From positions 1-54,337 of the IMG/VR virus record IMGVR_UViG_3300045988_066153: a stretch of 54,337 bases of DNA, one strand, 5' to 3'. The first letter of the stretch is position 1. Each line of letters begins with the position of its first letter. The stretch comes from a virus. The notes below the pieces were generated by a model. It saw only the letters and a program-made list of their open reading frames with translations, did no database searches and had not been told where the DNA came from. Shown piece by piece: positions 1-54,337 of the stretch. A program made the translations under genes and the position numbers.

Positions 1-119
1 AGGATTTTTCGGCACACAGAAAAAAGGAATGTGGAAAATGCAGAATCGATACATAAAAAGGTACACAAATTTTGTTACTTCCACATTATCAACACCTAAA
101 CGAATCTCGCTCACTCCGC
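1..119. repeat. 119-bp terminal direct repeat, copy 1 (identical to 54219..54337)
   Basis: Read directly: bases 1-119 (aggatttttcggcacacag...ctcactccgc) recur exactly at 54219-54337. This implies a closed circular or terminally redundant genome, or an assembler overlap. Confidence 0.95.
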
Positions 120-135
120 CCAAGCAAAATCCGAT

Positions 136-217
136 AAAACGGAACAAATACGAAACCGCTGACTTGCAGCCTAAAAGGAGTAAGTTGGCGGTTTTATATT
201 TCATTTGATTCCGTTTT
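136..217. promoter_or_regulatory. Nested inverted repeats upstream of integrase (candidate attP or recombinase-binding region)
   Basis: AAAACGGAA 136-144 pairs with TTCCGTTTT 209-217. AAACCGC 153-159 pairs with GCGGTTT 188-194. GTACAYAAATTT direct repeats sit at 61-72 and 233-244. TGTGTACAAAAA sits at 271-282 and 54154-54165. Confidence 0.3.
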
Positions 218-237
218 GTTATGTAAAAAATAGTACA

Positions 238-245
238 TAAATTTG
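238..245 (+). promoter_or_regulatory. Bacteroides-type -7 promoter box (TAAATTTG) for integrase
   Basis: Matches the TAnnTTTG consensus about 40 nt upstream of the ATG at 284. Confidence 0.4.
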
Positions 246-283
246 CGGATGTGTACTAACCAGAAAAAAATGTGTACAAAAAA

Positions 284-1534
284 ATGGACATCAAACACAG
301 TATATCGTTTTTCCTCCAAAAGGTCTACAGCAGGACGGGCAACGGAGAGGGGCAGATAAGGCTCCGCGTCCGGTGGCACGGGAACACCTACCAGGCGAAC
401 AGCGGCTACACCATCCAGCCGGAGAGATGGGAAAACGGGAGATGCAAGCGGAACGCATTCAACAGCCGTGGAGTGTCAGCCTCCGACATCAACAGGCAGC
501 TCGCCGCCCTGGAGGGCATAGTGGAGGACATATTCAAAGCGTTCGAGGTAGCGGACACCGTTCCGTCGTTGGATGTGTTCAAGGCGGAGTTTGCCAAGCG
601 GACAGGGAAAGGCGGGAGTGTGAAGGACTGCGGAAACTTCGAGAAGGCTCTGCTTGACTTCGTTGTGTCGCAGGAGCGCACTCACTCGTGGGCGCCGGGG
701 ACGGTGGTCAAATTCGGAACTCTGCGCCGGCACATCCGCAGTATGCGGGGAGAAATGAGGATGAAAGACTTCAACAAGAAGTTTTACGAGGAATACATCT
801 CCTACCTGCTGCGCCGCGGTCTGAAGAACACCTACATAATGAAATTCTGGAAGATCCTCACTTGGTTTCTACGCTGGGCAGACAAGAACGGGCTGCTCGA
901 CGACAAAAGCTATCTCGACTTCACTCCGAGGCTGAAAACGGTGCGAGACAAGGAAGTGGTGTATCTGACGTGGGACGAACTGATGAAAGTCTACGGGTTT
1001 GAGTTTCCGCGTGGGAAGGAATACCTTGCCAGGGTAAGGGATGTGTTCTGCTTCCAATGCTTCACTTCTCTGCGGTATTCGGACGTGGCGAAACTGAAAC
1101 GCTCCGACATCATCGACGGAGTGATAAAGGTGGTGACAAAGAAGACGGGCGACACTATCAGCATAGAACTGAACAAGTATTCCTCCGCCATATTGGAAAA
1201 ATACAAGGATGAAGAGAAGCCTCTGCCGGTGGTCAGCAACCAAAGGATGAACGTCTGGCTGAAGGAGGTATGCTATGTGGCAGGGATAGACAGACCGGTA
1301 ACGGAGGTGTACTACCGCGGTTCCGAACGAGTGGAGGAAACACGACCCAAATATGAATGCGTGGCGTCCCATACCGGACGGCGCACATTCATCTGCAACG
1401 CACTGACGATGGGCATACCGCCGTCGTTGGTGATGGAGTGGACGGGACACAGCGACTACAAGGCGATGAAGCCCTACATCAAGATCGCCGACAAGGAGAA
1501 GGCGCGGGCGATGAAACTGTTCGACGAGCGGTAA
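284..1534 (+). CDS. int: Tyrosine site-specific integrase
   Basis: C-terminal catalytic signature ASHTGRRTF (HxxR) ... WTGHSDYKAMKPYIKI (H, Y). N-terminal SAM-like region. The ORF track begins at GTG 272; the first ATG in frame is at 284. Confidence 0.9.
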   Translation: MDIKHSISFFLQKVYSRTGNGEGQIRLRVRWHGNTYQANSGYTIQPERWENGRCKRNAFNSRGVSASDINRQLAALEGIVEDIFKAFEVADTVPSLDVFKAEFAKRTGKGGSVKDCGNFEKALLDFVVSQERTHSWAPGTVVKFGTLRRHIRSMRGEMRMKDFNKKFYEEYISYLLRRGLKNTYIMKFWKILTWFLRWADKNGLLDDKSYLDFTPRLKTVRDKEVVYLTWDELMKVYGFEFPRGKEYLARVRDVFCFQCFTSLRYSDVAKLKRSDIIDGVIKVVTKKTGDTISIELNKYSSAILEKYKDEEKPLPVVSNQRMNVWLKEVCYVAGIDRPVTEVYYRGSERVEETRPKYECVASHTGRRTFICNALTMGIPPSLVMEWTGHSDYKAMKPYIKIADKEKARAMKLFDER

Positions 1535-1538
1535 AGAA

Positions 1539-1570
1539 AAAGGCTTCCGGGTGTCGGAAGCCTTTCTTTC
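1539..1570. terminator. Bidirectional hairpin terminator between int and the lipoprotein gene
   Basis: AAAGGCTTCCG 1539-1549 / CGGAAGCCTTT 1555-1565 with a 5-nt loop, followed by a T-rich run. Confidence 0.7.
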
Positions 1571-1575
1571 TGTGG

Positions 1576-1986
1576 TTAATCGTCTACAACAAACATTTGA
1601 GAATCGATGAATATCGCGACTTTATCCTTGTCATAATCCTTGTAATACATGTGCGCTCCGTTATATCGCCCAGAGCCGCCTCCATTCTTGGTCATTCGCA
1701 GTTCCGTATAACCCTTCTTCTTTTTCAAAGAATAAGACCCTCTTTCTTCCGTATTCTTGTACGGGTTGTAAAAGTCTACTCTCTTGAATTTGTAGTTTTC
1801 ATGGTCTACAAATGTGAGTTTACAGGTTTTATCATTGTCCAGGTCACTGTAAAAAATAGTTTTCCCCACGACATCCGAATATTCCACAGCGACTCCTTTA
1901 TATCCCAAATCATCGTCATCTCCGCCGCAGGCGGTCATTGTCAGGATGCACAGCAGCATCCATAAAGTCATTTTCAGTTGTTTCAT
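1576..1986 (-). CDS. Lipoprotein (moron; superinfection-exclusion candidate)
   Basis: N-terminus MKQLKMTLWMLLCILTMTAC-GGDDDD is a signal peptide plus lipobox cysteine. It lies between int and the repressor. Confidence 0.7.
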   Translation of the reverse strand: MKQLKMTLWMLLCILTMTACGGDDDDLGYKGVAVEYSDVVGKTIFYSDLDNDKTCKLTFVDHENYKFKRVDFYNPYKNTEERGSYSLKKKKGYTELRMTKNGGGSGRYNGAHMYYKDYDKDKVAIFIDSQMFVVDD

Positions 1987-1999
1987 TTTTGTTTGTATT

Positions 2000-2434
2000 T
2001 TAGATTCTGTATTTCTTGTTTTTCACCAGCCATTTTCTTCGGAAGTAAAGGGCGAAAAGCACGGCGCCAAGCGCAAGCACGAACCATCTCGCCGGGGTAA
2101 GGAGCGTTCCGAATCCGAACAGCTTCTCATATTCAATGCAGGCGTTGACCAATAAATTGTAGCCGCAGAACGCCCGATGAATCCAGCAGAAGCCGAAAGC
2201 CACGGAAAGAACCACCATCAGTGCGAACACGAGCAGCGCGCTCCGCGCTATTACGGAGGCAATCGTCCATACACAGCCGCACAGGAGGCTCGCCGTGTGG
2301 CACATCATCAGTCCTGCACCTATGGGAGGAGAGAACTGTACCATCAGCTTGGCGAGGTGTACGCTCCTATGGATGTGCAGTGTCTCCACAATCTGCTCGT
2401 CCACCATTCTCATTTTATAAAAAAACTTTCTCAT
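2000..2434 (-). CDS. Multi-pass membrane protein
   Basis: Several long hydrophobic segments (LLCGCVWTIASVIA, LLVFALMVVLSVAFGFCWI, WFVLALGAVLFALYF). Same strand and operon as the repressor. Confidence 0.6.
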   Translation of the reverse strand: MRKFFYKMRMVDEQIVETLHIHRSVHLAKLMVQFSPPIGAGLMMCHTASLLCGCVWTIASVIARSALLVFALMVVLSVAFGFCWIHRAFCGYNLLVNACIEYEKLFGFGTLLTPARWFVLALGAVLFALYFRRKWLVKNKKYRI

Positions 2435-2446
2435 AACCGAAAATAT

Positions 2447-3046
2447 TTAGTCTGCATTTCTTTGGATTAAGGAGCGGAGGAACTTGATTTCCTCGTTCTT
2501 CTCCTCGATACTCTTCCTTAGCATCTCATTCTCCTTGGCAATGGCGGAATCCGTCATTGTCTGCGTGTTGTGGTTGGAGCTGTCGCCGATGCTCTGCACA
2601 CGACCTGTCTCCTCCGCTATCTCACGTTCGAGCTGTTCGTCGGGGACGCCACAGCACTCATCGCCTACACCGCGCAGAAGCCATTCTGCGGAAACGTCCT
2701 TAAATTTAAGGAGAAAAGCCTTGATGGTTCCAACAGAAACCCTTGCATCTCCATTCAACTGCCTATTAACAGTCGCTTGCGGTAACCCGACCTCTTTGCT
2801 AAAGGCTGTTACAGACAAGTCATTCTTTTGTAACACCTCTTTAATGCGCTGATTAATATCTTCCGTGCTTACATTCTCCTCCACCCCAGACTGAATAGCC
2901 CGTAAAATTTGGTGTTTAGTAGTCGGAATAGGCTTGCCATACTCCCAATTTTGCACGGTCTTCTCTGACACTCCGACTATCTCAGCGAGCTCCCTCTGCG
3001 TAACACCTAATTTTAGGCGCAAATCTTTTATGTCTAATCCGTTCAT
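2447..3046 (-). CDS. XRE-family HTH repressor (CI-like) with two HTH segments and a C-terminal coiled coil
   Basis: LGVTQRELAEIVGVSEKTVQNWEYG is a classic HTH_3. A second DNA-binding segment is LSVTAFSKEVGLPQATVNRQLNG. The gene is divergent from the early operon. Confidence 0.8.
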   Translation of the reverse strand: MNGLDIKDLRLKLGVTQRELAEIVGVSEKTVQNWEYGKPIPTTKHQILRAIQSGVEENVSTEDINQRIKEVLQKNDLSVTAFSKEVGLPQATVNRQLNGDARVSVGTIKAFLLKFKDVSAEWLLRGVGDECCGVPDEQLEREIAEETGRVQSIGDSSNHNTQTMTDSAIAKENEMLRKSIEEKNEEIKFLRSLIQRNAD

Positions 3047-3097
3047 TGATACCGATGTAACACTTTTTAACTAAGTTGTAAATAACATTTTTGGTGA

Positions 3098-3121
3098 AAT
3101 ATTTGGTGCACACCCAATATT
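3098..3121. promoter_or_regulatory. Candidate operator: 11-bp inverted repeat (10/11 match) abutting the early promoter
   Basis: AATATTTGGTG-ca-CACCCAATATT lies immediately upstream of the -7 box at 3126. Confidence 0.45.
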
Positions 3122-3125
3122 CGGT

Positions 3126-3133
3126 TATCTTTG
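3126..3133 (+). promoter_or_regulatory. Bacteroides-type -7 box (TATCTTTG), early rightward promoter
   Basis: TAnnTTTG match in the divergent intergenic region between the repressor and the first early gene. Confidence 0.5.
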
Positions 3134-3207
3134 CATTGTGTTTAGGGCGAATTTAATGCCAAACACAAAACAACGGTGCAAAAGTACTAATAATAAACAA
3201 CATAACA

Positions 3208-3408
3208 ATGAAAATTATAAAAAAAATCAACGTAACAGAAACTTTGAAAGCTCTACAGGTGGGCGAAGAGATGGTTTTCCCTTATAGGCAGACTTCCTCC
3301 AGCACCGTGCGTGCGGCAGCCTACGCCATCAATGTCCGGGGCGAAGCGAAGTATAAGGTGTGGCAAGTGAACCACGAGTTGGCAACACACGCAATCAGAT
3401 TGAAATGA
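3208..3408 (+). CDS. Hypothetical early protein
   Basis: First ORF of the plus-strand early operon. Its stop overlaps the next start (ATGA). Confidence 0.55.
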   Translation: MKIIKKINVTETLKALQVGEEMVFPYRQTSSSTVRAAAYAINVRGEAKYKVWQVNHELATHAIRLK

Positions 3409-3686
3409 ACGAGGAACTATTGGAAATGCTCCGACCATTCGCCAAAATGGTCGCTGAAGAACTGGTTAAGGTAATGCCACAGCCAGCCACTCCGAGCGAA
3501 CAGTACAGCGGCATTGACGGCATAGCCGCCATATTTAAATGCGGTCGCACAAAGGCGCAGGCAATGAAGAACTCCGGCGTGCTTGACTCCGCAATAACAA
3601 TCACAGGCAAAAAATTCATTGTCGACAAGCAAAAAGCACTGGCGGCGATGCAAGCAAAAAATAGAAAATTCCATAAATACAACTAA
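3405..3686 (+). CDS. Putative MerR/excisionase-like HTH DNA-binding protein
   Basis: ATG 3405 overlaps the previous stop. The segment IDGIAAIFKCGRTKAQAMKNSGVLDSAITITGKKFIVDKQKAL resembles the HTH_17/excisionase layout (HTH, then a 'kIG.r..f.k.dl' wing). Confidence 0.45.
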   Translation: MNEELLEMLRPFAKMVAEELVKVMPQPATPSEQYSGIDGIAAIFKCGRTKAQAMKNSGVLDSAITITGKKFIVDKQKALAAMQAKNRKFHKYN

Positions 3687-3687
3687 A

Positions 3688-4044
3688 ATGCAAACAGAAC
3701 TGACACAAGTCCGACTGAGCGAAGCGCAAATCGCGCAAATCGCAAAAGAGTTCAAAAAAGAGGTCGACGAGAACTATTCGGACGCTTTCACCCATCCCTA
3801 CGAAAAATGGGAGTTTTGGACAGAGATAGATGGTTTAGCCATCTCCGTATTCTACAATATGTGGGCAGAGAACAAGCGTTACCACGCGGAGAACTACACA
3901 GAGCCGGAGTATGGAGAGGACGCCTATGGAATCAGCATCGTTGACATTACCGCCTGCGATGGTGAGTTGGGCGACGTGGAGATAGAGAATGAAGGTGACT
4001 TGGACGAAGCCATCAACGGATATACCAACACTTATGAATGGTAA
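3688..4044 (+). CDS. Hypothetical protein (acidic)
   Basis: ATG 3688 lies 2 nt after the previous stop. Tightly packed in the operon. Confidence 0.55.
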   Translation: MQTELTQVRLSEAQIAQIAKEFKKEVDENYSDAFTHPYEKWEFWTEIDGLAISVFYNMWAENKRYHAENYTEPEYGEDAYGISIVDITACDGELGDVEIENEGDLDEAINGYTNTYEW

Positions 4045-4523
4045 TCGCTATGGAAGAAGATGTAAGAAGCATATACCGCCCTGCTATATGGGCGAAGCGG
4101 CTCGAAGCCTACAAAGCCGCAGAAGCGGCTCTCAGAGAGAGCGCACCGAAAGTGAGAGAAGCAGACGAGGCTGCCGCAAAAGCCTTGATTGAATGGGCGG
4201 ACGAGTATGAGGAGAATATTAGAATCCTCGAAAGCCGCAAGCCGATAGGGATTTTATGGTCGTACTTTGTCTTTGCCGCCACCCAATGCATAGACGCAAT
4301 AGCCTGCGAGCAGGGCAACTACACCGAAGTATCAACCACAGTCTACGGTGAGGACAGAAAACCCTACACTCTAAACGTAGAATGCAACTGGTATCAATAC
4401 AGAGGTTGGGAAATATCCCCAATGGTGATAGACGAGTTTCGGCAAGAGCATCTCCTCGGTGATGCTGAGAAGTTCTGCGAGGCTGTCGGATTCGAGTGTT
4501 CCGACGCAGACGACTACGAGTAA
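4038..4523 (+). CDS. Hypothetical protein
   Basis: 161-aa ORF overlapping the previous stop. Confidence 0.55.
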   Translation: MVIAMEEDVRSIYRPAIWAKRLEAYKAAEAALRESAPKVREADEAAAKALIEWADEYEENIRILESRKPIGILWSYFVFAATQCIDAIACEQGNYTEVSTTVYGEDRKPYTLNVECNWYQYRGWEISPMVIDEFRQEHLLGDAEKFCEAVGFECSDADDYE

Positions 4524-4529
4524 GACACA

Positions 4530-4572
4530 AGGCAGTATGGTACACGGATGGGTTCAATTCCCATCCTGCCTA
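4530..4572 (+). ncRNA. tRNA-like minihelix (T-arm plus short acceptor-like stem)
   Basis: GGATGGG-TTCAATT-CCCATCC (4546-4566) is flanked by AGGCA 4530-4534 / TGCCT 4567-4571. There is no D or anticodon arm. Confidence 0.35.
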
Positions 4573-4796
4573 CAAAGAGTACATTGACGTATTGACAACA
4601 AGCATAACGACCGCAACGAGTCGCACACAATAAGCATTCCAGCCGAGTGTGTGAGTTGGCGTTGCGGATGTGGTCAGCACCGACTATGCAACAGGTGCTG
4701 GGGCTACGCGGCGAGCCTATGACGCCGCAGTGTATACAACCAACCAACGAGCAGCACTCCTTACAGAGCAATTGACTGCTCACTCTATATATTCCG

Positions 4797-4912
4797 AGCG
4801 GTGGCAAGGTGCCGAGGGGAGGTTCGATTCCTCCTCGTGACTGCCGTCAAATCATTGGCGGTCTCATTAGAGACTTGGTGTCGCAGGGGAGGTTCGATTC
4901 CTCCCACCGCTC
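4797..4912 (+). ncRNA. Non-canonical tRNA-like module 1 (116 nt, two identical T-arm hairpins)
   Basis: Acceptor pairing AGCGGTG 4797-4803 / CACCGCT 4905-4911. T-arm GGAGG-TTCGATT-CCTCC at 4888-4904. An exact 20-nt copy AGGGGAGGTTCGATTCCTCC occurs at 4815-4834 and 4885-4904. I could not fold an anticodon arm. Confidence 0.45.
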
Positions 4913-4984
4913 CTATTCCCTTTATTAAAGCAACTTTTACTCATAATTTTTCCCTCCGAACCCGTGAGGGCGCAGGAGGTACAA

Positions 4985-5095
4985 GGCAGAGCGCGGTGGT
5001 TCCGCATTTCCCATTTAGTAGAGTATGATTGAGTTTAGTAATTGAGTTTAGTTGATAATTGTTTTTCACAGGGGGTTCGATTCCCCCCTCTGCCA
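4985..5095 (+). ncRNA. Non-canonical tRNA-like module 2 (111 nt)
   Basis: Perfect 7-bp acceptor GGCAGAG 4985-4991 / CTCTGCC 5088-5094. T-arm GGGGG-TTCGATT-CCCCC at 5071-5087. D-arm-like GCGG-TGGTT-CCGC. The centre is a 65-nt AT-rich insert with ATTGAGTTTAGT duplicated at 5028-5039 and 5041-5052. Confidence 0.5.
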
Positions 5096-5160
5096 CTTAC
5101 ATTCTTTTTAACGATTGAGATTTCATCGCCTCTCCGTCCGTGAGGATATGGGAGGCATCA

Positions 5161-5252
5161 CGGCTCGCACTGGTAGGCTTCGGTCGGTAATTATTAACAA
5201 CTTCTTATCCAATTCTCTACGACCGGGGCGAGGTTCGATACCTCCGAGCCGA
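5161..5252 (+). ncRNA. Non-canonical tRNA-like module 3 (92 nt)
   Basis: Perfect 7-bp acceptor CGGCTCG 5161-5167 / CGAGCCG 5245-5251. T-arm GAGG-TTCGATA-CCTC at 5230-5244. A central stem CGGTCG 5181-5186 / CGACCG 5220-5225 closes a 33-nt AT-rich loop. Confidence 0.45.
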
Positions 5253-5350
5253 CTACTACTTTCGTATCATTTATTGACAACGTTTTTTTCGGGAGGCGGT
5301 CTGTGAGGATAGTCTCCTTTTTATCAGACAATTATAAAAAAACAAAATAT

Positions 5351-5533
5351 ATGAAGAAACTAATCATCTACCTGCTGATGACCGTGTGGATGGGAGTCAG
5401 CATCGTCCTCCTATGCAACGAGGACGAGAGTGCGGCACTATTGCCGTTCACTCTCATCAAGGCTGGGGCGTTGGCATCGTTCCTCGCCTCCCTGAAAATC
5501 TTATGTATGCTAACAGACAGAAAACTTATATAG
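5351..5533 (+). CDS. Small membrane protein
   Basis: MKKLIIYLLMTVWMGVSIVLLC... has two hydrophobic helices. ATG 5351 is in frame within the 5303..5533 ORF. Confidence 0.5.
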   Translation: MKKLIIYLLMTVWMGVSIVLLCNEDESAALLPFTLIKAGALASFLASLKILCMLTDRKLI

Positions 5534-5535
5534 AT

Positions 5536-6156
5536 ATGGCAGACAAGACATTCACCGAGCGTGTGATTGCTGTGCAATCACAACTCAAAGCACCGAAGAA
5601 TCAACGGAACAACTTCGGCGGCTACAATTACCGCAACTGCGAGGACATCCTCGAGGCGGTCAAGCCTCTCCTCAAAGCCGAGGGGCTATTTCTAACCATC
5701 ACCGATGATATCGTGGTGCTTGGTGACAGATTTTACGTCAAGGCAACCGCAACGCTGACTGACGGAGAACGGTCGCTATCCAACCAGGCTTTCGCCCGTG
5801 AGGAAGCGACAAAAAAAGGAATGGACGGCAGCCAAGTGACGGGTGCCGCATCCTCCTATGCACGAAAATACGCGCTCAACGGCTTGCTTGCTATCGACGA
5901 CACAAAGGATGCCGACACTTTGAACAACGGCAAGGAGTACACGGCAACCTCGAAGGGCTCAGGCAAGGCAAAGGCGACTGCTCCAGCACCCGCTATTCCT
6001 GCTCCTGACAAGGCGGCAGTAATAGCGGCGGTGTATGCCGCACAGACCGAGGAGGAAGTCGTTGCGATATATAAGAAGAACTCTTATTACTTCGGCAAGG
6101 ACGAAGCGGTAATCACCGCTTGTTCCCAAAGAAAACAACAACTAAAACAAGGCTAA
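5536..6156 (+). CDS. erf: ERF-family single-strand annealing protein
   Basis: NFGGYNYRNCEDILEAVKPLLKAEGL ... FYVKATATL ... KKGMDGSQVTGAASSYARKYALNGLLAIDDTKDAD matches the ERF family core. ATG 5536 is in frame within the 5386..6156 ORF. Confidence 0.85.
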   Translation: MADKTFTERVIAVQSQLKAPKNQRNNFGGYNYRNCEDILEAVKPLLKAEGLFLTITDDIVVLGDRFYVKATATLTDGERSLSNQAFAREEATKKGMDGSQVTGAASSYARKYALNGLLAIDDTKDADTLNNGKEYTATSKGSGKAKATAPAPAIPAPDKAAVIAAVYAAQTEEEVVAIYKKNSYYFGKDEAVITACSQRKQQLKQG

Positions 6157-6157
6157 T

Positions 6158-7054
6158 ATGTTGAGATATTCTGAAATTGTATTTGACCCCGTCGGGCATA
6201 CCTATACCGCGCCCGACGGGAGGGCGTTGCAGGGCATCACTGGGATGCTCCAACGGCAATTGTTTCCCGATGAATATGCCGGGGTTGACGAAGAGACGCT
6301 GAAGGCCGCAGCCGAGCGTGGCAGTGCAATCCACGCACAAGTGGAGTTCTGCGACGACTTCGGCACTACTTTCGAGGATATTCCAGAAGTGGTCAATTAC
6401 CAACGGCTAATCAAGGAGGGCGGCTACGTTCCGTGTGAATCCGAGTACGTTGTCAGCGACAACGAGCACTTTGCGTCTCCTATTGACAAGGTGTTCAAAG
6501 TCTCCGAAACGGAGTATATCCTCGGCGACATCAAGACCGTGCGTAATCTCAACGAGGACAAGGTACGTTGGCAACTGTCCATCTACGCCACATTCTTCGA
6601 GCGGCAGAACCCAGGCTGTAAGGTTGTCGGTCTGCTTGCCATCTGGCTTCGTGGGAACAAGGCTAAAATAACGGAGGTACAGCGCATTCCTGACAGCGTG
6701 ATTGACGCTCTCCTCGCCGCCGAGGTGGAAGGTCGGCAATTCGTCAACCCACTCCCGAGCGTCAACACTCTACCCGACCGCTACAAGGCGATGGAGATGC
6801 AGATTCTTGACCTGCTCGCAAAGAAGAAAGAGATAGAGGAGCAGGTGAAGACGTTCTCCGAGAGAATGAAGGGCGAGATGGAGAAGGCTGGAGTGAAGAA
6901 GTGGGAAACCGACAATATGCGGCTTACCTACATTGAGCCTTCCACCAAAGAAACATTCGACGCCAAGAGGTTCAAAGAGGAACATCCTGAAGACTATAGA
7001 GAGTACATCAAGACAACAAAAGTAAAACCATCAATAAGAATCACAGCATTATGA
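6158..7054 (+). CDS. PD-(D/E)XK (RecB/Cas4-like) exonuclease
   Basis: GSAIH, SEYVV, ILGDIKT (D-x-K) and QLSIY (QxxxY) motifs in the canonical order. It sits directly after the annealase gene. Confidence 0.75.
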   Translation: MLRYSEIVFDPVGHTYTAPDGRALQGITGMLQRQLFPDEYAGVDEETLKAAAERGSAIHAQVEFCDDFGTTFEDIPEVVNYQRLIKEGGYVPCESEYVVSDNEHFASPIDKVFKVSETEYILGDIKTVRNLNEDKVRWQLSIYATFFERQNPGCKVVGLLAIWLRGNKAKITEVQRIPDSVIDALLAAEVEGRQFVNPLPSVNTLPDRYKAMEMQILDLLAKKKEIEEQVKTFSERMKGEMEKAGVKKWETDNMRLTYIEPSTKETFDAKRFKEEHPEDYREYIKTTKVKPSIRITAL

Positions 7055-7359
7055 GCAACTACACTGGATCAATCGACTTAACCAAAGTCCCAAAGAGATT
7101 TTTCAAAAAAGTAATGTGCAAGGACGGCACAGAACACATATTCCTCAATGTCGGTCTGTGGGAACGCAAGACGCCCTCCACCTTCGGCGAGCGCACATAC
7201 ACCCATTCTATGAGAGTAAGCGTACCGAAAGACCAGCAGGTGGAGGGCGAGAATTATTACATCGGCGACTTCTCGGAGCTGAAGCCTATGCCAAGCCAGC
7301 CGACCACGGAACAGATTGAGGCGGCTCCGTCTGCCTCCTCCGACGATCTTCCATTCTAA
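7051..7359 (+). CDS. Putative non-canonical ssDNA-binding protein
   Basis: The C-terminus ...SASSDDLPF mimics the SSB acidic tip (DDDIPF), preceded by a P/S/T/Q-rich linker. It lies within the recombination module. Confidence 0.45.
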   Translation: MSNYTGSIDLTKVPKRFFKKVMCKDGTEHIFLNVGLWERKTPSTFGERTYTHSMRVSVPKDQQVEGENYYIGDFSELKPMPSQPTTEQIEAAPSASSDDLPF

Positions 7360-7365
7360 CGGACT

Positions 7366-7803
7366 ATGTTGTTCGACCTTTCCAATCCCTACGATTGTGA
7401 GCGTGCCAAGACACGCTTGCAGTCGTTGATTGACAAGCACTCGCCCTCTGTTGAACTGACCGAGAGAAAGCAGCGTAGCGACCCACAGAACCGCTACCTG
7501 CACGTCTGTATCGGCATTGTGGCAATGGAGACGGGCAACACGATGGACTACGTGAAGCGGTATTACTTCAAGGCGCATTGCAACGCAGATTTGTTTGTCA
7601 CCGAACGTTACGACACCCGTCTGCAACAGAACGTGAGGACGCTGAAATCAAGCAGAGACTTGTCAACGGAGGATATGACAACGGCAATTGAACGCTTCCG
7701 AAACTGGGCGGCCACCGAAGGTTGGTATATCCCCACCCCGGAGGAGGAATATATGATTAGACAGGCGGAAATTGAAATCAACAGAAGAAAGGAGTATCTA
7801 TGA
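7366..7803 (+). CDS. NinB/Orf-like recombination mediator
   Basis: RSDPQNRYLHVCIGIVA resembles the lambda NinB segment RSLDQNRKLWACLGDVS. Recombination-module context. Confidence 0.5.
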   Translation: MLFDLSNPYDCERAKTRLQSLIDKHSPSVELTERKQRSDPQNRYLHVCIGIVAMETGNTMDYVKRYYFKAHCNADLFVTERYDTRLQQNVRTLKSSRDLSTEDMTTAIERFRNWAATEGWYIPTPEEEYMIRQAEIEINRRKEYL

Positions 7804-8291
7804 CATACGACATTATCATCGGCATCGACCCTGACGTGGAGGCAAGCGGTGTCGCAACACTCTGTCCCAAAACCAAAAGGATTGAAGCGACCACAATGAC
7901 GCTTCCCGCGCTGACGGACGACTTCCGCAGAGTGCGCAACGAATATCCCACGTTGACGGTCGCTGTGGTGGTGGAGGCTTCGTGGGCCACTGCCCACAAC
8001 TTCCATTCACTGCCTTCCGACAGCAAGGCGGTGGCGGCTAAAAAAGGCTACCACGTGGGGCGCAACCATCAGATAGGCATAGACATTGCCGACATAGCGC
8101 GGCACTTCAGCTTTGATGTTCGGCTTCAACCGCCCCTGCGCAAAATCTGGAAGGGCAAAGACCGCAAAATCACCCACGAGGAGATATGCGCCATAACCGG
8201 CTATACCGCCAAGCGGAGCAACCAGGAGGAGCGTGACGCTATGCTTCTTGCGTGGACATCAGCGAACCTTCCAATAATATACAAGATATGA
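7800..8291 (+). CDS. RuvC-like Holliday junction resolvase
   Basis: N-terminal IIIGIDPDVEASGVA (first catalytic Asp motif) and C-terminal NQEERDAMLLAW (last acidic motif). Confidence 0.65.
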   Translation: MTYDIIIGIDPDVEASGVATLCPKTKRIEATTMTLPALTDDFRRVRNEYPTLTVAVVVEASWATAHNFHSLPSDSKAVAAKKGYHVGRNHQIGIDIADIARHFSFDVRLQPPLRKIWKGKDRKITHEEICAITGYTAKRSNQEERDAMLLAWTSANLPIIYKI

Positions 8292-8482
8292 TTGACGAAG
8301 AGAAACTGTATGATATGATTCAGAGGATGCAGGAGGGCTCCAACCCACCGCACCTCGTGCCGTTCATCGAAATCCACCGTGCGGTGTACGAGGAAACGCT
8401 GAAGGCAATCAGACATCTGGTCACCACCGACAGAATCAGTTACCACAGGCTGCTCAATGACTATGCAGCCAAAATCAAATAG
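8288..8482 (+). CDS. Hypothetical protein
   Basis: ATG 8288 overlaps the stop of the resolvase gene. 64 aa. Confidence 0.45.
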   Translation: MIDEEKLYDMIQRMQEGSNPPHLVPFIEIHRAVYEETLKAIRHLVTTDRISYHRLLNDYAAKIK

Positions 8483-9437
8483 AAGAATGGCAAACAATAG
8501 ATTCACCTTCCACGAGTCATGGCTCGACACAATAGAAACGCTTCCTCAGGAGGCACAGACAGACGCGCTGAAAGCATTGCTCAACTATGCGCTTAGAGGA
8601 ATTATGCCTGCCGAGGACGATGCGGTCGGCAAACTTATTGTCGGACTGCTGTCGGCAACAATCGAGGCGGACAGACAACGGAGAGAAGGAGGAAGCAAGG
8701 GCGGAAGACCGAAAAAAACCTCCCAAAACCATAGGTTACAAGAGCAAAAACCTCCCAAAACCATAGGTTATGATACCGAAAACCATAGGTTACAAGAGCA
8801 AAAACCTATGGTTTCTGAAGGTTTTTCCGAAAAAGAAGAAACCCCTTCTCCCCCCACACCCCCTACTACCCAAGAAGAAAAAGCCCCTGAAGAGAAAGAA
8901 AACTACGACTACGTCGTAGCAAAAGAAAGAGAAAAACCGACATCGCCGACAGCAACGGAGATCATTCCTGTGTCGGAGATTGAGGACGTCTTGATGGGCG
9001 AGGATATGTGGGTGGAGGCTATGTGCTACAAGTACAACCTACCCCGTGACAGACTTGCCGTGCAGATTCACACCATCAAGCGTGGCTGGATTGAGCGAGG
9101 TCAGGACTACAAGACCATCCAAGACGCGAAGAGACACGCTGATTCGCTGCTAAACATCCGTAGAGCCAACGGAGAACTTGCCCAGCCGCCGGCGTGGAAC
9201 GAGTTCCTCTACGACCTTATGGCTCCGCACATAGACGCTCTCGGCTACGACGATGATATTTTCACCGCCTTCGGTCGGCACTATATGCAGGATGTCGGCA
9301 ACGGCAAGCCGTTCTTCATCGGCATTCCGCGCTTTGAGGAGGAGATTTTTGAGAGGATGAAAAACTTCAAGGAATCGTATAAACCACCAGAGTATGAACA
9401 GCCTGTGCAATCCGGAAGCGGAAGCCAATCTGCTTAG
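8457..9437 (+). CDS. Putative replication initiator / replisome organiser
   Basis: It lies immediately upstream of and overlapping dnaB. It contains an internal iteron cluster in a low-complexity linker, as in lambda O. The N-terminal FTFHESWLDTIETLP...LNYALRG domain is typical of phage replication-organiser N-termini. Confidence 0.45.
   Translation: MTMQPKSNRRMANNRFTFHESWLDTIETLPQEAQTDALKALLNYALRGIMPAEDDAVGKLIVGLLSATIEADRQRREGGSKGGRPKKTSQNHRLQEQKPPKTIGYDTENHRLQEQKPMVSEGFSEKEETPSPPTPPTTQEEKAPEEKENYDYVVAKEREKPTSPTATEIIPVSEIEDVLMGEDMWVEAMCYKYNLPRDRLAVQIHTIKRGWIERGQDYKTIQDAKRHADSLLNIRRANGELAQPPAWNEFLYDLMAPHIDALGYDDDIFTAFGRHYMQDVGNGKPFFIGIPRFEEEIFERMKNFKESYKPPEYEQPVQSGSGSQSA
8717..8814. repeat. 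Iteron cluster (candidate replication origin) inside the initiator-like gene
   Basis: AAAACCATAGGTTA occurs at 8725-8738, 8757-8770 and 8779-8792, with an inverted copy AAAACCTATGGTTT at 8801-8814. The longer unit CCATAGGTTACAAGAGCAAAAACCT occurs at 8729-8753 and 8783-8807. Confidence 0.6.
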
Positions 9438-10743
9438 TGCCTGCGTCACCAACAGCGGTGAGTTCTACCGCCTTGCCGATGTCCTTGACCCCGAGGTGTT
9501 CACCGTTCCGGAGAACCGCACGATATGGGAGGCGATGCTGTACATCCGCAACAACGGAGGCGATGCCGATATGATGGCGGTGACGGCACGGCTGATAACG
9601 GTGGACAAGGCGGCATTCCTCGCATTCTCCGAGCAGTGTGCTCGTCCCGTGACTTCCGCCATCGGGACGGACGAACTGTTGACAGACTTGCTTGTGAGGA
9701 GGCGCACGCTTGCCGCGATTATGGAGGCTCAGCAGTTACTTATGCAACCGCTCGAACCTTCGGAGACAACCCTCCAGCGGCTCAACACGGAGATTGCCAA
9801 CTGCCTTGTGTCGAACACCACGGAGATGGTGACGGCTGAGGATGCTTGCAACGAGGTGATGCGCAACGTGTTCGACAATCAGTCACGGATGCACAACGCT
9901 CCGGAAATCCCCGTGGGGCTTAAAGGGATAGACGAGCGCGGAGGACTGCACACAACAGACCTGACAATTATCGCCGGCGAGACATCTATGGGCAAGACTT
10001 CCCTTGCGTTGACGTTCGCCCTCAATGCCGCCACCGCGGGTGTCGGTGTGGGGGTGGTGACGCTGGAGATGTCGGTGATGCAGCTTGCGGCACGTATGGT
10101 GTCGGGCGATGCGCAGGTGTCTTCCTCGGACATCCTCTACAAGCGGCTCGGAGCGGACGATTACAACCGCGTGGGCGCCGCAGTGGAGAGGACGGGAACG
10201 CTGCCTATGTGGTTCAACAGAAAGGCACAGAGCGTGGCGAAGATATGCGCCTGGATACGTCAGCTTGCCTACCGCAAGAAGGCGAAACTCTTTGTCATCG
10301 ACTACCTCCAGCTTATCTCGATGGGCAAGATTGACAACCGTGTGCAGGAGATAGGCGACATCTGCGCCACGCTGAAGCGGCTCGCCGGTGAGATTGACGT
10401 GAGCATCATCCTGCTCTCCCAACTCAGCCGTGACCGCATGAACCCCTACCCTTCCCTCGCCCGTCTGCGTGGCTCCGGTGAGATTGAGTCGAATGCCGAC
10501 AACGTGATATTCGTCTACCGCCCCGAGTACTACAAGACGGAGGGTAAGAACCTTGCCTACAAGGACAGGTTCGCCAACGTCAGCACCAACGGCACTGCGG
10601 AGATCATCGTCGCTAAAGGCAGAAACACGGGTACGACATCATTCATTGCTGCCTACGAGAAGCAATACACAAGATTCTCCGACCTTGCCGATATGCCAAC
10701 GGCTACGATGGTGACGGCAAATCGTGAACAACTACCATTTTAA
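9394..10743 (+). CDS. dnaB: Replicative DNA helicase (DnaB family)
   Basis: N-terminal PEAEANLLSACV, Walker A GETSMGKTSLAL, VIDYLQLI, and LSQLSR with RGSGEIESNAD. Confidence 0.9.
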   Translation: MNSLCNPEAEANLLSACVTNSGEFYRLADVLDPEVFTVPENRTIWEAMLYIRNNGGDADMMAVTARLITVDKAAFLAFSEQCARPVTSAIGTDELLTDLLVRRRTLAAIMEAQQLLMQPLEPSETTLQRLNTEIANCLVSNTTEMVTAEDACNEVMRNVFDNQSRMHNAPEIPVGLKGIDERGGLHTTDLTIIAGETSMGKTSLALTFALNAATAGVGVGVVTLEMSVMQLAARMVSGDAQVSSSDILYKRLGADDYNRVGAAVERTGTLPMWFNRKAQSVAKICAWIRQLAYRKKAKLFVIDYLQLISMGKIDNRVQEIGDICATLKRLAGEIDVSIILLSQLSRDRMNPYPSLARLRGSGEIESNADNVIFVYRPEYYKTEGKNLAYKDRFANVSTNGTAEIIVAKGRNTGTTSFIAAYEKQYTRFSDLADMPTATMVTANREQLPF

Positions 10744-10751
10744 CCAAAGAA

Positions 10752-11066
10752 ATGAAAGAACAGATTCAAAAAGACAAACGTGTGAACAGCAGGTTCCTCA
10801 CTGCGCTGCTCGTGGCGGAAGCGGCTCTCAGACCGATAGCCAACGACTGGGCGCATCTCGACGAAGGGGAACTCAACGACATCATCCGATGCCTGCACAC
10901 CATCAACGACCTGCAAGGACAGGCAAGAGCGTATGAAGACTATCTCAACAAACAACTACAGACTGCTGATGCGGTGTGCGAGGGCGGTCGTGGAGATTCC
11001 CCACGACAAGAACAACCTTCGCTTAATCAACCTTCAGCGTCAGGCGAAATTACTGCTGCGGTATGA
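10752..11066 (+). CDS. Hypothetical protein
   Basis: 104-aa ORF in the operon. Confidence 0.5.
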   Translation: MKEQIQKDKRVNSRFLTALLVAEAALRPIANDWAHLDEGELNDIIRCLHTINDLQGQARAYEDYLNKQLQTADAVCEGGRGDSPRQEQPSLNQPSASGEITAAV

Positions 11067-11341
11067 GGAACGAAAACTACTACACTCCGGAGGAAGAGGC
11101 AATGGCTTTCAAGGCCAAGAGTGAGGCGGTGGACTATTTTTTTCGCGACGCCATAGCTCACTACTCCCCCAAACAGAAAATGATTGTGGAGGTGCTTGAC
11201 ATCCGATTCCCTCTTCACAAGGATGTCTACAAGGCGTATATGCTTTCCACCCCCGTCAGTGTCATTGCTAATATTTACCTAATGACGCAGAGGGATGTGA
11301 GAAGAGTGATAAAGGCTTACGAACTCAATAAACTGTACTGA
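11063..11341 (+). CDS. Hypothetical protein
   Basis: 92-aa ORF. Its start overlaps the previous stop. Confidence 0.5.
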   Translation: MRNENYYTPEEEAMAFKAKSEAVDYFFRDAIAHYSPKQKMIVEVLDIRFPLHKDVYKAYMLSTPVSVIANIYLMTQRDVRRVIKAYELNKLY

Positions 11342-11343
11342 TT

Positions 11344-11496
11344 ATGAACTACGACGTTATAGAGAACTCAAAGGCTGACTTGAGATTGAGCCGCCGCAAG
11401 GCTCTTGAGTTGCTTCCTGTCCTGCGCAAGCGTGACGAGGGAGGGCGAATTGTCAGAATAGATCCAAGAACAATTAAAATCGTCAGAAACCGATGA
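11344..11496 (+). CDS. Small protein paralogous to the N-terminus of the second integrase
   Basis: A 50-aa ORF below the track cutoff: MNYDVIENSKADLRLSRRKALELLPVLRKRDEGGRIVRIDPRTIKIVRNR. Roughly half its residues match ARERALQLLADVKKREEGSKIVRLDKRTLVVRN at the start of the 11980 gene. Its stop overlaps the dut ATG. Confidence 0.4.
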   Translation: MNYDVIENSKADLRLSRRKALELLPVLRKRDEGGRIVRIDPRTIKIVRNR

Positions 11497-11975
11497 AGAT
11501 AACGAAGATTAGGGAGGTGAAGACTCCCACAAGAGGGACTGAATGCTCGGCAGGGCTGGACTTCTACGTGCCGAAAGGCTTCACGGCTCGGTTGACATCG
11601 GGGACTGACATCCTCGTGCCGAGCGGTATAAGGGCGGAAGTGCCGCACGGCTACGCGCTGATTGCGATGAACCGCTCCAGCGTGGCGACATCCACAGACG
11701 CTATGCGGCGTGTCGGTCTGACGCTAAAGGCAAACACCCCCAAAGGAACGCTCGTTGTCGGAGCGTGCGTGGTGGACGAGGACTATCAAGGCGAGATTTA
11801 TATACATCTCATCAATGTCGGCAGGAGCATAGAAGTAATTCATCCAGGGATGAAGGTGGCGCAGTTCGTGCTTACCCCTGTGAGTTATGAGGGTGTCGAG
11901 GTTGTGGATGAGGAAGAGTTGTTCAACCAAGCGACCGAGCGCGGAAAAGGCGGTTTCGGAAGCACCAACAAATAA
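11493..11975 (+). CDS. dut: dUTP diphosphatase
   Basis: AGLDFYVP, VVDEDYQGEI and C-terminal RGKGGFGST motifs. Confidence 0.9.
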   Translation: MKITKIREVKTPTRGTECSAGLDFYVPKGFTARLTSGTDILVPSGIRAEVPHGYALIAMNRSSVATSTDAMRRVGLTLKANTPKGTLVVGACVVDEDYQGEIYIHLINVGRSIEVIHPGMKVAQFVLTPVSYEGVEVVDEEELFNQATERGKGGFGSTNK

Positions 11976-11979
11976 CGAT

Positions 11980-13215
11980 ATGTACGAAGCGAGTGAATAC
12001 ACACCAGACTATGGCGCACGGGAACGCGCTTTGCAACTGCTCGCGGATGTAAAGAAACGTGAGGAGGGGAGCAAGATCGTGCGACTTGACAAGCGCACAC
12101 TGGTTGTCCGCAACGAGAAGCGGATGGACGAGGATTTACGGAAGGAAACCGAAAAGAAGCCACGCAAAAAAACGGTGGTCGTCACGACAAACAGACATAA
12201 GCCCTCCGTTTGTGCAGAGCAAGATACGAGAAAGCCCAACCGCACGAAAGCGAAGCCTATAAGGGCTAAGATTTCAATGGAGGCTATTATGCAGAAAACA
12301 GGCACAATTCAACGAAAAAAGGTTGGAATAACGTTCATAGATTTCTGCGCCGCCGAGATTGCGGAATTGCGCCGAATGGGTGAAAACACGACCGCGGAAC
12401 GCTATGAGAAGATTTTGCGTATCAACCGCGATCTATTTGAGGGTATCGACATCGGTCTGCTTGACTATACGCATATTCTGGCTGCGCAGGAAGCAATGGT
12501 ACATAGAGGTTTGTCTGCTAACTCAATCGGTATGTATAACCGCAATTTGCGGACGATGTACAACAGGGCGGTGGCACGGGGAATTGTAGAGGACGCTTCT
12601 CCGTGGAAGCGAGCGACAACGGCAGTTGCGAAAACGAAGTCACGGGCATTGTCAGACACGCAGTTCAAGGCGTTGCTCGCAATCAATATGGACGAATTTT
12701 ATAAATGGGGAGGGGTGGAAAAGGACACCACGCGCAAAGGGTATAAACAAGCATACGATTTGTTTATTCTCAGCTTTCTGCTCCGCGGTATATCTCCAGC
12801 AGACCTTGCAAGCCTTACTCCTTCCAATTTTCGTAACGGCAATATGACATACGCAAGAAAAAAGACACATCAAGTGCTTTCCATGAAGGTGCCAGAAAAG
12901 GCAAAGAAAATCATACGAAAGTATAAGGCTGATGGGGGTCGCAGCTTGCTGGGCGTGTCTTTAAGCCGCATACGACAACTTAATTCGTTCCTCTCAAAAA
13001 TCGGTGAATACATAGGTTTCTCCGAACCGCTGACATTCTACTGCGCACGGCACACTTGGGCAAGCCTCTCCAACGCTGCGGAGGTACCGTTGACGGTCAT
13101 AAGCAAAGGAATGGGTCATACGGACATCAAGACAACGCAGATTTACCTTGCGTCAATTCAAACGGACGTGGTTGACAGGTATTCCGAAAAACTATACACA
13201 AAATACGGATTATAA
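11980..13215 (+). CDS. Second tyrosine recombinase/integrase
   Basis: FLLRGISPADL (Arg I), CARHTWAS (HxxR) and GMGHTDIKTTQIYL (H, Y). ATG 11980 is in frame within the 11887..13215 ORF, 5 nt after the dut stop. Confidence 0.85.
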   Translation: MYEASEYTPDYGARERALQLLADVKKREEGSKIVRLDKRTLVVRNEKRMDEDLRKETEKKPRKKTVVVTTNRHKPSVCAEQDTRKPNRTKAKPIRAKISMEAIMQKTGTIQRKKVGITFIDFCAAEIAELRRMGENTTAERYEKILRINRDLFEGIDIGLLDYTHILAAQEAMVHRGLSANSIGMYNRNLRTMYNRAVARGIVEDASPWKRATTAVAKTKSRALSDTQFKALLAINMDEFYKWGGVEKDTTRKGYKQAYDLFILSFLLRGISPADLASLTPSNFRNGNMTYARKKTHQVLSMKVPEKAKKIIRKYKADGGRSLLGVSLSRIRQLNSFLSKIGEYIGFSEPLTFYCARHTWASLSNAAEVPLTVISKGMGHTDIKTTQIYLASIQTDVVDRYSEKLYTKYGL

Positions 13216-13228
13216 AAAAAATAAAATT

Positions 13229-13471
13229 ATGGGACTATGCAGTTTAGTAGCGACACCTGTCGCGGAAGAAAGCTCTATGGTGACAATCACGCTCTCAAAG
13301 GAGGATTACCGCGCAATCACAGCACTGATTGACAAGGAACTGAAAATGTATGAGTCGCAGTTGCCGCATTTTGCGAGCAAGCTGATACTTGTGAAGGCTC
13401 TGACAAGATGCCTAAAAAAGACGGAAGCAGTCAGAGGTCTGAGGGAGAGATGGATAAACAATAAGCGATAA
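13229..13471 (+). CDS. Hypothetical protein
   Basis: ATG 13229 is in frame within the 13148..13471 ORF. Confidence 0.45.
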   Translation: MGLCSLVATPVAEESSMVTITLSKEDYRAITALIDKELKMYESQLPHFASKLILVKALTRCLKKTEAVRGLRERWINNKR

Positions 13472-13491
13472 TCTAACAAAACTAAAAGAGA

Positions 13492-13713
13492 ATGAATGTT
13501 TTAGAACAAAGACAGGCAGAGGCGGTGGTGAGCATCGCCAAGACATTGCGCACTCCAGACTGGGAGCAGCGCAGGTATGAGATAGCAAAGGATATATTAC
13601 CGCACACGATTCTTCTTGAATATTACGGCAAGGGTCTCGAGCGCGGTGTAAAAGATGCAGTCATGATCGCTGACGCTCTAATCGCTGAACTGAAGAAAGG
13701 AGGCGAGAAATAA
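13492..13713 (+). CDS. Hypothetical protein
   Basis: 73-aa ORF. It ends in KKGGEK and shares a 17-nt identical 3' end with the next gene. Confidence 0.5.
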   Translation: MNVLEQRQAEAVVSIAKTLRTPDWEQRRYEIAKDILPHTILLEYYGKGLERGVKDAVMIADALIAELKKGGEK

Positions 13714-13746
13714 AGTTTATTTAACTCTAATAAAAACTAAAAGACA

Positions 13747-14061
13747 ATGAAAGAAGCAGAAAAAATCATCAACGGTAGTAAATATTGGCTTAATGAAGAC
13801 CAGAAGAATCGTACAGCAGTGGTAATCTTGGCAAATAATAAAGAGGACGAGATGTGGGCTCATGCTGCGGGGACATCATACGCTATAGCGCGTCTCATCT
13901 ATTTGATGATGCTCAAAGACAAAGGACTCGGTCACAACATATATGTGGCTGCTTGCCTCTATGCTCACAACCATATTGCAGCAAAAGAGCGTGACAAGAT
14001 AGATGCCTTTATATCCGCTGACGCTGAAGCGAGCAAAAAATCGAAAGGAGGCGAGAAATGA
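13747..14061 (+). CDS. Hypothetical protein
   Basis: 104-aa ORF ending in KSKGGEK. Confidence 0.5.
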   Translation: MKEAEKIINGSKYWLNEDQKNRTAVVILANNKEDEMWAHAAGTSYAIARLIYLMMLKDKGLGHNIYVAACLYAHNHIAAKERDKIDAFISADAEASKKSKGGEK

Positions 14062-14261
14062 GTTACAGGATTAGACCGAGAATCTATGCGTGCTTCACGC
14101 ACAGCGGCCGACTGCCGATCGTGCAGTCAAGCATCACTACTTATGCGGTGCAGGTTAGAAAATGGTACGGCTGGGTGACTGTCAAGGAATACGACGAAGG
14201 CTCCGACTCAGATTTCGCCCTCAGACAAGCGGAAGAACTTTTAGAACTTTTAAATCAATAA
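14058..14261 (+). CDS. Hypothetical protein
   Basis: 67-aa ORF preceded by a perfect AAGGAGG 6 nt upstream. Confidence 0.5.
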   Translation: MSYRIRPRIYACFTHSGRLPIVQSSITTYAVQVRKWYGWVTVKEYDEGSDSDFALRQAEELLELLNQ

Positions 14262-14265
14262 AATA

Positions 14266-14610
14266 ATGGAAAAGAAATACGAACTTACTCAAGAAGCTGC
14301 AAGACTTGTGACCGACATCAACCCCAAACATATCAAGGCACTGATTGCCTTAAATGAACTGTTCACCATCGCACAGGCATGGAACAAGGAAGATGGATTT
14401 GTTCCCGATTTTTCAGATAGGGAACAAGATAAGTGGTTTCCTTGGTTCAAATATGATAAAAATACTGCAAGGTTCGTGTACGCGTTTACAAATAACTCGT
14501 CTATACTCGGATATGCGTATTTCGGTTCTCGCCTTTGCTTCAAGACATCCGAGCGTGCCGAGCAATTCGGCAAGCAGTTCGACGACCTTTATAACATGGT
14601 TTTTTTATAA
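14266..14610 (+). CDS. Hypothetical protein
   Basis: 114-aa ORF in the operon. Confidence 0.5.
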   Translation: MEKKYELTQEAARLVTDINPKHIKALIALNELFTIAQAWNKEDGFVPDFSDREQDKWFPWFKYDKNTARFVYAFTNNSSILGYAYFGSRLCFKTSERAEQFGKQFDDLYNMVFL

Positions 14611-14618
14611 ATATTAAA

Positions 14619-14816
14619 ATGAAACTTATATCAGAAGAAAGATTAGCCGAACTGCTTAGAGCAGAAGCTTATGCAACAGCTTTGAAATACCATTATGTTG
14701 ACAAATGGGATTATTTCGCAGACTCTCTAAGCGACCCAATCTTTAACAATGAAACTTATTGGGAATATGTTTCACAAAGCGATAGAGATATAACCAGAGA
14801 TTTTCAATCGGTTTAA
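14619..14816 (+). CDS. Hypothetical protein
   Basis: 65-aa ORF in the operon. Confidence 0.45.
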   Translation: MKLISEERLAELLRAEAYATALKYHYVDKWDYFADSLSDPIFNNETYWEYVSQSDRDITRDFQSV

Positions 14817-14835
14817 AGTATAAATTGTGTATTCA

Positions 14836-15048
14836 ATGATAAAGCAATACAGGATGTGGCTCCTCCGCCAGCAGAGGCGGAGGGCGCAGAAGCGAAATGA
14901 GGAAGTGTGCGCAAGCCTGTCCGTCAGACTTATTGACGGATCGTTGTACATTGCAAATGGCTGCACGCTTATCCACAAGTTTTCAACCGACAATTCAGTC
15001 GGCGAAGTTGTTAATAAAATTAACGAGATAAGGAGAATGAATCTATGA
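14836..15048 (+). CDS. Hypothetical protein
   Basis: The track ORF starts at GTG 14827. The first ATG is at 14836. Confidence 0.4.
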   Translation: MIKQYRMWLLRQQRRRAQKRNEEVCASLSVRLIDGSLYIANGCTLIHKFSTDNSVGEVVNKINEIRRMNL

Positions 15049-15224
15049 TATTGGCAAAAGTTGAGATAAATATAGAGGATGCGTTTGGCAGTCTGACATC
15101 AACAGAAAAAATGGTTTTTGCCAAATATGTATTTGAAAATTTATCAGAGTTTAATCGCAAAATTTTATTGTCTTACATCGCGGCTAATTGCCCCGATTTG
15201 GTTCAATTCTTTAAAGAGTATTAA
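15045..15224 (+). CDS. Small protein paralogous to the N-terminus of the next gene
   Basis: A 59-aa ORF below the track cutoff: MILAKVEINIEDAFGSLTSTEKMVFAKYVFENLSEFNRKILLSYIAANCPDLVQFFKEY. It aligns with IFKAFNDLSRMDKEDFARYVVNNLANRSRERLLLYLAADFLEFIQ. Confidence 0.4.
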   Translation: MILAKVEINIEDAFGSLTSTEKMVFAKYVFENLSEFNRKILLSYIAANCPDLVQFFKEY

Positions 15225-15237
15225 GGAGGATGAAAAT

Positions 15238-15750
15238 ATGACAAACGAAACTGGAATGGATATTTTTAAGGCGTTCAACGATTTGTCACGGATGGACAAA
15301 GAGGACTTTGCAAGATACGTAGTCAACAACTTGGCGAACAGAAGCCGAGAAAGACTTCTGCTCTACCTTGCCGCTGACTTCCTCGAATTTATTCAAGGCA
15401 ATAATGATTTTACGACAAAGCAAATTAAGAAGCTGGTAAGTCTTGGCATTAATCTTGGCAAGGAATGGACGTTGCAGAACCTTTTGGATTGTCTGCCTTT
15501 GCGTGTGGACAGAGTGCCGCAGACAAAATGGATTCGGGTTGTCAACCCGAACGAAGAATATGAAGAATGCTTGGACAGCGACGGAGACTATCCGAACATC
15601 TCTGGACATTTGACCATATCTGTGCAGTATGGACGATGGGTGTTCGACTTCGACAAGGAGGGAATCAACGGTCGCAAGCCACAAGATACCAGTTTTACAG
15701 AGGCGGCAATCAAGATGGCGGAATTTTGTATCGAGAACGAATTAATATGA
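15238..15750 (+). CDS. Hypothetical protein (paralogue of 17001..17369)
   Basis: AAGGAGG lies 8 nt upstream of ATG 15238. The C-terminal half aligns with the 17001 product (WTLQNLLDCLP / CTLENVLNLIP; AAIKMAEFCIEN / AALYMCEFCVVN). Confidence 0.55.
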   Translation: MTNETGMDIFKAFNDLSRMDKEDFARYVVNNLANRSRERLLLYLAADFLEFIQGNNDFTTKQIKKLVSLGINLGKEWTLQNLLDCLPLRVDRVPQTKWIRVVNPNEEYEECLDSDGDYPNISGHLTISVQYGRWVFDFDKEGINGRKPQDTSFTEAAIKMAEFCIENELI

Positions 15751-15757
15751 CGAATAT

Positions 15758-16396
15758 ATGAAAAAAGAGATTAAGAGCGTGTTGAAGAAGCTCGCAGACG
15801 AAGCTCCTGAATTTCCCGAATGTTTCAAGAAACCGTTTGTTTATAGCGAATGGATTGCCGCAACGGACAGTTATTCGTTGATACGAGTTAAGTCGCAAGG
15901 AAACAACAGCGGTTACTCGCCACTAATTAAGCAAATTGATGTTGATCATTGTTTTCCCTCTAAGACTTGCAATTGCTTGGTGGATATTGGACTTTTGCAA
16001 GAAAAATTGAAGAGCAAAAAATACACCGATTGGGGAAACCTTTTGACCGTTTGTGAAGAGTGTGGAGGTGTTGGAAAGGTCTGGTGTACATACACTGATA
16101 GACTTAGGAGAGATTATCAGATTTCAGGAGTATGTCCAATATGTGGCGGAGACAGTATTACTGAACGAACAGGCGTGGTTAAGATTGCCGACGCAATTGT
16201 CAAGCCGAAATATATGCTTCTATTGTGCGAGTTGGCAAAAGCGACAGGCGGAAGAGTTTTGTTGCTGAATAGAGGCGATGCAGAGCGACAACGCTTATAT
16301 TTTCAAATCGGAGAAGACATAGAGATGATTATAATGCAGGTGCATCCGTCAGTTGCTCGGCAAGAGGAATTGTTGTTTGAATTAAAAATTGATTGA
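15758..16396 (+). CDS. Zinc-ribbon protein with sliding-clamp-like sequence patches
   Basis: CEECGGVGKVWC...CPICGG gives four Cys in a CxxC...CxxC arrangement. IAATDSYSLIRV recalls the DnaN ATDGHRLA motif. KPKYMLLLCELAKATGGRVLLL...MIIMQVHP recalls the DnaN C-terminal FNxxYLxDxL...MPMR pattern. Confidence 0.5.
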   Translation: MKKEIKSVLKKLADEAPEFPECFKKPFVYSEWIAATDSYSLIRVKSQGNNSGYSPLIKQIDVDHCFPSKTCNCLVDIGLLQEKLKSKKYTDWGNLLTVCEECGGVGKVWCTYTDRLRRDYQISGVCPICGGDSITERTGVVKIADAIVKPKYMLLLCELAKATGGRVLLLNRGDAERQRLYFQIGEDIEMIIMQVHPSVARQEELLFELKID

Positions 16397-16401
16397 AGAA
16401 A

Positions 16402-16989
16402 ATGGAACAGAAACAAGGAACGCCGATAATCGGCACACACAATTCAATGACTTATCTCCGACCGCAGAAGTGGTATGGGTGGTTCATGATTCCGTTCGCT
16501 CGGTGTCAGCGCAAGACAATCGAGGAACAGTGGTACGATGGCGCACGATGCTTCGACTTGCGCATCCGCTTCACCAAAAAGGGCGAACCTTACTTCGCCC
16601 ACGGTCTTTACGAATGCACACACGAGGTCCAGCCTATCGATGTCTTGGTGCAGTTGGACAGACTGATGATTCGCTACAATCAACCTGCCTTTGTCCGTCT
16701 GATTCTCGAAGACCCAGACAAGCAAAACCATAATGTTTTTTACTTCAAACGGTTCTGCCAAAAGTGGAGTGAAGCCAACATGATGCACCTCTTCGGTGGC
16801 AACCGCAAGGGCGATTGGGCGCAGATTGTGGAGTTCGGCTACAAGCCGAACCTTACCCAGTATGTAGGCTCCATGATGGAGGACGCACGGTGGTATGAGA
16901 AGCTTATGCCGTTCGCCTATGCGTGGAGGCGCAACAAGAAGAACAAGCAGAACCCAAAAGGCGACATCGCCATTTACGATTTTATTTAA
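16402..16989 (+). CDS. PI-PLC X-domain-like phosphodiesterase
   Basis: IIGTHNSMTY (compare PGTHDS), then EQWYDGARCFDLRI (compare QLxxGIRYxDLR) and YFAHGLY (second catalytic His). The track ORF begins at TTG 16393; the first ATG is at 16402. Confidence 0.5.
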   Translation: MEQKQGTPIIGTHNSMTYLRPQKWYGWFMIPFARCQRKTIEEQWYDGARCFDLRIRFTKKGEPYFAHGLYECTHEVQPIDVLVQLDRLMIRYNQPAFVRLILEDPDKQNHNVFYFKRFCQKWSEANMMHLFGGNRKGDWAQIVEFGYKPNLTQYVGSMMEDARWYEKLMPFAYAWRRNKKNKQNPKGDIAIYDFI

Positions 16990-17000
16990 CGTTTATTATT

Positions 17001-17369
17001 ATGACAAAAAAAGAAGTTAGAGCTTATTTACAGACTTACTGTGGTATAGACTTAAAAGAAGAATACTGCACGTTGGAGAATGTACTGAATCTAATTCCTA
17101 ACGTCCAAGATTCAGAGCAGAGTGAAGCATTCTCCCTTAACGTTCCAATTAATGAGCATTGTTTTGATTCTTTAGCAGAGAGCAATTGGCTATCGGGTGA
17201 TTTGTCTATATCGAGAGATGATGACGGAAAATGGACGCTGGATTGGGATTGTGATGGAATGGTTGGCATTTTGCCCCAGGGCGAAGATCTTATGACTGCC
17301 GCACTTTATATGTGCGAGTTCTGTGTCGTCAACGGAATCAGATTGAACATTAAAAAACTTAAAGAATAA
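17001..17369 (+). CDS. Hypothetical protein (paralogue of 15238..15750)
   Basis: ATG 17001 is in frame within the 16923..17369 ORF. See the paralogy noted for 15238..15750. Confidence 0.5.
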   Translation: MTKKEVRAYLQTYCGIDLKEEYCTLENVLNLIPNVQDSEQSEAFSLNVPINEHCFDSLAESNWLSGDLSISRDDDGKWTLDWDCDGMVGILPQGEDLMTAALYMCEFCVVNGIRLNIKKLKE

Positions 17370-17451
17370 CAATTAACATTATTAACCTCCCTCTGTTAAC
17401 CCCAGAGGACAACAGGGAGGAAGCATCGGTTTCCTCCCTTTCTTTTTCCCA

Positions 17452-18042
17452 ATGAATATAGCGTACAACATTGACTGCATAGAGTATATGCACACTCTCC
17501 CCGACAAGGCTTTTGATTTAGCCATTGTAGACCCTCCTTTTGGTCTTAAAGCGAGTGGCGCGGGCATTACGGGAGGCAAGAAGCGTATAAGGGTGTTGAA
17601 CACGATGCCGATGGAATGGGATATTCCGCCTACGGATGAATATTTCCAGGAGTTGTTCCGCGTGTCGAAGAATCAGATAATTTGCGGTGGGAATTATTTC
17701 AATCTTCCTCCTTGCAGATGTTTCATAGTGTGGGACAAGCGACAGCCGTGGAAAAACTTCTCTGCGTGCGAATACTTGTGGACATCGTTCAAGGCGCCAG
17801 CTAAGCTATTCAGTTATTCTTACAGACAGAAACGCATACACCCAACGCAGAAACCTGTGGCGTTATACGAATATCTCATTAAGACCTTTGCAAAGCAAGG
17901 CGACAAGATTCTTGACACGCATTTAGGCAGTGGCTCGTCAAGGATAGCCGCGTATAATCTCGGCTTTGACTTTGTAGGTTGCGAGATTAACAAAGAATTT
18001 TACGACAAACAACAAGAACGATTTATCAACGAATGTCAATGA
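17452..18042 (+). CDS. DNA methyltransferase, beta-class (N6-adenine or N4-cytosine)
   Basis: Motif IV LAIVDPPFG precedes HPTQKPVALYEYLI and motif I ILDTHLGSGSS. This is the circular permutation typical of the N6_N4_MTase family. Confidence 0.85.
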   Translation: MNIAYNIDCIEYMHTLPDKAFDLAIVDPPFGLKASGAGITGGKKRIRVLNTMPMEWDIPPTDEYFQELFRVSKNQIICGGNYFNLPPCRCFIVWDKRQPWKNFSACEYLWTSFKAPAKLFSYSYRQKRIHPTQKPVALYEYLIKTFAKQGDKILDTHLGSGSSRIAAYNLGFDFVGCEINKEFYDKQQERFINECQ

Positions 18043-18875
18043 TACTATTTCCTATCAGACTGACGGCAGCGACCGCAAGACGCTCTGCCGTGGCTTCGGA
18101 GCTGTCACCAAAACCGCTCCAACCTTGCGAGGTCAGAAACCTCGTGCTTAAACCATTGTTCATCGCACTGCTCACGATCCGTGAGGCGGAACGGCTCCGC
18201 TATCTGTGCTTCAACTTCAAGACCAACGACAAAGGAGAACTTATCTACAAGCGTGTCAGTTGCGACCTTGGCAACGCTATTCGTGACCTCGAAAAAGAAT
18301 TGAAAGGAGGAATGTTCGGTGCGGAACTGCAATTGATGCAGTTCCTCGAATACCGCTTCTTCGAGGACACGAAGAAGGTGTTCTCGCTCCTCCGCCTTAA
18401 CGTGGAGGAATTTATCCGCTCTCTCAATTATGATGTCGACGATTCCGACATAAACGCACAGAGTGAGGTGGTGCGGTTTCTCTCGCTTATGGCGATTGAG
18501 TTTGCCGAGGAGTATACAGAACGCCTTGCAGCCGCGTGTGCGGAAGTACCGCTGAAGATTACTCCGCCAAGCATTAACAACCTCGTAGCGATACAAAAAG
18601 CGTGCATCGCCATCGAGGAGAAGAGCGTAGCAGCACAGGTGAACGAAGTGAACAAACGCAAGCGGGCGGCATTGGAGGCTTGCATTGACGCTGCCATTAG
18701 AGAGTTGAAGGGTATCAGCGTGGCACAGGCGGACAAGTTCCGCTGCTGCGGAGTGTGCGCCAACTACAGATATGAGGTCGCCGCAAAAGGCAGATGCAAG
18801 TGGCCTTCATACAACGCGTCACAGATGCGCCCTGCGTGCAAGCGGTTCGAACGAGTAAACGAGAATTTGAGATAG
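18033..18875 (+). CDS. Hypothetical protein with a Cys-rich C-terminus
   Basis: 280-aa ORF between the two methyltransferase genes. Its C-terminus contains CCGVCANY...CKW...CKRF. Confidence 0.5.
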   Translation: MSMILFPIRLTAATARRSAVASELSPKPLQPCEVRNLVLKPLFIALLTIREAERLRYLCFNFKTNDKGELIYKRVSCDLGNAIRDLEKELKGGMFGAELQLMQFLEYRFFEDTKKVFSLLRLNVEEFIRSLNYDVDDSDINAQSEVVRFLSLMAIEFAEEYTERLAAACAEVPLKITPPSINNLVAIQKACIAIEEKSVAAQVNEVNKRKRAALEACIDAAIRELKGISVAQADKFRCCGVCANYRYEVAAKGRCKWPSYNASQMRPACKRFERVNENLR

Positions 18876-20126
18876 ATGAAGAAAACAAGTTTTGGCGTAC
18901 CTTATAAAGGTAGCAAGAATAAGATTGCGGAAAGTCTGATAGGACGACTTCCGTCTGCATCAAATTTTGTAGACCTTTTTTGCGGAGGGTGTGCGATGAC
19001 GCATGCCGCCCTTCTCAGTGGCAAGTGGAAGAACATCTATGCCAACGACCTTGACGGACGCGGTCTGCGTCTTTTCCTCAGCGCCGCCAACGGCGCATAC
19101 AAGGATGAAGTTCGGTGGATTAGTCGCGAAGATTTCTTCAGACTGAAAGAAACCGACCCATACATCGCGGTGTGTTGGAGTTTCGGAAACAACTTTTGTA
19201 ATTATCTGTACTCGAAAGAAATCGAGCCGTGGAAACGGGCATTGCATTGGGCGCGCGTGTACAACGACCTTTCTGTCTTCAGAGCGATGGGGGTCAATAC
19301 CGATGGCACAAGAACCGACATCATTGCACACAAAGACGAGTACAAAGCCGCCTATATCAGATGGTATCTTGCGCAACGCGGCGACCGGATGCCATTACAG
19401 TATGTGATGACGCGAATCAAGGAACAGATAAAGCTGACGAGTGACGAGCTGAGGCAGTATCTCTGTGATGCCTTAAAAGAGAGTGGACTGTCACAGGCAG
19501 AGGTAGATCGCCGGTTGGGGAACAATATGGCTAGCCACTATTTCGGCTATTCGCAGTGGCAATTTCCAACCGAAGAAAACTACAACAAGATGCGCGAATG
19601 GATGCCGCTGAAGCCACATGCGGAGGTCTATGCGTTGCAGAAACTGAATTGCTGCCTTGACAACCTTCAGAGCCTTGACAAACTTCAGAGCCTTGACAAA
19701 CTTCAGAGCCTTGACAACCTTCAGAGCCTTGACAACCTTCAGATGCTAAACCGCATTAATTCACTGATGGAGTTCCGTGACCGAATCAACACAATCAAAC
19801 CGACCTATAAAGACTACAGAGAAGTCCGAATCCCCGAAAACAGCGTGGTTTATTGCGACATTCCTTATCGTGGCACCGATGGATATCTGTCAGGCTTCAA
19901 CCACAATGAGTTCTATGAGTGGGCAAAACAGCAAACGGAACTTGTGGTAATATCCGAATACTCTATGCCTGAAGGCTTCTGCGAGGTGTTCGGAAGACTG
20001 CACATTTCTTCTTTGTCAGCAACATCCCACCACCACGTCACGGAAAAATTGTTTGTTCCCGAACATCAAGTGGGGGAATATTACAGACGCCTTGAACCTG
20101 TAGATTTGTTCAACTACGAGAAATAG
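18876..20126 (+). CDS. Dam-like DNA adenine methyltransferase with HTH insert and hexapeptide repeat
   Basis: YKGSKNKIAE...FVDLFCGGCAM (motif I region) and VVYCDIPYRGT (DPPY-type motif IV). The central LSQAEVDRRLGNNMASHYFG is HTH-like. LD(N/K)LQS is repeated five times. Confidence 0.8.
   Translation: MKKTSFGVPYKGSKNKIAESLIGRLPSASNFVDLFCGGCAMTHAALLSGKWKNIYANDLDGRGLRLFLSAANGAYKDEVRWISREDFFRLKETDPYIAVCWSFGNNFCNYLYSKEIEPWKRALHWARVYNDLSVFRAMGVNTDGTRTDIIAHKDEYKAAYIRWYLAQRGDRMPLQYVMTRIKEQIKLTSDELRQYLCDALKESGLSQAEVDRRLGNNMASHYFGYSQWQFPTEENYNKMREWMPLKPHAEVYALQKLNCCLDNLQSLDKLQSLDKLQSLDNLQSLDNLQMLNRINSLMEFRDRINTIKPTYKDYREVRIPENSVVYCDIPYRGTDGYLSGFNHNEFYEWAKQQTELVVISEYSMPEGFCEVFGRLHISSLSATSHHHVTEKLFVPEHQVGEYYRRLEPVDLFNYEK
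19656..19745 (+). repeat. 5 x 18-bp in-frame tandem repeat inside the Dam-like methyltransferase
   Basis: CTTGACAA(C/A)CTTCAGAGC units start at 19656, 19674, 19692, 19710 and 19728. They encode LDNLQS-LDKLQS-LDKLQS-LDNLQS-LDNLQM. Confidence 0.9.
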
Positions 20127-20196
20127 ATACATAAATAATCCGTTTCGATTTTGTTAAGTCATTGAATATTATTACCTTCGTATCAAACTATGTATT

Positions 20197-20610
20197 ATGG
20201 AAAACGATTTAATCATTAATGGCAAGGATGCCTACAAGACGTGGAAAGTCTGCATGGGCAGCAAGTTTCTCGACAACCTTGAAACACCTCCGCCTTTGAA
20301 AGACTACATAACAAGCGGAAGCCGCACGGAAAATGGTCAAAGGGTAATCGTTTCGCCGAGGATAGACTCACGGGACGTGTCCCTTTCCTTCACCGTTTCC
20401 GGCACCGACAGGAATGACTTCATCCGCAACAGGGACGGATTCCTTTCCGTCCTCCAGGGTGGCACGGTGGAAATACGTGTGCCTTCTCTCAATGGGAATA
20501 CGTATCGACTTGTGTACACAGGAAAGAATGCCTCTTACGCTATGAACAGGATGCGCACGTTCGCCACCATCACCGCTAAGTTTGTCGAACCAAATCCGAT
20601 GAACAGATGA
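20197..20610 (+). CDS. Putative tail-tip protein (distal tail protein-like)
   Basis: First gene of the plus-strand operon that continues into the 1367-aa tail protein. Beta-rich composition. No motif-level proof. Confidence 0.4.
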   Translation: MENDLIINGKDAYKTWKVCMGSKFLDNLETPPPLKDYITSGSRTENGQRVIVSPRIDSRDVSLSFTVSGTDRNDFIRNRDGFLSVLQGGTVEIRVPSLNGNTYRLVYTGKNASYAMNRMRTFATITAKFVEPNPMNR

Positions 20611-21056
20611 TGGGAGGAGGCAAGATTCCGCTTATCCGGCTGAGAGAAATAGCGGAGATGCGGAGGGCGTTGGATGTGGAAGAAGCGGACTTGGTAAGCC
20701 CGCTTGTAAACGATTGCAGACTCATCCCAAAACTGTACAAATGGTACGAAGCCAACGCTACAGAGCGTGACGCCATAATGTTCCGCAAGAAGTTCGTGTT
20801 TCTTGCGTTGTGCTTGTTTTCGATGCGGACACTCACCGGATGCCGTATGCCTAAAGGGATGAGGGCGAAATTGAAACAGATATTCCCCGACCTTGCATCC
20901 GGATGCTCAATATCCAATTATATGCGGAATCTTGTAGTGGAATATCTGTATTATCCGGACTTCCACGAAGACATAGACCGCCTCTATTCCGCCGCTTGTG
21001 AGGAATTGTCTAAACATAACGGCGCTTTGTTTGACACCGACCGTGAAAAGCCGTGA
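20607..21056 (+). CDS. Hypothetical protein
   Basis: 149-aa ORF overlapping the previous stop (ATGA). Confidence 0.5.
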   Translation: MMGGGKIPLIRLREIAEMRRALDVEEADLVSPLVNDCRLIPKLYKWYEANATERDAIMFRKKFVFLALCLFSMRTLTGCRMPKGMRAKLKQIFPDLASGCSISNYMRNLVVEYLYYPDFHEDIDRLYSAACEELSKHNGALFDTDREKP

Positions 21057-21087
21057 TTGTTTGCGGATTATTTAAGATATTCGCAAT

Positions 21088-24000
21088 ATGACAACGATTT
21101 ATGACAGCACAGGCAAGGAGCGCGCGACGGTGGTCGTGGGCAGCGGTTCTGTGCGGCGGTTCGCGCTCATGGGCGATGACTATGTGACGCTGAAATTCGT
21201 GGTCGCCGAACCTCTCTACATCGCAATCGGAGACTACATCAATACCGACTTCGGACGCTTTGTCATTGTCTCCGACCAGAAGCCGAACATCAGCAAGACG
21301 ACAGGCGGTTATGAGTACGAATTGAAATTCGAGGCACCGCACTGCGCGTGGAAAAACAAAATCTCGATGCTTGTCTACAAACAGAACGTAGGCAACGTGG
21401 AGAAGCGTTACCGCAAGGAATCGTCGTGGAATCACACAGCCGACATCATCACACAGGCGGAAGCGGCAATCATCGACAACCTTGAATGCTTGGGAATGGA
21501 CTACCGCGTGCAGTTGCACGGAGTCGATGAAGACACGGCGAGCAAAAGCGTGCTTGTCTCCTACGACAATACAAGCATATACGACGCACTGACATTGATT
21601 GCCGACGCTTTCGATGTCGAGTGGTGGATTGTCGGGAATATCATCTACTTCGGAAAATGTCAATTCGGAGAGGAAACGGAATCCGTAGACTTGACACTCG
21701 GTGACAATGTCAGCGATATGGGCAACGCCAAGTCTTCAGCCGACTTCGCCACAAGGTTCTACGTCTACGGCTCCGACAGGAATCTGCGCAACTACCGCAA
21801 GAACGACCGAGGCGAGAGTGTCGCTCTCGGTGTAGTCACCGACAGACTGATGCTGCCGAAAGGCACGGACTACATAGACCTGTACAAGTATGACACGGAG
21901 GGCAACCGCGTCCATATTACCGATGCCGCATACAATGCCGACACAAACACGGAGATGCCCTCCGAAGAAGTCGTGGAGAATACGATCGTCTTCGACGATG
22001 TTTATCCAAAGCAAGACGCTACGATTACCGATGTGTTCGTGTATCGTAAAGCGCCGATTAAAGACAGCGAAGGAAACGTAGTCAAGAAAATCCCTATATA
22101 TTGGTGCAAGGTTGACGGCTTCATTTTTGACCGCAAATATCTGCTTGAAGGTAAAACGATTCAGATGATGTTTCAAAGCGGCTTGCTGTCGGGGATGACA
22201 TTCGATGTCACATTCAATCCTGCGAACGATGCAGTGAAGCACCCAGACGGAAGCGTGAACAAAGACGCGCAGCGGTGGGAACTTGTCTACAATACCGACT
22301 ACGGACGTGAGTTGCCCGATGAGACGCTGAAGCCGAGTGTCGGCGACAAGATTGTTTTTATCAACTTCGATGCCAAACTTGTGACGGAGGGCGATATGGT
22401 TGCCGATGCCGAGAAGAAACTCTACACCACCGCCGTTGACTACATCAAGAAACAGGCTACCGACAATCAGACATACGACTGCACTATTATGTGCGACGTG
22501 GCGCGTGACGGCTTCACGCTCGATGTCGGTCAGCGTGTGCGGCTTGTCAACGCCGCATTCTTCCGCACACCGAGGAAAAGCCGTGTTATCGGATGGGAAA
22601 TCCCGCTTGATATTCCTTACGACAATCCAGTGTACACTATCGGCGAGGCGGTCAGCTACTCCACCATAGGCACGTTGTCAAAGTCGGTGGAGGCTCTGAC
22701 TGCACAAGGACAGCGCAGAGAATCGGAAAGCGGCGGAGTGTATCTCATCCGCTCCTACGACAATGTGACACCAGCCACTGACTTGAACGCCTTCTCGGCA
22801 CTCCGTGCGCTGCGTCAGTTCGTCAACGCCGTTGACGATGATGATGTCGCTGGCTTGCTGAAGTTCGCCAAAGGCTTGCAGTCGGCTGGCTTTATGGAGG
22901 GTTCTTTCGGGCGTGGCTTTGAGCTGATGAAAGACCGCAACGGACGCTCCTACTTGGAGATTGACGAGATATTCGTGCGGATGCGTGCCGTGTTCGAATC
23001 ATTGGAAATCAAGCACGTCAGCCACGTCGGCGGCGAGAACATTATCTCGCCCGCTGGCATTGAGTGCTACAGAGTTGAGACTGTGCCAGCGCAGATAGGA
23101 TTGCGCAGCAGTGACGGAGCGGACTTGCTCGACAAAGACGGAGAGCAGTTGACGGCGAAAGCCACGGACACGAACGTCTACCGCTGCTACTTCAAGACGA
23201 CCGACGGAGAGCGGACGATATACAATCAATTCGCGGTGGGCGACCTTGCTCTTTGCCGCGAGTTCAACACGAAGAAGAATGCCGATGGAACGACCCTCGG
23301 ACGCTACTATTGGCGCGCAGTGGTCGGTGTCGGCACTGACTATATAGATTTATCGATCACCGACTGCCTTGAAGGCTCTGACGCTCCGATGAAGGGCGAC
23401 ACGATTGTTTGTTTGGGAAACAAGTCCGACAAGGCGCGTCAGAATGCGGTCGTGGTATCGTCATACGGAGTGGGAAGCCCGTCTATCAAGATGTATCAAG
23501 GCATCAAGACTTTCGCGCTCTCGGACGACAATGCGCCTGTGATTATCTCCCCAGACGGGAACAAGTTTACGGGTGATTTCGTCAGCCGTAGCGGTGACAA
23601 TATTGTCGACATCATCAACGGCAAGGCGAAGGTGTACACCGAGAAGCCTTTGTCTCAGCCGTACAAGGTCGGCGACTTGTGGGTGAACGCGACGGATGGA
23701 ACATACAAGAACGAACTGCTCCGCTGTGTTTCCAATGCGAAAACGTTCACCTATCAAGGCAAGCTGAATTATCTGTACAATATCGATGATTGGAAGCCGT
23801 CAAACGGCTACACGTCGGAGATAAAGCAGACTTCCGACGCAATCAAGATGTCTGTTTATGCGCTCGGTCAGCCGAAACGCAATTACGCTACACTGCCGCA
23901 GACAATGACGTTGACGGTTGCAAAGCCGTCGCTCGGCAACGCAAGCGGAAAACACATTGTCGGAAGTATCATTACCGACGGCTTGACGCATACGCAGCAG

Positions 24001-25191
24001 TTGTACTTGTCGTTCTCCGTCACCACGGTTGGCGACTCGCTTCTTGCCGCTCTGCCTGTGCGTATGGATATTGTCTGCGGAACATCGGTGGCCTACACCA
24101 CCGAGTTCGAGACGAAGAAAGGTGTATCAGTGTCGGCGACACAGAAAGACATCGTGTTGACGGTCGAAGAATCGTGGCTGTCGTTCGGGTCGTTGTCGGT
24201 GGTATTGTCAAGCAAGAGCATCGCCACGGTGACGCTGACGGATTTCCGCGTGTGTCTTGTTCCCAACACTTCATACTCCGAGGCGCAGGAACAGAAGCTT
24301 AAACGCACGGGAATCGACATCGAGAACGAGCGAATCTTGCTGCAAGCGGACACCACGGAGTTTGTCGGCAACGACGGAACTACACGTGTGCGGATTTTCG
24401 GAAGCGACGGCAAGATAAACGCCGAGATGATTGATGCCGACAGCATTGTCGCAAAGCGTCTGCAAGCGAAGACGGCTCTCGGCACGGTGGACATTGACAA
24501 CGGCGCCATATTGCTGACTGATGCGAACGGAAAGCCGAGAATGCGCATATCAGGGGGCAATCTCACCGCTTCGGCATCGTCGGTCGACATCCCAATGAAG
24601 CTGTACTCTGGACAGATTGATGTGGACGAGAGCAAGGACTACTACCACGCGGAGGTTGCGTTGCCCGAAGCAAGCGGCTATGTGTTCAAGACTGCCGACG
24701 GAGCGGTGGCGAAACTGCCGACAATAGGACTCGGTGTGTCGGAACTTGTTTCCGACGCGTTGGCATACCCTGGAGGGCGCATCCGTGTACGGCTCGAACT
24801 GCTGCTTGACGGCAAGGTTGTCGGTGCGCTTGACAAGGAAGCCGCCGCTACCGACTTGTCTGTTTCGGGGACGCTCACCCTTGATTCGCTCTCGGTGTCA
24901 CTCTCCGAGGGCATCCACTCCATCACTGCCAATGTGTGGTTCTGGGGCAACGGGAACGCTATCACTTCGACATCGTTCCGCATCGAGCCGAACGGCAACA
25001 TCTTGGTGACATATCCGACAGATATGGTGGAAATCGCGGCGGACGGATTCCGCGCCGCAACCGCTGGCGGAACGTACATACAGCAGACCGCCGAAGCTTG
25101 TGTGATGGCTTATCAGCAATACCGCTTGGAGGTGTCGGGCAAGGGCATCCGTGTCACGGCTGACGGAAACAAATGGAATAACTTAATATAG
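21088..25191 (+). CDS. Large tail-tip/baseplate hub protein (Tal / minor structural protein-like)
   Basis: 1367 aa. The N-terminal region (YVTLKFVVAEP...GDYINTDFGRFVI...YEYELKFEAP) resembles the phage minor-structural/tail-endopeptidase N-domain. The long beta-rich C-terminus fits a tail-tip role. Confidence 0.7.
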   Translation: MTTIYDSTGKERATVVVGSGSVRRFALMGDDYVTLKFVVAEPLYIAIGDYINTDFGRFVIVSDQKPNISKTTGGYEYELKFEAPHCAWKNKISMLVYKQNVGNVEKRYRKESSWNHTADIITQAEAAIIDNLECLGMDYRVQLHGVDEDTASKSVLVSYDNTSIYDALTLIADAFDVEWWIVGNIIYFGKCQFGEETESVDLTLGDNVSDMGNAKSSADFATRFYVYGSDRNLRNYRKNDRGESVALGVVTDRLMLPKGTDYIDLYKYDTEGNRVHITDAAYNADTNTEMPSEEVVENTIVFDDVYPKQDATITDVFVYRKAPIKDSEGNVVKKIPIYWCKVDGFIFDRKYLLEGKTIQMMFQSGLLSGMTFDVTFNPANDAVKHPDGSVNKDAQRWELVYNTDYGRELPDETLKPSVGDKIVFINFDAKLVTEGDMVADAEKKLYTTAVDYIKKQATDNQTYDCTIMCDVARDGFTLDVGQRVRLVNAAFFRTPRKSRVIGWEIPLDIPYDNPVYTIGEAVSYSTIGTLSKSVEALTAQGQRRESESGGVYLIRSYDNVTPATDLNAFSALRALRQFVNAVDDDDVAGLLKFAKGLQSAGFMEGSFGRGFELMKDRNGRSYLEIDEIFVRMRAVFESLEIKHVSHVGGENIISPAGIECYRVETVPAQIGLRSSDGADLLDKDGEQLTAKATDTNVYRCYFKTTDGERTIYNQFAVGDLALCREFNTKKNADGTTLGRYYWRAVVGVGTDYIDLSITDCLEGSDAPMKGDTIVCLGNKSDKARQNAVVVSSYGVGSPSIKMYQGIKTFALSDDNAPVIISPDGNKFTGDFVSRSGDNIVDIINGKAKVYTEKPLSQPYKVGDLWVNATDGTYKNELLRCVSNAKTFTYQGKLNYLYNIDDWKPSNGYTSEIKQTSDAIKMSVYALGQPKRNYATLPQTMTLTVAKPSLGNASGKHIVGSIITDGLTHTQQLYLSFSVTTVGDSLLAALPVRMDIVCGTSVAYTTEFETKKGVSVSATQKDIVLTVEESWLSFGSLSVVLSSKSIATVTLTDFRVCLVPNTSYSEAQEQKLKRTGIDIENERILLQADTTEFVGNDGTTRVRIFGSDGKINAEMIDADSIVAKRLQAKTALGTVDIDNGAILLTDANGKPRMRISGGNLTASASSVDIPMKLYSGQIDVDESKDYYHAEVALPEASGYVFKTADGAVAKLPTIGLGVSELVSDALAYPGGRIRVRLELLLDGKVVGALDKEAAATDLSVSGTLTLDSLSVSLSEGIHSITANVWFWGNGNAITSTSFRIEPNGNILVTYPTDMVEIAADGFRAATAGGTYIQQTAEACVMAYQQYRLEVSGKGIRVTADGNKWNNLI

Positions 25192-25201
25192 CGTGAATAG
25201 T

Positions 25202-25666
25202 ATGATTAGAATAGTAAGAGGAAACAGATTTCGGTTGCTGATACCGCTTGAACTGACAACGACAGAGGGCGGAGTGAGCAAGACTGAGAAATACACGCCG
25301 ACAGAACGATGCCGCGTGTGTGTCCGCAAGGCATCCGCTTCCTACGATGTCCCGCACTCGGTGCAGGACACGAACGTGCTTGTCGTTGACATCGCCGCCG
25401 ACTTGCTCGGCAACGGGACGTATGCGGTGGAGGTGACTGACAAGGATGTGCGCTCAATGCGCCTTGCACAATTCGCTATCGTGGAGACGACGGAGGAGGC
25501 GGACATCAAGCAGCCGACGGACTTTGAGTTGCAGACCGCCGCACTTGACGCACAGGTTTTTTTCGGAGGCATTACGGAGAATGACGTGAAGCGGATTGTC
25601 GATGAACATCTCGGCATTCCAAAGGACGCGAACGGAGAGATTTTATTAACCAAAGAACAAATATAG
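25202..25666 (+). CDS. Hypothetical tail-associated protein
   Basis: It lies between the hub and fibre genes. The track ORF starts at GTG 25193; the first ATG is at 25202. Confidence 0.45.
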   Translation: MIRIVRGNRFRLLIPLELTTTEGGVSKTEKYTPTERCRVCVRKASASYDVPHSVQDTNVLVVDIAADLLGNGTYAVEVTDKDVRSMRLAQFAIVETTEEADIKQPTDFELQTAALDAQVFFGGITENDVKRIVDEHLGIPKDANGEILLTKEQI

Positions 25667-25667
25667 T

Positions 25668-27872
25668 ATGGCGTACCAGATTAATTTGACAGGACAGGAG
25701 ATTGACGAGCGGCTCCAAAACATAGGCACTGCCGAGGATGTGGCGGCGGCTGACGGAACACTCTACGCTCGTATCAGCAAGAATGCTGACGACGTTGATG
25801 AGCTGAGAGATACAGTGGGTCACATAGATTCCGCCCAGACGGCGACCGACAAGACGGTGACGCAGCACACGGCGGACATCAACACGTTGCAGACGGCTGT
25901 GGGCGATGTGAAAAAGGATGTGGAGAAGAATGCCAAGGCGATTAGCGAGAACACGACCACGCTTACAGAACACGATGCAAGGCTCTCGGATGTGGAGGGT
26001 TTGGTGCATCGCGGACTGCCTGTCTATGGCGTGGAGTGGGATGTGAATCAGACATCTCCAGATGTGAAGCGAATCGGCATTCCCGAACTGCATCGCACGC
26101 TGCCCTGTCATCAGTTGCGTGGCTGTCTGCTTGCCGACAACGGAACAGTGAACGAATATCTTCCGCAAGATGATTGGACTTCTGCCACACGTGACGGATC
26201 CAAGGGGCAAGTGATGGTAGAAATACCAGAGATGTGGATGAAGTTTGAGATTGACGGCGATATGCGCAGAGTGTTGCTCTCGCCTGTGGCAATCGGAGGT
26301 TTCAAGCATTATCAGAAGCGTTACGTGTCGGCTTACGAGGCGACTGTGCAGCGAAGCACGAACAAGCTTGCGAGCGTGGTCAATACTACGGAGGATTATC
26401 GTGGAGGACGCAACGATGCAAGTCTTGATGATACAGCATACACCTTGCTCGGGAAGCCTGCGGGGGGTTACATTAAAAGCACATACCGTATTTACGCACG
26501 CAACCGCTTCCCGAGTGTTGCGTGGAATATGTATGTCTACGATGTGCACTGCCAACTGACGTGGCTGTTCGTGGTTGAGTATGCTACACTCAACTCTCAG
26601 AAGACTTACAACGCCTCTCTTACTGTCGATGGATTCCATCAAGGCGGATTGGGGAGTGGGGCGACAAATATGACACACGCGGAGCAAGTAGAATTCCAAT
26701 ATAGCCCTGTGGTAGCGTGCGGATATACAGATAGCTTTGGCAACAACACAGGTGTGAAGGATGTATCTGTAGCCTTATCAAGCGGTGATAAAACATTTTC
26801 TGTATGTAGGTATAGAGGGGTGGAAAATATAATCGGTAACCTGTCAGCCCTCGTGGACGGTCTTTGGCTACAAACAAACGGAGCGACTATCGTTAAGACA
26901 GAGGCGGTTACGTTCTCATCAACAATGCCTTCTTATTCCAAACCAACTTGTTGGCGAACCATGAATTCTGGCTATATCCGCAATATCGATGATTCTGCTT
27001 TCATTAATGGGTGGGCGATACCTAAAGCGATTGGGGGGAGCGACAAGACATACTATTGCGACTACAACGCTATTAATGCGGACACGGATGAGTTGTGTGC
27101 ATATTTTGGAGGAAGTGAAAATTCGTTTTCCAACGCAGGACTGTTCTTTTTTGGGACAATGTCATTGTTACGTACGGATTCGAGCATTGGTACTCGCCTC
27201 TGCTACCTACCGCAGGAGGATAACAGCGGCACACTCCGTGACCTGTACGTATCTGCTGGTGCGAAGTACAACGAGGCGACAGGCTACTATGAGTTGAACG
27301 GACTGACCGATATTACCGAGGAGGAGATGAGGGTGATATGGCAAGAAGATTTGAGTGGATGGTATCGGAAAGGAAGAACGAATCTTACGAGGTATATTAG
27401 TGTAAAAGGTAATACTGGAGGCTATAATGGAGGAATTGACATTGCCTGCATCTGTATTAATAACAAAAACTTGCAGGTGTTTAACTTAGGAGCAAATTGC
27501 TTTGCAAGATATATGGATTCTGCGTTCAGAGAATGCAGTAACTTAGAAACTATTGATACACGTTTTAGAGTAGTCCCTTATGATACAAGCCTTGGAATTA
27601 ATACTTTTAGGGGTTGTATTAAGCTCAAAGATGTCAGATTTAATAACCATTACCTTCGCATGAAGGCAACGCTTAATTTATATGATAGTCCCTTAATTTC
27701 TAAGGAGTCCGTATTGTCGGCAATTACTACAACTGATAATGCATCTGCAACCAGTGCTGGGTTCTTAACAATCACCCTCCACGCAGATGCCTACGCAAGA
27801 CTTAAGGATGATGCCGACATCATAGCGGCTCTTGAAGCAAAGAACGGAGTAGTAACATTAGTAAGTGCATAG
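25668..27872 (+). CDS. Tail fibre / receptor-binding protein with C-terminal BspA-type leucine-rich repeats
   Basis: The N-terminal MAYQINLTGQEIDERL plus heptad-rich region is typical of fibre shafts. The C-terminus has FRECSNLETID...FRGCIKLKDV LRR units. Confidence 0.7.
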   Translation: MAYQINLTGQEIDERLQNIGTAEDVAAADGTLYARISKNADDVDELRDTVGHIDSAQTATDKTVTQHTADINTLQTAVGDVKKDVEKNAKAISENTTTLTEHDARLSDVEGLVHRGLPVYGVEWDVNQTSPDVKRIGIPELHRTLPCHQLRGCLLADNGTVNEYLPQDDWTSATRDGSKGQVMVEIPEMWMKFEIDGDMRRVLLSPVAIGGFKHYQKRYVSAYEATVQRSTNKLASVVNTTEDYRGGRNDASLDDTAYTLLGKPAGGYIKSTYRIYARNRFPSVAWNMYVYDVHCQLTWLFVVEYATLNSQKTYNASLTVDGFHQGGLGSGATNMTHAEQVEFQYSPVVACGYTDSFGNNTGVKDVSVALSSGDKTFSVCRYRGVENIIGNLSALVDGLWLQTNGATIVKTEAVTFSSTMPSYSKPTCWRTMNSGYIRNIDDSAFINGWAIPKAIGGSDKTYYCDYNAINADTDELCAYFGGSENSFSNAGLFFFGTMSLLRTDSSIGTRLCYLPQEDNSGTLRDLYVSAGAKYNEATGYYELNGLTDITEEEMRVIWQEDLSGWYRKGRTNLTRYISVKGNTGGYNGGIDIACICINNKNLQVFNLGANCFARYMDSAFRECSNLETIDTRFRVVPYDTSLGINTFRGCIKLKDVRFNNHYLRMKATLNLYDSPLISKESVLSAITTTDNASATSAGFLTITLHADAYARLKDDADIIAALEAKNGVVTLVSA

Positions 27873-27876
27873 AATT

Positions 27877-28251
27877 ATGATACAGAAACAAAACAACGAG
27901 ATTTTTAGCACGGAAGGAAAGTACGTGCATATCGTAGGAACAGACAGTTATTTCAAACGTGGACTTGCTATTGGTCTGTCAGTAGAGCAGTGCGAGGAAG
28001 TGGATGAGATACCGCAGACCATCAACACTAAAGCATACGAGGACAAGGTAGACAGCCTTATCCGCAACCGCTACTCGCTCAGCGAAGAACTCGGCATACT
28101 GCGACAGAAAGACGTGAAGAAAGCGGAATATGACGCTTATTTCGCTTACTGCGAGCAGTGCAAGTCTGAAGCCAAAGAATGGCTCAGAGAACATCCGAAC
28201 GGCGATTTGCCGCCATTGCCGCAAGTGGAAGAAGTGACGGACTATCTTTAG
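27877..28251 (+). CDS. Hypothetical protein (fibre-associated?)
   Basis: The track ORF starts at GTG 27865. ATG 27877 lies 5 nt after the fibre gene stop. Confidence 0.45.
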   Translation: MIQKQNNEIFSTEGKYVHIVGTDSYFKRGLAIGLSVEQCEEVDEIPQTINTKAYEDKVDSLIRNRYSLSEELGILRQKDVKKAEYDAYFAYCEQCKSEAKEWLREHPNGDLPPLPQVEEVTDYL

Positions 28252-28296
28252 GAAACAACTGACGATGTTGTGGAATTTGGGCAATAAAAAAAGGCA

Positions 28297-28394
28297 GCAA
28301 GGGCGAAGCCCCCACCGCCTATTATAGTTTCGCAAGGGCGAAGCCCCCACCGCCTATTATAGTTTCGCAAGGGCGAAGCCCCCACCGCCTATTA
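28297..28394. repeat. 2.8 copies of an exact 35-bp tandem repeat upstream of the holin gene
   Basis: GCAAGGGCGAAGCCCCCACCGCCTATTATAGTTTC is found at 28297-28331, 28332-28366 and (first 28 nt) 28367-28394. Each unit contains the hairpin GGGC-GAA-GCCC. Confidence 0.9.
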
Positions 28395-28447
28395 CACAAC
28401 AAAGATAGAAAACAATATTGAAAACCACAAAATGAAACAGAAAAAAA

Positions 28448-28936
28448 ATGACAGGAACGGCAGTTAACAATAGCCTACGCATAGGCACGGCAAGTATGGG
28501 AGTATTCCTCGGAGAAATCAGCACATTGCTGTGGGATATGCGGTGGCTGATGCTCCTCGCTGGAGTGCTGATTATCGTAGACTTGTGGCTTGGAGTGCAT
28601 AAGAGCATCGCCAACAACGTTGACATCCGAGCGAGCCGCGCGCTGAGGCGAACAATGATGAAGATAGCCGACTACCTTTGTATCGTGATACTCGGTGCGG
28701 TGGTAGGCAAGGCACTCGGAGAACCGCTCGGATGCTCCGCTATCGTAATCGCCGTGGTGCTTATGTCGATAGCGTGCTTGTGCGAGCTTGACAGCATCAT
28801 CAGCAACTGGGGCGAAATCAAAGGAGTCAAGATAAACGTCTTCAAAATAGTTCTCGGACTTGTAGGCTACAAGCGCAAGGAACTTGGAGAAGCACTGAAA
28901 GGAACAATCACAATCACTAAAAAAAGGAAGAAATGA
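28448..28936 (+). CDS. Holin
   Basis: Three or four hydrophobic helices, a CELDSIISNW motif (holin family 4_1-like E..S..EN) and a charged C-terminus. It lies immediately upstream of the endolysin. Confidence 0.7.
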   Translation: MTGTAVNNSLRIGTASMGVFLGEISTLLWDMRWLMLLAGVLIIVDLWLGVHKSIANNVDIRASRALRRTMMKIADYLCIVILGAVVGKALGEPLGCSAIVIAVVLMSIACLCELDSIISNWGEIKGVKINVFKIVLGLVGYKRKELGEALKGTITITKKRKK

Positions 28937-29379
28937 AATATTTTACGTTGAAAGAACTGACACGGAGCGACACCGCCACAAAGAATAAGATAGACAACAC
29001 GCCGACCGACAATGCGGTGAAGAACTTGACTGCACTTGTAGACAAGGTGCTCGACCCTTTGCGTGAGATGTACGGCAAGCCGATATACATCTCCAGCGGC
29101 TACCGCTGTCCACGGCTGAACAAGGCTGTCGGAGGTGTCGCTGGCTCACAGCACAAGACAGGACAGGCAGCCGACATTCAGCAAGTGAAAAAGATTATAC
29201 AGAATGGCGAAGAGGTGACAGTCGTAGACCACGAAGCCAACCGATGCGTCTTCAAGCTGATTGAGGAGAATCTTGACTTCGATCAACTGCTGTGGGAAAA
29301 CGGCGGTCGGTGGGTACACGTCAGTTTCCGCGCTGACGGCAAGAACCGAAGGCAGGTGAAACGATTATGGAAGAAATGA
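28933..29379 (+). CDS. Endolysin, peptidase M15 (zinc D-Ala-D-Ala carboxypeptidase-like)
   Basis: SGYRCPRLNKAVGGVAGSQHKTGQAADI (H-x6-D) and a distal WVHVS histidine. Confidence 0.8.
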   Translation: MKYFTLKELTRSDTATKNKIDNTPTDNAVKNLTALVDKVLDPLREMYGKPIYISSGYRCPRLNKAVGGVAGSQHKTGQAADIQQVKKIIQNGEEVTVVDHEANRCVFKLIEENLDFDQLLWENGGRWVHVSFRADGKNRRQVKRLWKK

Positions 29380-29480
29380 TTTATTAACCAGACAACGGAA
29401 CGCGCTCTTTGACATTCGGAATCACCGCATTTTTTTGAAAAATAATCGGCGAAAAACTTGCACATTTATAACATTATCGT

Positions 29481-29488
29481 TATATTTG
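29481..29488 (+). promoter_or_regulatory. Bacteroides-type -7 box (TATATTTG) for hicA
   Basis: TAnnTTTG match 27 nt upstream of ATG 29515, with CTTG about 21 nt further upstream. Confidence 0.45.
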
Positions 29489-29514
29489 CATTGTTTTTAA
29501 AGCGCATTGAAATT

Positions 29515-29700
29515 ATGAAGTACAAGCAACTAATTGCGGAACTTACCGCATTGGGATGCTACGTTGTGAGGCACGGAGCCAACCACGACATTTGGTTCAG
29601 TCCAAAAACAGGTTGTCGATGTGCAGTCCCAAGACACGGCTCGAAGGAAGTGCCGAAAGGGACGGAACGCAGCATCAGAAGGGTTTTAATGGGGGAGTAA
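29515..29700 (+). CDS. hicA: HicA-family mRNA interferase toxin
   Basis: MKYKQLIAELTALGCYVVRHGANHDIWFSPKTGCRCAVPRHGSKEVPKGTERSIRRVL follows the HicA pattern (G..H....VP.H..e.pkGT..sI.k). Confidence 0.8.
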   Translation: MKYKQLIAELTALGCYVVRHGANHDIWFSPKTGCRCAVPRHGSKEVPKGTERSIRRVLMGE

Positions 29701-29745
29701 TCCCCCCAACCCTTTTGTATTTTATAAATCAAGGCTTGAAAACAG

Positions 29746-29771
29746 AATGGGGGATTTCCATATCCCCCATT
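29746..29771. promoter_or_regulatory. Perfect 10-bp inverted repeat between hicA and hicB
   Basis: AATGGGGGAT-ttccat-ATCCCCCATT. A second hairpin, GGGGGA-gtaa-TCCCCC at 29691-29706, overlaps the hicA stop codon. Confidence 0.5.
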
Positions 29772-29789
29772 TATTAAATTCTGAAGACG

Positions 29790-30194
29790 ATGAAGAAACG
29801 AGTAACGGTAATTGTAGAACGTGGCAAGGATGGCTATTATTCTTGCTTTGTAGAAGACGAGCTTCCTGGCTGCGGGCTTATGGGTTATGGCAACACAGTG
29901 AATGAAGCAAAGTCAGATTTGCAGGTCGGCTATTATGAAACAAATGGGTTTAAAGCCGAAAACGGAGAAGAGCTGTTGCCTGAATTGACGTATGTATACA
30001 AATACGATATGCAACCATTCTTCGAACAATTTCCATGGATTAACGTGACGAAAGTGGCGGAAATAGCGGGCATCAATCCGTCGCTGATGCGGCAGTATGC
30101 AGCAGGGATAACGATGGTTGGACAAAAACAATATGACAAAATACGCAGGGCGCTGCATAAACTTTCCGTGGAGTTCGCAGAAGCCACGATGTGA
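29790..30194 (+). CDS. hicB: HicB-family antitoxin with C-terminal HTH
   Basis: VIVERGKDGYYSCFVEDELPGCGLMGYGNTVNEAKSDL is a HicB N-domain. The C-terminal VTKVAEIAGINPSLMRQYAAG is an HTH. Confidence 0.75.
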   Translation: MKKRVTVIVERGKDGYYSCFVEDELPGCGLMGYGNTVNEAKSDLQVGYYETNGFKAENGEELLPELTYVYKYDMQPFFEQFPWINVTKVAEIAGINPSLMRQYAAGITMVGQKQYDKIRRALHKLSVEFAEATM

Positions 30195-30236
30195 CGATAC
30201 ACTCCGTAATGGAGATGTGCTTAAAAACGCTGGGGC

Positions 30237-30270
30237 GGTGATTCCGAATGTCGGAGTCGCCGCTCCTTTT
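30237..30270 (+). terminator. Rho-independent terminator after hicB
   Basis: GGTGATTCCGA-atg-TCGGAGTCGCC (11 bp including GU pairs), followed by gctcCTTTTgt. Confidence 0.6.
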
Positions 30271-30290
30271 GTCATAAACGTTTTTGAGAT

Positions 30291-30719
30291 ATGAGAGATG
30301 ACGAGAAATGCAGATATGTCTGCGTGGTGATAGGCTGGGTGCTGATTGCCGTGCTTGCGGTGATGTGCCTCGGATGCAAGTCGGTGCAGTATGTACCTGT
30401 GGAGTCTGTGCGCACCGATACGTGCTACGTGAACAAGATACGCACCGATTCCGTGTATGTGCGCGACTCGGTGGTCGTGGAGCGCGGCGGTGACACAATC
30501 AAGGTGACTGCGTGGCGGTGGCGCGAGCGGTATGTTGTGCAGCGCGACACCATCTATCGGAGCAAGACGGACAGCATTGCCGTACCTTATCCTATGGAGC
30601 GCAAACTCTCTCGATGGGAAAAGACGAAACAGGACATCGGCGGCATAGCCATCGGTGCGTTCATCGCCGTTGTGTCAGCGGTCGTGATTTGGTTGGCGGT
30701 AAAGAAAATGAGGAGATGA
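30291..30719 (+). CDS. Candidate unimolecular spanin (N-terminal lipobox plus C-terminal TM anchor)
   Basis: LAVMCLGC-KS lipobox after a signal-like helix. The C-terminus IGGIAIGAFIAVVSAVVIWLAVKKMRR is a TM anchor. This is the same topology as T1 gp11-type u-spanins. Confidence 0.4.
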   Translation: MRDDEKCRYVCVVIGWVLIAVLAVMCLGCKSVQYVPVESVRTDTCYVNKIRTDSVYVRDSVVVERGGDTIKVTAWRWRERYVVQRDTIYRSKTDSIAVPYPMERKLSRWEKTKQDIGGIAIGAFIAVVSAVVIWLAVKKMRR

Positions 30720-30726
30720 AAAAAAG

Positions 30727-30855
30727 CCCCCGACATAAATAAAATATCACCACAACATCCTATTTAACACACACGTTCCGTGCGGTGTCGGGAGCCAATT
30801 ATGCCTGAATCGCACGGACGTTTTGTGTCTTGTAAAGATAAAGCGGATGTTGTGG
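30727..30855 (+). ncRNA. Structured intergenic leader with nested long-range helices
   Basis: CCACAACATCC 30750-30760 pairs with GGATGTTGTGG 30845-30855 (11 bp). CGTTCCGTGCG 30774-30784 pairs with CGCACGGACG 30811-30820, followed by TTTTGTG. CCCCCGACA 30727-30735 pairs with TGTCGGG 30786-30792 as a competing or pseudoknot pairing. Confidence 0.4.
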
Positions 30856-30890
30856 TTCGGCAAAGTTAGTAAATTAAATAGGGAAATCAA

Positions 30891-31196
30891 ATGAAAACAA
30901 TCGAAATCTTTGCCGAGGCTGTGAAATTCGCCTCAGAAGCATCCGACATTCCGAGCGACAGGATATTGTCGGAGAGCCGTGACGCTGACGTTGTGGACGC
31001 AAGAATGCTCGTTATTCAGACGCTTTACGACATCGGACTATATCCGCGGAGGATAGCCGAGATGTTCGGAATGACGCCATCAAACGTGCGCCATCTGCTG
31101 ACTGTGGACAACAGGAAAAAAACAAACAAAGTCTACGCAAACAACTTGCAAGCATTACGCAAGCACATAGCAAGCATCTTCTTTGACACCGAGTGA
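30891..31196 (+). CDS. DnaA-domain-IV-like HTH protein
   Basis: SESRDADVVDARMLVIQTLYDIGLYPRRIAEMFGMTPSNVRHLL follows the DnaA C-terminal pattern (R...v.AR.iamyl...l...s...Ig..fg.dHstV.h). Confidence 0.45.
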   Translation: MKTIEIFAEAVKFASEASDIPSDRILSESRDADVVDARMLVIQTLYDIGLYPRRIAEMFGMTPSNVRHLLTVDNRKKTNKVYANNLQALRKHIASIFFDTE

Positions 31197-31252
31197 TTCC
31201 GTGCGATATTTGCAGCACTGGCAATATTGCCAGCGTCTTAAAATCAATATTT

Positions 31253-32182
31253 ATGGAATCAAAAACTTATGTTTTCGGTGAGAACGGCAACAACGGGATG
31301 ATGTCGCTTCTTGCTCCGCTGATGCAGAAGAGCGGTCTCGATCCAAACTTGCTTCTCGCTATGAACCGCAACAACGGCGGCTTTGGCGGCGAGGGAGGTT
31401 GGTTCATGTGGGTAATCTTCCTGTTCTTCCTTATGGGTTGGGGAGGCAACGGCTGGGGTTTCGGTCGCAACAACGGCGGAGGCATAGCCAGCGAAATCAA
31501 CAACGATTACGGGCGCAGTCTTCTGATGGACGCAATCGGCGGAAACCGCAACGCATTGAGCAACCTCGCGACTCAGCTCAACTGCACCGAGGGTCAGATT
31601 CAGAGCGCAATCGCCGCTTTGACATCACAGGTGCAAAGCGTAGGCAACCAAGTCGGAATGTCGGGGATGCAGGTAATCAACGCGCTTCAGCAAGGGAATA
31701 TGCAGATTGCCCAGCAGATAGCCAACTGCTGCTGCGAGAACCGTCTCGCAACGTGTCAGCAGACGAACACCCTGCAAGGCGCAATCAACAACGTTTCCGT
31801 AGGACAGGAGCGCGGCTTCTCATCGGTGGCATACGAAACACAGCGTCAGACGTGCGACATTGAGAAATCCATCAAGGAGGCGACAGACAAGATTGTCGCT
31901 GGACAAGCGGCAGCGGAAATGCGCGAGATGCAGAACAAGATTGACATTCTCCGTGAAGAGAACGGAACGTTCAAGTCGTCGGCAATGACATCGCAGATTT
32001 TCGGCAGCGCAATCGCTCCTATCAATGCCGCTCTCGCCAGACTGCAGAGCGAGGTGGCAGGAATCAAATGCAAATTGCCCGAGACGGTAACCTTGAACTA
32101 TCCACAAGCAACCGCAGTCCCGAACTGTGTTGCAGCGCAGATGGGCTTGTACGGACTGAACGGCACTACCTTTTGGACGTAG
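31253..32182 (+). CDS. Hypothetical membrane-anchored Gly/Trp-rich coiled-coil protein
   Basis: GGFGGEGGWFMWVIFLFFLMGWGGNGWGFGRNNGGG is followed by Q/N-rich heptads and a CCC...C cluster. ATG 31253 is in frame within the 31193..32182 ORF. Confidence 0.5.
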   Translation: MESKTYVFGENGNNGMMSLLAPLMQKSGLDPNLLLAMNRNNGGFGGEGGWFMWVIFLFFLMGWGGNGWGFGRNNGGGIASEINNDYGRSLLMDAIGGNRNALSNLATQLNCTEGQIQSAIAALTSQVQSVGNQVGMSGMQVINALQQGNMQIAQQIANCCCENRLATCQQTNTLQGAINNVSVGQERGFSSVAYETQRQTCDIEKSIKEATDKIVAGQAAAEMREMQNKIDILREENGTFKSSAMTSQIFGSAIAPINAALARLQSEVAGIKCKLPETVTLNYPQATAVPNCVAAQMGLYGLNGTTFWT

Positions 32183-32195
32183 AAAGGAGGGCGCT

Positions 32196-32537
32196 ATGAC
32201 TTTCCGAGCATTTACATTCGTCAATAGGCGCGGCTCTGCCGCTATATCGACAACAGGCGTGAAAGTAAACACCGACAGCGTTGTGTTCACGTTCGCCAAC
32301 CACGCATTCGTCAACGCGTGGTATCGCGGCACTCTGTTCGTCGATTTGGTGCAAGCCGTTCCGACAGGCACGACAGGCACACTGCCTGTCCTCTTCGAGA
32401 CAAACGGAGTGACAAAAGCCGTCACTAAATTCAACGGCGATGCACTGACTGCCGCCGACATTCCAGGAACTGGAGTGGTGCAGTTATGGTTCGACCGCCA
32501 AACCGACACCTTGCAATTGATGTCGGGAATTGTTTAA
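32196..32537 (+). CDS. Hypothetical beta-rich protein
   Basis: 113-aa ORF rich in T, V and F. Confidence 0.5.
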   Translation: MTFRAFTFVNRRGSAAISTTGVKVNTDSVVFTFANHAFVNAWYRGTLFVDLVQAVPTGTTGTLPVLFETNGVTKAVTKFNGDALTAADIPGTGVVQLWFDRQTDTLQLMSGIV

Positions 32538-32557
32538 CACAAAAAAAAGCAACAGAT

Positions 32558-33082
32558 ATGTTCAGTGGACTAAGACAGAACGCATTGATATACATCCTCG
32601 AGAAAGGGGAAACCCCGACATTGAAAGTCGGACAAGTGGTATCGGTAAGCAATCCGACACCGAGGTACGCACAACCGACAAATCCATATTCGGCATTCCC
32701 GCAGAACGTGGAGCAAGTGGTCGACATCTCGGTGAAGACCGACGACGGAACGGCGGTTGACTTCAAGCAGCTTCCCGCCTCGCTCGCCATAGCCAACCAA
32801 GGAAGTGTTGTCGTTGCAGACAACAAGGAAGCAATGACATCGGAGGTGGAAGCGATGCTCAGAACGTCGCGCAGCGTTGTCGAGAGCGTGGAGTATCACA
32901 AGCGAGTTATCGGAGCGTGCGACACTATGTTGCAGACTCTCAACCCTCAATTCGCCAAGGAGCGCGAGCAAGAGCAGAAAATAGGCTTGCTCGAGGAGAA
33001 GGTCACAGGAATGGAGGGAACATTGTCGGACATACGTTCGATGCTGTCCAAGGCACTGAACACGTCTGGTGCGAAAAAATAA
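32558..33082 (+). CDS. Hypothetical protein with C-terminal coiled coil
   Basis: ATG 32558 is in frame within the 32486..33082 ORF. Confidence 0.5.
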   Translation: MFSGLRQNALIYILEKGETPTLKVGQVVSVSNPTPRYAQPTNPYSAFPQNVEQVVDISVKTDDGTAVDFKQLPASLAIANQGSVVVADNKEAMTSEVEAMLRTSRSVVESVEYHKRVIGACDTMLQTLNPQFAKEREQEQKIGLLEEKVTGMEGTLSDIRSMLSKALNTSGAKK

Positions 33083-33097
33083 AAAACTGAAACGACT

Positions 33098-33337
33098 ATG
33101 GGATATATAATTGAAATCACTGAAGACAAGCTGGGAACGCTTGCCGAGAACGCGGAGAAGATGCTCCGCTATGGTGGAAAGGTTATGCAGTGCATAGATG
33201 ATTTGCACCGCGGAAGCGGACGGATGGGCGAACGTCACTACGACGACTACCGCACCATGGGCGACGACCGCGAGAAGTGGAACGATGATGATGACCGCGA
33301 CCGCTACGGAGAACGCGGCTATCGTCGCAGATATTAG
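33098..33337 (+). CDS. Hypothetical protein with a highly charged D/R-rich tail
   Basis: 79 aa ending in DDYRTMGDDREKWNDDDDRDRYGERGYRRRY. Confidence 0.45.
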   Translation: MGYIIEITEDKLGTLAENAEKMLRYGGKVMQCIDDLHRGSGRMGERHYDDYRTMGDDREKWNDDDDRDRYGERGYRRRY

Positions 33338-33345
33338 AGAGCGCT

Positions 33346-33750
33346 ATGAAACATCGTGAGCCTCTTGACTTGTACGACACGAAGCCGCACGGAATGTCCG
33401 AATACCTCAGACACAACGGGTGGCACTTCAACCGCCGTATGTGCGAGTTCGCCGTATCGCTTATGCGCAAGGACGGCAAGCGCATCGATCCGTGGCGAAA
33501 GGAAGATGTCGACGAGTTGCTGAAGTCCGCATCGGTGCAGATTGACTGCACAGACCACGACTATGTGTATGTGGCGAATATGGCAAAGGCTGACTTCCTC
33601 GGCGGATGTCTTGCAGACAACACCGCTGTAGCGAAGTATGTGAGTGATGTTTTGGGCGATGAAGACCAAGCCGACGGCTTTATTTTCAACCGCTTTTATG
33701 CTGACTGCGCGCGCAACGGGGTTGGCATTCCGTGGGAGGATGTATTGTGA
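33346..33750 (+). CDS. Hypothetical protein
   Basis: 134-aa ORF. Confidence 0.5.
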   Translation: MKHREPLDLYDTKPHGMSEYLRHNGWHFNRRMCEFAVSLMRKDGKRIDPWRKEDVDELLKSASVQIDCTDHDYVYVANMAKADFLGGCLADNTAVAKYVSDVLGDEDQADGFIFNRFYADCARNGVGIPWEDVL

Positions 33751-34205
33751 TACGGCTTACGCTTGACATAGTGGGTTATGGGTGGACGGCGGAGGTGTTT
33801 CTTGCCGTCCATTCTTTTGACGCAGATGCGGTTCTCGCCTGTCTGCGTGCGGTAGACTGCGACGATGAGTATTTTATCAAGGCGGAAGAAAACTTGCGTC
33901 AAAACCGCTTAAACCGAGGTCTGACGTACAGCAACATCGCCTTACGGAGGTCAGTGATGGTTGTCGGCGCTGCTTCGTCCGCGTCGGAGTGTGCAAATTC
34001 GCTCGTCCACGAACTGCACCACCTTGTAGCGCACATCTGCGAAGGCTCCAACGTGGACTTGTCAAGCGAAGAAGCTTGCTATCTCGCTGGCGGTCTTGCC
34101 CAGTTGATACATAATGATGCCGCGCCGCTCCTGTGCGATTGTTGCAGAAAGAAGAAAGGGAAACATTATGAAGAACGACATCATCAAGACGCGGAAAAAG
34201 AATAG
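33747..34205 (+). CDS. Putative HExxH zinc metallopeptidase-like protein
   Basis: Contains NSLVHELHHLVAHI (HELHH). GTG 33747 overlaps the previous stop (GTGA). The track begins at GTG 33732. Confidence 0.4.
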   Translation: MIRLTLDIVGYGWTAEVFLAVHSFDADAVLACLRAVDCDDEYFIKAEENLRQNRLNRGLTYSNIALRRSVMVVGAASSASECANSLVHELHHLVAHICEGSNVDLSSEEACYLAGGLAQLIHNDAAPLLCDCCRKKKGKHYEERHHQDAEKE

Positions 34206-34341
34206 CCGTCACGCTATCGACTTATATCGGATTGTGCCGCGCCGAGAGCGTGCGGCTGACATTGAACGCTTTGTCCGTTGTTTCGGCATCGCAGCGAACG
34301 ACATCAACAAGCCGAAACAAGTTTGCGACAATCCGTCGTAG
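34168..34341 (+). CDS. Small basic hypothetical protein
   Basis: ATG 34168 is in frame within the 34114..34341 ORF. Last gene of the plus-strand cassette. Confidence 0.35.
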   Translation: MKNDIIKTRKKNSRHAIDLYRIVPRRERAADIERFVRCFGIAANDINKPKQVCDNPS

Positions 34342-34407
34342 GGCGATGTTCGACAAAAAAAGAGGATGCACGATATGTGCAACCCCTTTCGGTGTGTGGT
34401 GGTCTTG

Positions 34408-34893
34408 CTATCTTGGAATCAAGACCAGAGAGCAGTCAAGAGCCTCGCATAGGCTTAGTATCGTATTAAGACTTGCGTTAAGGTTGCCACTTTCAATCCG
34501 TGCTATATTGGAGCGTGCAACACCGCTCTTCTCACTGAGGGCGACTTGTGACATTTCTTTGCTCGTCCTCGCTTGTTTTAGTGCCTTGCATAGGCGCATC
34601 CGTGCCTCTGCCTCCGCCTTGCGCTTGCACACCTTGTGGTAGGTGTCCTCGTTATCAATCACTATCAGTCGGTATACATCATCATCACTCCATCCGTAGT
34701 CATCCTCCCACGTAGGGTTGTATCTGGGATCGGCGAAGTCAGCATAGGCTGACTTGTCCATTTCTATGAGCGTGTATTCGTTTTTTTCCAAATCCTTCTC
34801 GTCTACATCATCAACCCACTCTATGTCGTCTATTGTGACATATCCATATCTCGGTGTCTGCGTAAGGTAGCATACATCTGTAATTGTTGCCAT
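34408..34893 (-). CDS. XRE-family HTH protein with an acidic N-terminal domain
   Basis: The C-terminal MSQVALSEKSGVARSNIARIESGNLNASLNTILSLCEAL is HTH_3. The N-terminal ~95 aa are strongly acidic (WVDDVDEKDLE..., WEDDYGWSDDD). Confidence 0.7.
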   Translation of the reverse strand: MATITDVCYLTQTPRYGYVTIDDIEWVDDVDEKDLEKNEYTLIEMDKSAYADFADPRYNPTWEDDYGWSDDDVYRLIVIDNEDTYHKVCKRKAEAEARMRLCKALKQARTSKEMSQVALSEKSGVARSNIARIESGNLNASLNTILSLCEALDCSLVLIPR

Positions 34894-34929
34894 TTTCTTA
34901 TTCGTTTATGATTTTGTTGTTCAGTTGTT

Positions 34930-35187
34930 TTAGAAATGTAAATCTTCTTCTGCAATTTCTGCGATACCATTATCGTCGTAGATGTCTGCACGCTTGACAA
35001 TCATTGGCTGCATATCCATACCATCACATTCCACTACACATTCTGTGTTGTCTGTTTGGGCGAGGAGATTGATGATAGTATCTGCATAGTCGCTGCCTGT
35101 CTCATCGTTGCCAAACAGAGCTGCGATGTTCTCACGGATTTCGTCTGCTGCCCATTCTTCTTTCTTGTAGATGCTAAGTATTTTCAT
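34930..35187 (-). CDS. Small highly acidic protein (DNA-mimic / anti-restriction candidate)
   Basis: 85 aa with about 21 Asp/Glu and 6 Lys/Arg by my count. Confidence 0.55.
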   Translation of the reverse strand: MKILSIYKKEEWAADEIRENIAALFGNDETGSDYADTIINLLAQTDNTECVVECDGMDMQPMIVKRADIYDDNGIAEIAEEDLHF

Positions 35188-35255
35188 AGTTTCTTGTTGC
35201 GACTTTAACGACCTGCGCGGGTCGGTTGAGTTAGTGTTTTGTTTTATTTCTGCTA

Positions 35256-35263
35256 CAAAGATA
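35256..35263 (-). promoter_or_regulatory. Bacteroides-type -7 box (TATCTTTG on the minus strand)
   Basis: Plus-strand CAAAGATA lies 69 nt upstream of the ATG at 35187 and downstream of the TMP terminator. Confidence 0.4.
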
Positions 35264-35330
35264 ATACCCTTGTGTCATATATGCAACACTTTGCCCAACA
35301 AAATACACAACGTTAACACTTTTTAGCAAA

Positions 35331-35370
35331 TACAGACAAAATAAGGTGTAGCATAGATGTGCCACACCTT
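35331..35370 (-). terminator. Terminator of the late (head and tail-tube) operon
   Basis: AAGGTGT...ACACCTT hairpin at 35343-35370, followed on the minus strand by ATTTTGTCT. It lies 20 nt after the TMP stop. Confidence 0.6.
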
Positions 35371-35389
35371 ACTATATACATATAGCGTG

Positions 35390-38300
35390 TTATAAGCTCG
35401 TCTTCACCTTCTTCTCTATGCTCTCGAGTATTGGCAGCATCTTCTTGTTGATAGCCGTATTCTCGCTGATGGTTCGCAATTCAAGCAACCCCTCTGCAAG
35501 GATTGTCCGAGCATCGTTATGGATATTGTACGTGTCACGGACGATGGAGAGCATCCCGGACAAAGAGCCGGAAATCTCAGTAATTCTTTGGTATTGGTTC
35601 TGAGCTGTTACCTGGAGCATCGTAAAGCGACCGCTCAATTCCTCGGCAGTGTCCTGCGACATCGCTTCAAAACCGCCCGAATCACCGCTTTGCTGGGATG
35701 ATTCCCCATAGCCGGTGATGTCCATAATCTTGTCAGCCTCCTCTTTGGCGGCGGCACTCATCGCCGCATAGTCCTTCTTGATTTGCTCGATACGCTGCTG
35801 CTCGTTGTCACTTCCGATGGCTTCAGCCATATCGTCGAGCACCTTTTGGAGCTTGTCCTTGTAATTCTTGTTCACCATCTGAGTGACCAAAGCGTTGGCA
35901 AACATCTTGTTGACATCGTTGGCAAAATCCTTGGCGGAATAATCCATATCCATAAGGTTGCTGATAAAGTTTTCCTTCATCGAATCAAAAGAGATTCCCG
36001 TCAATGATTCCTTCAACGAGTTCTTGACTTCTTCGGACTGCTCTCCTATCTCGATAATTTTGTCAAGATAGTCGCGGGCGTCGCTGTCAAGCCGCGCCCA
36101 CACCTCCGGAGCCGTGGTCTTCAGTTTCTCCAACTGCTCGGACGTGAGGTTGAACAAGCCTTCCATACGCCCGTAGATAACATCGTTGTAATTTGCGCCG
36201 GCGGCTGCCAACCCTGCCTGGAACTGACGCATCAGAGCGGAGTCTTCCATCAACGTTTTTTTGATGCGGATACCTATGGAGTGCGAGCCTGCCGACGCGC
36301 CGGAGTTAAGCCTTGTCTTTCCAAGATTACGATAAGCCTGCGCTTCCTTTTCAAGCATACTGATGGTTTCTGCGGTTGCCTTGCGTGCCTCGTCCGCGTA
36401 TGACGTTTTGATATATTCCTTCTTCTTGGCTATGACATCGTCCCATACTTCCGACAAGGCTTCAACCGCTTTCTTCTCCTCATTGTACTTGTCGTAATTG
36501 GCGCCGAATAGCGACATTATTTTCGTGGCAATCTGGAATGCGGCAGAAACGACCTGTAGGATGATGGAAGCCTTCTCCACCGCCTCTATGGCGGTTTTGG
36601 CGGCTTGGGAGGAGGCTTTTATCCCCTCGGTGGAGTATGTGGCAAGGGAAACGATGCCGTTGACCATCGACAGCACCGACACGGAGAACTCTGATGTCGT
36701 CTTTATGATGTCGCCCATAACACCGCCTACGGAATCGCCTATCTCCTGGAACTTCTGATTCGCGCTGTCAAGAGCCTCGGAAAGTTTCTGCCACTGCTCT
36801 ATAGTCCGCTTCTTGGGCGGTGTGTCCGCCTCCTCCCTCGCTTTCTGAATCTTCTTGTCCTTCAATGCGGCGAGCAGCGTCTTTATCGCGGCGCCGAGAG
36901 TGGCTAAATCAGAGGAGGACGCACCGGCATCATTTTTCATCTCGTCAAGCTTTTTCTCCGCTTCAGCAAGCATATTCTCCAATTGTTCAATGGAGAAGGA
37001 GGCAACAGTGTTCGCCCATATCTCGAAATCCTCCTTGCGCATCGCAAACTCCGTGTCGAGGCTTTCAATAGCCTCCGCACGTTGCCGCTTGACTTCTTCC
37101 AATGACGCGGATTCTTCCTCCGAGCCTGTCTTGCCTTTCTTCTTATATTTCGCCCGGATGTCCGCCTCTGCCTGCAAATACTTTTCCTCTATGTCCTTGC
37201 GCTTCTCGGTGTACCCTTTGTATTGGTCAAGAGCCTTGTTGAGAGCCGCTGTGTCCTCTGCGGTGTTGACCGCCTTTTGATTGTCTTTCCGTTTACCGTA
37301 CAAGTCAATCACCGAGGCGACCTGTCCCCGTTGCTCGTCGGTGGCGTTCTTATCCCAATCGAACGCCTTGGGGACATACTTCTTGTGTTTCTCCTTTTCC
37401 TCGTTCTCACGGGCATCCCATTCAGCCTTCGCCGCCGCCTTTATTGCCGCAACCATATCCTCTTGCTCGCGGTCAAGGTCGCGCAGAACCTTCTGATGGT
37501 TCAAGGTGCGCAACTGCTGTTCTTTGTCGAAGCCGTCCTGCATAGCATTGATTCGGGCAAGGTCGGTTTCATATTGCAAATCCTCCTCCTTGCGCTTCAA
37601 GTCTTGTGCGTTCTTTTCCACTGTGTCTACCGTGCGCTGATGAGCGGAACGGAGCCGCGCCTGCCTTTCCTCCGCTGACTCGACAGGTGACGTGCTTCGT
37701 GTAGTGGTCTTGGTGGAAGTGTCTCCGCCCAATGCCTCAAACGCTTTCTTGTTATCATCCAAGTCTTGCTTGGCTTTCTTGTAAGCCTCAGCAGTGTACG
37801 AGGATTTGTTTTTCTCCATATCGGACACAAGCTTCCTTGCGTCTTTCCACGCCTTTTCCGCATCCGCGAAAGCTTTGCCATAACTGTCGTTGGCGATGCC
37901 TTTCAACCGGTTGCGGAGACGTTCTATAAACGATTCAAGGCGCGATGCCTCCAACTGCACTGAGATTGTCAAAGGGTTCGCATTCGTGATTTCATTCATT
38001 CTGCCTTTCAACGCTTGGAACCAGTTCTGCGGTTTCTCCTTGGTGACAATATCGGTGATGACGGTGAACGCATTGCCCTTCATCTTCGCCTTCAACGCAT
38101 CGAGTTCCTTGCTGTAGTCGCCAATAGCCTTCTGCGTTTTTTCCGCCGAATTGTACGTTTTCTCGAATGCCTCCTGTTCTTTTCTCTGCGTGTCCGCAAG
38201 GCTGGCGGCTTTCATCCGCGCGGATGCTTCCTCATAGACATTCGCGGTGGCGGCAACCTTGCCTTCAACAAGGACAAGAGCGTCTTTCAGTTCCGCCGCC

Positions 38301-40045
38301 TCCCCTTTCAATGTCTGTGATATGTCTGCGCCCGAACTCTGTAAGGCTGAATACGCTTCTTTTAATTTCGCGACAATGGCTTCCGCCTCTTCGGGGGTTG
38401 TATCAATGCGGTCTCTCAAACTTTTTCCAACGCTTTCCCAAGAACCCCAATCGCTAATCGACCCGCTGGCCTTGCGCAGTGCGTCCAAATAGCCTTTCCA
38501 TCTTTCGGCGTCTGCCTCAAGTTTGGCAAGTTCGGCATCGTCTATGAGCCGCGGCTTCGCTCCGTCTTCTTTCAAAGCCTTGGTCATCTCGTCAAGATCT
38601 TTGTATTTAGCCACAAGGTCCGGCATAGATTTCTTCAACGCCTCATAAGCCTCCAAACGTTCGTATGTGGATTTAGTCTCGTCGGTGGCTGTGCCGATAA
38701 GCGATTGTATCTTTTGACGATAGTCTTCAATGGCTTTCTTTTGCGCTTCTATCGCATCATTTGTCGCCTTCGTGACTTTTTCCGCCCGGGACTCCGCAGT
38801 TACCATCTCAAAAACGGCAACCGTCAATGCCGCCACCGCAAGAGCCGCCATTGTGTAGGGATTGGAGGCAAGCGCCGCCGTCACCCCTTTTATCGCCTTG
38901 ACCAAACCCTGCTGCGCCAATGTCAGCAGTTTTGTCCGAGCGGTGGCAAGTGCCTCCGCATTGCTCAACGCTCTGCCTTGTGCCGCCGCCAACTGCTTCT
39001 CGCGTGCGGCTTGACGGAGTACCGCCATATTCACACGCTGGATGGCGGTAAGCGTAATCAATGCGGCTTTGTAGGCGCCGTATGCCGTCACAAGCGCGCC
39101 TATCTGGCGACCGACTTCTTGATAATTCTCCACAAGATACGACACCCCGGACAATGCCGTGTCGATGACTCCCTCGGACTGCTGACCCATCTTGTTGAAC
39201 ATCATAGCCACTGCATCTTCGATATTGCTTATCTGTCCGGTGATTGTCTTTGATTGAGCCGCCATCAAGCCTCCGAATTTTCCGCCCTCGGCAGCCATTC
39301 CGTCAATCGCTTTCTTGAACACGTCGGCGGTCACCTTGCCGGCGGTGACAAGACCGGCAACCTCCTGCTCTGCGACACCCATCACCTTGGCTATCTCCTC
39401 CGCCATCGGAATGCCTCGCCCCATAAACTGGCGCATATCCTGAGTGAACATTCTCCCTTGTGTGACCGTCGTTCCGTAGAGATACACCAAATCCCCCAAA
39501 GGAAGCGACAAGCCTGCCGCTATGTCGCCGAGCTTAATCAACGTGTCGTTGACATCTTCGGCAGCCGTTCCATAGGCGAGCAACTGCTTGGCGCCCTGTG
39601 CCACGCTCTGCAGGTCAAACGGAGTGGTGGCGGCGGTGCGCACCAATTGGTTCATCAGCTTGCTCGCTTTCTCGCCGCTGCCGAGCATTGTCTTGAATGC
39701 AACCTCCAACTGCTGGAACTGACCGCGGACATTGACGACCTCCATAACGAAGTCCTTTATCTTGTCCACGGCGAACGCCCCCGCGACACCCGCCGCTATT
39801 TTTGTCAGCGCATCGTCAATCATTCCACCCTCGGTGACAAACGTGGCTCCGGCATCCGCCGCCGCTTTCTTCATCTCGCTGAAACGTGTCGTCGTCTGCC
39901 GCAACTTGTCGTTGACCTCGGAGAATTTCCCTGGATTAAGACTGCTGTTGATGCCTTTCAGTTCCGATTTAAGCTTGTCTATCTCTTGTCTTAGGCGAAG
40001 GACTTCCTCATAGTCCGCCTCCACCTTGAATGCCAGTACTGCCAT
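35390..40045 (-). CDS. Tail tape measure protein
   Basis: 1551 aa, alpha-helical and A/E/K-rich, with the TP901-type core ATTPFDLQSVAQGAKQLLAYG. It lies directly after the G/GT chaperone genes. At about 1.5 Angstrom per residue it predicts a tail of roughly 230 nm. Confidence 0.9.
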   Translation of the reverse strand: MAVLAFKVEADYEEVLRLRQEIDKLKSELKGINSSLNPGKFSEVNDKLRQTTTRFSEMKKAAADAGATFVTEGGMIDDALTKIAAGVAGAFAVDKIKDFVMEVVNVRGQFQQLEVAFKTMLGSGEKASKLMNQLVRTAATTPFDLQSVAQGAKQLLAYGTAAEDVNDTLIKLGDIAAGLSLPLGDLVYLYGTTVTQGRMFTQDMRQFMGRGIPMAEEIAKVMGVAEQEVAGLVTAGKVTADVFKKAIDGMAAEGGKFGGLMAAQSKTITGQISNIEDAVAMMFNKMGQQSEGVIDTALSGVSYLVENYQEVGRQIGALVTAYGAYKAALITLTAIQRVNMAVLRQAAREKQLAAAQGRALSNAEALATARTKLLTLAQQGLVKAIKGVTAALASNPYTMAALAVAALTVAVFEMVTAESRAEKVTKATNDAIEAQKKAIEDYRQKIQSLIGTATDETKSTYERLEAYEALKKSMPDLVAKYKDLDEMTKALKEDGAKPRLIDDAELAKLEADAERWKGYLDALRKASGSISDWGSWESVGKSLRDRIDTTPEEAEAIVAKLKEAYSALQSSGADISQTLKGEAAELKDALVLVEGKVAATANVYEEASARMKAASLADTQRKEQEAFEKTYNSAEKTQKAIGDYSKELDALKAKMKGNAFTVITDIVTKEKPQNWFQALKGRMNEITNANPLTISVQLEASRLESFIERLRNRLKGIANDSYGKAFADAEKAWKDARKLVSDMEKNKSSYTAEAYKKAKQDLDDNKKAFEALGGDTSTKTTTRSTSPVESAEERQARLRSAHQRTVDTVEKNAQDLKRKEEDLQYETDLARINAMQDGFDKEQQLRTLNHQKVLRDLDREQEDMVAAIKAAAKAEWDARENEEKEKHKKYVPKAFDWDKNATDEQRGQVASVIDLYGKRKDNQKAVNTAEDTAALNKALDQYKGYTEKRKDIEEKYLQAEADIRAKYKKKGKTGSEEESASLEEVKRQRAEAIESLDTEFAMRKEDFEIWANTVASFSIEQLENMLAEAEKKLDEMKNDAGASSSDLATLGAAIKTLLAALKDKKIQKAREEADTPPKKRTIEQWQKLSEALDSANQKFQEIGDSVGGVMGDIIKTTSEFSVSVLSMVNGIVSLATYSTEGIKASSQAAKTAIEAVEKASIILQVVSAAFQIATKIMSLFGANYDKYNEEKKAVEALSEVWDDVIAKKKEYIKTSYADEARKATAETISMLEKEAQAYRNLGKTRLNSGASAGSHSIGIRIKKTLMEDSALMRQFQAGLAAAGANYNDVIYGRMEGLFNLTSEQLEKLKTTAPEVWARLDSDARDYLDKIIEIGEQSEEVKNSLKESLTGISFDSMKENFISNLMDMDYSAKDFANDVNKMFANALVTQMVNKNYKDKLQKVLDDMAEAIGSDNEQQRIEQIKKDYAAMSAAAKEEADKIMDITGYGESSQQSGDSGGFEAMSQDTAEELSGRFTMLQVTAQNQYQRITEISGSLSGMLSIVRDTYNIHNDARTILAEGLLELRTISENTAINKKMLPILESIEKKVKTSL

Positions 40046-40046
40046 T

Positions 40047-40622
40047 GCTATTCATCAAATTTTATGTGTAAATCATCCTCGGACACCTCGCGCATGACGC
40101 CATCATAGGCAATGCGCGCCTTGTCCTTGCTCATAATCACAAGATTGCGGTATGGAATCTCGTTGACAACCTGCCCGTATGTGAGATGGAGGGAGTCCAT
40201 GAATGACGCAATCTGTCCGAGTAGGCAGTCGTTGCCTATCGTTTCTGCCTTGCTATCAGCCCTGCTACATTCCTCGCCAAAGTCGATAGCTTCAAAAAAT
40301 TTACAGTGGAAACAAGGCTGTAAGCCGCTTCTATCCCCAACACTACGTCCTCGAAAGGGGCGTCGAGAAATTCCTCGGTAAGGCTCTCGTCACCGGCGAT
40401 GAACCACGACAGCGCATGTGCCGCATTGTCGCTGGAGAGCATTTTCAGAACCTCGGAAATACCTACATTGTCGCCCGGACGCAAGTCGGAAAGCCAAAGC
40501 CCGGCGCCCGCGAGTTTGCGTATGGTGGGAGGCTCTACCACATAGACCTTGTCGTTTACTATCACATTGACGGCGTCCGCCCCCAGAACGGCGCTCGCCA
40601 CTATTTTTGCCGCATCTTTCAT
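40047..40622 (-). CDS. Tail assembly chaperone GT (-1 frameshift fusion product)
   Basis: The -1 frame is open from the slippery site to TAG at 40047-40049 (...NFFEAIDFGEECSRADSKAETIGNDCLLGQIASFMDSLHLTYGQVVNEIPYRNLVIMSKDKARIAYDGVMREVSEDDLHIKFDE). That stop abuts the TMP start. Confidence 0.65.
40236..40622 (-). CDS. Tail assembly chaperone G
   Basis: It lies between the tube and TMP genes and contains a slippery heptamer near its 3' end. The track ORF starts at TTG 40667; the first ATG is at 40622. Confidence 0.7.
   Translation of the reverse strand: MKDAAKIVASAVLGADAVNVIVNDKVYVVEPPTIRKLAGAGLWLSDLRPGDNVGISEVLKMLSSDNAAHALSWFIAGDESLTEEFLDAPFEDVVLGIEAAYSLVSTVNFLKLSTLARNVAGLIARQKR
40293..40299 (-). 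other. Programmed -1 ribosomal frameshift slippery heptamer U UUU UUG
   Basis: Plus-strand CAAAAAA is TTTTTTG on the coding strand. The zero frame reads AAT TTT TTG, which fits X XXY YYZ. Confidence 0.65.
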
Positions 40623-40692
40623 AAGAAAACAAAACGGCGGGAAAGGAAGAACCTCGCCCGCCGCCAACCTAACACTATTACAAACTAAAAAA

Positions 40693-41226
40693 CTATTCTG
40701 CTGCGTCTACCTTCGCACCGTCGAACCAATACTCATCCTTCACCGCGTCGGTGGGGTTGTCCATAGCGACGGCGGAAACACCGAGTCCCATATTCTTCTC
40801 GGCCATCGTTGTCTTTCCGACAATACCGGCGTATGTGAACACCACATAGTGTCCGGTCTTCGTCTTTGCAACGATTCCCTTGTATATGAGTTCCGGGTTG
40901 TCCGGAGCCTCCCAGCCGTCACCGTCCCCGGCGCCCACGAGTTTGCCGCCCTGAAGCGCCACCTTGTCTTTGAAGGCATACTCACCCATAGTGAAGGTGA
41001 TTGTCTTGTTGCCCTCGCTCTTGATGTCGCGGTAGTACGGCTTTCCCGTCAGTTCGTTGGTGTAGTCGTCCACACTCGGATCGTCCTGCGTATACTGGAA
41101 CGTGTCCTGATGCGAGTTCTTCACCTCGGTCGCTGTTTTGAGCCACGTTTTAAGCGTAGCCGCAGTGACGGCGGCGGAAAACACATCGCCGTACCAAATC
41201 TGCTTAATTCCTATAAATGGTTTCAT
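40693..41226 (-). CDS. Major tail (tube) protein
   Basis: 177 aa, beta-rich, immediately upstream of the G/GT chaperone and TMP. Confidence 0.75.
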   Translation of the reverse strand: MKPFIGIKQIWYGDVFSAAVTAATLKTWLKTATEVKNSHQDTFQYTQDDPSVDDYTNELTGKPYYRDIKSEGNKTITFTMGEYAFKDKVALQGGKLVGAGDGDGWEAPDNPELIYKGIVAKTKTGHYVVFTYAGIVGKTTMAEKNMGLGVSAVAMDNPTDAVKDEYWFDGAKVDAAE

Positions 41227-41227
41227 A

Positions 41228-41617
41228 TCAATCTATATTTAAAACCTCAAACAATATTCTCACATTCACATAATGACAGCGCATCTGCGTGTCATTCTCC
41301 ACCCCAATGGTGTCCCAGGTATAATGATACGGAGTGCCGTCAAATTCCCCGACAATGCCCTTGAACCTGTCCTGCGCCTCTCTCGCAAGCACGTCGATGC
41401 GGATTTTGTCCGCCTGTCCGTTCTTGTCGGGAACGCAGATGTTGACATCGCAGAAGGACTTGTTCCAAATCTTTTCGGTTTGCAAAGGCTTGGAATGGAC
41501 TACGATGCGCTCGGCGGTGATTTCCCCCTCCGGTACATTGCCGTAAGGGAAGACCTCGACACCGAAAGTGGCGCAGTCCTTGTAGAGAATCTTTTCTATG
41601 TCGGAAACCGTTATCAT
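41228..41617 (-). CDS. Tail terminator / tail completion protein (by position)
   Basis: 129-aa ORF directly upstream of the tube gene. Confidence 0.4.
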   Translation of the reverse strand: MITVSDIEKILYKDCATFGVEVFPYGNVPEGEITAERIVVHSKPLQTEKIWNKSFCDVNICVPDKNGQADKIRIDVLAREAQDRFKGIVGEFDGTPYHYTWDTIGVENDTQMRCHYVNVRILFEVLNID

Positions 41618-41937
41618 TTCTCAAATTTTTCTTTCAATTGTCGCTCCGCATACAGCGCGGCGCCGCTCAGCACGTCAAATCCTTTGGCTTCTACATTGGA
41701 CGCGTAATTGTATCCGCCGGGGGATTCGGCATCGTTGTAGAGCGTCAAGGTTCTCTCGTCAACATCGTATTTGTTCGAGCGTCTCAGCGTGCCTGTGTGG
41801 TCTTGGTAATTGCCGTTTGCCTTGGCGTACTCGACCGCCTCGGCTCCTGCGTCAATCATCTCCTTCTGCACTTCCCACTCCCCGTCTTGGAAGAAGTCAT
41901 CAACATCGGAGAAGTCCGTTTCCACAGTCACATCCAT
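41614..41937 (-). CDS. HK97 gp10-like head-tail joining protein
   Basis: Matching size and position. The ...NGNYQDHTGTLRRSNKY segment resembles the gp10-family TG.L..S motif. Confidence 0.45.
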   Translation of the reverse strand: MDVTVETDFSDVDDFFQDGEWEVQKEMIDAGAEAVEYAKANGNYQDHTGTLRRSNKYDVDERTLTLYNDAESPGGYNYASNVEAKGFDVLSGAALYAERQLKEKFEK

Positions 41938-42248
41938 AATTCGGAATAGCTCAAATAATTCGTATGTTTGACCATAGACACCTCACCGCAGCCGCGCACC
42001 TCGCCGCCGTCCATAACACGGATGTAGTCGCCGGCTTTGACATCAGCCTTGCCGGGACACACAACGTGATAGTCGGGGCGGAACACCTCACCGTTGTCCG
42101 TCGTGAGATTCTGTGTGGTGTTGTCGTCGCACCTGCAGGCGCAGACCGTTTCCCACCGCTCGTCTGTCACGGGGATGATGCGCCCGTACTCGTCGCGTGA
42201 TGAAGCGGAAGCAATGCGTTTCTGCAATATGTGCGGTGTGTACATCAT
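41928..42248 (-). CDS. Head closure / head-tail adaptor protein (by position)
   Basis: 106-aa ORF in the connector block. Overlapping starts and stops. Confidence 0.4.
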   Translation of the reverse strand: MMYTPHILQKRIASASSRDEYGRIIPVTDERWETVCACRCDDNTTQNLTTDNGEVFRPDYHVVCPGKADVKAGDYIRVMDGGEVRGCGEVSMVKHTNYLSYSELWM

Positions 42249-42562
42249 AGGAATCTCACTTTCGGTTTGTCGGTGTTGAGTTCATCGGTCAGCCCATATT
42301 TGCGGCAGAGGAAAGCATAGTACTCTTTCATCCCCTCCACGTTCCAGGACATGGAGAAACCGCTCTCGCTGACCGACGTGGCACGCATAAGCAGCATAGG
42401 AATGACCGAGGCAAGACCGATGTTCACGCGGACGTAATTGTCGCTCTCTACCTCGTCACCGCCGTCGATGCCTGCGGAAAGGCACACATCAAGAAGTTCA
42501 GCCTCCGACATTGCCACGCCGAAGGTCTGAAGCCTCTGTGATATGTAGTCCTTCACATTCAC
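42245..42562 (-). CDS. Head-tail connector protein (by position)
   Basis: 105-aa ORF. Its GTG start overlaps the capsid gene stop (GTGA). Confidence 0.4.
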   Translation of the reverse strand: MNVKDYISQRLQTFGVAMSEAELLDVCLSAGIDGGDEVESDNYVRVNIGLASVIPMLLMRATSVSESGFSMSWNVEGMKEYYAFLCRKYGLTDELNTDKPKVRFL

Positions 42563-43665
42563 GACAATTGCGACAAATCAATGTTCGTAATCAACTGCGG
42601 GTTCACAATCTGAGGAATCCACTCAGCCGTGTACTCCATATAGCGGCCGTTCTTGTCGCGGTAGTTGGAGATGAGCATCTGACCGTCCGCCGCGGTGTAG
42701 GTGCGGCCTTGCACCGGGTCTACAGCCTCGTATGGGGTGTGATGGCGCATATAGCCGATTTCATCGGACGGAAGCAGAGTGATGCGGTTGTCCGCATAAA
42801 TCTGCACGTTCTTGCCCGTCTGGTCTTTCACATAGTCCTCTTTGATTTCGATGCGTGGAAGACCTAATCCGGTAAACACCTCCGAAGCCAAATCCGAAGA
42901 AATCAAACCGGTAGACAATTTCATCTCGTTGCTGCCGAGAATCATCTTGTACTGCTCCCCAAATTCAGAAGAACCGAGAATGGTCTTGTTGAAAGTGGCT
43001 CGCGACATAATCATCTTGGCATAGCGTCCGTAGTCCGGAGCGAGTTTGTTCAGTTCCTCACGAAGGTAGGAAACGAACATCTTCTTGCCGTCGCTCTTCA
43101 CGTCGGTGTCGGAAGGTTTGAGGAAATTGAAAGGAAGCGCAATCTCAAGCACCTTGTTGCTGGTGTTGCCCGAAGATATGGCGGCGTCCTTGTTGTACAC
43201 CTCCGCCTTGCCGGTCATAAGGAGAGAGCCGACAACAATGTCCATACGCTTGTGTGGAGCAAGCGTGATCTGACGGTAGTCGTCCTGAATGAAGTTCACA
43301 ATCTCGTTGAGCGCCGTGCTTTGGTCGGCTGTCTTCGCCTCGTTGAATTTGTCAATCAAATCCTGAAGCTCGGACAGGCGGTCGATAGACATCTGATAAG
43401 CGTCGCCGAGATATGCGATTTCTCCGTAGCCGCTTCCGATATTCTGACGCTCGCGGATTGGTTTCTCTCCGAATTGTGAATTGATGGAACCTGCCATTAC
43501 ACCGGTTACAGTGCCGATGTAGTCCTTGAACACTCTCGTGGTGGTACGACGGAATGTCAGATACTGCTGCCAATAGATAGTGTCCTTGCGCGTCTGGTTG
43601 ACGCGGTTGATAACCGCACTAACGATATTGGGGTCGTTAAATAAAGTTTCAATAGTCAAAAACAT
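42559..43665 (-). CDS. Major capsid protein (lambda gpE-like)
   Basis: 368 aa, in the position after the scaffold and decoration-like genes. The termini resemble the gpE family in style. A perfect AAGGAGG lies 7 nt upstream of the ATG. Confidence 0.75.
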   Translation of the reverse strand: MFLTIETLFNDPNIVSAVINRVNQTRKDTIYWQQYLTFRRTTTRVFKDYIGTVTGVMAGSINSQFGEKPIRERQNIGSGYGEIAYLGDAYQMSIDRLSELQDLIDKFNEAKTADQSTALNEIVNFIQDDYRQITLAPHKRMDIVVGSLLMTGKAEVYNKDAAISSGNTSNKVLEIALPFNFLKPSDTDVKSDGKKMFVSYLREELNKLAPDYGRYAKMIMSRATFNKTILGSSEFGEQYKMILGSNEMKLSTGLISSDLASEVFTGLGLPRIEIKEDYVKDQTGKNVQIYADNRITLLPSDEIGYMRHHTPYEAVDPVQGRTYTAADGQMLISNYRDKNGRYMEYTAEWIPQIVNPQLITNIDLSQLS

Positions 43666-43677
43666 ACTCAGTCCTCC

Positions 43678-44274
43678 TTATTCGTTAAATTCAAACCAGC
43701 CTTTCATATTCGCCTTGTCGTTCGCCGAGAACGGGATGGCGAGTTTGCTCGGCTCAATCTCTGCCGCGGTGCGGAGCAACGCCACAAGGACAATGCCGTC
43801 ATCCACCTTTGTCTTGTTGAAGAGGGCGGAATTGGCAATGTATTTCTGTGCCGTTCCCGACACCGCTTTCGCCTCGAACAGCACCGTCCCCTTGGGAAGG
43901 TTCGCGCCGAAAGCCGCCTTGATGGTGATGGTGTCATACTCACTGTTGGTGGTGTCTACCGCAGTGACCTCCGCCCCCTTGGCGCCGTTGCCCACAAACA
44001 TACCTTTGTATGCGAGAGAGCCTTTGGCTACCTTGATGGAAAGGTTGGTGTCACCTGTGGTATAAGCTTCGGCAACCGTCATATTCACTACTGGATAAGC
44101 GAACTTGTCTTTCAAGTCCGCGCAGATCGGAGCGAACACCGGAAGCGTGGCGCCCACACTCAAATGTTCCGTGACGAGTTTGTACTCGCCGCGGCGGCGG
44201 ATGCCGGTCTGAACGTCGTAACGCTCCTCCATTTCAACCGCCGGTTGCAAATCATACTTGAATCCTGCTGCCAT
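43678..44274 (-). CDS. Putative head decoration / auxiliary capsid protein
   Basis: 198-aa beta-rich ORF between the scaffold and capsid genes, the position of lambda gpD. Confidence 0.35.
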   Translation of the reverse strand: MAAGFKYDLQPAVEMEERYDVQTGIRRRGEYKLVTEHLSVGATLPVFAPICADLKDKFAYPVVNMTVAEAYTTGDTNLSIKVAKGSLAYKGMFVGNGAKGAEVTAVDTTNSEYDTITIKAAFGANLPKGTVLFEAKAVSGTAQKYIANSALFNKTKVDDGIVLVALLRTAAEIEPSKLAIPFSANDKANMKGWFEFNE

Positions 44275-44278
44275 TTGT

Positions 44279-44935
44279 TTACTTGTTTTGTTCTACAATT
44301 GATTTTGTTCCCTCGTTTATCATCTTCGCGATAGAGGCATTCTCTTTCTCTATCTTCGCATCGGACGACTCGGGGGAAGGGATGCCGTTGAATCCGGCGT
44401 TCGCCAACTCCTGCTTCGCGTCTTTGAAATAACTGTCCAAATCCGCATCGTCGGGAATGGCGTAGCGTTTGGCGATAGTGTCCGGGATGCCGTACTCCTT
44501 TGCCTTCGCAAGAATCTGCTCATCGCGCGTTTCCTTCGCTTTCGCAGCCTCGAACTGTGTCAGTTTGTCCGACAACGGGCTGACGGCGGCGCTGACCGCA
44601 TCGGCAATCAGTTTCGCAATGTCCTGTGGCTCATTCGTAGGTGTTGGCGTAGGTGTAGGTGTTGGCGTAGGCTTAGGTTCGTCCACCGCCTTTCCGTCCT
44701 TCAGATTATGCTTCCGCTCATAGTTTTTCACTGCCGTGGAAGCGGCTCCGTCGGCACGGAAATCGCCATAAGAATTAAGAACGTCCTGAAAGCCTATGCC
44801 CTCGACAATTGAGTTCACCTTGCTCTCGTCCGTCACTCCCTCTCCCTTCTTGTTGGCAATGCGGGAAAGGATGGCGGTGTCCACCCCGGAGAATTTCTGT
44901 TGCAGAGCCGCCAAGATTTGTTCTATTATTGTCAT
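44279..44935 (-). CDS. Scaffolding protein
   Basis: Helical and charged, containing a (PT)7 linker (KPTPTPTPTPTPTPTN). It lies between the portal and capsid genes. Confidence 0.55.
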   Translation of the reverse strand: MTIIEQILAALQQKFSGVDTAILSRIANKKGEGVTDESKVNSIVEGIGFQDVLNSYGDFRADGAASTAVKNYERKHNLKDGKAVDEPKPTPTPTPTPTPTNEPQDIAKLIADAVSAAVSPLSDKLTQFEAAKAKETRDEQILAKAKEYGIPDTIAKRYAIPDDADLDSYFKDAKQELANAGFNGIPSPESSDAKIEKENASIAKMINEGTKSIVEQNK

Positions 44936-44949
44936 ACTCGTATGTGTTT

Positions 44950-44995
44950 TATGCGAAAATACAAAGAAAAAGCGCCTCCCTGAGTTCGGTCTCGT
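44950..44995 (-). terminator. Strong hairpin plus T-tract between the portal and scaffold genes
   Basis: On the minus strand: AAGCGCTTCC-16 nt-GGAGGCGCTT (10 bp with one GU pair), followed by TTTTCTTTG. Confidence 0.55.
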
Positions 44996-45026
44996 GGAAG
45001 CGCTTAAACAATTGGCATTAATGTTT

Positions 45027-46505
45027 TTATTCGGTCGGAACAGCCTTGTTGTTCCCCTCTACTCCGCCGCTTTCCTTATCTTCTTTTATCTGTTCCAACT
45101 CTTCATCAATACGGTCAGCGTTGCCGGCGAACAAGACAGCGTGCTTCTGTGACCACACACCGCCTTGAAGGGCGCTGACGGCGACGCGCACCAAGTCCTC
45201 TATGTTGTCGAGGCGGTACGGCTGAATCTCCACATCAATATCAATGGTCTTCGCCGCTTTGGAGAGGCTTGGATTGATGGACGCCAAAGCGGAAACGAGG
45301 AAATTGACACGGCGTTGCATGAAGTCGCCTATCACCTCCGCGTGGTTCTCCACCGCAAGGTGTGTGGAGAGGAACACATAGTCGAAGGCGACACCGGACA
45401 ACGCATTGCCTGTGCCTTTAAGGCTGTCAAAGGATATGCGAGGGGTGTTGGTCAGCGCATAGATTTGGTTGATGAGCGTTTCCGCCTCGTACTTCACCGT
45501 TTCGGGAACCTGATTCCACGTCAGATACTGCGCGTTCGCCCCCTGTCCGGTCAGCTCGACGACACGGCTCTTGAACTCGCCGCTGAAATTCTCCACGTCG
45601 CCGAAAAGCATAAGGATGGGGAAGAAGTGGTAATCGATGCAGTCGGCATAATTGGACAGAAGTTTTTCAAGGCGGACACGCAGTGTCTTAATCTTCTCGC
45701 AGTACGCTTTCGGTCGGTAGCAGTAGATGACCGGCAGTTTTCCGAACCTGTGCTTGAAGGACTTCACCAACTGCCATCCTTTCTGGCTTTCCCACTGATA
45801 GACCATATCGGCGGTGACCGTCATAAAGCACGTCGTTTCCGTGTCGTCAATCTCTCTGCGTATATACTCGCGCGACATTGCCACAAGGTTTCCCGCCGTG
45901 TCGAAGAACGGATACAGCTTATCCCCGCGGAACGGCGACCACAACGCGCTTTTCAGACGGGTTGACGGAACACTGCCGCCGAACAGTCCCTTTATGCGTC
46001 TGCCGAGGGAAGTCCAGAATCCATCATCGGGGACGGAATACCAATACTCGCAGCACTCTTGCTCGGCGAACCACGACCGCACGATACGTTTGTTCTGATA
46101 CTTGATTTTGTTTTTGACAAGCACCTTGCGTATTGCCTCAAACAGCGGACGTTCCGCCTCTTCCGGCTCGCAGTTCATCTTCGGCTCCGTCCCCACGGTG
46201 AACGCCGTGTGGATGTTCACGATGTCCTGTTCAAGGGGAAGCGCGATGCGGTTCGGCTCCACGTCCTTGGTCTTCTCCGGGATGGTGGAGGTCTTGCCGG
46301 ACACCGGGTCGAACATTCTCTGCTCTTTCTCCGTCACAATCTTGACCTTCGGATATTTCACCGTGTCGACCATAATCTCGTGCTTGTCCGGATTCCAATC
46401 ATTGAAAAGGGCAAGGGCGTCGGGAACGTCCGTCTTGCGCACACGTTTCAGATAGTACACCTTCTGCGAGGAATCGGGAAGCGCCAATATTTCTTCAAGT
46501 GTCAT
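45027..46505 (-). CDS. Portal protein
   Basis: About 490 aa, directly downstream of terL. SPP1 gp6-like size and composition. The track ORF starts at TTG 46511; the first ATG is at 46505. Confidence 0.8.
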   Translation of the reverse strand: MTLEEILALPDSSQKVYYLKRVRKTDVPDALALFNDWNPDKHEIMVDTVKYPKVKIVTEKEQRMFDPVSGKTSTIPEKTKDVEPNRIALPLEQDIVNIHTAFTVGTEPKMNCEPEEAERPLFEAIRKVLVKNKIKYQNKRIVRSWFAEQECCEYWYSVPDDGFWTSLGRRIKGLFGGSVPSTRLKSALWSPFRGDKLYPFFDTAGNLVAMSREYIRREIDDTETTCFMTVTADMVYQWESQKGWQLVKSFKHRFGKLPVIYCYRPKAYCEKIKTLRVRLEKLLSNYADCIDYHFFPILMLFGDVENFSGEFKSRVVELTGQGANAQYLTWNQVPETVKYEAETLINQIYALTNTPRISFDSLKGTGNALSGVAFDYVFLSTHLAVENHAEVIGDFMQRRVNFLVSALASINPSLSKAAKTIDIDVEIQPYRLDNIEDLVRVAVSALQGGVWSQKHAVLFAGNADRIDEELEQIKEDKESGGVEGNNKAVPTE

Positions 46506-46517
46506 AATCAATATTTT

Positions 46518-48812
46518 TTAGTGAGTGAATAATTTGCTGTTGTCCTTAGGCTGCATTATACGTCCGAGCAATTCGCCCAAGACAAAGTAGCGGGAGGCGT
46601 CGATGCAGTGGTTGTCGTGGTCTTCCGGCTCGTTAACATATCTTCCGTCAATATCTCTCGCCCAGATATAGTTGCGCAGCTCGTTCTGCAGGTTGTAGGA
46701 ACGCTCAGTGACGAACAATTCCATATCCTTCATCTTCTCAATGCCGGCAATGATGGAACCTGAACCTTTGGCGACAGGATAGATGCGGATGCCGCCGTTG
46801 TGTATCTCCTGTATAAGCCTGGGGTCGGCGGAGTCGGCGATGACCTTCAGCCCCCAGGGGCGAAGAGCCTTGATGATGTCGGAGGAAAGCATTCCAGTCC
46901 TGTAGTCTATCTCGTCAATATACAAAGCGTTGTCCACGACACCGCAGCGGACAATGGCGGTAGGGTCATGGGAATAGCCGAAATCCAAGCCAATGGCGAC
47001 ACGCTTCGCCCATTTGGGGAACTCTTTGACGACACCCCACTTCTTGAATACGGCACCCTCGTTGACATCCGCCCATCTGCCTATGACGGTATGGGCATAT
47101 TTCTCGGGGTTGTCTTTCTTAATCTGCGAAACCTCATTGATGAACTGCGGCGACAGATTGTCGATGTTGTCAAAATATGTGGTGTGGATGTGGAGAACGT
47201 TCGGATGCGTGCTTATCTGCACCGGCACCCCGTCAAACTCCACAAGCTTGTGCGTCTTCTCTATGTACTTGCGGTAAATGAAATGGTTGGAATCCGTAGG
47301 GTTCATTATGATAATGATACGGTTCTGTATGCCTTTCTGACGGATGGATAGCATTATCCGGTCGAAGTCCTGCTCGCTCGTCCATTCCTCCGCCTCGTCA
47401 CAGACAAACGTGGTGATGCCGTGGATTGACTTCAGTTTCGCCGTCTGATTGCCCGAGGAAGTCTTGATGCCACGGAACATTATACGGCTTCCGGTCATTC
47501 TGTTTATCACATCCGTCCGTGTGGAATGGAAATATTTCTCCGTCCCGTCAAGTTCAATCTTCTCCAGCATCTCCGGAATGATGGAGATGTGAGCCGACAC
47601 CATCGTATAGCGAGTATAGAGGATTTGGTGCGTGATGTGTTCTTCAGGAGTAAGCTCAAAAGTGAGCCGGCTGATGAATGCGGCGGTGTTGAAGCTTTTC
47701 CCCGAATTATGCGTGACAGTGCCGTCGCTGTGGAGGTAACGTTGATTGCCGTCGAGACAGATGCCGCACCAATCCCCGACACCGGCAGGCTCGATGCTCA
47801 ACATTGACAAATGCCAATCTTTGTTTTTGCGCACGTCCTCTTTGCGTATCTTTTTCCGCTCTACCTTGCAAGGAATACGCCATACGTCCCCATTGATGGA
47901 CACCCGATAAACCTTGCCGCAGTCTTTCCCATTGCATCGTGCGGACTTCTCGGTTATGTTTGTTCTGAAACCAAGCGTATCGGCGACATATTTGATTTGC
48001 TTTGCAAGGGTGCGGTTCTTTTGGATAATTTCATAGCCGTTCCCGCTTGCATAGCCATCAGTATCAAGCAGACCGGCAAGCAATTCCAATCTGTTGTGTT
48101 CGCTGTTGGATATGTATTCTTGTGGGATGTGCTTGTTGTCAATAAGATTGTATTGGCGGAAAACATCCATTATGGGATTTGTATGCCCTTCGGTTTTTGC
48201 AAGTCTGAATGTTCTCGCCTTCCCCTTGACCCCATTAAGGGAAAGCCTTAATCCCTTTTCTTCCGCATAAGATTGTAAATACCCAACAATCTCACTGTCC
48301 GGTGTTGTTATCTGGGGGAAAATACTTGTCCCATCCCCGAGCCATAACCCAAGCAGATACGGGGGTAGCGGAACGGGGACTTCCGGATAAGGGATGGATG
48401 GCGACTTGTAACCACGGAATTGCTCTCGGAATCTTTTGCTCTTGGACGCATAATCTGTCACCCGGATGTCTGTATACTCTGGATATTCCCTATACCGTCC
48501 TTCTCTTATTGCCGCACTGCTTTTCTTCACGCTGAGAATATGCGCATCGTTGACAAAATAGTCCTCGGCACTTGACTGGTGGACTCGGAACATATCACTG
48601 CGCCCTGACATTGTTGCAAGAACCTTCCTCGGGGTGCCGTCGTCGCCCATAACGAACTCGCCGACGGAAATATCCTTGATTTGCTTGACGGTCAAGTCGG
48701 ACATAATGACTTCTTGCGACGGGGATTCACACCCGCGCCCTCCCGTCACAAGGATGATGAATTTCTCCTTGTCCTCATACATCGGATAGTACACAGGCTG
48801 CGGAACAATCAT
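46518..48812 (-). CDS. terL: Terminase large subunit, interrupted by an intein
   Basis: The exteins join to give Walker A LVTGGRG|SGKSF. Downstream are FVCDEAEEW (Walker B-like) and a C-terminal RNase H-like nuclease region. ATG 48812 overlaps the terS stop (ATGA); the track starts at TTG 48836. Confidence 0.9.
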   Translation of the reverse strand: MIVPQPVYYPMYEDKEKFIILVTGGRGCESPSQEVIMSDLTVKQIKDISVGEFVMGDDGTPRKVLATMSGRSDMFRVHQSSAEDYFVNDAHILSVKKSSAAIREGRYREYPEYTDIRVTDYASKSKRFREQFRGYKSPSIPYPEVPVPLPPYLLGLWLGDGTSIFPQITTPDSEIVGYLQSYAEEKGLRLSLNGVKGKARTFRLAKTEGHTNPIMDVFRQYNLIDNKHIPQEYISNSEHNRLELLAGLLDTDGYASGNGYEIIQKNRTLAKQIKYVADTLGFRTNITEKSARCNGKDCGKVYRVSINGDVWRIPCKVERKKIRKEDVRKNKDWHLSMLSIEPAGVGDWCGICLDGNQRYLHSDGTVTHNSGKSFNTAAFISRLTFELTPEEHITHQILYTRYTMVSAHISIIPEMLEKIELDGTEKYFHSTRTDVINRMTGSRIMFRGIKTSSGNQTAKLKSIHGITTFVCDEAEEWTSEQDFDRIMLSIRQKGIQNRIIIIMNPTDSNHFIYRKYIEKTHKLVEFDGVPVQISTHPNVLHIHTTYFDNIDNLSPQFINEVSQIKKDNPEKYAHTVIGRWADVNEGAVFKKWGVVKEFPKWAKRVAIGLDFGYSHDPTAIVRCGVVDNALYIDEIDYRTGMLSSDIIKALRPWGLKVIADSADPRLIQEIHNGGIRIYPVAKGSGSIIAGIEKMKDMELFVTERSYNLQNELRNYIWARDIDGRYVNEPEDHDNHCIDASRYFVLGELLGRIMQPKDNSKLFTH
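47706..48731 (-). mobile_element. Intein (342 aa) with LAGLIDADG homing endonuclease, inserted in the TerL P-loop
   Basis: Begins with Cys (CESPSQEVIM...VGEFVMGDDGTPRKV; block B NDAHIL). Two LAGLIDADG motifs: LLGLWLGDGTS and LLAGLLDTDGYA. Ends GTVTHN, followed by the +1 Ser. Confidence 0.85.
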
Positions 48813-49360
48813 TTGCCGACCTCCTTCTTTATCCAAGCGTCAATATCAACACCCCTGTCGACATTGGTCGGAACGTCGGAAGCATCCTCGTCCTGTCTGC
48901 GCTCGGTCTTTCTCCATTCTGAATCGTGGTGGTACAGCCAGGTTGCAAGCGCCTGCATATTGTAAGGCATCTCGGATTCTGTTTCGGAAGTCTGAATCTC
49001 CTCGTCTTCCGTGTATTCCCCACCTATGCGCAGTTTGCGGCGGAGAACCGTCTTCGATTTGATTTTCTTGCCACCGAGGGCACCTTTAAGGTATGCGCCG
49101 CGGACTATGGAAGTGATTTTTCTGCGTCCACGCGCTAAGACCTTATTAAAACGAGCGGAGCGCCTTTGGTTTTCCTTCTCTGTCCAATTCGCATAGCAAC
49201 CGTTCTTCATTGTGGAAAACACATCCGGGGACAAAGACACGCCGAATTTGTCGGCAAGGCTGTCGGCGATTTCAGCGTCCGTCAATCCCTGCATGGCGAG
49301 GGCGAGGATTTCATCGTAGAAATCATCGGAATCGTAATCGAATTTCTTTGGTCTTGCCAT
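48809..49360 (-). CDS. terS: Terminase small subunit
   Basis: N-terminal HTH (MQGLTDAEIADSLADKFGVS) and a basic centre. It lies directly upstream of and overlapping terL. Confidence 0.7.
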   Translation of the reverse strand: MARPKKFDYDSDDFYDEILALAMQGLTDAEIADSLADKFGVSLSPDVFSTMKNGCYANWTEKENQRRSARFNKVLARGRRKITSIVRGAYLKGALGGKKIKSKTVLRRKLRIGGEYTEDEEIQTSETESEMPYNMQALATWLYHHDSEWRKTERRQDEDASDVPTNVDRGVDIDAWIKKEVGK

Positions 49361-49399
49361 TTTGTTGTTGTTTTATTTTGTTATTTTCAATTTGTTCTC

Positions 49400-49407
49400 T
49401 ATATTTG
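49400..49407 (+). promoter_or_regulatory. Plus-strand -7 box (TATATTTG) inside the minus-strand block
   Basis: TAnnTTTG match with TTTG about 19 nt upstream. It points into the tRNA-like fragment. Confidence 0.3.
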
Positions 49408-49414
49408 CAGTGTG

Positions 49415-49487
49415 GATTGATGGTCGCATCGGTAGCGAGCAGCGTTAACAGCGGTGATATTGCGAGGTTCAACTCCTTTGCCTTTCC
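49415..49487 (+). ncRNA. Degenerate tRNA-like element (no acceptor pairing)
   Basis: D-arm TCGC-ATCGGTA-GCGA at 49424-49438. Anticodon-like arm CAGCG-TTAACAG-CGGTG with one G-G mismatch. T-arm-like GAGG-TTCAACT-CCTT. The flanks do not pair as an acceptor stem. Confidence 0.25.
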
Positions 49488-49515
49488 ACTTTAGTAGGGG
49501 GTACGTTTGTATCTC

Positions 49516-50013
49516 CTATTTTATTTTGTCATATTGCCGCCCTCTCATATCAACTTTGTCAACAATACCAATCGAAGTCACGACATTGTATCTTCTTCCT
49601 TTAACGTTCTGGTTTGGCTCGACAACGACTTTCAACACTTTGTTTGAAGCGTACTTAACCGATGAAACGAAAACAAGCCTGTTTCTATTAGTGTCAATAT
49701 AGACATTCCTCGGCTTCTTCACCGCTGCCTCCACCATTACAAAGCGTTTGAAACTCACGACCGCGCCTTTCTTCCGCTTCGGGTGGTTTCTGTATTTCAG
49801 AATGGTTTTATCTGAAATGATGGTTGTCAACGACTCCAATGTTAATCTTTGTTCTCGCATATACCGCGCCACCGTCCTGCTTATATTGCCGAACTTGTAT
49901 AACAAGCCTTTAGGTCTCCCTATTTTGAGAACCTTGTCCGCAAAAGTCTGTAGGTCTCTGATATACTTCCGCCTATCGTTGTTCAGTCCATATATCAGAA
50001 TACCCTCTCCCAT
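49516..50013 (-). CDS. Hypothetical basic protein
   Basis: 165-aa ORF upstream of terS. No motif I can name with confidence. Confidence 0.5.
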   Translation of the reverse strand: MGEGILIYGLNNDRRKYIRDLQTFADKVLKIGRPKGLLYKFGNISRTVARYMREQRLTLESLTTIISDKTILKYRNHPKRKKGAVVSFKRFVMVEAAVKKPRNVYIDTNRNRLVFVSSVKYASNKVLKVVVEPNQNVKGRRYNVVTSIGIVDKVDMRGRQYDKIK

Positions 50014-50018
50014 TCACG

Positions 50019-50786
50019 TTATTCAAACACAGCCTCCACCTGGTCGTCAAATACTTCACCCTTGATGAACTTGTCGTAGGGGTCGTAGCCGAACCTCTCA
50101 CAGAACGCCGCTTTGTTGGCGAAGTTGTCAAAGGAAAGCATTATATATGCCTCGTTATCCTGAACCTGCCTCATAGCGTTGTCTTTTACAATCTGCTTCA
50201 CATCCTTCATGTGCTGGACTTTCGCCGCCTGTTCCGCCTGCCGTTCCTCAAGGCGTTGTGCCTTCTCCTGCTCGTTCTGCTCACGGACGGGCGCCATCAT
50301 ATCGTCGAGGGCTGCGGTGATGTTGTTCTCCTCCTCCGTCTGCAGGAGGAACTCACATCCAATCATATTAAGGTCGGCTTCCGTCAGTCCGGCGTCCTTA
50401 TAGTCAATGTCGGGGACGATGCGAGCCAAAGCGTCATAATCCCACGCCCCCTGTGCATTCGGATTATTGCAAAGGATGTTCAATTCCTTCTCCTGTTTCT
50501 CGTCGACGTCGATGACCTCCACACGGATTTTGTAGTCGTTCTCCTTTGTCGTGGGGTCGTACTTTTGCAGCTCATCCATAACGGAAAGACGCTGATGTCC
50601 GCTAACCACCGTCAGGCCGGTGCGTTTGTTCACTACGATGCCTCCTACAAGACCGAACTTTTTGATTCCGCGTTTCAGCGTTTTCCTTGCCTCGTCGTCA
50701 ATCTTCCGTGGATTGTACGAAGCAAAGGAGATGGCGGAACGGTTAAGCTCCGCCGCCTCACCTTTTATGTATTTTGATAATTCCAT
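50019..50786 (-). CDS. ParB-like nuclease domain protein (IbrB-like)
   Basis: KKFGLVGGIVVNKRTGLTVVSGHQRL matches the ParB N-terminal domain (…G.HR) motif. Confidence 0.7.
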   Translation of the reverse strand: MELSKYIKGEAAELNRSAISFASYNPRKIDDEARKTLKRGIKKFGLVGGIVVNKRTGLTVVSGHQRLSVMDELQKYDPTTKENDYKIRVEVIDVDEKQEKELNILCNNPNAQGAWDYDALARIVPDIDYKDAGLTEADLNMIGCEFLLQTEEENNITAALDDMMAPVREQNEQEKAQRLEERQAEQAAKVQHMKDVKQIVKDNAMRQVQDNEAYIMLSFDNFANKAAFCERFGYDPYDKFIKGEVFDDQVEAVFE

Positions 50787-50834
50787 AATCTAACTGTTCT
50801 CACCAACCTCATACTTGCGTTCACCTTGTCCCAA

Positions 50835-51509
50835 TCAAGTATTTTTGTTGTCATATTCAAACAATATCCGCCGGCTCATCGGAAAGACTTTATATATCTT
50901 TTCCAAGTCCTGCGGATAATTCTCTCTCAGCCATAAAAAGCAATCAAGGTTGAATCCGATTCCGCCCGAAGCCTTCTTCCCGTACCGCACCGGCTCAGGA
51001 AGATTGTGCTGCCGCATATATGCCAGCACGTCACGCTGCGTCCAATCAGCGAGAGGGTAGCACATCCCTTTGCTCACATAATGATTCTGCTCGTAGCCTT
51101 TCAGCATCAGCCGTCTGTTCATCCCGTCAGCTTTCTTCATTCCAAGGAACACATAGTCAACCCCGGAGGACAGGCGCACGGACTTCACGACATCCGCAAG
51201 TTTCAGCAGTTTGATGTTCGGGTTGGGAACGCAATACATTCCGCCACGGAGCAGATATGTCAGATTCCAATGGGGAAGCTGCACGAACTCCACTTTCGGG
51301 TAACGTGCCTTAACCCAGTTTATCCACCTGTCTATGTGATCCAAGTCCTTGACGAAGTACATAAACACGCAGACAATGCGGCTGAACCGCGGGTACATCA
51401 AATCAAGGCATACAAGCGAATCCTTGCCCAATGAACAAAACAACACCGCCCCGTCAGACTGCTGTCTGACGTAGGCGATGTGTCTTAATGTGTCGTCAAC
51501 CTTGCCCAT
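50835..51509 (-). CDS. PAPS reductase-family ATP pyrophosphatase-like protein (IbrA/DndC-like)
   Basis: VLFCSLGKDSLVCLDL matches the SGGKDS PP-loop. Confidence 0.7.
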   Translation of the reverse strand: MGKVDDTLRHIAYVRQQSDGAVLFCSLGKDSLVCLDLMYPRFSRIVCVFMYFVKDLDHIDRWINWVKARYPKVEFVQLPHWNLTYLLRGGMYCVPNPNIKLLKLADVVKSVRLSSGVDYVFLGMKKADGMNRRLMLKGYEQNHYVSKGMCYPLADWTQRDVLAYMRQHNLPEPVRYGKKASGGIGFNLDCFLWLRENYPQDLEKIYKVFPMSRRILFEYDNKNT

Positions 51510-51511
51510 CG

Positions 51512-51715
51512 CTATCCAGTACTTAAACCAAACGCTGCACGAAGGTCGCTGTAGCGTTGCCGACGGCTGCCTAAGCCAGCCTTGCTTGCGTCCGCTCTGC
51601 CGTTGGCTTTTCGCCTTGTAATAAGACGAGCCCCGACACCTGCGCCATTCATATTCCGGCGAGGTCCGGCGTTGTTATTGATTTGCCTTTGGATGCTTGA
51701 TTGTCTTCTTGCCAT
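51512..51715 (-). CDS. Small arginine-rich protein
   Basis: 67 aa, low complexity (R/G/A/N). Tight spacing within the operon is the only support. Confidence 0.3.
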   Translation of the reverse strand: MARRQSSIQRQINNNAGPRRNMNGAGVGARLITRRKANGRADASKAGLGSRRQRYSDLRAAFGLSTG

Positions 51716-51736
51716 AATCTTGCATTTTTTTGTTTT

Positions 51737-52135
51737 CTATCGTTTCGACTTGTCTCGTATATCTTTCTCCAAGATTCTGCCCAAATTGAAAACTACCTGC
51801 TCGGCAATCCATTCGAGCGGATTGCCATCCTTGTCGACGCCCGACTCATACACTATAGGCTTGTCGTCATCGTCGACAAAAATCTCACAATAAGCACTCT
51901 CAACCTCGACCAAAGCACTGTCGCGGTCTTTGTTGTAGCCGACAAAAAAGCGGATTGCGTCATACTTGATTGGCTGGGCGTTGCCGTACTCGTCTTCTAC
52001 CTCATAGCCTTCTTCATCAAGCTGCAGCAGCTTCTTGATGGTGGTAGGGCGTACCTCGCGGAACTCTTGCACCTTGCGACCGGCCATAATGGCATCGAAA
52101 TACTTCTGTTTGATAATCAGGTTCAAAATTTTCAT
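51737..52135 (-). CDS. ASCH/PUA-like domain protein
   Basis: MKILNLIIKQKYFDAIMAGRKVQEFREV matches the ASCH N-terminal pattern. Confidence 0.55.
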   Translation of the reverse strand: MKILNLIIKQKYFDAIMAGRKVQEFREVRPTTIKKLLQLDEEGYEVEDEYGNAQPIKYDAIRFFVGYNKDRDSALVEVESAYCEIFVDDDDKPIVYESGVDKDGNPLEWIAEQVVFNLGRILEKDIRDKSKR

Positions 52136-52157
52136 AACTTTTCTCTTTTTGTGCTAT

Positions 52158-52165
52158 CAAAGATA
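52158..52165 (-). promoter_or_regulatory. -7 box (TATCTTTG on the minus strand) upstream of the ASCH gene
   Basis: Plus-strand CAAAGATA lies 23 nt upstream of the ATG at 52135. It is preceded by the hairpin TAGGCGGT...ACCGCCTA at about 52194-52223. Confidence 0.4.
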
Positions 52166-52237
52166 GCGGTTAGTAATTGATTATTTGAAATTTAGGCGGT
52201 CGGCGAATAAACAAACCGCCTATTGTTTACATAGCAA

Positions 52238-52567
52238 TTATGCCAACTTCACAAGATTCGCTTTCTTGTAGCAGCGATACTCTTGTTTCTCTGTGTCGTA
52301 GTATACTTGTACCGTGTCTGACGGCTTTCTGCCGGTGCCCTTGGTTTCTGGCAACAAGCTTTCTTTCAATGTGCCGTATGCCTCTCTGAGGCTGCCGTCT
52401 ACCTTTGTAAAGTAGAACTTTACGATACCTTTTTTGAGCGCTGCGTGAAGTTTTACATTTGCCCAAGCGGTTTTGAGGGCTTGGCTCAAATCAAAGCCGT
52501 TGCGTTTTACAAACTGCCAAGCGAGGCTCATTATCTCTCTCATTCTGTTTTTGCTTTCAGTTGTCAT
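52238..52567 (-). CDS. SH3-like beta-barrel (DUF2693-like) protein
   Basis: The IVKFYFTKVDGSLREAYGTL...VQVYYDTEKQEYRCYKKANL pattern is recalled from the DUF2693 family of Bacteroides phages. Confidence 0.4.
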   Translation of the reverse strand: MTTESKNRMREIMSLAWQFVKRNGFDLSQALKTAWANVKLHAALKKGIVKFYFTKVDGSLREAYGTLKESLLPETKGTGRKPSDTVQVYYDTEKQEYRCYKKANLVKLA

Positions 52568-52603
52568 AGTAGTTGAGTTTAGTTGTTTATCTTTACGTCA
52601 GCA

Positions 52604-52692
52604 AAGATATAGCCTTTATACTAACCAAACAAGCAAGATATAGCCTTTAACATAAGTTTAACACAAAAGAGCATTTATGCTAAAGCCTATAT
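52604..52692. promoter_or_regulatory. Operator-like repeats in the divergent control region
   Basis: AAGATATAGCCTTTA occurs at 52604-52618 and 52635-52649, a 31-bp period. An inverted near-copy TAAAGCCTATAT sits at 52681-52692. The first copy overlaps the minus-strand -7 box (CAAAGATA at 52602-52609). Confidence 0.45.
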
Positions 52693-52753
52693 TTGTTTGT
52701 TAAAAATAGTTTAAAGTATAAGTATAGCGTACCAATCTATACCAAATAGGCAT

Positions 52754-52761
52754 TACCTTTG
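52754..52761 (+). promoter_or_regulatory. -7 box (TACCTTTG) for the 52784 HTH gene
   Basis: TAnnTTTG match 23 nt upstream of the ATG. Confidence 0.45.
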
Positions 52762-52783
52762 TAGGATAAAACCTAAAAGGAGT

Positions 52784-53080
52784 ATGGACATACTAAAAAA
52801 AATTAGAAAGCAGGGATTTACGCTGGCTCAGGTAGCTGCGCAAATGACTAACAAGATGGGAGGTGTCGGAATCTCTCAGCCAACGCTATCTCAGATGCTC
52901 GCCGGCAATCCGACCATCGACAAACTGCGAGAGATAGCCGGAATCATAGGAGTGCCGGTTGCGGAACTGGTGTCGGACAGTCCGGGGATAACCGCCCTTG
53001 TGCGGAAAGGCGATGATTACTACCAGGCGAACACGGTGGAAGAGCTTGAATCAATCGTCGCAAGGCTGAAGGCTGAATGA
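52784..53080 (+). CDS. XRE-family HTH regulator (Cro/antirepressor-type candidate)
   Basis: GFTLAQVAAQMTNKMGGVGISQPTLSQMLAGNPTIDKLREIAGIIGVPVAELV. Confidence 0.75.
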   Translation: MDILKKIRKQGFTLAQVAAQMTNKMGGVGISQPTLSQMLAGNPTIDKLREIAGIIGVPVAELVSDSPGITALVRKGDDYYQANTVEELESIVARLKAE

Positions 53081-53117
53081 AAAGCGGCGGTGGGTGTTTG
53101 CCCATCGCCGCCCTTGT

Positions 53118-53531
53118 CTATAAATCTGCTGTATCAGCCATAGCCTGCTTTAGCTGCTTTATTTTCTCTGCTTCTTTCTCGCCAAGATACTCACTTATCT
53201 TGCGCACTCTATTTAAAAATGCAAGTGCCTGCTTGTTTGTGGCGCCGTTAATATAGCAACTATAGTCATTGTGTAGATAGCCAGAGTCGTTTATGTCGTA
53301 CAGACTATACTCGAAATCGTCATCATCAACGACTGCCAAGAACTCATAACTGTCGACGTTGCTACACCTTTTACAATCTCTGATTGTCAGTCCATCGACT
53401 GTTATTTCGGCAATGTCAAGGCAGTGCATTGTGCATCTTATCCTTATGGCTATGTCGTATACTCTTTCTGCCATCTCACTTGTCAGCCTTTTGTAGTCTT
53501 CTCTCTTTAAAATTTCGTCCAAGGTTTTCAT
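53118..53531 (-). CDS. Hypothetical protein
   Basis: 137-aa ORF with its own upstream -7 box (TACATTTG on the minus strand at 53581-53588). Confidence 0.55.
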   Translation of the reverse strand: MKTLDEILKREDYKRLTSEMAERVYDIAIRIRCTMHCLDIAEITVDGLTIRDCKRCSNVDSYEFLAVVDDDDFEYSLYDINDSGYLHNDYSCYINGATNKQALAFLNRVRKISEYLGEKEAEKIKQLKQAMADTADL

Positions 53532-53755
53532 TTTTGTCTTTATTGTTTAGTTGTTTATATTGCGTTTATTAATCACACTACAAATGTATATATAAAACTA
53601 TATACTACCAAATATTTTCGCAACAAAATGAATAGTTTTAACCATACATAACAATTAGCAGATATTGCACCGTTTAAATTAACACATCTTTGCAATTGCA
53701 TAGCTATACGTATACAAAAAAGGCAAAATGCTTGTTTTTTCGTCCTGAGTGTATT

Positions 53756-53763
53756 ATCTTTGC
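53756..53763 (+). promoter_or_regulatory. -7 box (TATCTTTG) for the 53802 HTH gene
   Basis: TAnnTTTG match 39 nt upstream of ATG 53802. Confidence 0.45.
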
Positions 53764-53801
53764 ACCCAAATAAATGTAGTATTATATATATACATTATTA
53801 T

Positions 53802-54092
53802 ATGCAAATAAAGACTATCATAAAAGCGCATGGACTTACGCAAGCGGACGTTGCCGCCCGGATGGGTGTCAGCCGAATAGCGTTGGTTCAGCAAATCAAT
53901 GGGAATCCGACAGTCGGCTCCCTGAGGAAGATGGCGGAAGCCATCGGCTGCAAGGTGTCTGACTTCTTCGCCGACGAGGAATCCGGGCAAACAGATGCTA
54001 TAAGCCTCGACGGTGAAACGGCGGAAATCGGAGGTGTGAGATACCGACTGACCAAAGTGGAGGATGATGAACCGGAGAAGCGGCGGAAATGA
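53802..54092 (+). CDS. XRE-family HTH regulator (paralogue of 52784)
   Basis: HGLTQADVAARMGVSRIALVQQINGNPTVGSLRKMAEAIGCKVSDFF. ATG 53802 is in frame within the 53760..54092 ORF. Confidence 0.75.
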   Translation: MQIKTIIKAHGLTQADVAARMGVSRIALVQQINGNPTVGSLRKMAEAIGCKVSDFFADEESGQTDAISLDGETAEIGGVRYRLTKVEDDEPEKRRK

Positions 54093-54274
54093 AAAAGAGC
54101 GGCAGTCAAGCCGCTCCGAAAATTCCAAAAAAAGCCAGTCTCCCGACTCGCAGTGTGTACAAAAATGCTAACAATCGTTTGGAAACAAAGATAAGAAAAA
54201 GGAATCAAAACCGCAACAAGGATTTTTCGGCACACAGAAAAAAGGAATGTGGAAAATGCAGAATCGATACATAA
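54089..54274 (+). CDS. Doubtful small basic ORF running into the terminal repeat
   Basis: 61 aa, K/R/N-rich and low complexity. It overlaps a GAGCGGC-agtcaa-GCCGCTC hairpin at 54095-54114. Confidence 0.2.
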   Translation: MKKSGSQAAPKIPKKASLPTRSVYKNANNRLETKIRKRNQNRNKDFSAHRKKECGKCRIDT

Positions 54275-54337
54275 AAAGGTACACAAATTTTGTTACTTCC
54301 ACATTATCAACACCTAAACGAATCTCGCTCACTCCGC
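54219..54337. repeat. 119-bp terminal direct repeat, copy 2
   Basis: Exact copy of bases 1-119. Confidence 0.95.

Follow-up and report, generated by a model that had tools for sequence, protein, structure and literature searches.

A 0.8-kb non-coding stretch (about 4530-5325, + strand) within the early operon of a gut Bacteroides-type phage carries four tRNA-like modules, each built of an acceptor stem and a T arm. The stretch lies in a viral record of 54,337 nt (IMGVR_UViG_3300045988_066153), which was analysed over its full length and is called the window here. It is nearly invariant in ~45 related human-gut phage contigs, and a cassette composed of a hairpin and a tRNA mimic is found again in numerous unrelated contigs of gut phages, among them the cultured Bacteroides phage BS-TP2. 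The explanation we favor, at a probability of about 0.45, is that RNase P and RNase Z of the host cleave a co-transcribed early RNA at the modules and so release stable small RNAs.

Anatomy of the array

The features of the stretch, together with the putative promoter upstream of it, are as follows.

3102-3133, + strand: putative Bacteroides-type promoter, TTTG-N20-TATCTTTG, by consensus only, for the early rightward operon containing the array
4530-4571, + strand: module 0, a 42-nt minihelix resembling the top half of a tRNA (fold, z = -3.15)
4572-4795, + strand: core RNA, 224 nt, GC-rich (predicted MFE fold)
4796-4912, + strand: module 1 (fold, z = -5.22)
4913-4951, + strand: spacer 1, AU-rich, the 3' trailer of module 1 and the 5' part of a putative 72-nt spacer-plus-hairpin RNA
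4952-4979, + strand: hairpin 1, outer stem CCUCC/GGAGG, inner CCC-GUGA-GGG (fold)
4985-5095, + strand: module 2 (fold)
5096-5127, + strand: spacer 2, an AU-rich variable trailer with at least five alleles, including insertions
5128-5156, + strand: hairpin 2, outer stem GCCUCUC/GGGAGGC, apex C-GUCC-GUGA-GGAU-AU (fold)
5161-5252, + strand: module 3 (fold, z = -3.42)
5253-5290, + strand: spacer 3, containing UUAUUGACAAC (5271-5281)
5291-5318, + strand: hairpin 3, in a unit reaching 5324, apex GUCU-GUGA-GGAU and then UUUUUAU (fold)

The T arm is the most distinctive element of the array. A strict search for a 5-bp stem with a TTCRANN loop over both strands of the whole window returned four matches only (4548, 4818, 4888 and 5071), all on the + strand and within the stretch, and none on the - strand of the 54 kb. 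The sequence-only reading, a preliminary inspection of the letters, had listed five T arms here; the fifth, GAGG-TTCGATA-CCTC (5230-5244), is also present and has a 4-bp stem. A repeat search recovers the T arm as a 20-nt family of four copies spaced 70, 183 and 158 nt apart. The three acceptor pairings proposed by the same reading are exact in sequence (4797-4803/4905-4911, 4985-4991/5088-5094 and 5161-5167/5245-5251), the first of them really extending to 8 bp. By simple arithmetic, a perfect Watson-Crick 7-mer within ~110 nt upstream would be found by chance with p ~0.007 per module. An acceptor of 6-8 bp stacks on the T stem to give 11-13 bp in all.

What lies between these two arms differs from module to module. 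It may be absent or a 70-nt insert, consist of a 65-nt AU-rich repeat, or form a 10-bp stem that closes a 33-nt loop. None of the 4 modules has, in the usual place, the 5-bp anticodon stem and 7-nt loop of a tRNA. The claim that these are tRNA-like modules keeping the acceptor stem and T arm is upheld by sequence, folds, conservation and covariation, and the modules cannot decode.

Module 0 pairs a 5-bp acceptor-like stem (4530-4534/4567-4571) with a 7-bp T stem (4546-4552/4560-4566) bearing the loop UUCAAUU, a tRNA-like stack of 12 bp with an 11-nt, GG-containing bulge. Module 1 has an 8-bp acceptor (4796-4803/4905-4912) and its T arm at 4888-4904. Its 70-nt insert (4835-4904 register) brings in two small hairpins as well as an extra T arm (4818-4834) identical to the other, and is flanked by the 20-nt direct repeat AGGGGAGGTTCGATTCCTCC; the insert is present in 6 of the first 16 loci, and most related loci have a 48-nt short form without it. 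Module 2 has a 7-bp acceptor (4985-4991/5088-5094), a T arm at 5071-5087 and the discriminator A5095, and its 65-nt AU-rich centre contains a tandem 13-nt unit at 5027-5052. In module 3 a 7-bp acceptor (5161-5167/5245-5251) with discriminator A5252 and a 4-bp T stem (5230-5233/5241-5244) enclose a single-stranded CACUGGUAG and a 10-bp central stem (5177-5186/5220-5229), whose 33-nt loop (5187-5219) bears the conserved AAUUAUUAACAA.

The earlier statement that no module has a D arm stands only for modules 0 and 3, which lack a D stem and have single-stranded, GG-containing mimics of a D loop. Module 2 has a canonical D arm (GCGG-UGGUU-CCGC, 4993-5005), and module 1 has a mini D-like hairpin (GGCA-AGG-UGCC, 4803-4813). 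Immediately 5' of the modules, the -1 base is A or C, and their encoded 3' ends read A-C-U-A and similar, not CCA.

Three conserved boxes had been described as following the modules. They are real and form hairpins with GUGA loops, but each belongs to the module that comes after it: hairpin 1 ends 5 nt before module 2, and hairpin 2 ends 4 nt before module 3. Hairpin 2 contains in its apex the widespread 15-mer CCGTCCGTGAGGATA. Hairpin 3 with its UUUUUAU appears by eye to be a terminator-like end of the array. The core RNA carries UAUUGACAAC at 4590-4599, and its predicted helices are 4611-4618/4660-4667 around 4621-4628/4647-4654, 4670-4707, 4708-4713/4723-4728 and ~4749-4780.

Conservation and covariation

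The core is the most conserved segment of its neighbourhood, with a median identity of 98.7% and a minimum of 95% over 43 loci, above that of the flanking genes. Its 1-nt indels fall in loops and speak against a coding function. Module 0 has a median identity of 95% over 45 loci, and the changes in its T loop are confined to positions that are also variable in tRNAs. Only the 3' trailers are hypervariable; spacer 1, for instance, is represented by at least five non-homologous alleles in related loci while the flanking structures are conserved.

The helices covary in related loci, in support of the structural reading. In several loci the T stem of module 2 shows two compensatory changes (GGGGG/CCCCC to GCAGG/CCUGC), whereas its acceptor and D arm are invariant and its 13-nt unit is present in one to three copies according to locus. 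The inner stem of hairpin 1 alternates between CCC/GGG and UCC/GGA, the loop of hairpin 2 between GUGA and GCGA, and hairpin 3 shows GUGA to GCGA and G·U to G-C changes in L006 and L012. For module 3, 98.9% of the cells in the structure count are paired, five pairs are altered on both sides, and 0 of 500 shuffles match the score; in a divergent lineage (L038, L041, L055 and L058) its central stem and one acceptor pair have been rewritten with the loop motif kept. Compensatory changes and G·U pairs, the latter workable only in + strand RNA, support the acceptor, T, central and hairpin helices as RNA of that strand. By conservation and covariation, the features of the array are far beyond chance.

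Modules have nevertheless been gained, lost, duplicated and recombined between close relatives, as seen in the 70-nt insert of module 1, a 15-nt hairpin insert, two extra modules in L048 and deletions in L005 and L013. These same three loci are recombinants with mismatched acceptor halves, so perfect modules are not always required.

This mobility bears on the suggestion that the whole 0.8 kb is one large ornate RNA of the GOLLD or ROOL kind, in which T-loops and GNRA loops would make tertiary contacts. The region as a whole folds more stably than its shuffles (z = -4.72), and extreme conservation and the presence of several GNRA loops and T-loops would fit such an RNA. A permissive Rfam search of 4400-5450 (E<=10), however, returned only bare 17-nt T-arm fragments of tmRNA models, with neither GOLLD nor ROOL among the matches and no tRNA match. 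The modular make-up, with modules inserted, deleted, duplicated and recombined and with indels between loci, speaks against a single RNA, as do the non-homologous alleles of the spacers and the fact that the cassette occurs singly in other phages. Membership in these classes is not supported, and the single large RNA is very improbable.

Locus and operon setting

The array starts at 4530, 7 nt past the stop codon of the ORF at 4038-4523, and ends 27 nt before the ATG (5351) of a 60-aa ORF that lies upstream of erf. The putative promoter at 3102-3133 is located between a divergent cI-like repressor gene (2447-3046, - strand) and the first early ORF; the integrase gene is ~3 kb from the array, beyond the repressor gene. 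This promoter is the single occurrence of TAnnTTTG on the + strand of 2400-6200. With that one candidate upstream and no other TAnnTTTG up to 6200, the array is placed within the early operon. Inside the array there is no TAnnTTTG, only one 7/8 match (TAATTTTT at 4944), and a sigma-70-type promoter scan gave only background levels.

The stretch had been described as free of ORFs. In fact spurious GTG and TTG ORFs of 42-97 aa cover it, and none of them is conserved, since the open frames differ between loci and contain 1-nt indels; no reading frame is shared by the homologues. The possibility that the stretch encodes protein was rejected on these grounds.

Three clues, namely the type of promoter, the domain of the integrase and BS-TP2 as the nearest phage, lead us to infer a host of the Bacteroides type. 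A search of host genomes in GTDB gave no match, either by an exact 29-mer of the core or by protein, and the GenBank phage collection gave no nucleotide match to the stretch.

The cassette in other phages

In unrelated viral contigs 59 instances were counted in which the hairpin precedes a tRNA-like element by 4-10 nt; these comprise 17 distinct elements. These cassettes are typically found between ORFs of replication or recombination modules. BS-TP2 and the contig L106, in which the cassette is likewise upstream of an Erf gene, share the layout with the present array in unrelated sequence. In BS-TP2 (PQ571275.1), a phage that grows on B. salyersiae BG8, the cassette occupies 13691-13814. Outside the family no homologue of the core was found in 120 other phage loci.

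The anticodon position of these elements may hold nothing, a loop of 5, 6, 16 or 33 nt, or an insert of 50-100 nt, free variation of the kind to be anticipated if nothing beyond the upper half of the tRNA shape has to be kept. One class (the L063 type) has G3·U70 and A73. In loci L061-L181 (~1.1 Mb of gut-phage DNA, nearly all collected via the hairpin 15-mer), 53 non-decoding tRNA-like elements were counted against 57 called tRNAs, with 4 in shuffled controls.

In other viral contigs the apex of hairpin 2 sits on at least 25 different outer stems, and at many sites in other phages, 1-3 per genome, it is followed by a U tract and looks terminator-like. One alternative is that the stretch acts in cis, as a regulatory leader placed where immediate-early genes give way to delayed-early ones. 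Hairpin 3 and its U tract would then serve as an attenuator or terminator before the genes of recombination and replication are reached. Read-through would be controlled by RNA polymerase, or by a factor from phage or host, bound to the apex and core, and the tRNA-like modules would be structural accessories. An invariant apex on freely varying outer stems is typical of a hairpin recognized by protein. Moreover, the next ORF begins 27 nt beyond the U tract, which is invariant in relatives, and nothing resembling a TAnnTTTG promoter follows up to 6200, so that Erf, the exonuclease and later genes would need read-through. A leader of this kind does not explain the full mimicry of acceptor and T arm, nor the tRNA-like elements that follow hairpins without U tracts. 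A simple consensus terminator scan did not flag hairpin 3, and no candidate antiterminator was present among the ORFs scanned. We regard the leader as distinctly unlikely.

Relationship to known families

ARAGORN called 0 genes and Rfam at gathering scores gave 0 matches in the whole window, and a local ARAGORN run with intron and tmRNA options at default thresholds also returned nothing. At normal thresholds, then, the tRNA finders show no cloverleaf, in agreement with the sequence-only reading.

It might still be argued that the modules are genuine tRNA genes of an unusual kind, containing introns or enlarged loops and perhaps acting as suppressors, or else decaying genes or attP-type fragments without function. 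Modules 1-3 do share a canonical tRNA trait, with acceptors of 7-8 bp on a T arm with a GTTCRANYC-type loop. When ARAGORN was forced with introns at thresholds of 95% and 80%, it named module 2 'tRNA-Stop(tta)' and module 3 'tRNA-Glu(ctc)'; in addition, the BS-TP2-type element is a perfect cloverleaf except for a 16-nt loop, and in L067 it scores high enough to attain the gathering threshold of the Rfam tRNA model. The forced calls work only with inserts at the non-canonical positions 26/27 and 27/28, with mismatches in the anticodon stem or with U37. The would-be CUC anticodon has been lost by deletion in L050 and is missing in the divergent lineage, and neither module 0 nor the short form of module 1 has any arm in that position. 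Conservation of 95-99% with compensatory changes is not expected of relics. Fragments at attP sites are 3' halves only and lie beside the integrase gene, which here is some distance away; as both acceptor halves are present, pair and covary, the attP explanation was rejected. Taken together, the case for unusual or relic tRNA genes is hardly credible.

A tmRNA was ruled out: the tmRNA mode of ARAGORN was empty, Rfam matched T arms only, and modules 0-3 lack G3·U70. The tRNA-like domain of tmRNA resembles module 3, for its D-loop lacks a D stem and a long helix stands where the anticodon arm would be, but tmRNA also has pseudoknots and a tag reading frame, which are absent from the modules of 42-117 nt described here.

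The YrlA Y RNAs are closer in concept. They are non-coding, some are encoded by phages, and they have a tRNA-like domain (T arm, D arm and acceptor-like stem) without an anticodon. Enzymes of tRNA metabolism act on them: in M. smegmatis, RNase P cleaves YrlA and CCA is added to it (PMC4201824). In Y RNA the T and D arms flank a closed acceptor-like stem-loop and the termini form the Ro60-binding stem (PMC4201824), whereas the 5' and 3' ends of each module in the array pair as an acceptor stem, as in a normal tRNA. YrlA genes also adjoin a Ro60 (TROVE) gene, and no TROVE protein was found among the ~40 ORFs of the window scanned against Pfam or PHROGs, nor any YrlA match in Rfam.

Among phage regulatory RNAs, the C4 antisense RNA of P1/P7 is cut from an early/immunity transcript by host RNase P by means of tRNA-like features (Hartmann et al. 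1995, cited in PMC4919922). C4 acts via loops complementary to sites on the phage's own mRNA. The CI RNA of phage P4 is, like C4, a regulatory RNA cut by RNase P from an early/immunity transcript, and it too acts via complementary loops. Neither has the canonical T arm or D loop of the array modules, and Rfam models of the C4 type had no match in the window. A 14-nt perfect complement of the module 3 loop at 15004-15017 is a weak candidate target, equalled in 3 of 300 shuffles; the site is conserved in 9 contigs and shows no covariation with the loop. Antisense targets of the spacers, the module 2 centre and the module 1 insert were at chance level, and motif searches for TTATTRACAAC and ATTGAGTTTAGT gave nothing convincing.

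A CRISPR array or mini-array was also considered and rejected. The only repeats are the T arms and the hairpins, the latter ~60% similar, their spacing is irregular, and matches of the spacers to phage records and to the window itself were at chance level only.

Close functional parallels come from outside the phages. Plant mitochondrial t-elements and the mascRNA of MALAT1 and MEN-beta are tRNA-like folds without a functional anticodon arm that lie within longer transcripts, and RNase P and RNase Z use them to make RNA ends, freeing a small tRNA-shaped RNA (PMC4919922). The array shares with these systems a mimic of acceptor and T arm, lacking the decoding arm, at RNA junctions. They are, however, eukaryotic or organellar, while the array is phage-encoded and tandem, with GUGA hairpins preceding its modules and some conserved cargo, and there is no sequence homology; the mascRNA model matched the anticodon-less element of L106 weakly (E = 0.53).

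Phage T4 produces two small stable RNAs, species 1 and 2, which are co-transcribed with tRNAs and freed by tRNA-processing enzymes; these lie in a cluster of true tRNAs, of which the window has none. Engineered tRNA-gRNA arrays and tRNA scaffolds rely on RNase P/Z excision or on an RNA stabilized in the anticodon position, and as far as we found no natural phage counterpart has been described. Literature searches by topic and by hairpin sequence likewise turned up no description of a phage array or cassette of this kind. The array belongs to no known family and is a variant of tRNA-like processing elements or mimics.

A proposed tRNA-punctuated small-RNA operon

Three roles had been put forward for the array: punctuation of a small-RNA array by RNase P and RNase Z, decoys, and part of a large RNA. 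Punctuation appears to fit the anatomy best, because the hairpin stands 4-10 nt before the modules, the 3' trailers are hypervariable and the cassette lies between ORFs elsewhere. The stretch would accordingly be a non-coding segment of the early rightward transcript. The modules keep the signals that are read in tRNAs by the host machinery (RNase P, RNase Z, the CCA-adding enzyme and T-loop modification enzymes), namely the stacked acceptor and T stem, the canonical T loop and a GG-bearing D loop or arm for the elbow. The decoding arm would be dispensable, leaving a free 'cargo slot'.

RNase P would cut at the 5' side of each module, and the upstream RNA would then end in a stable GUGA hairpin plus 4-5 nt, a protected 3' end acquired with no termination of transcription. 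RNase Z would cut after the discriminator base. The predicted products are the core, as a structured RNA of 224 nt; four stable RNAs in the shape of a tRNA, ~42-117 nt long, two of them with conserved cargo (the module 3 loop motif and the 13-nt unit of module 2); and three RNAs of ~65-72 nt, each with a variable AU-rich 5' region and a conserved 3' hairpin. Phage regulatory RNAs are among the known substrates of RNase P, and tRNA-like structures within longer transcripts are known to be processed by RNase P together with RNase Z (PMC4919922). With the cassette present in many gut phages, the arrangement looks like an undescribed phage route to small RNAs via host tRNA enzymes.

Some observations sit uneasily with punctuation. 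Three modules of the window follow in succession with no ORF between them, a number that pure punctuation leaves unexplained, and the retention of so many modules beyond what punctuation needs suggests that the tRNA-like RNAs are important in their own right. A processing signal would not need a stretch so nearly invariant, nor the loop motif that is conserved in module 3, and the sequence-invariant apex of the hairpin has no explanation in such a scheme. The recombinants with mismatched acceptors belong here too, as does the base at -1, given that bacterial RNase P prefers U at this position.

If the tRNA-like RNAs matter in themselves, they could be decoys or sponges for host factors that attack or sense tRNA ends. 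The mature RNAs would offer an acceptor stem, a T arm and a CCA end without an anticodon, and their early, multi-copy expression would protect the tRNA pool. Possible targets are tRNA-tail nucleases such as Cas12a3 and other toxins for which an action at the 3' ends of tRNAs has been reported; according to PMC12851939, no phage countermeasures are known. Several tandem modules in an early operon, a copy number that differs by locus and non-decoding elements about as common as called tRNAs in the hairpin-collected loci are all consistent with this role. On the other hand, nothing in the data links the array to a defence system, and decoys leave the conserved cargo (the module 3 loop and the 224-nt core) and the hairpin unexplained. 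The acceptor sequences of the four modules differ, and none has a match among called phage tRNAs. Decoys would also depend on the same predicted processing, as CCA is not encoded at the 3' ends. We consider a decoy role possible but rather unlikely, and in its wider form, as widespread early multi-copy mimics directed against nucleases or toxins such as Cas12a3, somewhat more doubtful. In a related reading, the modules may be natural 'tRNA scaffolds' that display regulatory loops.

If the punctuation model holds, temperate Bacteroides phages use stripped tRNA shapes to have host tRNA enzymes carve an early transcript, a strategy known in mitochondria, in a few eukaryotic long non-coding RNAs and in synthetic guide-RNA arrays, and for which we found no phage description. 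Since, in the gut-phage loci collected mostly via the hairpin, tRNA finders and Rfam miss most such elements and a few are reported as tRNAs (e.g. the 'tRNA-Arg' that ARAGORN calls in BS-TP2), tRNA counts and annotations in this group of phages are distorted. Should the decoy role prove true instead, the modules would represent the first example of a phage countering the cleavage of tRNA tails, and the phage response would be directly testable. The hairpin apex, the invariant core and the conserved loops provide handles for new RNA-protein and RNA-RNA partners in gut bacteria that are important and genetically difficult.

Structure of the array

The 827 nt between the stop codon of the ORF at 4038-4523 and the ATG at 5351 hold a tandem array of tRNA-like modules on the + strand, separated by AU-rich spacers and hairpins. 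The existence of this array, recognized in a sequence-only reading, is confirmed and strengthened here, and the structure then proposed, an acceptor stem plus T arm with no anticodon arm, was right in essence.

Features of the array and a predicted upstream promoter
3102-3133, + strand: canonical Bacteroides promoter (TTTG-N20-TATCTTTG), predicted by consensus match
4530-4571, + strand: module 0, 5+7-bp stack with a GG-containing bulge of 11 nt
4796-4912, + strand: module 1, 8-bp acceptor, mini D-like hairpin and T arm
4952-4979, + strand: GUGA-tetraloop hairpin 1
4985-5095, + strand: module 2, regular D arm GCGG-UGGUU-CCGC followed by an AU-rich stretch of 65 nt that contains a tandem 13-nt unit
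5128-5156, + strand: GUGA-tetraloop hairpin 2
5161-5252, + strand: module 3, single-stranded CACUGGUAG, 10-bp stem closing a 33-nt loop, 4-bp T stem
5291-5318, + strand: GUGA-tetraloop hairpin 3

A strict T-arm search (5-bp stem plus TTCRANN loop) of both strands of the whole 54-kb window returned four matches, all within the array and on the + strand, and none on the - strand; a fifth T arm (5230-5244) has a 4-bp stem. The repeat search recovered the T arm as a 20-nt repeat family of four copies at spacings of 70, 183 and 158 nt. The three acceptor pairings previously proposed are exact in sequence, each with a chance probability of about 0.007 by our own arithmetic. Modules folded singly give the expected acceptor/T-arm stack (z -2.5 to -5.2), and the fold of the whole stretch is 4.7 SD better than shuffles.

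All of modules 0-3 lack a 5-bp stem capped by an anticodon loop of 7 nt. The earlier statement that no D arm plus anticodon arm could be folded therefore stands for the anticodon arm, but D-arm features are present. Likewise, the three "conserved boxes" are real elements, namely the GUGA hairpins; they had been assigned to the preceding module, whereas hairpin 1 stops 5 nt short of module 2 and hairpin 2 stops 4 nt short of module 3. Hairpin 3 is followed by UUUUUAU. In the window, module 1 carries an extra 70-nt insert flanked by an exact 20-nt T-arm duplication. The description of the stretch as ORF-free does not hold mechanically, because spurious GTG/TTG ORFs cover the array; none of these is conserved.

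ARAGORN reports no tRNA or tmRNA in the window, and none with the intron and tmRNA options at default thresholds, in agreement with the earlier remark that no tmRNA tag frame is visible. Rfam gives no match at gathering scores; at E<=10 the sole matches are isolated T arms of tmRNA models. Membership in the GOLLD or ROOL classes fails. A single large RNA is poorly supported, as are odd or decaying tRNA genes. The array belongs to no known family; it is a new form of tRNA-like processing element or tRNA mimic.

A 15-nt segment, TATTGACAACAAGCA (4590-4604), of the 224-nt GC-rich core (4572-4795) recurs exactly in the terminase coding strand at 48130-48144, a match of a length reached in 9 of 300 shuffles. 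The array holds three copies of a related decamer, TATTGACAAC / TATTAACAAC, at 4590, 5192 and 5272.

Conservation and covariation among relatives

Relatives were retrieved with the upstream 161-aa protein, which is 53-99% identical in amino-acid sequence across 45 contigs (15 from IMG/VR and 30 from human-gut metagenomes). In all 45 a nearly invariant non-coding stretch lies downstream of its gene. Median nucleotide identity to the window is 98.7% for the core (minimum 95%; 43 loci), 95-96% for modules 0, 2 and 3 (40-45 loci) and 89.9% for the upstream ORF, the last in only the 23 loci that still align. Open frames are not the same from locus to locus and the loops contain 1-nt indels; thus, the stretch is not coding.

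Covariation is seen in module 3. In a divergent lineage (L038, L041, L055 and L058) an acceptor pair changes from U-A to A-U and the central stem from GCUUCGGUCG/CGACCGGGGC to GGCGGACGG/CCGUUUGUC, while the loop motif AAUUAUUAACAA is kept. Across 22 aligned sequences 98.9% of cells pair, with two-sided change at 5 pairs, a score approached by none of 500 shuffles and by no slid register. Further compensatory changes occur in the T stem of module 2 (GGGGG/CCCCC to GCAGG/CCUGC) and the inner stem of hairpin 1 (CCC/GGG to UCC/GGA), and the hairpin tetraloops are GUGA in some loci and GCGA in others. In modules 0-2 the acceptor stems hardly vary, so that the case for them rests on conservation and on the wider phage class. 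G·U pairs in several helices point to + strand RNA rather than a DNA structure.

Variation is concentrated in the AU-rich spacers 3' of each module, which include several non-homologous alleles. A 15-nt hairpin after module 0 and the 70-nt insert of module 1 are present or absent depending on the locus, and the 13-nt unit of module 2 has 1-3 copies. In metagenome contig ERZ1034917.257 the array reaches 1191 nt with two extra modules, through a duplication jointed within a T arm that yields a module whose 5' acceptor strand comes from module 3 and whose 3' acceptor strand comes from module 1. Two other contigs, L005 and L013, carry a fusion deletion of the reciprocal kind. The joints of these rearrangements lie in T arms, which act as recombination hot spots.

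A wider class in gut phages

Gut Bacteroidota phages contain a broader, unannotated class of such elements, to which the array belongs. Bacteroides phage BS-TP2 (PQ571275.1), the nearest cultured relative (portal identity 59%), shares the hairpin, as GGUGUGC-CGUCC-GUGA-GGAUA-GUGCACC plus U tract (13691-13721), and, 10 nt downstream, an 83-nt element (13732-13814), a perfect cloverleaf but for a 16-nt loop on the anticodon stem. ARAGORN calls it tRNA-Arg(gcg), and reports it in sister contigs as 'tRNA-???' with an anticodon of 4 bases. The element at 19550-19657, 108 nt long and with a class-II D arm, attains the Rfam gathering score for tRNA and has no ARAGORN call; neither element is annotated among the GenBank record features of 1-30000.

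Scanning IMG/VR for the 15-mer CCGTCCGTGAGGATA returned at least 120 loci, and in nearly all matches listed it forms a hairpin apex with differing outer stems. The apex has an invariant sequence (C·A mismatch, G·U pair, UCC-GUGA-GGA) and the outer stem covaries freely, in at least 25 versions. In the window the motif corresponds to hairpins 2 and 3. In 22 distinct hairpins, pre-filtered for at least 6 of 7 outer pairs, all 7 pairs covary with at least 4 pair types each; before this filter, a contiguous stem of at least 6 bp was present in 36 of the 51 distinct flanks. The hairpin occurs in 1-3 copies per genome, with a U tract (about half) or directly before a tRNA-like element. An element with full acceptor stem and T arm follows 4-10 nt after the hairpin in 59 instances (17 distinct elements), mostly without an ARAGORN call, with centres ranging from nothing (63 nt in contig L106) to 100 nt. 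In about 1.1 Mb of gut-phage loci (L061-L181), nearly all collected via the apex hairpin, a simple detector found 110 T-arm-plus-acceptor elements, 57 overlapping ARAGORN tRNA calls and 53 not, against 4 in shuffled sequence.

These cassettes are intergenic, in replication and recombination modules. L106, unrelated to the window in sequence, shows the full arrangement ahead of its own erf gene. An ORF is followed by about 330 nt of GC-rich sequence free of ORFs, then by a tRNA-like element, an AU-rich spacer and a GUGA hairpin; 6 nt further on comes an anticodon-less tRNA-like element. The apex hairpin matches no Rfam family, and our literature search found neither a paper with its sequence nor a description of the cassette. 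A viral structured-RNA catalogue mentions unspecified 'tRNA or tRNA-like' candidates (PMC10690425).

Other tRNA-like shapes accompany the class. A 78-nt hairpin-linked element, GGGCGGU...ACCGUCCA (for example in L063, L064, L066, L070 and L117), has G3·U70 and A73, which make up the alanine identity set that tmRNA also uses, and a 4-bp stem with a 15-nt loop in place of the anticodon arm. The 68-nt tRNA-like genes of L066, L075 and L166, with a 5-nt 'anticodon' loop UAACA (ARAGORN tRNA-???(ac)), adjoin genuine tRNA-Met(CAT) and tRNA-Arg(CCT) and are another non-decoding tRNA shape in this phage group. The early region of BS-TP2-type phages also contains the Rfam motif DUF2693-FD RNA (75 bits; BS-TP2 12753-12801, L067 5097-5145), which lies some 0.9 kb upstream of the cassette and is absent from the window.

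Genomic context

The window represents a temperate, siphovirus-like phage genome with genes for an integrase, cI-like repressor, Erf, RecE-like exonuclease, NinB, DnaB, portal protein, terminase and tape-measure protein. The + strand contains no TAnnTTTG beyond the promoter at 3102-3133 up to 6200, which places the array inside an early rightward operon, with small early ORFs on one side and recombination genes on the other; it is presumably transcribed. That the array controls read-through ahead of the delayed-early genes is an improbable alternative reading. The ORFs scanned include no gene for an RNA-processing enzyme or for Ro60.

A predicted membrane protein of 60 aa is encoded directly beside the tRNA-like elements in both the window (5351-5533, + strand) and BS-TP2 (13080-13262). 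The first 128 residues of Erf (5536-6156, + strand) share 67% identity with the Erf protein of Salmonella phage P22, unusually high across phages of different bacterial phyla. Besides the first integrase (272-1534), a second tyrosine integrase (11887-13215, + strand; Phage_int_SAM_5 and Phage_integrase domains) adjoins a dUTPase gene amid the + strand gene block and may be the sign of a nested or captured element. An intein splits the gene for the terminase large subunit (46518-48836, - strand): Hint and LAGLIDADG homing-endonuclease domains interrupt the terminase domains.

Proposed function

RNase P, RNase Z, the CCA-adding enzyme and T-loop-modifying enzymes recognize the tRNA features that the modules keep. 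Because these features are combined with a hairpin at a fixed distance, we favour the reading that the array is a tRNA-punctuated small-RNA operon (probability about 0.45); among the roles first suggested, punctuation fits best. An RNase P cut would leave the stable hairpin, a fixed short distance upstream, as the protected 3' end of the upstream RNA, and the same hairpin with a U tract would provide the same end via termination. The decoding arm is the part lost or replaced. Decoys for defences that target tRNA ends are a rather unlikely alternative. As a punctuated operon, the array would be functionally akin to plant mitochondrial t-elements and mascRNA, and to the RNase P-processed phage C4 RNA (PMC4919922).

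The 33-nt module 3 loop has a perfect 14-nt complement, GAAGTTGTTAATAA, at 15004-15017 (+ strand), about 30 nt upstream of the ATG at 15046 and conserved in 9 related contigs. A complement as good was obtained for 3 of 300 shuffled loops, and site and loop do not co-vary, the site being unchanged in L005, where the loop has a 1-nt deletion; on complementarity, it is a marginal candidate target. That three modules follow one another with no ORF among them, that the module 3 loop is conserved and that the core is invariant all suggest separate functions for the RNAs that would be released.
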